The translations under genes were made by a program, and so were the position numbers. Positions 1 to 9,670 of a stretch of 9,670 nt of DNA are shown piece by piece. The notes beneath the pieces were generated by a model that was not told where the DNA came from, did no database searches, and worked only from the letters and a program-made list of their open reading frames with translations. Source of the stretch: a virus (taxonomy: Duplodnaviria > Heunggongvirae > Uroviricota > Caudoviricetes); the IMG/VR virus record IMGVR_UViG_2778261058_000021, positions 1 to 9,670 of that record. The stretch is one strand, 5' to 3'. The number at the start of each line of letters is the position of its first letter. Positions within the stretch are counted from its first letter, which is position 1.

Positions 1-996
1 CTAACGAACCAGCCAGACCAGCATCAGGATAATCGCGACTAACAGTATCCACAGCACGGGACGCGTTGCCATATTTTGCAACGTGTCCATCATTGGTGGA
101 AAAGGATTAAGCAGCGGTTGCATATCACGCGGATCAATCCCTTTAACCCGCCGTTGATAAAGCTGATTAAGAATATCCTCGGCCTGGGCAGAAGAAAGCG
201 ATGATTGCGCAGAAAGGCCATATTTTTGCTGGATATATGCCGATAACGCCGCCAGTTCACTGGCATCTAAAGGTTGTTTTAGCGCCATCTGTAGTGATTC
301 CAGCGTCGGCGTATTTTGCTGGCTTAGCGTCTGACGCGCCTGCAGCCAGGTCACCAGATGGTTAAACAGTTTCGCTGGAATTAACTCGCCATCTTTCACC
401 CCGGAAAGTTCCAGCATCGATTGCCAGATCTGTTTGCTGGGTTCCCCCGTTGCCGCCGCAAGTTTGGTCACCAGCTGTTTAAGCGCATTGTGCTCCGCCG
501 GTAATAAAGGACGGTCGGTCGCCTCGCGCTGCTGCGGTTGCGGAATAACCATCTTCCCTTCCTGCAACAGGGTGAGAATGGTTTTTAATTGCTCCGGTGA
601 GAGCTGATTCAGCGGCGTCTGACCAAAGTTATGACGGATATAATCCGTGACCGCCTGACGATTATTCCCCAGACGTAAATACTCCCCTAATTGCGCTAAA
701 AGCTGGCGGGCAGAATGGCTTTTTTGCGCGGCCAGCAGACGTTGCGCCAGGTTGTGTTCAGCGGCAGGGAAGTGACGCGAAAGCAGCGGTGAATCTCCCG
801 ACAGACCAATATCGTGCCTGATACCCGCCCACAGTTCTGCTCTTTGCTGTTGCGTCAGTGAGGTCACTTTCGTCATTAAGCTTTCCAGCGAAGTACGTTG
901 CTGACTGGATAAAGGCTGATTGCCCGCGCCAGACGGCAGGTTATCTCCCTGACCTGGTGGCTGCCCAGGAGGAGGGCCGGAAATAGGTTGTATCAT
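1..996 (-). CDS. flk: flagella biosynthesis regulator Flk (complete, 331 aa)
   Basis: Complete ORF, ATG at 996-994 and TAG at 3-1. Pro/Gly/Gln-rich N-terminus (MIQPISGPPPGQPPGQ) and C-terminal hydrophobic anchor (VLWILLVAIILMLVWLV) match my recollection of E. coli Flk. Not verified by search. Confidence 0.85.
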   Translation of the reverse strand: MIQPISGPPPGQPPGQGDNLPSGAGNQPLSSQQRTSLESLMTKVTSLTQQQRAELWAGIRHDIGLSGDSPLLSRHFPAAEHNLAQRLLAAQKSHSARQLLAQLGEYLRLGNNRQAVTDYIRHNFGQTPLNQLSPEQLKTILTLLQEGKMVIPQPQQREATDRPLLPAEHNALKQLVTKLAAATGEPSKQIWQSMLELSGVKDGELIPAKLFNHLVTWLQARQTLSQQNTPTLESLQMALKQPLDASELAALSAYIQQKYGLSAQSSLSSAQAEDILNQLYQRRVKGIDPRDMQPLLNPFPPMMDTLQNMATRPVLWILLVAIILMLVWLVR

Positions 997-1135
997 TACG
1001 TATCCTTATACCTGAAATCTTCGCAAGTATGCCTGGCCGCGAGATTATGGCACACTTGTCCGGTTAACTCTCGTCTCATACAGGTAACACAAACGTGAAA
1101 ATCCTTGTTGATGAAAAAGATGATTGGTTAATTTA

Positions 1136-1159
1136 TTGATATAAAAGGATTTATATCAA
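1136..1159. promoter_or_regulatory. perfect inverted repeat TTGATATAAA-N4-TTTATATCAA in the divergent flk / orphan-gene intergenic region; candidate operator for a dimeric regulator
   Basis: Read directly from sequence: ttgatataaa agga tttatatcaa. Function is inferred only. Confidence 0.3.
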
Positions 1160-1315
1160 CGTATGTCCACGCAGTGACCACATTTTCGAGATATAGTTAA
1201 AGCCCGTAAAATATGCGGGCTTTATAATTCTTGCTTTGCCCTCTTTTCAAACCATAAAATTTGTGTGCCTTTTTGGGGTGGTTAGTTTTATCTTTGATAT
1301 TATGGAGAATTATTC

Positions 1316-2056
1316 ATGCTTCATTGGGTTTGTATAAAATGTCAGTCTAAAAATTCTACGAAGGAATCAGTGTGTCCTGCGTGTGGAACTTCTTTTTGGT
1401 CGACGCAGAAAAAAGAAAGGAGAGGGTGTTTATTGTTAGTTGTAATGTTCTTCGTTGTGTTTTGGGTTATTGGGCAATTATCCGGAAACGAATCCGATTC
1501 ACAGGTAAATAATATTCCATCGAAAGATCATATTAGCGATGAACTTGCTTTATCTGGAGTAGACAAGGCGAAACCGTATTCTTTTGTGCGTTATGATGAC
1601 ATAAGTTATGCGGGACGAAAGAGATTTAAGGTTTTTATAGTGTCGCCTGAGTCTCAAGATTTAGAATCAAGAGCTTCGACAGCAATGGCCGCGGCTATTG
1701 AGTGGCAGAAAGAGAAGAGAGCTGACTTTGTATCTGTGTTGCTTCTACCTACGGAAAATTCTGAAGGTAGTTATCGGTTGGCAATGGTTGATTATTCTCC
1801 GGATGGTTGCGGAACTGGTGCTGTATGTGATAATAAAAAATGGACTATATTGTCTAGTGACGTAATATTAACGAAATCGCAACTTCAATCTATATCCTTG
1901 TGGAATGAGTATAAGAAAAAGTTTGCGGGTAATGATGGGATTTTGGATTTAAAGGAAGAAAAGAAATTGAAGCAGTTTATTAGTAAACAGCTAAATATTC
2001 CTGTTAAGGATGTATTTACTCCAGATATTTTTCCTTTAAAGAAAATCGAAGATTAA
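1316..2056 (+). CDS. hypothetical membrane-anchored protein: N-terminal CxxC-N11-CxxC zinc ribbon, basic stretch, one TM helix, ~190 aa extracytoplasmic domain; AT-rich, probably horizontally acquired
   Basis: 246-aa ORF with GGAG about 10 nt upstream of the ATG. CIKCQ...CPACG motif, then QKKERRG, then hydrophobic CLLLVVMFFVVFWVIGQL. Codon usage is A/T-rich unlike flanking genes. A hairpin/terminator follows. I recognise no family. Confidence 0.7.
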   Translation: MLHWVCIKCQSKNSTKESVCPACGTSFWSTQKKERRGCLLLVVMFFVVFWVIGQLSGNESDSQVNNIPSKDHISDELALSGVDKAKPYSFVRYDDISYAGRKRFKVFIVSPESQDLESRASTAMAAAIEWQKEKRADFVSVLLLPTENSEGSYRLAMVDYSPDGCGTGAVCDNKKWTILSSDVILTKSQLQSISLWNEYKKKFAGNDGILDLKEEKKLKQFISKQLNIPVKDVFTPDIFPLKKIED

Positions 2057-2133
2057 CAAAATAAATAGACGAGACTGAATTAGTATTATTGTAATCTTTA
2101 ACTGGTACCCTCACTTGTGAGGGCACCAAAAAG

Positions 2134-2170
2134 AAAACCCGCAGTTTTTACGCTGCGGGTTTCTGCTTTG
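2134..2170. terminator. bidirectional rho-independent terminator between the convergent orphan gene and hok
   Basis: Stem cccgcag (2138-2144) / ctgcggg (2153-2159) with an 8-nt loop; A-run upstream and T-rich run downstream give a U-tract on both strands. A second hairpin, ccctcac-tt-gtgaggg, lies at 2108-2123. Confidence 0.6.
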
Positions 2171-2248
2171 GGATGTGTATAGGGTGCCTTATCAGTCTTG
2201 CCCTGACAACCGATTGACGGGGGAATCTCTTCCCCCGTCGCGGTTTCC

Positions 2249-2389
2249 TTACTGTTTACACTGTAAGAACGCCGCAAACTCCGCTCCCCAGAAGCTCATC
2301 CGTATCTCACACAGCGAACCGTGCAGCATCCAGATGATAAGGATCGCCGTCACGCAGAACGTGATGGCTGTAAGCGATTTTTGCGACAT
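2249..2389 (-). CDS. hok: Hok/Gef-family type I toxin (46 aa); not in the supplied ORF track
   Basis: Minus-strand translation MSQKSLTAITFCVTAILIIWMLHGSLCEIRMSFWGAEFAAFLQCKQ: N-terminal TM helix, then SLCEIR and AAFL.CK motifs typical of Hok proteins as I recall them (closest to HokA). AAGGAG lies 7 nt upstream of the ATG. TAA stop at 2251-2249. Confidence 0.8.
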   Translation of the reverse strand: MSQKSLTAITFCVTAILIIWMLHGSLCEIRMSFWGAEFAAFLQCKQ

Positions 2390-2611
2390 AGCGCTTGCTC
2401 CTTTTTTGGGGAGGCGCTAACCTATCACTTGTCTAGGGTAGATGGTTAGGGCCTCGGTTAAACAAAAATGTTTTCCGGGGCCTTTCCACATCCGGCCTTC
2501 AGGTATTCCCTCCAGCCATCAGCCGAAAGGCACCCGCGCGAATTCTAGCCTGGTTTTTTCCCTTGTTTCAATCCGTTGAGACTTATCAGCCTTCTGATGT
2601 AGAATTCCCGA

Positions 2612-2676
2612 CCGCAGACATTATTCAGTCACGCATTTGATACATGCTTCCGCCGGCGTTCGCGCCGGTTTTTTTG
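2612..2676 (+). ncRNA. candidate Sok-like antisense RNA (about 65 nt) opposite the hok leader
   Basis: Plus-strand -35 TTGAGA (2576-2581), 18-bp spacer, -10 TAGAAT (2600-2605), then a strong intrinsic terminator at 2651-2675. The size matches the known Sok RNA. Position relative to the true hok mRNA 5' end is not established. Confidence 0.25.
2651..2675 (+). terminator. rho-independent terminator on the plus strand
   Basis: Stem ccggcg (2653-2658) / cgccgg (2663-2668), loop ttcg, followed by seven T (2669-2675). No plus-strand protein gene ends here, so it probably terminates a small RNA. Confidence 0.55.
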
Positions 2677-2692
2677 TCCTGTTGCTGCGTAG

Positions 2693-2949
2693 ATCGTTAT
2701 GTGCGATCGATGCGCTGTATTGATCCTTTTTTCAGTTTAATTTTGACTCTTAATTTTACGCAGGCCGCGCCGCGTCTGGCTTCGTTGTTTGACGATTTTT
2801 TGATGCGATCCTCTCGTGATCGCTTTTTGTCTCACGTAAAGTATAAAAACCCTTTTAATATCATGCAGTTTTATTGCTTCTGCCATTTGTGCGATCGTAA
2901 AAACCTCTCTGAAAACTGCAAAAAATTTCAAAACGTGAAATTTCTGATC
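2693..2949. repeat. GATC (Dam methylation site) cluster in AT-rich non-coding DNA
   Basis: Seven GATC at 2693, 2705, 2722, 2807, 2818, 2893 and 2946 within about 257 bp (roughly one expected by chance); several sit in a recurring GCGATCG context. AT-rich runs are interspersed. Confidence 0.5.
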
Positions 2950-3055
2950 TTCGCTTTTCCCTCAGTTGCTGCGCGGGCTGGCGGTCATTTTTGCACGGCA
3001 GAAAACTGAAAAAGTGTTTCGACACAAAACCCGCGGGTTGGAGGGGGTAGCGCGG

Positions 3056-3099
3056 TTTACGTCACCTCACGCTTTACGTCACACCGTTTACGTGGTGTG
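3056..3099. repeat. three direct TTTACGT repeats with an embedded inverted repeat cacacc-N8-ggtgtg
   Basis: gTTTACGTcac (3056-3066), cTTTACGTcac (3072-3082), gTTTACGTggt (3086-3096); inverted repeat at 3080-3099. Lies just beyond the 3' end of the tail operon. Confidence 0.4.
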
Positions 3100-3151
3100 C
3101 GCATACAGCGCCGGAATGGCACGCAGAACGCATTAATCAGGTGGCAGATAT

Positions 3152-3179
3152 GGAAAACGCACGGCCTGAACCGTGCGTT
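3152..3179 (-). terminator. candidate intrinsic terminator of the minus-strand tail operon
   Basis: Perfect 9-bp stem aacgcacgg (3156-3164) / ccgtgcgtt (3171-3179), loop cctgaa. On the minus strand it is followed by only a short U-tract (about 4 U). About 40-60 nt downstream of the stop at 3218. Confidence 0.35.
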
Positions 3180-3217
3180 GCGTGATGGGGCGTTTATGTG
3201 GATTTTATGCCCGGTGA

Positions 3218-4915
3218 TTAGGCGATAAGGTCGCCGTATTTTTCGCGAAGGCTTGTAGCCTGTTGGGCGTCTGCGGCAAGTTCGCTGCTGTTTGTTGGTG
3301 CGCCAGTGTTGCTGTGGGTGTGGTTTGCAGTGTGTGTGGCCAGCAACTGAACCAGATCCAGAATATCAATCAACAACGTCAGCAGATTAAGTCCGGATTT
3401 TTCCCGTGAGCCACCGCGCCCAATAAATACAGTCGGGGCAGTAAATTCCAGGCCGCCGTCCGCCCGGCATGTTCTGCGGCCTCCCACGTTTTCGGTGAGG
3501 TTATGCTCGATGGTGGATGTCGCCCCTTTGAGTTTAGTCAGCAAATCCTGCGCTACCATCTGGATATGCTCACCGGCTGCGATCGCATAATGGCCAGTAG
3601 TAATGTGTTCTGTCTGACCTGTCATCAGCTTGCTGGTTCCCAGAACGCTGGTTATGTCGTTTGCCTGTACTGTTGTTGTTCTGGTTGTTGTTGTGCGTTC
3701 TTCCTGATCGCTGTTAATGGTTCGCCTGGCTGAATGCTCCCTGATTTGCTGGTCGGTTTCTCTGTGCCAGCTTCCGTCAGTCGTGACACGCTGAAACACT
3801 TCTGCGCGCTGTTGTTGCAATTGTTCGCCGGGCTTTACATTAGGCAGGTTATGACCAGCGGGTAAGATTTGCCTGATGACAGGTTTATCCGGTCGTCCTT
3901 CAATGTTGGATATTTCCACGATGGTGCCAGCCGGCGGGTAGGCAAAACATCCCGCCTCACTGCCAGCCATGGGGACGGGGAGCGGTACTGCCGGGTAAAC
4001 GGGCGTATCGCTTTTATCGTTGCCGTTCTCATCAAGCAACTGCACATCGACGGCGTAGCGTGGGCGGAAACTGTCGGCCACATCGCCCAGGGTGGCGGGC
4101 TCCGTTGGTGCAATGACGCGCGCCAGCCGGGTATGTAGCGTACCGCTGGCCAGTTCCGGAAACTGTGTTTCCATTTGTCTGCGTAATGGTGATTTGGAAA
4201 CAGGGCTGCCCGTGGCGGTAAGGCGCTCCCATGTCAGGGTCATTTTCTCGTTGTTGAGGGCTACACGGGTAATGCGCCCGGCCGGAAGGTTCACGCCCGG
4301 TCGCACAGTTTCCATAAACATGATGTCGATGCTGTTTCCGCCGCTTTGCCCGAGTGTGTACTGTTGCGGAATATCCGGCATTGTAATACTGGCAAATCGT
4401 GAATCAGCTGCGCTTCCCACAAATACAGAACCGTCCGGCATAGGGTGCCAGACGTAATCGCTGATACTGAATGCTCGCCCCAGTTGGCTGAGCAGTTGTG
4501 CTCCGCTGCCGCTGTGGGTGATGTAGGGAGTTGGTATGCTGACGTAATCCGCATCTGGCGTGATGAAAACGATGCCGCTTTGTTTACCCAGATTATCGAG
4601 TACCCCCCGTAACGTCGGGTGTTGCATGGAGCAAGGGAAATCAAAATCCAGCACAGCAGCTGCTTCACGGATAAAAAGGCGACGTGAGCCATTTTCAGCA
4701 GGTTGATCGCGCTCAATGTAGCCGGAGAAATAGCGCCATGCTTCACCGTCACGGCCGAGATCAATTTGTACCATTGCGCCGGCAAGGGGGTGTTCGGGTG
4801 ACAGATTGTTAACAGAAATGAAGCCGCGACCGGCGGCATTCAGGGTAAGAACAAGGTTTATATCGGCAATTTCCACCCGTTCGCCATTAATCATGCAGCG
4901 TTGTATCAATTTCAT
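3218..4915 (-). CDS. uncharacterised phage protein (565 aa); C-terminus has a metal-site-like HTANHTH motif resembling fibre/spike tips
   Basis: Long ORF whose ATG overlaps the upstream stop as ATGA (4912-4915); GAGGAAGG-like SD upstream. C-terminal ...LLTLLIDILDLVQLLATHTANHTHSNTGAPT resembles HxH tip motifs I recall in P2 gpV (LHTHKHPGDSGG) and in lambda Stf / T4 gp37 (GAHAHS). No match to P2 sheath or tube proteins. Confidence 0.6.
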   Translation of the reverse strand: MKLIQRCMINGERVEIADINLVLTLNAAGRGFISVNNLSPEHPLAGAMVQIDLGRDGEAWRYFSGYIERDQPAENGSRRLFIREAAAVLDFDFPCSMQHPTLRGVLDNLGKQSGIVFITPDADYVSIPTPYITHSGSGAQLLSQLGRAFSISDYVWHPMPDGSVFVGSAADSRFASITMPDIPQQYTLGQSGGNSIDIMFMETVRPGVNLPAGRITRVALNNEKMTLTWERLTATGSPVSKSPLRRQMETQFPELASGTLHTRLARVIAPTEPATLGDVADSFRPRYAVDVQLLDENGNDKSDTPVYPAVPLPVPMAGSEAGCFAYPPAGTIVEISNIEGRPDKPVIRQILPAGHNLPNVKPGEQLQQQRAEVFQRVTTDGSWHRETDQQIREHSARRTINSDQEERTTTTRTTTVQANDITSVLGTSKLMTGQTEHITTGHYAIAAGEHIQMVAQDLLTKLKGATSTIEHNLTENVGGRRTCRADGGLEFTAPTVFIGRGGSREKSGLNLLTLLIDILDLVQLLATHTANHTHSNTGAPTNSSELAADAQQATSLREKYGDLIA

Positions 4916-5487
4916 GTTTTCCCTTCCTCTTTCACGCTCCCGATGCCAACAGCATCCAGACCAGAGCCAACGGCATCATTGATTTTTTTCCAGAACGAAC
5001 TTTGTGTATTCATGCCTTTGTCTGGTGCCTGTTCGCTACCGTTCTGGGTCTGCTGTCTGGCGATGGTTTTCTGCGAACCGCTGCGTGCGGATGCTTTCTC
5101 TGGCACGCTTAATTTTTCCCTGAGAGTAAAGGTGACCTGCCAGTGCATTTTTCCCTGTTGTTCCGTGGCATCAATGCCACCAGAAAATACCCCCTGTCGC
5201 ATATTGATTGCCTTCGCGGTAGCGTTAGCAATGCGATATGTTTTTTTGGCACCGTTGCTTTCTGTTGCCTCCGCAAGCTGAAAAATACGGGTCAGAATAG
5301 CTTCATCGTTAAAATCAATAACCCCCGACACGCGCAGCTCTTTAGCCTTGTTTCCCTGCTGGGCGCTCGTGGTGCTGGTTGACTGTCCGGACATATCTTT
5401 GTCCGGTAGTTGCATGGTGGCGCTGACGGTGATGTTGCGCAGCAGAATGGCTTCCCCGTCAAGCGCAAGGACAATCATCTGGGTCAT
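4912..5487 (-). CDS. uncharacterised phage-associated protein (191 aa)
   Basis: ORF in the same operon; overlaps the upstream gene by 29 nt and the downstream gene by 4 nt (ATGA). Ser/Thr/Gln-rich with no recognisable catalytic motif. An internal later start is possible. Confidence 0.55.
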   Translation of the reverse strand: MTQMIVLALDGEAILLRNITVSATMQLPDKDMSGQSTSTTSAQQGNKAKELRVSGVIDFNDEAILTRIFQLAEATESNGAKKTYRIANATAKAINMRQGVFSGGIDATEQQGKMHWQVTFTLREKLSVPEKASARSGSQKTIARQQTQNGSEQAPDKGMNTQSSFWKKINDAVGSGLDAVGIGSVKEEGKT

Positions 5488-6172
5488 GTAGTGCTTCCCT
5501 TAGTGATGAGAGATTATCGCCGACGAACAGCATCACAGCTGTAAAAACCCACTCGGGGTGTGGGATGTTTTTTTGTATCAGCACTGCAGCCTGGCTAAGG
5601 ACTCCCTTGTAGCAAAAGCGCCACACCGGGCAAAATTTTTGCCGGAGTGCGGCCTGCTGATCAGCGATTTCCTGTAAGGCTTTATCTCTCGCATTCATGA
5701 ACTGATGCAGTGATGATGACAATGTTTCCGGTGATGTGGCGGCAGGATTGGCTGCCTGTGCAATGGTTGCCGCCAGCGACATGCTGCGAGTGGTCTGTGT
5801 CGACAGCATTATCGGTTCCGGAAGTGATGTTGCCGGTCTGGCGGGGATTTGCATTCTGCTGATGGACAGTGAAAGCTGGCTGGAGATCATGCGGGACATT
5901 CGTCCCACCTCCGGCAACGGAAATGCGCCTGAAAATTGCCTGGCGAGTGATAAAAACTCGCCAGCAGAAGGAGCGCAAAATAACAGCGCCACAATGTCCT
6001 TTTCCGTGTTTTCTTTCAAATAGGGTAAAAGTGCAGATACAGCATTTTCGGGGCTGAGATAACGCCCCGATGGTTTGATGTTTCCGGTATTTTCTGACCA
6101 TGGATGAAGGCAAACCACAGAGCATTTAATGTTCATGGCCGACGGGCGCAGAATTGCCTTTTCCCATTTCAT
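5459..6172 (-). CDS. uncharacterised phage-associated protein (237 aa; alternative start at 6136 gives 225 aa)
   Basis: ATG at 6172 overlaps the stop of the upstream gene (ATGA at 6169-6172), implying translational coupling. No family recognised. Confidence 0.55.
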   Translation of the reverse strand: MKWEKAILRPSAMNIKCSVVCLHPWSENTGNIKPSGRYLSPENAVSALLPYLKENTEKDIVALLFCAPSAGEFLSLARQFSGAFPLPEVGRMSRMISSQLSLSISRMQIPARPATSLPEPIMLSTQTTRSMSLAATIAQAANPAATSPETLSSSLHQFMNARDKALQEIADQQAALRQKFCPVWRFCYKGVLSQAAVLIQKNIPHPEWVFTAVMLFVGDNLSSLREALHDPDDCPCA

Positions 6173-6750
6173 TCTGACTCTCCAGCCTGAAAAGCGCGGA
6201 TGTCGGCAAGATTATTCAGGCTATCCAGCACGTCCTTCATCTGTCGCTGACGCTGATAAATCTCGTCATTGCGATCGACCTGCGCCTGCGCCAGTGCTGT
6301 TGCCAGTTCTTCCAGTTCCGGCATCGACAGTTTCACCTGTTGATTATCGGCGTCACCCCATGCCATAACGTCCCGAGCTGTGTCGGATTTTGATGCCATC
6401 ACCACCGGATAAAGGCGAGCCAGTGAGTCGGGGCCAGCGTTCCAGATGTGGCCGTTCCATTCGAACGTGAACGGCTTCGCTTCCTGTTCTGTGCGCCACA
6501 CCTCGATTTCCCGCTTTTTGGCATCTTTTGCCGCTGCGATAAGTTCCGGCGTGACGGTGAACGGGGCGATTTCGCCCCATTTGCCGCTCTGTAACTCTTC
6601 CCAGATGCGCTGGCCTGTCGGTGCGGTATCGTCCTGCATGGCGGTATACGGGACGAATTCCGTTTCACCTTCAAATAACACCTCGCAGTCAACCGCATCA
6701 TTTTCGAGATAATGGGCGTTTCTGATGCCCTTTACCGCTCTGATTTTCAT
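6169..6750 (-). CDS. uncharacterised phage tail-associated protein (193 aa); possibly a chaperone/assembly factor for the adjacent fibre-like protein
   Basis: AAGGAG 8 nt upstream of the ATG at 6750; follows the 648-aa fibre-like gene after a 14-nt gap. Lacks the C-terminal motif of P2 gpG-type Tfa (W/Y..VL..RVD...WP), so a chaperone role is inferred from position only. Confidence 0.6.
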   Translation of the reverse strand: MKIRAVKGIRNAHYLENDAVDCEVLFEGETEFVPYTAMQDDTAPTGQRIWEELQSGKWGEIAPFTVTPELIAAAKDAKKREIEVWRTEQEAKPFTFEWNGHIWNAGPDSLARLYPVVMASKSDTARDVMAWGDADNQQVKLSMPELEELATALAQAQVDRNDEIYQRQRQMKDVLDSLNNLADIRAFQAGESE

Positions 6751-6764
6751 GTTCTATCTCCTTG

Positions 6765-8711
6765 TTACTCAATGCGCACGAACAAACAGATAAAGCCTCT
6801 GTCGCCATACGTTGCACGATAACCTGACAGGGCCTGATAACGACCGGGAAAACTGAATGCCCCAGCACCACCCGCCTTTACTGAAGGTGTGGAACCGTAT
6901 GTCCCGGAATTATTAATTGCACAGTCGATAGCCACAGGACCAAGTCGCGACCCCGCCACTACATCCCCAAGGCCAATTTTTATTTCCTTATCCCCTGCCG
7001 CTGTTCCCTGATAGACCGCGAGAATAAGAGAGCCAACTGCCGGATATTTGTAATATGAGTACGGGCCATTGCCCGCTGTCCGGGACAACAAGAACGCCAG
7101 CGAATCGCCGTCGTAAATAATGGGGCTTACTGTTGCATTCCAGTTGTTTCCACTCCAGCGGTAAGTCAGGCGATGAATGCTGTGTTCGCCTTCGTAATAC
7201 TGGTTAAAACACAGCAGCGTTTTGAATTTGCGTATTGCATCTGATTCGTCATTATCAAAGGGCGACCACATCACATCCATGATGCCGTTAAATTTCGTGG
7301 TGCCCGCCAGTAGTGTGGAAGAGTCCGCAATACTGACCGCATAACGCCCCGGGGTGGCCTCTTTCAGCCATTCAGCAAAATCAGCCTGACCGTTAAATGC
7401 CAGGGCTTCGGTGCTGGTAAATGCCTGACCGAATCCATACATGCCGGACAGCGCCAGCCTGCCCGGTGTACGATCCCAGATATCAGATTGCGCGTCTTTT
7501 ACAGTTGTGTTGCCAGTTAATGGAGTAAGATCTCTCCATACAACAGGGGCTCCGTAGTCAGAGCCGCGAACGCAGGAAAGAATACGTCCGTCTCTTCCGT
7601 AAAACAGAATAAGTTTTGTTGCTGTCTGGCTGGTTTTGTCATTCTGCCAGTTGTCCAGCCAGATAAATTCGACCACACCAGTTAAATCACCTGATGACAT
7701 TGATGATGTGTAATACCGACCCGGACCTGTGTTCATGCATATCAACGCAAGCTCATCAAGATTTGTAATGCCGAGCACCATCCCCTCGTGCTCTGTCATT
7801 CCGTATCCAAATGCCCCCGGTAGCGCCAGCCTGCCTGGTGTGCGGTCGCGGATATTGCTCTGGGGCTCCATCGTCGCAGCCGCTTTCAGTTCAAGTTCCG
7901 TGCGCATGGCTTCAGGTGTGTCCAGTGCCAGTAATGCGCGGGCTTTTTCTGACAGCGGAGAGAGAGAAACATTCCCGTCCTGATTAAAGTACAGAAGATT
8001 ATCTGCCCGTTTCGTCAGTTCACTGATTGCCGTCAGCAAATCGTTCAGCGGTTGTTTACCCGCCAGCGCGTTAATGACCGTCGCCGAAAAGTTCGGGTCA
8101 TTGCCCAGCGCCGCTGCCAGTTCGTTCAGTGTGTCCAGGGCTTCCGGTGATGAGTCAACCAGTGCGGCGAGCAGTTTGCGAACAAACGCTGCGTTCGCCA
8201 TCTCCAGCCCGACCGCATCGTCTGGCGGAGTTGGTGTGGTTGGCGTGCCGGTGAACGCCGGGCTGTCCAGTGGCGCTTTTTTGTTTATTTCAGGAAAAAG
8301 ATCTACCTGCCAGCTCTGTGGAGGAACGGTAATTTGCGCAGCCTGAGCAATGCCGCTGTATATAATTGTGAAATTACGAATAAGTGATTCGCCTGTTACT
8401 TTTTGTTGAACAGGCGTCTTTATTACGCCGCATAGTGTTCCGCTGGCCTGATGGATAAGGCAAATCCAGTCATAACTGAATGCACAGTCATCAGGAACAA
8501 CCGCGCTACACACAATATTGTTCGGGCTTAACTGGCCGTAGGTCAGTTCATTCACAGCATATGTGATTTTTTCTTCCGGAACGGTATTATCTTCGCGCGC
8601 TGGTTCCCGCTCCATCAGAGCAAAAATAATAGCGTCAGGGCGTGCAGGTAAATTACTGGCTGTGCATTCAGCAACCCACTTTTCAAATGCTTTCGTCAAC
8701 AGTGCGCTCAT
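6765..8711 (-). CDS. tail fibre-like protein (648 aa) with an unrecognised ~145-aa N-terminal domain, a conserved fibre collar segment and an internally duplicated C-terminal region
   Basis: Segment NKKAPLDSPAFTGTPTTPT...AALVDSSPEALDTLNELAAALGNDPNFSATVINALAGKQP matches the conserved segment I recall in P2 gpH and lambda Stf. The C-terminal half holds two diverged copies of a domain starting QS.I.DRTPGRLAL.G..G.G. Starts 6 nt after the tfa stop. Confidence 0.8.
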   Translation of the reverse strand: MSALLTKAFEKWVAECTASNLPARPDAIIFALMEREPAREDNTVPEEKITYAVNELTYGQLSPNNIVCSAVVPDDCAFSYDWICLIHQASGTLCGVIKTPVQQKVTGESLIRNFTIIYSGIAQAAQITVPPQSWQVDLFPEINKKAPLDSPAFTGTPTTPTPPDDAVGLEMANAAFVRKLLAALVDSSPEALDTLNELAAALGNDPNFSATVINALAGKQPLNDLLTAISELTKRADNLLYFNQDGNVSLSPLSEKARALLALDTPEAMRTELELKAAATMEPQSNIRDRTPGRLALPGAFGYGMTEHEGMVLGITNLDELALICMNTGPGRYYTSSMSSGDLTGVVEFIWLDNWQNDKTSQTATKLILFYGRDGRILSCVRGSDYGAPVVWRDLTPLTGNTTVKDAQSDIWDRTPGRLALSGMYGFGQAFTSTEALAFNGQADFAEWLKEATPGRYAVSIADSSTLLAGTTKFNGIMDVMWSPFDNDESDAIRKFKTLLCFNQYYEGEHSIHRLTYRWSGNNWNATVSPIIYDGDSLAFLLSRTAGNGPYSYYKYPAVGSLILAVYQGTAAGDKEIKIGLGDVVAGSRLGPVAIDCAINNSGTYGSTPSVKAGGAGAFSFPGRYQALSGYRATYGDRGFICLFVRIE

Positions 8712-8717
8712 TACTTC

Positions 8718-9272
8718 TTAATTCTTGCTAATGTTCTGCGGTAATTCTGGCCATACAATCGCGGCATACGATGCTTTATCTGTAACCTGGCTGAATGTCA
8801 TCTCCCGTAACGTTTTTGTATAAATACGGCATGCTTTCAGTTTTTCCTTGTCTTCGTCGCTGATTAATCCCAGCAGCAGGTCTTTTTCCCACTCGCTAGT
8901 TATGATGCTGATCTGTTTTAACAGAGCATCACGCTCATCTTCCGCTTTAAGTTTGTGGTCGAAAACAAATTCATCATTGCGATAAAACCAGTATCCCGAC
9001 GCCTCAATGCGACGATTAGCGGTAATATCCGGCAATTCAATCACACTTTTATTTTCCGGGCAGATTGAGGTGATGTCTTTTCCGACCCAGACCACTTCGC
9101 CAGTTTCGGCATAAATAACTTTCAGAGTGTCTGGCTGAAATTTTTCCTGGGCTTCGTGCCATTCCTGGCCATCATCTGAGAACAGCCACAATAAAAATTT
9201 ATGCTGCCGCGCCAGCTGGTATTGCTCAATTGTTTTGGGGTTTTGTGCCGTAAGATTTTTTAAGTGCATCAT
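8718..9272 (-). CDS. tail fibre assembly protein (P2 gpG / Mu U family, 184 aa)
   Basis: N-terminus MMHLKNLTAQNPKTIEQYQL closely resembles the P2 gpG / Mu U N-terminus (M.HLKN....NPKTKEQYQL) as I recall it; PDITANRR and C-terminal WPELP motifs are also present. Starts 2 nt after the upstream fibre stop. Confidence 0.85.
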   Translation of the reverse strand: MMHLKNLTAQNPKTIEQYQLARQHKFLLWLFSDDGQEWHEAQEKFQPDTLKVIYAETGEVVWVGKDITSICPENKSVIELPDITANRRIEASGYWFYRNDEFVFDHKLKAEDERDALLKQISIITSEWEKDLLLGLISDEDKEKLKACRIYTKTLREMTFSQVTDKASYAAIVWPELPQNISKN

Positions 9273-9274
9273 GA

Positions 9275-9670
9275 TTACAAACTCGCTACATTCCGCCAGA
9301 CGCCATTAATCAGAACCTGTACCGGGCGGGCATTGGCCCAGTCCATACTTTCACCACCATCAAGACCGCTGATAAGGTGACCTGATGGTGCATTCCCGCC
9401 ACGCCCAATACCAATGGCACTGCCCAGACGCACATCCTGTACACCGCCTGTTTTGGCCTGATAGCGGGCATCAAAGTTTCCGTAGTTTGATGGAACCATC
9501 TGCCCGTTTACAGCGAACGTTATACTGTTATCCGTATTCCTCTGACTGTAAAAATGCCAGCCGGAATCATCGCCAAGCTCTGCAACTACAGGTCGGGATG
9601 AATTACCCCATAAACTAAACGTTGCGTTTTTCGTGGAGTTGTTGGCGCTGGATAACGTGAATTTTTTAGC
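9275..9670 (-). CDS. tail fibre protein, C-terminal part only (P2 gpH-like); the reading frame stays open to the window edge
   Basis: I translated the frame upstream of the listed 74-aa ORF and it stays open to 9670: ...NSTKNATFSLWGNSSRPVVAELGDDSGWHFYSQRNTDNSITFAVNGQMVPSNYGNFDARY...LINGVWRNVASL. This is close to the P2 gpH C-terminus as I remember it (STKNITFNLWGASTRPVVAELGDEAGWHFYSQRNTDNSVIFAVNGQMQPSNWGNFDSRY...INGTWYNVAQV). TAA at 9277-9275. Confidence 0.85.
   Translation of the reverse strand, partial: AKKFTLSSANNSTKNATFSLWGNSSRPVVAELGDDSGWHFYSQRNTDNSITFAVNGQMVPSNYGNFDARYQAKTGGVQDVRLGSAIGIGRGGNAPSGHLISGLDGGESMDWANARPVQVLINGVWRNVASL

Follow-up and report, generated by a model that had tools for sequence, protein, structure and literature searches.

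A DUF4875 gene carried as swappable prophage cargo in Escherichia coli: a candidate envelope-level phage-exclusion protein

The window analyzed here, a stretch of 9,670 nucleotides from a Caudoviricetes record (IMGVR_UViG_2778261058_000021, positions 1 to 9,670), carries an AT-rich open reading frame at positions 1316 to 2056, and the question raised by this locus is what the gene encodes, to what genetic element it belongs and what it might do there. An initial annotation, made from the letters alone, had described it as a horizontally acquired orphan encoding a membrane protein with a zinc ribbon and had proposed that it serves in superinfection exclusion or defense. We examined the gene, its protein family and its genomic surroundings, and the coordinates of the features discussed below are collected in Table 1.

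The open reading frame and its distribution

The open reading frame is a real gene and not a chance frame, as established by its match to the Pfam family DUF4875 and by its dN/dS ratio. Compared to a diverged allele, the gene exhibits a dN/dS of 0.21 at a dS of 0.15, with 21 synonymous and 18 nonsynonymous differences, and diversifying selection was not seen in this whole-gene test (dN/dS of 0.2). Its GC content is 37.1% (GC3, 32.0%) compared to 52.7% for flk and 51 to 54% for the phage genes, bearing out the compositional contrast pointed out initially, while the spacer upstream (1118 to 1315) has a GC content of 32.8%. Its convergent arrangement with hok, also described in the initial annotation, is confirmed by the position and strand of the toxin gene.

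A strict scan for sigma-70 promoters returned no plus-strand promoter 5' of the gene, and a relaxed scan returned one weak candidate. An Ogr-type late-promoter dyad, TGT-N12-ACA, was sought upstream without a match, and the orientation of the gene opposes that of the late tail operon. Because the promoter scans gave no convincing promoter, expression in the lysogen is only assumed; it is suggested by position, as homologues lie in or adjoin the repressor operon.

The gene is rare, yet it is under purifying selection. Among 5426 complete E. coli genomes, 7 carried it; all seven strains came from the gut of animals or humans or from meat, and they include a few ruminant or meat STEC isolates and one human isolate. 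A metagenome scan yielded one identical copy only, no match to the gene was detected in a plasmid collection, and species-representative genomes scanned with the single protein gave no match.

Table 1. Features of the DUF4875 locus, in window coordinates.
Feature	Position	Strand	Remarks
Core/prophage junction	1096..1117	+	GTG start and first 7 codons of host pdxB; 20-nt att core repeat at 1098-1117
Terminator-like hairpin, prophage backbone	1198..1224	+	Terminator scan; left junction of the cassette
AT-rich cargo cassette, 885 bp	1224..2108	+	Carries the DUF4875 gene
Candidate sigma-70 promoter, weak (TTGCTT-18-TAAAAT)	1231..1260	+	8/12 consensus positions; relaxed scan
Ribosome-binding site GGAGA	1303..1307	+	8 nt 5' of the ATG; read directly from the sequence
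CDS, DUF4875 protein	1316..2056	+	246 aa, ATG start; RefSeq: DUF4875 domain-containing protein
CxxC-x10-CxxC zinc ribbon, residues 6-23	1331..1384	+	Predicted cytoplasmic; Cys6/9 and Cys20/23
Single TM helix, residues ~35-55	1418..1480	+	Hydropathy 2.5; AF2 helix 35-54; predicted N-in, C-out
DUF4875 domain, residues 84-237	1565..2026	+	Pfam PF16175
Cys165...Cys171 in PDGCGTGAVC	1808..1828	+	Predicted disulfide loop, confined to one subfamily
Two back-to-back hairpins, prophage backbone	2098..2163	.	Lie between DUF4875 and the convergent hok; right cassette junction
hok (Hok/Gef toxin)	2249..2389	-	RefSeq annotation
sok antisense RNA region	2401..2535	-	Rfam RF01794, 47.3 bits, E=6.5e-9; gathering score 59

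A cargo cassette in a prophage integrated at pdxB

Homology between the window and prophage-free E. coli genomes stops at approximately position 1117, and an exact second copy of the 20-nt att core is found where the STEC711 prophage ends with its integrase (L006, 24250-24269). In the initial annotation, the gene was flanked by a core gene and a prophage remnant; the att core instead puts the gene, together with hok/sok, inside the prophage. This element is approximately 35 kb long, P2/HP1-like (Peduoviridae) and apparently complete, with integrase, Cox, gpA, portal, terminase, capsid, tail and lysis genes, and its integrase end adjoins pdxB. Its hub protein is 46 to 47% identical to HP1/K139/SW5-type Peduoviridae baseplate proteins. 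At the prophage end distal to the integrase, the DUF4875 gene lies approximately 200 bp inward.

The limits of the cargo emerged from sister prophages. Homology to three of them (L012, L003 and L011) halts at 1223, and the cassette has its junctions at 1223 and at approximately 2103-2109. One sister prophage (L012) has 16 bp in place of the 885-bp cassette, another (L003) has a 1042-bp cassette encoding Com and a DNA methyltransferase at the same junctions, and a Citrobacter-like prophage bears both cargos. That the alternatives share identical junctions is a property of accessory hotspot cargo. The hairpin pair at the right junction is probably a bidirectional terminator. Beyond it, hok is present in all three slot states and belongs to the conserved prophage end outside the cassette; with a Hok reading frame and an overlapping sok RNA, the latter scoring below the Rfam gathering score, the pair has the makeup of a type I toxin-antitoxin system. 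The 673-bp gene-less stretch at 2545-3217 had no match in the phage collection. Altogether, the results show that the DUF4875 gene is a swappable single-gene cargo ("moron") of a prophage integrated in the 5' end of pdxB, and the view that it is an accessory gene acquired horizontally is upheld by its presence in 7 of 5426 genomes, its delimited 885-bp cassette and its 37% GC.

Several hotspots of this kind are known in Peduoviridae, i.e., gpA-gpQ (old/tin), Z/fun, int-att, int-primase and tail protein-CI. The classic one, which has been mined experimentally, is gpA-gpQ (PMC9122126), and in the present prophage this site is occupied by ParM/partition genes; hotspots have also been described at int-primase (PMC13586616) and tail protein-CI (bioRxiv 10.1101/2024.10.15.618418). 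Lying between the last tail/baseplate genes and att, the cassette corresponds on the circular phage map to the tail protein-att-int-CI region, described as a third P2 hotspot (bioRxiv 10.1101/2024.10.15.618418; PMC13586616). DUF4875 is not mentioned as cargo in the Peduoviridae hotspot literature that we examined.

The DUF4875 family and the predicted topology of the protein

The gene had been regarded as an orphan of an unrecognized family, and this does not hold. The protein scores 121.2 bits (E=4.2e-35) with the Pfam DUF4875 profile (PF16175), whose cutoff is 25, and its residues 84 to 237 span profile positions 2 to 155 of 156. It shares its fold with the solved structure of the family, PDB 4LG3, a structural-genomics entry for DESPIG_00776 of Desulfovibrio piger without an assigned function. 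The extent of the family was revealed by an exhaustive HMMER search, which found 318 representative clusters at E<=1e-3; a word-index search had recovered 4 proteins from a single query and 6 from an alignment. All family-conserved residues seen in the alignments are present in the window protein (Y88, R101, R103, T122, Y160, D163, G166, G168 and W176). Matches to PHROG were only to families with unknown function, NCBIfam gave noise only, the BFVD viral fold library contained no match below E=1e-3, and a literature search retrieved no paper naming DUF4875.

The architecture proposed initially, a CxxC ribbon followed by a basic stretch, a TM helix and a domain of approximately 190 residues, is borne out, and the AF2 model is confident. 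We infer a type II inner-membrane protein with a cytoplasmic zinc ribbon, one TM helix and a periplasmic C-terminal domain. The charge distribution read from the sequence is positive-inside, with the basic stretch KKERR preceding the TM helix, and the C-terminal domain of approximately 190 aa contains two cysteines, Cys165 and Cys171. The putative ribbon itself has two CxxC knuckles at the usual distance of approximately 10 to 14 residues, kept in homologues (C6-x2-C9-x10-C20-x2-C23), and AF2 places short beta-hairpins over this region (pLDDT 71-77). Several Pfam zinc-ribbon models match it weakly (E 0.002-0.06), none of those searched (Zn_Ribbon_1 PF13240, DZR PF12773, Zn_ribbon_RanBP PF00641 and others) exceeding 17-18 bits against gathering cutoffs of 25-27. 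The same module recurs in a 57%-identical Citrobacter-like allele. An anti-sigma factor was considered and rejected, as the ribbon is a bare CxxC...CxxC and not HxxxCxxC, the approximately 30 cytoplasmic residues are too few to accommodate a domain that binds sigma, and there is no adjoining gene for a sigma factor.

A membrane anchor or signal precedes the DUF4875 domain in 137 of 150 representatives. By a heuristic assignment that left 13 of the 150 unclassified, these comprise 24 lipobox-like signals, 57 single TM helices or signals, 37 anchors with 2-3 TM helices and 19 with a zinc ribbon plus TM helix, so that the anchor type of the window protein is found in just 19/150. Some relatives are annotated as truncated (207 aa), and DUF4875 also occurs fused to Sel1 repeats or to bPH domains.

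The initial annotation had also drawn attention to the two cysteines of CGTGAVC, and their distribution shows that they are meaningful: the two occur jointly or not at all, with both present in 33 family members, neither in 72 and the first alone in 0, and the equivalents of Cys165 and Cys171 are invariant within the Cys-type subfamily. Unlike the window protein, 4LG3 appears to be without the Cys-Cys loop, reading YAPDGKGVSG in one alignment. The covariation fits a periplasmic disulfide bond between Cys165 and Cys171. An envelope location is thus predicted from the TM helix, the positive-inside charges, the covarying cysteines and the lipoprotein or TM anchors of relatives.

Neighborhoods of homologues and a candidate role in phage exclusion

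The gene lies in or beside the repressor/integrase module in six other phages. In Aeromonas phage LPM4, the repressor, two genes, DUF4875 and the integrase follow one another on one strand; in a Shewanella prophage, DUF4875 immediately follows the CI repressor gene in the same orientation; and in a Pseudoalteromonas prophage and three IMG/VR prophages, it lies between the integrase and an S24 CI repressor. In Vibrio phages MAR/VP585 and in the locus L026, the gene stands at the end of the tail/baseplate module, as in the window. Two loci place it among defense genes, one between an AbiC/AbiP-like gene and bSEFIR (L013; PADLOC E=9e-75), the other in the series GmrSD_N, HEPN, DUF4875, a 200-aa open reading frame and a KAP NTPase (L025). 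The carriers found are all contractile-tailed phages of the P2/HP1/VHML type; most of these contexts come from a collection of viral contigs, a source biased in favor of phage, with only 3 loci from an unbiased genome set, 2 of them verified as prophage. Altogether, the data show that distant homologues recur as cargo in the lysogeny and defense slots of other P2-like phages.

Because of this recurring position beside phage repressors and defense genes, we regard DUF4875 as a candidate phage-exclusion protein, and the best reading, to which we assign a probability of roughly 40%, is that of an envelope protein expressed in the lysogen that excludes superinfecting phages. The gene has the standing expected of this class, a nonessential gene of a temperate phage, being located within an att-delimited prophage and absent from sister prophages. 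The protein would be made in the lysogen and act at the envelope, with a Cys4 zinc ribbon of approximately 30 residues on the cytoplasmic side, one TM helix, and on the periplasmic side an alpha/beta DUF4875 domain of approximately 165 residues stabilized by the Cys165-Cys171 disulfide. The step hit would most likely follow adsorption, either penetration by the tail tip or tape measure or the passage of DNA through the periplasm and inner membrane, in a mode likened to that of K139 Glo, lactococcal Sie2009 and T4 Imm/Sp. The earlier proposal of defense or exclusion cargo is thereby strengthened on the side of homologue contexts, but it gained nothing from PADLOC-DB v2, in which 0 families matched the window protein at E<=1 and the Pseudoalteromonas, Shewanella and Aeromonas homologues themselves had no match. 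Nor is the cassette slot confined to host-defense genes, since the alternative Com and DNA methyltransferase cargo protects the phage's own DNA.

A close parallel comes from K139, whose cI-int slot holds the periplasmic exclusion gene glo (PMC4870250); in Aeromonas LPM4, the Shewanella prophage and the Pseudoalteromonas prophage, this slot is where DUF4875 lies. Glo and the window protein belong to one phage lineage, are each encoded by a single nonessential cargo gene and share an extracytoplasmic location, which for the latter is predicted. However, Glo is a secreted protein of 137 aa with a cleavable signal and no membrane anchor, whereas the window protein is predicted to be membrane anchored, and the window gene lies across att from the Glo-type slot, adjoining hok and baseplate genes. 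Homology to Glo was rejected, as hhalign gave a probability of 0.3 (E=0.23) with the hydrophobic leader alone aligned. Other small single proteins of phages or prophages, i.e., lactococcal Sie2009, T4 Imm and Sp, HK97 gp15 and P22 SieA, block genome entry after adsorption at the inner membrane or periplasm, and Sie2009 has an N-terminal anchor and an external domain like those predicted here. None of the five has sequence or fold similarity to the DUF4875 protein, and we know of no cytoplasmic zinc ribbon in any of them.

A more specific form of the exclusion reading, doubtful as it stands, takes DUF4875 for an unrecognized family of single-gene periplasmic exclusion proteins carried as tail-att-int-CI cargo by temperate myophages of the P2/HP1/VHML type. 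A conserved surface formed by GRxR, YxPDGxG and the Trp would bind a conserved component of the incoming contractile tail, e.g., the tape measure, spike or tail lysozyme, much as an immunity protein neutralizes an injected T6SS effector, and the anchor, whether zinc ribbon, 2-TM or lipid, would be exchangeable. BtpiA (PDB 9jdi_C), which confers immunity to the Bacteroides fragilis T6SS effector BtpeA, showed marginal fold similarity and no sequence similarity to the protein, and a literature search found no paper describing the BtpiA fold.

The same conserved residues bear on an alternative that we consider unlikely, namely, a lysogenic-conversion factor that modifies or binds an envelope component (e.g., peptidoglycan, LPS or a lipoprotein pathway) and alters fitness, stress tolerance or colonization of the host animal, for which lambda Bor/Lom and O-antigen-modifying morons are precedents. 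GRxR, YxPDGxG and W176 are kept in a family otherwise 25 to 35% identical; polar and aromatic residues conserved amid such divergence suggest a conserved ligand site, and the invariant R101, R103, D163, Y160 and W176 could equally mark a site of ligand binding or enzymatic activity, as opposed to an inhibitor surface that coevolves rapidly. Lipoprotein members in nonenteric bacteria, such as the 4LG3 protein of the gut anaerobe D. piger, the fusions to Sel1 repeats and bPH domains, and the gut or meat origin of all seven E. coli carriers point the same way. Against conversion, Pfam, NCBIfam, and PDB sequence and fold searches gave no similarity to an enzyme or binding-protein family, and the neighbors of DUF4875 at two independent loci are anti-phage genes and not virulence or envelope genes.

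A function in the life cycle of the phage itself and not for the lysogen, such as masking a receptor or entry route for the progeny, timing lysis or aiding genome entry, is improbable. T5 Llp is a precedent for masking that spares progeny from already infected cells or debris, and the position at the end of the tail/baseplate module in the window, the Vibrio phages and L026, the phage-serving Com and methyltransferase alternative and the uniformly contractile-tailed carriers would agree with such a role; yet the gene is dispensable, being missing from sister prophages, it is oriented against the late operon without an Ogr-type motif, and six other phages place it at the repressor/integrase module, which is lysogen-transcribed in K139-type phages. 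Ranking next, and improbable too, is a periplasmic immunity-type protein whose DUF4875 domain would bind and neutralize a competitor's toxin acting in the periplasm (e.g., a T6SS effector, colicin/bacteriocin or tailocin component) and guard the lysogen against bacteria rather than viruses. No effector-like neighbor occurs in the window or in at least 10 homologous DUF4875 loci. A neutral or decaying hitchhiker with no current function in E. coli is very improbable, for although the gene is very rare and AT-rich, no promoter was identified and truncated annotations occur among relatives, its frame is intact with a good ribosome-binding site, its dN/dS is low at the measured dS, all family-conserved residues are kept and the AF2 model is confident.

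DUF4875 is an uncharacterized family. To our knowledge, no layer of phage resistance is less well catalogued than exclusion at the envelope, whose proteins are small, have no domains in common and escape tools of the DefenseFinder/PADLOC type. Should the protein have no effect on phages, the gene would be an ordinary prophage moron without known function. If exclusion holds true, this layer would gain a family defined in Pfam and with a structure already solved, approximately 300 representative clusters would become annotatable, and the tail-att-int-CI region of Peduoviridae would be flagged for mining of further exclusion genes. In E. coli, the DUF4875 gene is a rare, strain-specific trait that could alter phage typing or susceptibility to phage therapy.

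Gene identity and predicted architecture

The open reading frame (ORF) delineated in the initial annotation was confirmed exactly, as were its convergence with hok and its AT richness: the gene has a GC content of 37.1% (32.0% at third codon positions), compared to 52.7% for the host gene flk and 51-54% for the phage genes, with 32.8% in the upstream spacer (1118-1315). Residues 84-237 of the product form a full-length DUF4875 domain (PF16175; 121 bits, cutoff 25, E=4e-35), and RefSeq already annotates the gene as "DUF4875 domain-containing protein"; hence, it is a member of a named family and not the orphan it was first taken to be. Comparison with a diverged allele (dS 0.15) revealed 21 synonymous and 18 nonsynonymous differences, giving a dN/dS of 0.21. 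Because of this ratio and a curated Pfam match far above threshold, the ORF is a real gene and not a chance reading frame in AT-rich DNA. The family has a solved structure, a structural-genomics entry from Desulfovibrio piger without assigned function (4LG3), and the fold consists of a beta-beta-alpha-beta-beta-beta core with two helices after it at the C terminus; a literature search found no papers naming DUF4875.

The architecture described initially is present throughout: Cys6/Cys9 and Cys20/Cys23 form a CxxC-x10-CxxC motif, followed by a basic KKERR stretch, a hydrophobic helix at approximately residues 35-55, and a C-terminal part of ~190 residues with Cys165 and Cys171 in PDGCGTGAVC. 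Every Pfam zinc-ribbon model scored under its threshold against this protein; the zinc ribbon is predicted from the Cys4 pattern, which is conserved among relatives. We infer an N-in/C-out topology from the charge distribution, the predicted disulfide, and the Cys4 zinc site, which needs the reducing cytoplasm.

Coordinates of features in the window and in compared loci
Feature	Coordinates	Strand	Remarks
pdxB start codon	1096		GTG
Integration site	1096-1140; L006 (STEC711 prophage locus) 24226-24269		inside first 7 codons of pdxB
20-nt att repeat	1098-1117		exact copy at far prophage end in STEC711
Upstream backbone hairpin	1198-1224		
Sigma-70 candidate	1231-1260		weak; TTGCTT-18-TAAAAT
Ribosome-binding site	8 nt 5' of ATG	+	GGAGA
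DUF4875 gene	1316..2056	+	ATG start, 246 aa
Downstream backbone hairpins (two, back to back)	2098-2163		
hok	2249-2389	-	convergent with DUF4875 gene
sok antisense RNA region	2401-2535	-	Rfam E=6.5e-9; 47 bits, below gathering score of 59
Terminator-like hairpin	2652-2669		
Baseplate hub gene	3218-4915		
Tail-fiber-assembly (chaperone) genes	6169-9272	-	193 aa (DUF4376-type) and 184 aa, flanking a 648-aa tail-collar fiber gene
Com + DNA methyltransferase	L003 (strain H9Ecoli) 8227-9160; L011 (Citrobacter-like element) 2314-3096		Com-family regulator and ~260-aa methyltransferase
bPH_3-SHOCT-DUF4875 fusion	L025 (predicted viral contig) 3229-5049		606 aa
gpA-gpQ hotspot	L006 13368-15319		STEC711 prophage, beyond the window

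An exchangeable cassette at the end of an intact prophage

Homology to 5,400-plus E. coli genomes without the gene stops at about position 1117, 22 nt into pdxB, and the 20-nt repeat recurs in STEC711 beside the integrase and what remains of pdxB. The two repeats enclose a prophage of ~35 kb that appears complete and carries genes for the integrase, a CI-like regulator, Cox, the replication protein gpA, ParM partition, ogr, portal, terminase, scaffold, P2-family capsid, lysis, sheath/tube, tape measure, baseplate, and tail fibers, ending with hok/sok and the DUF4875 gene; its baseplate hub protein is 46-47% identical to HP1/K139/SW5-type Peduoviridae hubs. The DUF4875 gene is thus the last gene within an intact P2/HP1-like prophage, ~200 bp from the integrase-distal att, and therefore does not lie between a core gene and a phage remnant as had been proposed.

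In the window, a 14-codon stub (MKILVDEKDDWLIY*) is all that the native promoter and start codon of pdxB still drive. At the integrase end, the annotated pdxB of the lysogen has a 5' extension derived from the phage: its TTG start lies 24 nt ahead of the att repeat, giving a 1158-nt (385-codon) coding sequence. Expression of pdxB must therefore rely on phage-supplied upstream sequence.

Cassette borders were set by comparing sister prophages at the same pdxB site, which share a backbone up to position 1223 that resumes at ~2103-2109; both junctions fall on backbone hairpins. The slot holds 16 bp in strain no107, a 1042-bp Com and DNA methyltransferase cassette in H9Ecoli and many other strains, a 57%-identical DUF4875 gene plus a methyltransferase in the Citrobacter-like element, and the 885-bp AT-rich DUF4875 cassette in the window. 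With the slot so variable and the gene carried by 7 of 5426 complete E. coli genomes (six STEC isolates from goat, mutton or beef and one human isolate), the suggestion of an accessory, horizontally acquired gene is well supported, and the gene is dispensable prophage cargo. The cassette is itself a mosaic (window 1316-1555 versus 1529-1768 of the Citrobacter-like locus): across the DUF4875 domain, the E. coli and Citrobacter-like alleles are 72% identical in nucleotide sequence, and no nucleotide similarity is detectable between them across the zinc ribbon, the TM segment, or the promoter region. For a pair of E. coli alleles, dS rises from 0.02 over the first 80 codons to 0.22 over the domain.

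The alternative Com and methyltransferase cargo, whose arrangement resembles com/mom of Mu, is common in E. coli prophages at pdxB. The hok/sok type I toxin-antitoxin (2249-2535) belongs to the conserved prophage end and is kept whether the slot is empty or filled with either cargo. Between sok and the hub gene, ~670 bp (2545-3217) contain no RefSeq gene and show a strongly negative AT skew; neither Rfam nor a blastn search of the phage collection yielded a match for them; classical P2-like sister prophages have ogr in the equivalent position, while here ogr adjoins the portal gene. Because the fiber gene differs in length from its 1296-nt STEC711 counterpart, the sequences suggest host-range cassette exchange between otherwise near-identical prophages. 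The gpA-gpQ region, the classical P2-like defense hotspot, holds ParM/partition genes and an Rrf2-family regulator in STEC711, with no recognizable defense system.

After integration, the host pdxB promoter points into the prophage end, and the upstream backbone hairpin with its T-rich run probably shields the cassette from it. The sole sigma-70 candidate inside the cassette is weak, and no Ogr-type late-promoter dyad was found in the cassette upstream of the gene. Putative H-NS binding to the ~1-kb block of 33-37% GC is plausible.

Anatomy and genomic contexts of the DUF4875 family

Searched exhaustively with HMMER, a set of 1.84 billion representative proteins yielded 318 DUF4875 clusters at E<=1e-3, of which 123 reached E<=1e-10. 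Of 150 representatives inspected, 137 have a signal for export or membrane anchoring ahead of the domain; a rough sorting of all 150 by N-terminal element gave 24 with a lipobox-like signal, 57 with one TM helix or signal, 37 with two to three TM helices, 19 with the zinc ribbon plus TM of the window protein, and 13 with other elements. The constant part of the family is thus predicted to be exported and membrane tethered; because anchor types vary around a constant domain, the anchor appears interchangeable and the predicted extracytoplasmic domain would be the functional unit. Conserved family-wide are Y88, R101 and R103 (GRxR), T122, Y160, D163, G166 and G168 (YxPDGxG), and W176. Both Cys residues occur in 33 representatives (PDGCG...C), neither in 72 (PDGGGxSGDQxWxW), and the first alone in 0, so that the pair defines a subfamily; this covariation is as expected of a disulfide and fits a periplasmic location. 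Apart from the bPH_3-SHOCT fusion, two members of the family carry fused Sel1 repeats.

All examined contexts are temperate myophages of the P2/HP1/VHML type. The gene comes after the last tail gene in Vibrio phages MAR and VP585, and in Aeromonas phage LPM4 it belongs to a one-strand lysogeny operon (repressor, two small genes, DUF4875, integrase). Of two prophages drawn from an unbiased species-representative genome collection, that of Shewanella carries it immediately downstream of a CI (S24) repressor on the same strand, and that of Pseudoalteromonas carries it between the integrase and CI repressor, with an AbiC/AbiP-like gene on one side and a bSEFIR TIR protein (PADLOC E=9e-75) on the other. 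Three more IMG/VR prophages have the order integrase, DUF4875, CI repressor, gpA. Among non-Cys members, the fusion with a bacterial PH domain and SHOCT motif is located between GmrSD_N/HEPN genes and a KAP NTPase, and another adjoins a DNA methyltransferase and baseplate genes. DUF4875 therefore repeatedly lies within or adjacent to the module that lysogens transcribe and next to anti-phage genes, and all these positions share one stretch of the circular map: last tail gene, att, integrase, CI. This stretch has been described as a third accessory hotspot of P2-like phages (bioRxiv 10.1101/2024.10.15.618418), and the int-att and int-primase defense hotspots fall within it (PMC13586616). The cI-int slot of the HP1/K139 lineage holds glo, whose periplasmic product is annotated for phage exclusion (PMC4870250). 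Glo was ruled out as a DUF4875 homologue (hhalign probability 0.3), and the parallel is therefore limited to position and function.

Proposed role in superinfection exclusion

Membership in DUF4875 is established, unlike membership in any characterized defense, exclusion or immunity family; the window protein had no PADLOC match, and a fold search gave none to known exclusion proteins. The gene is a prophage moron in a known hotspot and likely encodes an envelope-level exclusion protein. On the basis of its dispensability, predicted exported domain, lysogeny-module position, and anti-phage neighbors, we propose, with a probability of about 0.4, that the protein would be made in the lysogen and would keep out superinfecting phages by acting in the periplasm, at the outer surface of the inner membrane. 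The step blocked would most plausibly follow adsorption, i.e., tail-tip/tape-measure penetration or DNA transfer, by analogy with K139 Glo, lactococcal Sie2009, T4 Imm/Sp, and HK97 gp15, which are understood to block phages after adsorption.

Since the slot also carries the phage-serving Com and methyltransferase, it marks conflict-related cargo generally and not host defense specifically. An unlikely alternative, favored by invariant polar residues that resemble a ligand site, is a conversion factor directed at a component of the envelope for reasons unrelated to phages. There is a small chance of a role in the phage's own cycle, e.g., receptor/entry masking or lysis timing. An immunity-like neutralizer of periplasm-acting bacterial toxins, suggested solely by marginal similarity to BtpiA, the immunity protein of the Bacteroides fragilis T6SS effector BtpeA, has a slim chance, with no effector gene adjacent. 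A decaying hitchhiker is highly improbable given the dN/dS ratio. Returning to exclusion, it is conceivable, if doubtful, that DUF4875 represents a new family, widespread and periplasmic, whose members would exclude phages by countering incoming contractile tails in the manner of immunity proteins. Having a solved structure and no literature, the family makes the DUF4875 protein a cheap and well-defined experimental candidate.

Follow-up and report, generated by a model that had tools for sequence, protein, structure and literature searches.

The 9,670-nt stretch of viral DNA analysed here (the window) almost certainly carries, on its minus strand, a hok-family type I toxin locus: an intact hok/sok-type cassette encoding a small membrane toxin, a Hok of the 46-residue "cluster 72" subfamily. 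Sequence complementarity and covariation indicate that its mRNA is very probably a two-state RNA switch, in which the 5′ end pairs with a 3′ fbi element in the full-length, closed form or with an internal ucb element in the 3′-trimmed form. Thermodynamic folding, the sole basis for this last part of the reading, suggests that the switch might gate hok directly, independently of mok, a proposal that we rate slightly short of even odds. To the explanation as a whole, which combines locus identity, two-state switch and mok-independent gating, we assign a probability of roughly 0.6.

The hok coding sequence (2389–2249, minus strand) consists of 46 codons and a TAA stop, and a Shine-Dalgarno sequence, AAGGAG (2403–2398, minus), is found 8 nt 5′ of its ATG. 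The encoded protein, MSQKSLTAITFCVTAILIIWMLHGSLCEIRMSFWGAEFAAFLQCKQ, falls within the size range of Hok/Gef toxins (about 45–55 aa) and contains a hydrophobic stretch (LTAITFCVTAILIIWML) followed by SLCEIR and then AEFAAFLQCK. In scans of this ORF against Pfam, PHROG and NCBIfam, HOK_GEF (PF01848) matches over profile positions 5–42 of 42 with 29.9 bits (cut-off 22; E = 4.1e-7), and phrog_251 matches over the full length with 80.6 bits (E = 1.3e-22). Matches of this quality are not due to chance. They substantiate the first-pass annotation of the sequence, which had picked out a minus-strand 46-aa ORF with Hok hallmarks and a strong Shine-Dalgarno and had allowed that alignment might reveal the motifs as coincidental. 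Sixty-seven homologues are found at E ≤ 0.001, and the NCBI name, where one is given, is Hok/Gef. Residues G24, C27, E28 and E37 are invariant across 18 members of the subfamily; the positions conserved family-wide, according to a recent catalogue of Hok proteins, are L30, C31, E32 and E41 (bioRxiv 10.1101/2025.08.07.668861). Within the subfamily, dN/dS of hok is about 0.2. The best NCBIfam match is the HokA equivalog NF007290, yet it scores 34 bits against a cut-off of 89, and membership of HokA was rejected on this basis. HokA of E. coli K-12 shares the AAFL.CK tail; the comparison with it is one of proteins, the K-12 hokA leader being interrupted by IS150. Database relatives of 59–81 aa were suspected to be fusions of an upstream ORF to hok and turned out to be C-terminal stop-loss or frameshift variants.

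As a gene call, this adds nothing new. RefSeq WP_000078916.1 is identical to the Hok of the window and is annotated as a Hok/Gef family protein, so that the locus was "unlisted", as had been claimed, only in the ORF track of the first-pass annotation. The exact same peptide appears in Table S2 of the Hok catalogue as 72_1621 (plasmid LRP137), among the experimentally tested homologues (bioRxiv 10.1101/2025.08.07.668861). Forty-two of the 45 tested homologues were toxic, and 72_1621 is not among the three non-toxic ones named in the text (bioRxiv 10.1101/2025.08.07.668861). Read by exclusion from the text of the preprint rather than from a figure, 72_1621 thus appears to be toxic, and the toxicity test appears already to have been done. 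In that assay the coding sequence was expressed from an arabinose promoter with a fixed Shine-Dalgarno, not from the present locus (bioRxiv 10.1101/2025.08.07.668861). The same work describes cluster 72 as highly abundant and hok as enriched in prophages, making a prophage hok a reported pattern, and its authors left Mok, Sok and the mRNA elements unanalysed, calling analysis of Mok "not trivial" (bioRxiv 10.1101/2025.08.07.668861). There is no difference from cluster 72 or WP_000078916.1 at the level of the protein; what we add is the analysis of the leader elements. As cargo, the cassette occupies the end of a prophage that is P88-like (Peduoviridae) and integrated next to flk, in agreement with the earlier placement of the locus in mobile DNA. 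Phage P88 has a Hok of the same subfamily, differing by one residue and annotated at the phage end. Carriers of cluster-72 Hok include P88-like and Stx prophages, and Salmonella, where the gene occurs as tandem copies. The label "MokW-like host killing" seen in phages does not denote an annotated mok; it is the name of the PHROG family (phrog_251) placed on the 46-aa Hok.

A predicted hok promoter with 10 of 12 matches in a consensus scan (2571–2542, minus) is composed of a −35 box TTGAAA (2571–2566), an 18-nt spacer and a −10 box TAGAAT (2547–2542). The predicted start, near 2535, coincides with the 5′ end of a match to the Rfam sok/hok-leader family RF01794, which spans 2535–2401 end to end on the hok strand with 47.3 bits (E = 2.7e-8), below the gathering score of 59. 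A terminator scan identifies an intrinsic terminator (2163–2134, minus) with an 11-bp stem followed by a T-run. The full-length mRNA, predicted at about 405 nt (2535–2131, minus), would run from GGGUGCC to the terminator U-run, and its minimum free energy (MFE) of −174.8 kcal/mol corresponds to z = −8.6 against shuffles. Elsewhere in the window, a match to RsmY at 5428–5569 was set aside as chance (18.7 bits against 57; E = 0.44), and a possible small transcript at 2612–2678 (plus) is, outside its terminator, no more stably folded than shuffles (z = −1.45).

For comparison, loci were gathered by matching a DNA pattern to viral contigs and by looking up the exact protein, yielding 91 related loci for locus counts and 77 distinct relatives for covariation. 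An alignment query of a one-genome-per-species collection returned 7 loci only, three of them under non-enterobacterial names and apparently mislabelled or contaminated.

All of the pairing elements expected of a hok mRNA can be located by folding. A tac-like element at the 5′ end, GGGUGCCUUUCGGCU (2535–2521, minus), has two predicted partners: fbi as long as the mRNA is full-length, and ucb once the 3′ end has been trimmed. The fbi-like element (..ACUGAUAAGGCACCC; 2198–2182, minus) is complementary to the 5′ end and pairs with positions 1–15 in the MFE structure; among relatives this pairing is 90% maintained, with compensatory changes in 5 of 15 pairs. The ucb-like element, GGAAAGGCCCC (2487–2477, minus), is likewise predicted to switch partners, from the GAGG region before trimming to tac afterwards; the tac–ucb helix is 96% paired with compensatory change in 4 of 12 pairs. 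Positions 10–12 of tac change on both sides with fbi, and positions 10 and 11 change with ucb as well. Folding of the leader had been suggested as a search for fbi/tac-like elements, and it uncovers tac, fbi and ucb, each with compensatory changes in relatives.

Two mutually exclusive hairpins lie further downstream. The antisense-target hairpin (2455–2411, minus) is built from a GAGGC arm (2455–2451), a loop CUAGACAAG (2436–2428) containing a YUNR-type CUAG, and a GCCUC arm (2415–2411). It is present in the fold of the trimmed mRNA, has a free energy of −17.5 kcal/mol alone, and is 87% paired among relatives, 4 of its 14 pairs being compensatory. The alternative hairpin, UAGCGCCUCC/GGAGCAAGCGCUA (2419–2389, minus), masks the hok Shine-Dalgarno together with the first base of the AUG; it occurs in the full-length MFE structure and also when the Sok site is blocked during folding, at −12.2 kcal/mol alone. 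Its lower stem is 99.6% paired, through G-U-compatible changes only, with zero compensatory double changes among the relatives. Further 3′, the hairpin GACGGGGGAAGAGAUUCCCCCGUC (2240–2215, minus) is 99.7% paired with 6 of 10 pairs compensatory, which is compatible with protection of a trimmed end. Analogy with R1 (PMC9841398) makes it the presumed end-point of 3′ trimming and protector of the trimmed mRNA.

Both sets of structures are maintained well beyond controls. For the combination of tac–fbi and the Shine-Dalgarno-sequestering hairpin, 92.4% of cells are paired, versus 39–52% in slid controls, and 62 cells show double changes, versus 23.6 ± 3.7 in shuffles (none of 500 reaches 62). The combination of tac–ucb, target hairpin and 3′ hairpin is 93.3% paired, versus 39–56% in slid controls, and contains 14 compensatory pairs, a number reached by 3 of 500 shuffles.

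On the opposite strand, a putative sok promoter (2395–2423, plus) comprises a −35 box TTGCTC (2395–2400), a 17-nt spacer and a −10 box TAACCT (2418–2423). It is weak by consensus and the consensus scan made no call; its position and layout match those of TTGCGC-17-TATCCT in the R1-like locus. Across the 91 loci the −10 box is TAACCT in 88 and TATCCT in three, and the −35 box is TTGCTC in 69. One caveat is that conservation of the −10 box, and likewise of the dcb bases, is partly built in, because the DNA pattern used to find 60% of the loci itself includes these bases. From this promoter, a Sok-like RNA of about 60 nt may be made, with putative ends at 2430 and 2488 (plus). It would have a single-stranded 5′ part followed by a terminator hairpin, GGGCCUCGG..CCGGGGCC, and UUUCC; the predicted fold has a free energy of −28.1 kcal/mol (z = −4.1). 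By virtue of its cis-antisense position, its complementarity to the target loop is perfect.

Comparison with R1 hok/mok/sok (through an R1-like copy, L131) and with chromosomal hok paralogues, also proposed at the outset, reveals a shared leader layout from which the canonical mok start is absent in the window. Shared with R1 are the promoter, the GG(G/C)(U/G)GC 5′ end, the tac/ucb/fbi/dcb logic, the GAGG arm, the target hairpin, the 3′ protective hairpin, a putative antisense promoter in the same place with 17-nt spacing, and the SLCE(I)R core of the toxin, which has 46 aa in the prophage of the window versus 52 aa on the plasmid. GAGG serves in R1 as the mok Shine-Dalgarno (PMC9841398). The R1 mok starts 8 nt past GAGG and overlaps hok, whereas the window has AUC where the mok AUG would stand and no ORF overlapping the start of hok. 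Throughout the related loci, an ATG, GTG or TTG 3–13 nt past GAGG is missing in 89 of 91, frame 0 is closed in all 91, mostly because the sok −10 box supplies a TAG, and just 37 have an open frame 2. The hokC/mokC/sokC locus of E. coli K-12 and the hokW/mokW/sokW locus of phage 933W resemble the window in being chromosomal or prophage-borne, in leader layout and in having an upstream ORF in the hok frame; 933W also shares the AGGUUAGCCUC element (−10 TAACCT). In both of these loci, mok is a stop-free, in-frame N-terminal extension of hok with its ATG 8 nt past GAGG. The in-frame path of the window, unlike theirs, is cut by TAG (2419–2417), and some frame-0 stop is present in every one of the 91 relatives. 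The toxins differ as well: those of hokC and hokW are Gef/RelF-like proteins of 50–51 aa from another subfamily, and mokW/hokW of 933W is a distinct 51-aa locus. In cluster 72, a large natural subfamily, the RNA elements of the R1 switch are all present, with covariation, but a consistent mok is absent. A mok-like frame may nevertheless matter in some lineages, because 10 of the 15 distinct loci encoding the exact Hok of the window have an ORF overlapping the hok start; over the leader, frame 2 is also open about twice as often as in shuffles (41% versus 20.5%).

How might hok be controlled in such a leader? The spacer between GCCUC and the hok AUG is 21 nt in the window, versus 31 nt in R1, which allows GCCUCC to pair with the Shine-Dalgarno of hok itself. 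Folding predicts that gating acts on the hok Shine-Dalgarno in the window and on the mok Shine-Dalgarno in R1. In the window, the predicted cost of opening the hok Shine-Dalgarno is 5.95 kcal/mol in the full-length mRNA, 3.57 in the trimmed mRNA and 6.02 with the Sok site blocked. Means over the 77 relatives are 7.2, 4.9 and 7.5, respectively, and the trimmed value is below the full-length value in 71 of the 77 and below the Sok-blocked value in 72. The corresponding costs are flat for the R1-like locus (4.4/4.3/4.4) and for 933W (2.8/2.8/2.6); there, the mok Shine-Dalgarno is the element gated, falling from 9.1 to 6.2 and from 9.4 to 5.2. Only opening energy separates the mRNA forms in this manner, the mean unpaired probability of the hok Shine-Dalgarno being hardly different (0.33 versus 0.36). 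Moreover, R1 hok needs translation of mok as far as the hok Shine-Dalgarno (PMC9841398), yet folding gives its own Shine-Dalgarno a similar accessibility (4.3 kcal/mol); hence, predicted accessibility is no proof of independent translation.

With these reservations, the following scheme can be proposed. Trimming from the 3′ end back to the protective hairpin, the assumed trimming point, would allow the mRNA 5′ end to capture ucb. The GAGGC arm would then pair with GCCUCC to build the antisense-target hairpin, and in doing so would release the hok Shine-Dalgarno from that same GCCUCC. If the Sok-like RNA (about 60 nt), transcribed from the other strand, then bound the target hairpin, GCCUCC would be left free to re-sequester the Shine-Dalgarno, and the Sok/mRNA duplex would be marked for RNase III. 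In this way hok would be gated directly, without a mok reading frame. Sequestration of a toxin's own Shine-Dalgarno by successive mRNA structures is known from aapA/IsoA of Helicobacter pylori (PMC9841398), and is the mechanism we propose for cluster-72 hok; the toxin and RNA sequences are unrelated, and the likeness is inferred and mechanistic only.

It is also possible, if unlikely, that the window carries a decaying copy, in which an ancestral mok, starting at the same ATG as the upstream ORF and overlapping hok, has been disrupted: the length changed by 1 nt, and stop codons arose in the target loop (TAG) and at Cys27 (TGA). On this view, hok can no longer be translated and the cassette is inert. 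The first-pass annotation had likewise entertained a decayed mok, and this finds some support: in 13 of the 91 loci, including those of E. albertii and of a divergent Hok type, the homologous ATG (−103) opens an ORF of 61–79 codons that reads through hok to +83, +134 or +137. The mok-equivalent frame of the window has no start and contains TAG at −46 and TGA at +80, frameshifted and stop-loss Hok variants are common in databases, and IS elements adjoin the hokA and hokC loci in E. coli K-12. However, the subfamily as a whole has no consistent mok, and the mok-like starts (ATG −130, ATG −103, GTG −100, ATG −76, TTG −46) are as inconsistent as would be expected of fortuitously open frames. No damage is seen in the window to the hok ORF, to either predicted promoter, to any pairing element or to the terminator. 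Selection on hok, too, persists where no upstream ORF reaches the Shine-Dalgarno (dN/dS 0.20, versus 0.25 with an overlapping ORF), and Salmonella loci without any leader ATG retain intact 46-aa Hok genes, often in tandem.

A short upstream ORF does exist in the window, as first noted: it opens with ATG (2491–2489, minus), has 24 sense codons, ends with TAG (2419–2417) in the same frame as hok, and stops 13 nt before AAGGAG without overlapping hok. It was initially read as a variant coupling arrangement. In the most explicit form of that idea, which we consider improbable, the ORF is a working mok substitute: ribosomes would start at 2491, terminate at the TAG and unwind the GCCUCC/GGAG hairpin 13 nt downstream, permitting hok initiation, and Sok would act by blocking the upstream ORF. 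Translation of R1 mok is required only up to the hok Shine-Dalgarno (PMC9841398), and a ribosome terminating at this distance would reach the sequestering hairpin. A GAAGG is located 4 nt 5′ of the ATG, the ORF lies almost exactly inside the stretch presumed complementary to Sok, and the same arrangement recurs in 9 of the 91 loci. This recurrence, however, is limited to close relatives. Of the 91 loci, 27 lack the ATG; its distance to hok ranges over all values between 101 and 105 nt, no phase modulo 3 being favored, and the end of the ORF varies (−98, −57, −43, −35, −27, +83 or +134). An ATG-initiated ORF at least as long arises in 501 of 2000 dinucleotide-preserving shuffles of the 146-nt leader (25%), so its length is not beyond chance. 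The G of the ATG behaves as a stem base, pairing with C14 of the 5′ stem and covarying with it (CG to UA in 11 sequences); in either mRNA form, folding predicts an initiation region hidden within structure, at an opening cost of 10.6–11.8 kcal/mol; and purifying selection on Hok is equal where such an ORF is missing. Its stop codon, moreover, is created by the sok −10 box. Considering these results, we infer that the ORF arises incidentally from the sequence of the ucb/tac stem and from the sok −10 box and is not a conserved element, and coupling through it is not borne out.

The last alternative, that the Hok-like motifs are coincidental and the 46-aa ORF no gene, has only the shortness of the ORF in its favor and a negligible probability, given a Pfam score over the curated cut-off, the PHROG match, the homologues, dN/dS, the hok-leader RNA match and an identical peptide in the list of experimentally tested homologues.

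In accounts of hok/sok regulation, mok translation is taken to be a constant component. We tentatively suggest that cluster 72 may be a mok-independent hok/sok variant, in which the 10-nt shorter spacer turns the dcb sequence GCCUCC into the anti-Shine-Dalgarno of hok, GAGG, formerly the mok Shine-Dalgarno, acts only as an anti-anti-Shine-Dalgarno, and both 3′-end-triggered refolding and Sok switch hok directly. If hok is indeed translated without a leader ORF in cluster 72, these loci would provide a natural comparison for why R1 needs mok. If true, the model would also mean that an antisense RNA bound about 30 nt or more 5′ of the Shine-Dalgarno shuts the ribosome site purely by strand exchange.

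The minus-strand hok gene of the window (ATG at 2389 to TAA at 2249) encodes a 46-aa protein, MSQKSLTAITFCVTAILIIWMLHGSLCEIRMSFWGAEFAAFLQCKQ, and carries the Shine-Dalgarno (SD) sequence AAGGAG (2403–2398, minus strand) 8 nt 5′ of its ATG. The first-pass annotation was right to call a hok-family toxin here: the protein matches Pfam HOK_GEF with 29.9 bits (E = 4e-7; curated threshold 22), and the phrog_251 match (80.6 bits, E = 1.3e-22) is full-length. Coincidental Hok-like motifs are excluded. The top NCBIfam model is HokA, and the score of 34, far under the model cut-off of 89, indicates a separate Hok subfamily. A protein search returned 67 relatives in E. coli, Shigella, Salmonella and Klebsiella, called Hok/Gef wherever the source gives a name. 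Many database relatives (P0026, P0032–P0034, P0001, P0005, P0007, P0010–P0012) are 59–81 aa long because of stop-codon loss or frameshift after residue 34–46 (e.g. ...SFWERSLRRSYSV...), which shows that some copies of this hok type are in ongoing decay.

The locus is an ordinary prophage hok/sok cassette, catalogued before, and its identity as hok/sok-type is virtually certain. The window represents a chromosome segment of Escherichia coli type, and every one of the 5,426 complete E. coli genomes matches part of it; the segment includes flk (1–996), a DUF4875/zinc-ribbon gene (1316–2056, plus strand) convergent to hok, and prophage baseplate and tail-fibre genes (3218–9499). E. coli STEC719 has an identical protein from the same 141-nt gene, annotated 'Hok/Gef family protein' (WP_000078916.1). 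Some part of a 651-nt query is matched in 1,693 of the 5,426 genomes, and the 445-nt hok unit is matched by 197 phage records. Phage P88 (Peduoviridae, Xuanwuvirus) has an annotated Hok of the same subfamily, one residue different (A15V); there hok directly follows a tail gene near the record end, and in the window it is likewise the last gene, after a baseplate gene. A Hok catalogue (2025/26), which also reports enrichment of hok in prophages, lists the exact peptide as 72_1621, from a 'highly abundant cluster' and cloned as plasmid LRP137 (bioRxiv 10.1101/2025.08.07.668861). Table S2 of the catalogue, which holds 72_1621, contains experimentally tested sequences; toxicity is stated for 42 of the 45 homologues tested, and none of the three named exceptions is 72_1621 (bioRxiv 10.1101/2025.08.07.668861). 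By exclusion, 72_1621 is toxic, so the induction test proposed in the first-pass annotation appears already to have been done on this peptide. The assay used the coding sequence alone, with a fixed SD and an arabinose promoter (bioRxiv 10.1101/2025.08.07.668861).

Several observations concern the distribution of the locus. The DUF4875 protein (phrog_28655) has a zinc ribbon at its N terminus as well as a hydrophobic segment, and its gene is paired with hok again in Salmonella contigs (L134–L136); the two may move jointly as cargo at the prophage end. The matched stretch of some E. coli strains has a TM2-domain gene annotated next to hok. Salmonella enterica contigs (L132–L151) often carry the 46-aa hok in tandem, as two or three complete units ~500 bp apart (L142, 203–343 and 701–841; L149, 203–343, 701–841 and 1177–1317), each with its own leader, most leaders lacking any ATG. 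Near-identical or related loci in assemblies labelled Planococcaceae, Vagococcus and Xanthomonas pisi (L002, L003 and L006) probably stem from enterobacterial contamination or from mislabelled contigs, not from real hosts. The 46-aa Hok is labelled 'MokW-like host killing' in the records of phages P88 (L152) and phi346 (L153); we rejected this label, a PHROG family name, as a sign of a mok gene. Phage 933W has its true mokW/hokW/sokW at a different locus (L154, 10461–10735), with a 51-aa Gef/RelF-like protein and an in-frame mok.

In its RNA elements the locus follows the architecture of R1 hok/sok. A sigma-70-type promoter (TTGAAA-18-TAGAAT, 2571–2542, minus strand) places the expected transcript start near 2535, and a terminator lies at 2163–2134 (minus). 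A match to Rfam RF01794 begins at this predicted start (47.3 bits, E = 2.7e-8, short of the gathering score of 59); it is on the hok strand, so the model represents the hok leader. As predicted, the mRNA to the terminator would be 405 nt long; it folds at -174.8 kcal/mol (z = -8.6), and its first 15 bases pair in the fold with an fbi-like element, ..AAGGCACCC (2198–2182, minus), as in the tac–fbi fold-back of R1. With the mRNA truncated immediately beyond the 3′ hairpin (2240–2215, minus), the predicted partner of the 5′ end is the ucb-like GGAAAGGCCCC (2487–2477, minus), and GAGGC (2455–2451) and GCCUC (2415–2411) form a minus-strand antisense-target hairpin whose loop, CUAGACAAG, holds a YUNR-type CUAG. 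The GCCUC-to-hok-AUG spacer is 21 nt, versus 31 nt in R1, so that GCCUCC can pair with hok's own GGAG; the predicted SD-sequestering hairpin, UAGCGCCUCC/GGAGCAAGCGCUA (2419–2389, minus; -12.2 kcal/mol), competes for the same bases as the target hairpin (-17.5 kcal/mol). On the plus strand, a putative sok promoter, TTGCTC-17-TAACCT (2395–2423), sits at the place of TTGCGC-17-TATCCT in R1, and the predicted ~60-nt RNA folds with a strong terminal hairpin (-28.1 kcal/mol, z = -4.1).

A plus-strand promoter-like sequence, TTGAGA-18-TAGAAT (2576–2605), stands back to back with the promoter of hok; a terminator-like hairpin (2652–2669) and T-run follow it, which would give a ~65-nt transcript. This stretch (2576–2680, plus) has no Rfam match, folds no better than shuffles once the terminator is set aside (z = -1.45), and is absent upstream of hok in P88. 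The ~640-nt spacer that separates the baseplate gene from the hok promoter (2580–3217) also contains a second plus-strand terminator-like hairpin (2705–2725) and ORFs of 121 aa (plus) and 64 aa (minus); 50 complete E. coli genomes match it at 80–95% identity (48 of them at 90–95%), with no annotated feature under the match among the 12 records listed. An RsmY match within phage structural genes (5428–5569, plus) was judged to be chance (18.7 bits, gathering score 57, E = 0.44).

We assembled 91 distinct loci of the subfamily, seven from reference genomes and the rest from viral contigs (by DNA pattern) and Salmonella contigs (by exact protein), and aligned 77 distinct full-length sequences. 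Pairs specific to the full-length form (tac–fbi and the SD hairpin) are 92.4% paired, versus 39–52% with the partner slid, and show 62 double-change cells, versus 23.6 ± 3.7 in shuffles (reached by 0 of 500). Pairs of the trimmed form (tac–ucb, target hairpin and 3′ hairpin) are 93.3% paired, versus 39–56% slid; 14 show compensatory change, a level reached by 3 of 500 shuffles, and double-change cells number 158, versus 53.6. The shuffle control takes no account of relatedness, and hence we place most weight on the slid controls. Positions 10 and 11 of the mRNA co-change with both alternative partners, and this directly supports two pairings that exclude each other. A two-state RNA switch is highly probable.

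There is no consistent mok in this subfamily. The R1-like locus (L131), K-12 hokC and 933W hokW have the mok ATG exactly 8 nt past GAGG, whereas the window has AUC there, and 89 of the 91 relatives have no ATG, GTG or TTG 3–13 nt past GAGG. None of the 91 loci has frame 0 open, chiefly because of the TAG at the sok -10 box; eight have an open frame 1, and 37 an open frame 2, that of R1 mok (shuffle expectation 20.5%). Some ORF overlaps the hok start in 34 loci, from varied starts (ATG at -130, -103 or -76, GTG at -100, TTG at -46, GTG at the transcript's third base). The mok-equivalent frame of the window has no start and is interrupted twice, by a TAG at -46 in the target loop and by a TGA from the Cys27-Glu28 codons TGT-GAG.

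How hok is translated can be approached through predicted SD opening costs. In the window these are 5.95 kcal/mol for the full-length mRNA, 3.57 trimmed and 6.02 with the Sok-complementary stretch blocked; means over the 77 loci are 7.2, 4.9 and 7.5, with the trimmed cost below full-length in 71 and below Sok-blocked in 72. In two control loci with mok, by contrast, the hok SD is flat (4.4/4.3/4.4 and 2.8/2.8/2.6), and the element that opens is the mok SD (9.1 to 6.2 and 9.4 to 5.2). From these values we propose that GAGG in this subfamily would serve as an anti-anti-SD, such that 3′ trimming and Sok would both act directly on hok translation. We put the probability of such mok-independence, modelled from folds, at roughly 0.45. 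The SD hairpin shows only G-U-compatible changes and no double changes. R1 hok requires mok to be translated up to the hok SD (PMC9841398), even though that SD looks as accessible by the opening-cost measure. It is also conceivable, if unlikely, that mok has decayed and left the cassette inert: the same upstream ATG reads through hok in 13 of the 91 loci, and an overlapping ORF is present in 10 of 15 loci that encode the exact Hok of the window. Purifying selection on the Hok coding sequence is the same whether or not such an ORF is present (pairwise dN/dS, from non-independent values, 0.25 with one and 0.20 in loci without an upstream ORF to -30).

The short ORF reported upstream of hok does exist (minus strand, ATG at 2491 to TAG at 2419–2417; 24 sense codons, in the hok frame, with its stop 13 nt before AAGGAG). 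It is not a conserved element, and the variant coupling suggested for it is not supported. Of the 91 loci, 64 have its ATG, which Salmonella-type leaders lack; the distance to the hok ATG varies (101 nt, n = 4; 102, n = 18; 103, n = 23; 104, n = 13; 105, n = 6), so the frame is not kept. The ORF ends at -98, -83, -76, -57, -48, -43/-42, -36/-35, -27, +83, +134 or +137, and the stop at -27 seen in the window is common to only nine loci, every one a close relative. ATG ORFs of at least 24 codons arise in 25% of dinucleotide-shuffled leaders. RNA pairing explains at least part of the ATG's conservation, since its G pairs with C14 of the tac–ucb stem and covaries (CG to UA, 11 sequences). The TAG that closes the ORF is complementary to the -10 box of sok (AGGUUAG). 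The predicted opening cost at the ORF's initiation region is 10.6–11.8 kcal/mol in both mRNA forms. A functional uORF coupled to hok by termination beside the sequestering hairpin is improbable.

Only one lead has wider interest: throughout this Hok subfamily a conserved mok seems to be missing, and the ribosome-binding site of hok itself is, by prediction, part of the RNA switch.

Follow-up and report, generated by a model that had tools for sequence, protein, structure and literature searches.

The block that holds the GATC cluster is, as judged by homology, the cos packaging region of an HP1-like (Peduoviridae) prophage, with a cut site that is predicted. In the window, i.e. the whole 9670-bp stretch of viral DNA analysed here, the cluster spans positions 2692-2949. 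We tentatively favour the reading that the cluster is a conserved part of the cos region and serves as a Dam/SeqA-responsive overlay that would be unneeded for terminase recognition. The region is of interest mostly because of the contrast between the phage and a P4-like satellite that has the same cos arm.

The prophage and its cos region

The prophage is an HP1-type member of the P2 family (Peduoviridae), as shown by the gene order of the complete related prophage in E. coli AJ1 and the presence of an orf35 homologue. The order in AJ1 is int, C, cox, early genes, a P2 A-type replication endonuclease, parM, ogr and the leftward portal/terminase genes of the P2 type, continued by scaffold, capsid and tail genes, the HP1_ORF34 protein, a 565-aa protein, the non-coding stretch, hok, DUF4875 and flk. 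The AJ1 prophage has a ParM/ParR-type plasmid segregation pair after the replication gene (L003 20189-21467), which is unusual for an integrating P2-family phage.

In the window the 565-aa protein is encoded by the last gene of the late operon (3218-4915, minus strand). It is a homologue of the HP1 baseplate protein orf35: tblastn matched it to orf35 of HP1 and HP2, K139 orf39 and ESSI-2 gp01 (47% for the nearest named phage protein), and the gene upstream of it contains the HP1_ORF34 Pfam domain. Annotations of this gene (6817-8514 in L002) vary from 'type VI secretion system Vgr family protein' in one RefSeq genome to 'hypothetical protein' elsewhere and 'baseplate protein' in phage records; the protein has no Pfam match. 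A hairpin formed by AACGCACGG and CCGTGCGTT and followed by a T-run (3156-3179, minus strand) is probably the terminator of the tail/baseplate operon. It is kept in the satellite described below.

Between the end of this minus-strand operon and hok/sok lies a non-coding stretch of 830 bp. Part of it, a non-coding block of about 400 bp that runs from ~3100 down to ~2690, is conserved in the alignment of Escherichia and Edwardsiella prophages. Beyond ~2690 the sequences are unrelated, both in comparison with Edwardsiella and with locus L019. An open reading frame of 121 aa (2644-3009) was considered and rejected as coding, since conservation is arranged in blocks without codon periodicity and since indels of 1 and 2 bases separate Escherichia from Edwardsiella.

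When the phage collection was searched for sequences similar to the block, only one weak match of 81 bp was obtained. Therefore, relatives were reached via the neighbouring orf35 homologue. When 11 elements were compared from a common anchor, each motif of the cos cores had its counterpart in window positions 3001-3100. The shared layout consists of two to four CACG(G/T)AA repeats, a C/T-rich cohesive end that follows C(C/G)GC(A/G), and then TTTTTTCAG. The latter motif is located 30-45 bp inside cosL of HP1, CFP3, PV94 and ESSI-2, and at +46 from cosL in P2.

The cohesive end predicted from this homology is GCGGGTTGGAGGGGGTAG (3033-3050; reverse complement CTACCCCCTCCAACCCGC). In sequence as well as position it aligns with the 16-nt end of PV94, a 15-mer of ESSI-2 and the annotated cosL of HP1. 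For PV94 the cohesive ends were mapped experimentally as 16-nt 5' overhangs (PMC3986222). The PV94 record starts at the place equivalent to the predicted cos, and its last 16 nt, CTCTTCCTCACCCGCC, occupy the same place as CTACCCCCTCCAACCCGC in the window. The predicted cos is found 167-184 bp past the orf35 stop, compared with 192 bp in HP1, 198 bp in ESSI-2 and 174 bp in K139; the linear records of ESSI-2 and K139 end at these distances past the homologous gene. In HP1 the annotated left cohesive end is followed by attP and int. The site in the window agrees with an HP1-type cos in its location past the orf35 homologue, with the late tail operon on one side and attP/int on the other, in the core layout described above and in the recurrence of the segment in the satellite.

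Two observations concern the ends of the relatives. The ESSI-2 record has the 15-mer CTACACCGCACCCGC / GCGGGTGCGGTGTAG at both of its ends; thus, the cohesive end was apparently written twice. The K139 record starts ~30 nt beyond the position that is equivalent to the mapped cos of PV94. According to the PV94 paper (PMC3986222), terminally redundant ends were reported for K139, yet its cos core is clearly homologous to that of PV94.

The side of cos facing orf35 carries the direct repeat (C/G)NNTTTACGT(CAC) in three copies (3051-3093; TTTACGT / ACGTAAA). These copies correspond to the CACGGAA(A/T) repeats of HP1, CFP3, K139 and PV94 and are candidate terminase-binding sites.

An earlier, sequence-only reading of this DNA had suggested, among other options, a packaging or origin remnant. 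The packaging part of this suggestion is upheld by the cos region. The word remnant does not apply, since the region is intact and conserved, and the origin part fails for want of DnaA boxes. It is highly improbable that the cluster represents a replication origin, or what is left of one, of the oriC or P1 oriR type with sequestration by SeqA. Clustered GATC sites in AT-rich DNA would agree with such an origin, but the DnaA-box matches in 2600-3220 amount to three with one mismatch, out of 17 across the window, and none is exact. Likewise, there are no 13-mer-like repeats, the GATC contexts are not repeated AT-rich units, and the folding of the single strands is unexceptional (z of -1.1 and -2.05). 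Moreover, the family encodes a nicking protein of the P2 A type, and in P2 the origin lies inside the gene of this protein itself.

GATC sites and repeat blocks of the arm

The seven GATC sites start at 2692, 2705, 2722, 2807, 2818, 2893 and 2946, so that the cluster begins one base before the previously given start of 2693. Its 258 bp would be expected to hold 0.44 sites at the rate outside the cluster, or ~1.1 from local composition (Poisson P = 4e-7; ~7e-5 with a rough correction for scanning). The original impression of a density far above chance is thereby substantiated. The whole window has fewer GATC than expected (23 versus a mean of 32.8 in dinucleotide shuffles), and none of the other 4-bp palindromes is enriched in the cluster region. 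As a background, the GATC density of the complete AJ1 prophage was determined; the cluster is its densest 300-bp window, with seven sites and four in the next best. The recurring contexts and the AT-rich setting that had been pointed out are also present: TGTGCGATCG has two copies (2700-2709 and 2888-2897), the cluster also contains GATCGTTA and GATCGTAA, and the GC content of the cluster region is 34-48% versus 52-56% in the flanks. The immediate flanks of the seven sites are unlike each other (AGATCG, CGATCG, TGATCC, CGATCC, TGATCG, CGATCG and TGATCT).

All seven sites are on one side of the predicted cut, in the "left" arm, at distances of 84-340 bp. This side becomes the left end of the mature genome and runs on to the cargo and attP. 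The arm comprises ~340 bp in all and contains repeat blocks that form nested inverted pairs (2728-3013). The outermost pair consists of TTTTTCAGTTT (2728-2738) and AAACTGAAAAA (3003-3013), the second of CAGGCCGCGC (2761-2770) and GCGCGGGCTG (2971-2980), the third of CTCACGTAAAG (2831-2841) and CGTGAAATTT (2934-2943), and the innermost of TGCAGTTTT (2864-2872) and AAAACTGCA (2912-2920). The centre of the arm (2840-2872) is AT-rich. These blocks are kept in Edwardsiella and in the satellite, and the GATC sites occupy the spacers between them. A distal trio (2692, 2705 and 2722; 2692-2725) marks the outer edge of the conserved cos block, and its site at 2722 abuts the TTTTTCAGTTT block. The pair GCGATCctctcgtGATCGC (2807-2821), whose sites are 11 bp apart, adjoins the CTCACGTAAAG block at ~212-226 bp from the predicted cut and is a perfect inverted repeat, GCGATC-N7-GATCGC. 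Other spacings within the cluster are 13 bp and 17 bp. The site at 2893-2896 occupies the spacer that separates the AT-rich centre from the GAAAACTGCAAAA block. The site nearest to cos (2946-2949, at ~84 bp) adjoins the CGTGAAATTT block; an arrangement of AGATC followed by AAATTTCAC, as at this site, is also found in HP1 and in Pasteurella CFP3.

Several other functions of the arm were considered and rejected. A structured RNA was discarded because of the lack of compensatory changes: for seven diverse copies the RNAalifold covariation term was -0.11, all long-range pairs are invariant inverted repeats, and the only Rfam match is sok, outside the block. A single-strand origin or a cruciform was rejected on the basis of the DNA folding scores given above. 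An attP arm was dismissed since ~1.6 kb of variable cargo separate the cluster from attR. In the block there is no Ogr-type late promoter (TGT-N12-ACA), and no sigma-70 promoter-like site was found in 2690-3040. No IHF site within one mismatch occurs in the block; there is a weak match with two mismatches, and the Edwardsiella version TATCAACTGTTTT is, by eye, closer to IHF.

Since the pairs are invariant and the strands fold unremarkably, we infer that the blocks are protein-binding sites on duplex DNA. They are likely recognition elements for terminase and host factors, in a layout that resembles lambda cosB.

Conservation of the GATC sites

Conservation was assessed in 26 distinct Escherichia and Edwardsiella copies. 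Among the columns of the GATC sites 19 of 28 are invariant, compared with 39% of the other columns. The site at 2722 and the pair at 2807/2818 do not vary in any of the 26 copies; 25 copies retain 2705, and 23 retain 2692, the least conserved site. Between the window and Edwardsiella, five of the seven GATC are kept versus 23% of other 4-mers (P=0.008). The Edwardsiella position aligned to 2893 is not GATC and is replaced by another GATC ~12 bp away, and in the region of the distal trio Edwardsiella has two sites 11 bp apart. The offsets of the Edwardsiella sites downstream of the orf35-like gene are almost equal to those in the window, although the protein is only 60% identical.

The sequence-only reading had proposed to look for homologous clusters in related prophages. 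Such clusters were indeed found, in Edwardsiella, the Vibrio phages K139 and PV94, and relatives from Aeromonas, Salmonella and Cronobacter, in all of which the left arm is enriched. In K139 and in PV94 the cos arm is the densest 300-bp GATC window (five sites with three in the next, and six with four, respectively). For seven lineages, the first 350 bp after cos contain 6, 2, 5, 3, 6, 4 and 3 GATC, where 0.8-2.0 are expected (combined Fisher P=1.6e-6). HP1 has only two and CFP3 only three sites in these 350 bp, and neither is significant alone. A GATC pair with a spacing of 10-11 bp recurs after cos, at +228/239 in E. coli and Edwardsiella, +210/220 in K139, +196/206 in PV94 and +231/241 in Aeromonas P05B; the pair is shared by five genera, and the GATC cores are the sole sequence that its versions have in common. 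The other sites differ in number and position from lineage to lineage, and the enrichment is nevertheless retained.

An accumulation of GATC that is neutral or due to chance, without any function, is very unlikely in view of these data. The HP1 and CFP3 lineages, taken singly, would be compatible with it. It conflicts, however, with the P of ~7e-5 in the window, with the top rank of this window in three phage genomes, with site conservation above background and with the positionally conserved pair across genera.

All hosts in which the cluster occurs belong to gamma-proteobacterial orders that we take to be Dam+ and SeqA+. P2 was inspected for GATC near cos and has none. Pseudomonas phi3, whose host presumably lacks Dam, has no GATC within ~190 bp after the cos-like core, but its cos arm is much shorter. 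Hence, the Pseudomonas relatives are only weakly informative as a Dam-negative control. HP1 and ESSI-2 encode Dam-family methyltransferases; no methyltransferase gene is present in the annotation of the AJ1 prophage, which represents the E. coli prophage type.

Variable cargo and hok

The phage is integrated between flk (1-996, minus strand) and pdxB. Prophage-free E. coli genomes match the window only up to 1117, which places the junction of prophage and chromosome at about this position. Variable cargo lies between cos and attR (1117-2535; 1.9 kb between arm and attR) and includes a DUF4875 gene (1316-2056, plus strand), hok (2249-2389, minus strand) and a sok-like RNA identified by Rfam (2401-2535, minus strand). 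The predicted hok promoter is at 2571-2542 on the minus strand. A strong terminator (2652-2677, plus strand) is located just outside the conserved block, where the cargo begins.

The content of this slot varies. It holds hok and DUF4875 in the window (1117-2690), a RuvC-family gene and hok in a copy integrated beside serS, and two other ORFs with DUF4875 in L019 (6287-8172). In Edwardsiella the slot is empty and a tRNA-Leu serves as attachment site. The stretches compared also include L001 5320-5990 and L007 6275-6845. The segment flk-DUF4875-hok (700-2300) is 99.7% identical to E. coli STEC308 and the cos region (2400-3300) 93.7%, which suggests a recombination junction in the vicinity of hok and the cos block. 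A promoter-like sequence TTGAGA-18-TAGAAT (2576-2605, plus strand) diverges from the hok promoter prediction, and the terminator at 2652-2677 lies downstream of it. The interval 2576-2677 on the plus strand could yield a transcript of ~65 nt, for which the Rfam search gave no match.

The cluster had been linked to the hok promoter in the initial reading, and we reject this assignment. A methylation-sensitive regulator of hok/sok or of other cargo would have only proximity in its favour, the predicted hok promoter being 120-400 bp away, and is scarcely credible because the conserved block ends at ~2690, the terminator intervenes, and the same GATC sites are found where hok is not. In Edwardsiella, which is devoid of hok, a tRNA-Leu is located ~280 bp past the block, and in one E. 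coli copy other ORFs replace hok beside the same block. Conversely, the hok gene of the satellite adjoins the same cos region, which there has no GATC. Regulation of hok, an origin and chance are all poorly supported as explanations of the cluster.

A P4-like satellite with the same cos arm

Two weaker E. coli matches to the block proved to be a P4-like satellite. Its genes comprise an icd-like gene, a toprim primase, an integrase, ogr/delta and hok, followed by the cos region. Among 5426 complete E. coli genomes nine have the satellite, and several of these nine have the phage as well; the loci are L049 (1-7815), L050 and L052 (NZ_CP091018.1, ~1603700-1615900), and L051. In strain STEC307 the satellite, which is located beside tRNA-Arg, also has a P2-family (major) capsid gene and a second integrase.

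Neither the cos core nor any repeat block of the arm is missing from the satellite, and its repeats of the 3051-3093 type are nearly identical to those of the phage. GATC is absent from 590 bp in three copies, although with ~1.2 sites expected this zero is not a significant depletion. The comparison is most direct in STEC307, where the co-resident phage has all seven GATC and the satellite none, while the 18-nt core is identical and 97 of 110 surrounding positions are shared. At the far end of the satellite arm (L049 ~6720-6765), where the phage has its GATC trio, two extra TTTACGTC repeats resemble those beside the cos core.

Since a satellite with the same blocks lacks all GATC sites, these are evidently not needed for recognition by terminase. 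This shows that the constraint on GATC is apparently specific to the phage and that the sites can be separated from the recognition elements of what would be a shared terminase. P2 cos, too, has no GATC; therefore, packaging as such would do without them, and their role could lie elsewhere.

Such a role is addressed by a reading in which the GATC are Dam/SeqA sites with a job other than packaging, i.e. sequestration or organisation of new phage circles, or insulation of cos/attP from transcription. We regard it as rather unlikely. The conservation and enrichment of the sites would fit it equally well, P2 cos works without GATC, and replication of the GATC-free satellite would be driven by its toprim primase, in contrast to that of the phage by a nicking protein. 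On the other hand, the sites alternate with blocks that a satellite needs in common with the phage if it is to be packaged, they keep fixed distances to the cos cut across genera, and neither origin features nor a promoter were found in the block.

The sites might also be cores of binding sites for a phage-specific protein, so that their conservation would be independent of methylation. The perfect inverted repeat at 2807/2818 and the two copies of TGTGCGATCG are in line with this, and the satellite would have no need of such a protein. This reading is nevertheless distinctly improbable: the flanks of the seven sites differ, the cross-genus pair shares just the four bases of GATC, one site has moved by ~12 bp in Edwardsiella, and site number and position vary by lineage while the enrichment stays.

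Proposed role of the GATC sites

A Dam/SeqA role appears to be the best reading of the sites, because the pair at one helical turn is conserved, the flanks are variable, and the hosts presumably all possess Dam and SeqA. In the overlay that we tentatively favour, the GATC sites would be Dam targets and their methylation state would set the accessibility of the arm. Freshly replicated circles would be hemimethylated, and SeqA could bind pairs such as the conserved 11-bp pair. Methylated or SeqA-bound GATC would modulate access to the neighbouring blocks, and use of cos by the phage might thereby be coupled to the replication or methylation status of its DNA. The principle would be that of Dam control at the P1 pac site, but built differently.

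A more far-reaching version can be formulated, which we put forward as speculation and consider quite unlikely. In HP1-like phages of Dam+ hosts, hemimethylated and SeqA-bound GATC would act as an epigenetic gate that bars cutting and packaging of new phage circles until Dam methylation is complete. The satellite, having shed all GATC from its otherwise identical arm, would escape the gate and gain priority for the terminase of its helper. If true, the gate would add a methylation-based dimension to the competition between helper and satellite.

To our knowledge, P1 pac is the only case of Dam methylation controlling phage packaging, and we know of no cos-type site under such control. A literature search for a link between Dam or GATC and cos, or for GATC clustering at cos in HP1- or P2-like phages, returned none in the papers covered. 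With its conserved Dam sites in the cos arm, and with a satellite whose copy of this arm is free of them, this widespread phage family offers a directly testable system. It could show whether methylation state times packaging and whether satellites exploit this timing. In addition, a predicted cos is now located for this prophage family and its satellites, and the cluster is no longer assigned to hok.

Comparison with known systems

Promoter switches controlled by Dam (Mu mom/OxyR, pap/Lrp, agn43) differ from the cluster, since no promoter-like site is present in 2690-3040 and OxyR-like matches have at least three mismatches. The likeness to an OxyR-regulated promoter such as that of Mu mom, suggested earlier, is thus not borne out.

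In P1 pac, TGATC(A/G) hexamers flank the cut on either side inside a gene, and packaging is by the headful. Common to both are a cluster of seven GATC at a phage packaging site and the idea that methylation would gate terminase. For P1, Dam methylation at pac is required for packaging (PMC12707154). The resemblance does not extend to a pac site as such, as had been considered: the hexamer TGATC(A/G), on either strand, is found at one of the seven sites only (2818, GTGATCGC), all sites lie to one side of the cut and are intergenic rather than distributed over both flanks (~160 bp), and the terminase is of the P2 cos type.

Like lambda cosB, the arm is an array of repeated sites that adjoins the nicking site towards the left end and has an AT-rich centre that could bend. 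The two are not related in sequence, and the IHF match is weak here and better in Edwardsiella. We know of no Dam-site cluster in lambda cosB.

SeqA clusters (oriC, the dnaA promoter and P1 oriR) are similar in their high GATC density and in pairs spaced by one helical turn (11 bp). In SeqA clusters two or more GATC lie on one helical face at distances of up to ~31 bp, and the spacings of 11, 13 and 17 bp found here agree with this. In contrast to SeqA clusters at origins, the present one is found without DnaA boxes or origin repeats and in the context of a packaging site.

The P2/P4 system offers a parallel in that a P4-like satellite has a cos core nearly identical to that of its presumed helper, and TTTTTTCAG is common to P2 as well. 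It differs in the sites themselves: P2 is free of GATC near cos, whereas here the helper has seven and the satellite none.

Among the closest counterparts are the HP1-type cos sites of HP1, HP2, K139, PV94, ESSI-2, phiO18P and P05B. They are likewise situated between orf35 and attP/int and have the same core layout, and several of these relatives possess a GATC-enriched left arm. Identity outside the motifs is low, and the lineage described here stands apart from them by having the most GATC sites (seven) and by its 1.9 kb of additional cargo.

Follow-up and report, generated by a model that had tools for sequence, protein, structure and literature searches.

Four genes next to flk in Escherichia coli very probably encode ordinary tail parts at the distal late-operon end of an HP1-type prophage

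The window (the whole stretch of DNA analysed, 9,670 nucleotides) carries on its minus strand four ORFs of 193, 237, 191 and 565 aa, which follow genes for two tail fibres and precede the right end of a prophage. The features, with coordinates of the window, are as follows.

9275..9670, minus strand: C-terminal part of fibre 1 (gpH type); tail fibre families phrog_454 and phrog_6859; the ORF runs past the window end
8718..9272, minus strand: 184-aa tail fibre assembly protein (gpG/Tfa type) for fibre 1; Pfam Caudo_TAP 4.5e-19, phrog_136 3e-53
6765..8711, minus strand: 648-aa second tail fibre; Pfam Phage_tail_fib N-terminal domain 1.3e-11, phrog_2636 tail fibre 2e-104
6169..6750, minus strand: 193-aa DUF4376 protein; Pfam DUF4376 9.7e-16, phrog_1141 'tail fiber protein' 2e-85
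5459..6172, minus strand: 237-aa homologue of HP1 orf33; phrog_31292 1e-72, phrog_1677 6e-39, and tblastn
4912..5487, minus strand: 191-aa homologue of HP1 orf34; Pfam HP1_ORF34 (PF25759) 9.7e-54, predicted tube fold
3218..4915, minus strand: 565-aa homologue of HP1 orf35, predicted hub and spike in a single chain
4196..4915, minus strand: predicted hub domain of the 565-aa protein, about aa 1-240
3647..4063, minus strand: predicted spike OB-fold and beta-helix of the 565-aa protein, about aa 285-423
3314..3322, minus strand: HxH motif H532-T533-H534 at the predicted spike apex of the 565-aa protein, a predicted iron-binding histidine cage
2108..3217, no strand assigned: conserved right end of the prophage, non-coding DNA and the hok/gef gene
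2249-2389, minus strand: hok/gef gene, a 46-aa ORF with a weak Pfam HOK_GEF match; STEC308, A36 and AJ1 have a Hok/Gef annotation in the corresponding position

The four ORFs lie at the coordinates first described, and the junctions between them were read as predicted: ATGA overlaps are present at 6169-6172 and 4912-4915, and the 191-aa frame starts with ATG at 5485-5487, the stop codon of the 237-aa frame (TGA, 5459-5461) lying 29 nt downstream, which gives the 29-nt overlap 5459-5487. These overlaps confirm the predicted translational coupling between the genes. A phage protein family matched each of the four proteins (E from 1e-39 to 1e-233), phrog_2258 being among the families matched, and full-length homologues were found for each. 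The ORFs are therefore real genes and not chance reading frames. Their placing after a fibre/chaperone pair and before the boundary of the element was also borne out, the pair being upstream, the prophage end at about 2108 and hok/gef in between. Homology with the copies at serS (A36) and beside prpR (L012) starts at about position 2108, and this locates the element boundary. A search of the window against Rfam at gathering thresholds returned nothing, and no Sok RNA.

Sequence comparison identifies the 237-, 191- and 565-aa proteins as orthologues of Haemophilus phage HP1 orf33, orf34 and orf35. The three genes close the late operon in each of the HP1-type Peduoviridae genomes compared: HP1, Vibrio Kappa/K139, Yersinia 324 and, among E. 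coli prophages, A36 and AJ1. Annotation of the full prophages A36 and AJ1 covers the genes for head, sheath (DUF2586), tube, tape measure, W, J and I but, like that of HP1, nowhere lists V, U or D as separate genes. This absence suggests that the trio supplies the V, U and D functions. The same assignments have been given for HP1, and homologues of orf33, gpD and gpV were detected in virions of ACA1 by mass spectrometry (PMC10612066 supplement).

Contig L009 matches the window at 99.6% identity, and there the genes for tape measure, DUF2590, Baseplate_J, I and fibre 1 lie directly upstream. For the sheath and head genes the evidence comes from AJ1, which occupies the same flk site, and not from the window's own strain. 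The original prediction had likened the locus to the variable slot between G and FI of P2. That equivalence was not upheld: here the genes for sheath and tube are found far upstream, and the genes in question form the conserved end of the late operon. Some relatives are decayed. One of them, a 17-kb STEC308 element, suggested a satellite carrying tail fibres, but its replication gene is frameshifted and it looks like a deletion derivative of a full prophage.

The first of the four genes belongs with the fibres. Fibre 1 is an unbroken reading frame up to base 9670 and its gene encodes 608 aa in L009; the N-terminal 140 aa of the 648-aa fibre 2 share 37% identity with fibre 1 of the near-identical genome. 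Immediately downstream, 14 nt past the stop codon of fibre 2, starts the gene for the 193-aa protein, which scores 58.6 bits against PF14301 (DUF4376; cut-off 25). Alteromonas phages V22 and A5 are known to need DUF4376 proteins, encoded downstream of their fibres, as fibre chaperones (PMC7289586, PMC10579305). By analogy, the 193-aa protein is a putative intermolecular chaperone serving the 648-aa second fibre. Fibre 2 and the DUF4376 gene are both missing in HP1, Kappa and Yersinia 324, where orf33 directly follows G. The DUF4376 gene thus goes with the 648-aa fibre and not with the three genes downstream.

In tblastn the 237-aa protein matched HP1 orf33 (2e-10), HP2 orf33 and ESSI-2-like phages, and Kappa kp43 occupies the same position as its gene. 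The orf33 family comprises 142 representatives at 50% clustering, mostly of 230-300 aa. Single-sequence and profile searches with the 237-aa protein gave no Pfam, NCBIfam or PDB match. Searches of the 191- and 237-aa proteins against solved structures yielded a match to NDUEG3 (E 2.8e-4 overall, each stretch E about 3), which was short, unsupported and at chance level, and an equally short and unsupported one to superoxide reductase; both were discarded. A metal site (C17, H23, C66, C181 and H205, conserved in enterobacterial homologues) was also rejected, these residues not being kept in the orthologues of HP1, Kappa and Yersinia 324. Two longer proteins with an orf33 domain were considered as informative fusions and set aside: one of 527 aa has no recognisable N-terminal domain, and the other, of 323 aa, seems to be a chimera in which a deletion has joined orf33 to the orf35 spike.

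The 237-aa protein is probably a low-copy baseplate or virion protein. The distant orf33 homologue of ACA1, gp46, was found in purified virions by mass spectrometry with only 2 spectra, counts that resemble those of gpV and gpJ-class proteins (PMC10612066 supplement). We tentatively suggest, at rather less than even chances, that the family represents a baseplate component of new structure that only HP1-type tails possess. For instance, it could stand in for gpX, the LysM protein that joins hub and wedges in P2 and R-pyocins, or connect the fibres with the hub. It is somewhat less probable that the protein is no core baseplate part but an assembly factor (a chaperone of fibre or hub) or a host-range adaptor between fibre and baseplate. 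Its gene follows immediately on those of the fibre chaperones, its sequence changes more quickly than those of the neighbouring proteins (identity to HP1 is 23% for orf33 but 42% for orf35 over 441 aligned residues), and the low spectral count and the lack of a structural relative in the searches would suit such a role. However, the homologue was seen in purified virions at counts like those of gpV and gpJ-class proteins, and the family is kept in phages whose fibres differ widely.

The 191-aa protein, whose gene adjoins that of the hub, has the predicted fold of a tail tube protein. Its nearest structural matches are tube-initiator ('ripcord') proteins, among them the P2 gpU-type protein PA0626 of a pyocin, and the protein carries in addition a disordered linker and a C-terminal helix. 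The model places it in the tube-initiator class as the predicted functional counterpart of P2 gpU. No match to Phage_P2_GpU (PF06995) was obtained at E up to 0.1, and hhalign against P2 gpU gave a probability of 0.1%; it would accordingly be a functional and structural analogue of gpU and not a member of its sequence family. Single-sequence and profile searches of solved structures with this protein returned chance-level matches only. The ACA1 homologue of orf34 was undetected by mass spectrometry, and its homology to gpU was termed uncertain by the authors of that study (PMC10612066 supplement).

The 565-aa protein is predicted to be a single-chain fusion of a baseplate hub (gpD/Mu gp44/gp27-like) and a central spike (gpV/Mu gp45/gp5-like). 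The hub fold of T4 gp27, Mu gp44 and P2 gpD is present in the N-terminal domain of the monomer model. The spike half was modelled with low confidence (pLDDT 30-60 for aa 350-500), and the beta-helix and apex are suggested mainly by weak profile matches and by alignment of a motif. Towards its C-terminus the protein reads LATHTANHTHSNTG. Both H532 and H534 are kept without exception in 43 homologues; they also align with, and are invariant in, the orthologues of HP1, Kappa and Yersinia 324, P2 gpV and Mu gp45. The HxH motif has its role in the Apex domain of gpV, and the P2 gpV and Mu gp45 spikes hold an HxH iron cage (bioRxiv 10.1101/2023.02.25.529910). The original suggestion that HTANHTH resembles an HxH metal-binding tip was therefore sound, with binding still a prediction. 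From the alignment we infer that this is the tip of a central spike and not of a fibre, with a predicted iron cage. Helical segments predicted at aa 443-464, 511-530 and 543-560 flank the motif, and given these helices the architecture of the spike tip may differ from that of gpV.

In tblastn orf35 matched HP1 at 1e-107. Orthologues of orf35 were found in 75 phage records and of orf33 in 26, and the matches listed are all of HP1 type. The HP1 and K139 proteins align only up to residue 441-499 of 565, from which it follows that divergence is greatest in the C-terminal part. PGAP names one orf35 orthologue 'type VI secretion system Vgr family protein', and it might be supposed that the protein is a T6SS VgrG or the spike of an eCIS or tailocin and no phage part at all. 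We regard this as very improbable. The VgrG models TIGR01646 and TIGR03361 gave 19.5 and 15.7 bits, far under their cut-offs of 121.8 and 186; the surrounding prophage has portal, terminase, capsid, lysis and integrase genes, with no T6SS genes nearby; and every one of the phage-database matches is a phage genome.

Morons often sit near a prophage end. The module lies in such a place, with a true moron (hok/gef) just downstream and with no annotated function for the 237-aa protein, but the proposal that it is non-structural cargo (defence, exclusion or toxin) with co-opted fibre- or spike-like folds in a variable slot is extremely improbable, since the trio is found in the same place without exception in phages from Haemophilus, Pasteurella, Vibrio, Yersinia and E. 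coli, no other hub, spike or tube-initiator gene is annotated in A36, AJ1 or HP1, none of the four proteins matched a PADLOC-DB family at E up to 0.01, the folds of the 191- and 565-aa proteins match tube initiators and baseplate hubs, and homologues of orf33, gpD and gpV were detected in virions. NCBIfam gave no match for the three smaller proteins.

The original prediction had presented the genes as a new module of unassigned proteins, placed in a variable slot for cargo, and left two readings standing. Its structural reading, a baseplate module, is the one that survives; the cargo reading falls, as the trio occupies the identical position in all HP1-type phages examined. Defence or exclusion fares no better, there being no PADLOC model match, predicted hub, spike and tube-initiator folds in two of the proteins and a putative DUF4376 chaperone as the fourth gene. 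The failure to match V, U and D is understandable: even profile comparison detects no likeness in sequence to the P2 and Mu proteins, and the relation shows only in the predicted folds. The marks named at the outset for an ordinary structural module were homology to standard components, a conserved position and presence in virions; essentially all were found, the sole exception being the 237-aa protein, which has no assigned fold.

The module is already known and is not a cargo or defence system. It is very probable that the four genes encode ordinary tail parts at the distal late-operon end of an HP1-type (P2-related) Peduoviridae prophage in E. coli, next to flk. The gene order would be tape measure, gpW-like (DUF2590), gpJ, gpI, fibre 1, Tfa, fibre 2, DUF4376 chaperone, orf33, orf34, orf35, hok/gef and prophage end. 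The 565-aa protein would trimerise to form the central hub and the membrane-piercing spike in the same chain, with the HxH iron cage at its tip. The 191-aa tube-fold paralogue would sit on the hub and seed polymerisation of the tail tube, as expected of a gpU, 'ripcord' or tube-initiator protein. The 237-aa protein would be a low-copy component associated with the baseplate, and the 193-aa protein would fold the second fibre.

RefSeq labels the trio "hypothetical" and sometimes wrongly (T6SS Vgr, adenine glycosylase, head completion protein), and one genome annotation leaves out the 237-aa gene altogether. Removing the cargo or defence lead matters little beyond annotation. In HP1-type E. coli prophages the hub, spike and tube-initiator genes are to be sought at the very end of the tail operon, and clear names for the three families would improve calls of prophage completeness and reduce spurious T6SS and cargo calls.

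Compared with P2 and Mu, the arrangement differs in the hub and spike. P2 (gpD and gpV) and Mu (gp44 and gp45) encode these in two genes, whereas the 565-aa protein would combine both functions in one polypeptide, with no sequence similarity to the P2 and Mu proteins detectable by profile comparison. P2 gpV is without the helical segments that flank HxH here, and V heads the V operon in P2 while the 565-aa gene ends the late operon. Fused hub-spikes are found in VgrG (T6SS) and in Afp8 and Pvc8 (eCIS), and the predicted architecture is VgrG-like; the 565-aa protein differs from them in its prophage context with capsid genes, the lack of a PAAR gene and the gpV-like HxH apex. The 191-aa protein has no sequence similarity to P2 gpU, pyocin R2 PA0626, Pam3 gp17, Bas63 gp018 or the N-domain of Mu gp43, and it has no LysM domain and forms a Pfam family of its own, PF25759, outside Phage_P2_GpU. 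The 193-aa protein resembles Alteromonas phage V22 gp27 and A5 gp9 in its C-terminal DUF4376, its size and the position of its gene downstream of a fibre; the host and the fibre are different, and the chaperone role here is putative. HP1 orf33-34-35 (UniProt P51737, P51738 and P51739) is a close counterpart, which has the same gene order and likewise ends the late operon behind the genes for the fibre and its assembly protein, with sizes of 258, 187 and 533 aa against 237, 191 and 565 aa here. Identity of the trio to HP1 is 23-42%, and HxH is nonetheless retained. The E. coli lineage, unlike HP1, has the extra fibre and its DUF4376 chaperone between G and orf33. HP2, K139/Kappa, phiO18P, F108 and ESSI-2-like phages carry the orthologous orf33-orf34-orf35 trio too.

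The window proved to be E. coli chromosome adjoining flk, with the following features.

1-996, flk, host DNA
1316-2056, plus strand, low-GC DUF4875 gene in host DNA beyond hok/gef
2249-2389, minus strand, 46-aa hok/gef gene, downstream of the 565-aa gene
3218-4915, minus strand, 565-aa ORF
4912-5487, minus strand, 191-aa ORF
5459-6172, minus strand, 237-aa ORF
6169-6750, minus strand, 193-aa ORF
6765-8711, minus strand, 648-aa fibre (fibre 2), upstream of the four ORFs
8718-9272, minus strand, 184-aa Caudo_TAP assembly protein, upstream of the four ORFs
running off the window edge, minus strand, C-terminal end of another fibre gene (fibre 1), upstream

The sequence confirmed the four minus-strand ORFs of the original prediction, the ATGA junctions at 6169-6172 (193/237 aa) and 4912-4915 (191/565 aa), and the 29-nt overlap of the 237-aa and 191-aa ORFs at 5459-5487. 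All four matched phage protein families well above chance.

The three distal genes are orf33, orf34 and orf35 of Haemophilus phage HP1. In tblastn the 565-aa protein matched 75 phage records, and all matches listed were HP1-type Peduoviridae (HP1, HP2, K139/Kappa, phiO18P, F108, ESSI-2-like phages, Yersinia 324, and Pseudomonas and Pseudoalteromonas relatives); the 237-aa protein matched 26. Pfam places the 191-aa protein in PF25759, "HP1_ORF34 baseplate complex protein", at 9.7e-54. The trio keeps one order in HP1, Yersinia 324 and Kappa, where it directly follows the fibre and fibre-assembly genes and forms the last late genes ahead of the genome or prophage end. The locus is therefore not the variable slot between G and FI on the P2 map, as first proposed.

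The 565-aa protein gave weak sequence matches to the Phage_base_V OB domain (aa 310-347), to the gp5 C-terminal beta-helix (aa 393-442), and to VgrG and Pvc8 (aa 313-435). Its H532 and H534 were invariant across 43 homologues, and the HxH motif with the following Pro was retained in all six aligned sequences (the 565-aa protein, its HP1, Kappa and Yersinia orthologues, P2 gpV and Mu gp45). In gpV, three chains each contribute this motif to a cage of histidines that holds an Fe ion in the Apex domain, the part that attacks the membrane (bioRxiv 10.1101/2023.02.25.529910). On this evidence, among other, the 565-aa protein is read as a fusion of counterparts of the P2 hub and spike proteins, gpD and gpV. 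HP1 orf35 is given as such a fusion in the supplement of PMC10612066, where separate gpD and gpV homologues were detected by mass spectrometry in virions of Pseudoalteromonas phage ACA1. A helical elaboration is predicted by modelling around the spike apex.

The original prediction also considered the four genes as possible defence or exclusion cargo. This is contradicted by the universal synteny of the trio, the lack of any other gene for a hub, spike or initiator, the fold matches and zero matches in PADLOC; no separate gpV, gpU or gpD gene is annotated in the AJ1, A36, HP1, Yersinia 324 and Kappa genomes. PGAP's name for one orthologue of the 565-aa protein, T6SS VgrG, fails on scores far under the family cut-offs and on the prophage context.

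Annotation inconsistencies were seen in phage records NC_070917.1 and MK972713.1 and in the AJ1 prophage: orf34 and the sheath of Yersinia 324 are labelled 'adenine glycosylase' and 'topoisomerase', orf35 of Salmonella SW5 'head completion protein', and orf35 of AJ1 'type VI secretion system Vgr family protein'. In E. coli STEC308 (L001 25459-26172) PGAP left out an intact 237-aa gene and called an antisense 91-aa ORF there.

The orf33 family (142 representatives) aligned over its full length and diverges fast; it had no relative in Pfam, NCBIfam or PDB. The conserved Cys/His of the enterobacterial branch were not kept in HP1 or K139. Since the position is conserved and the ACA1 homologue was detected in virions (2 spectra; supplement of PMC10612066), the 237-aa protein is most likely a low-copy baseplate-associated protein; an assembly factor is possible. 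Two members are composite: P0301 (323 aa) has the N-terminus of orf33 fused to the C-terminus of the orf35 spike, probably through a deletion in a decaying prophage, and P0305 (527 aa) has the orf33 domain behind a 300-aa N-terminal region without a family match.

The 193-aa protein carries DUF4376. Experiments in Alteromonas phages showed that DUF4376 proteins whose genes follow a fibre gene are required as fibre chaperones (PMC7289586, PMC10579305). HP1, Kappa and Yersinia 324 have neither the 193-aa gene nor fibre 2, so these two form the truly accessory cassette; of the single module originally proposed, the trio held together and the 193-aa gene belongs with fibre 2. The two fibres of the prophage (window 6765-8711; 3815-5641 in the GCA_009901125.1 contig, L009) are 37% identical over the N-terminal 140 aa, the tail-collar/baseplate attachment domain. 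Their distal parts are unrelated and their chaperone types differ (Caudo_TAP and DUF4376), which together suggests that receptor binding is dual or alternative. Between strains the length of fibre 2 ranges from 431 to 648 aa.

The GCA_009901125.1 contig was 99.6% identical to the window without gaps and encodes, directly upstream of the window's genes, a tape measure, DUF2590 (gpW-like), Baseplate_J, a 211-aa gpI-like protein and the 608-aa fibre 1. Complete prophages of the same lineage occupy flk-pdxB (strain AJ1) and serS (strain A36), and both encode portal, terminase, scaffold, P2-family capsid, head completion, DUF2586 (an HP1-type sheath homologue) and tube protein. For the window's insertion site, the head genes are known from close relatives and not from the window's own strain. 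After the tube gene come holin, M15 lysin, tail chaperone, tape measure, DUF2590, J, I, fibre, Tfa, fibre 2, DUF4376, the 237-aa, 191-aa and 565-aa genes, hok/gef and the prophage end. Of 5426 complete E. coli genomes, 48 carry the three-gene block (identity 92.7-98.6%), nearly all of them as a single copy (a median of 1 and a maximum of 2 places per genome).

Copies at three different loci share a right end starting at about window position 2108, which places the element boundary there. This prophage type occupies at least three sites, namely flk-pdxB, the region downstream of serS and a place beside prpR; its right end is identical at each, implying different integrase/att modules on one shared structural backbone. 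STEC308 (L001 22249-39636) has a ~17-kb deletion derivative of this prophage at flk-pdxB, common to several STEC isolates, that keeps integrase, cox, a frameshifted replication endonuclease, parM/parR, both fibres and orf33-35 and lacks any head, sheath, tube, tape-measure or J/I gene.

The Hok/Gef-family toxin gene is a moron at the prophage end, present in every copy examined; no RNA family, Sok included, passed the Rfam gathering thresholds in the window. About 830 nt of non-coding DNA (2390-3217) separate hok from the stop codon of the hub-spike gene and are conserved in copies at three integration sites. Three TTTACGT(C/G) motifs lie close together there (3053-3100), and a hairpin at 3156-3179 is a possible terminator of the late operon. 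The gene at 1316-2056 (GC 0.37-0.39) codes for a protein with a zinc-ribbon at the N-terminus, a transmembrane segment and a DUF4875 domain. It is missing beside the serS and prpR copies and is therefore not prophage-borne; it may be a separate islet.

Overall, the layout is that of HP1-type phages: sheath and tube genes precede the lysis genes, and the trio closes the operon. All findings map onto described families and published HP1-type assignments.
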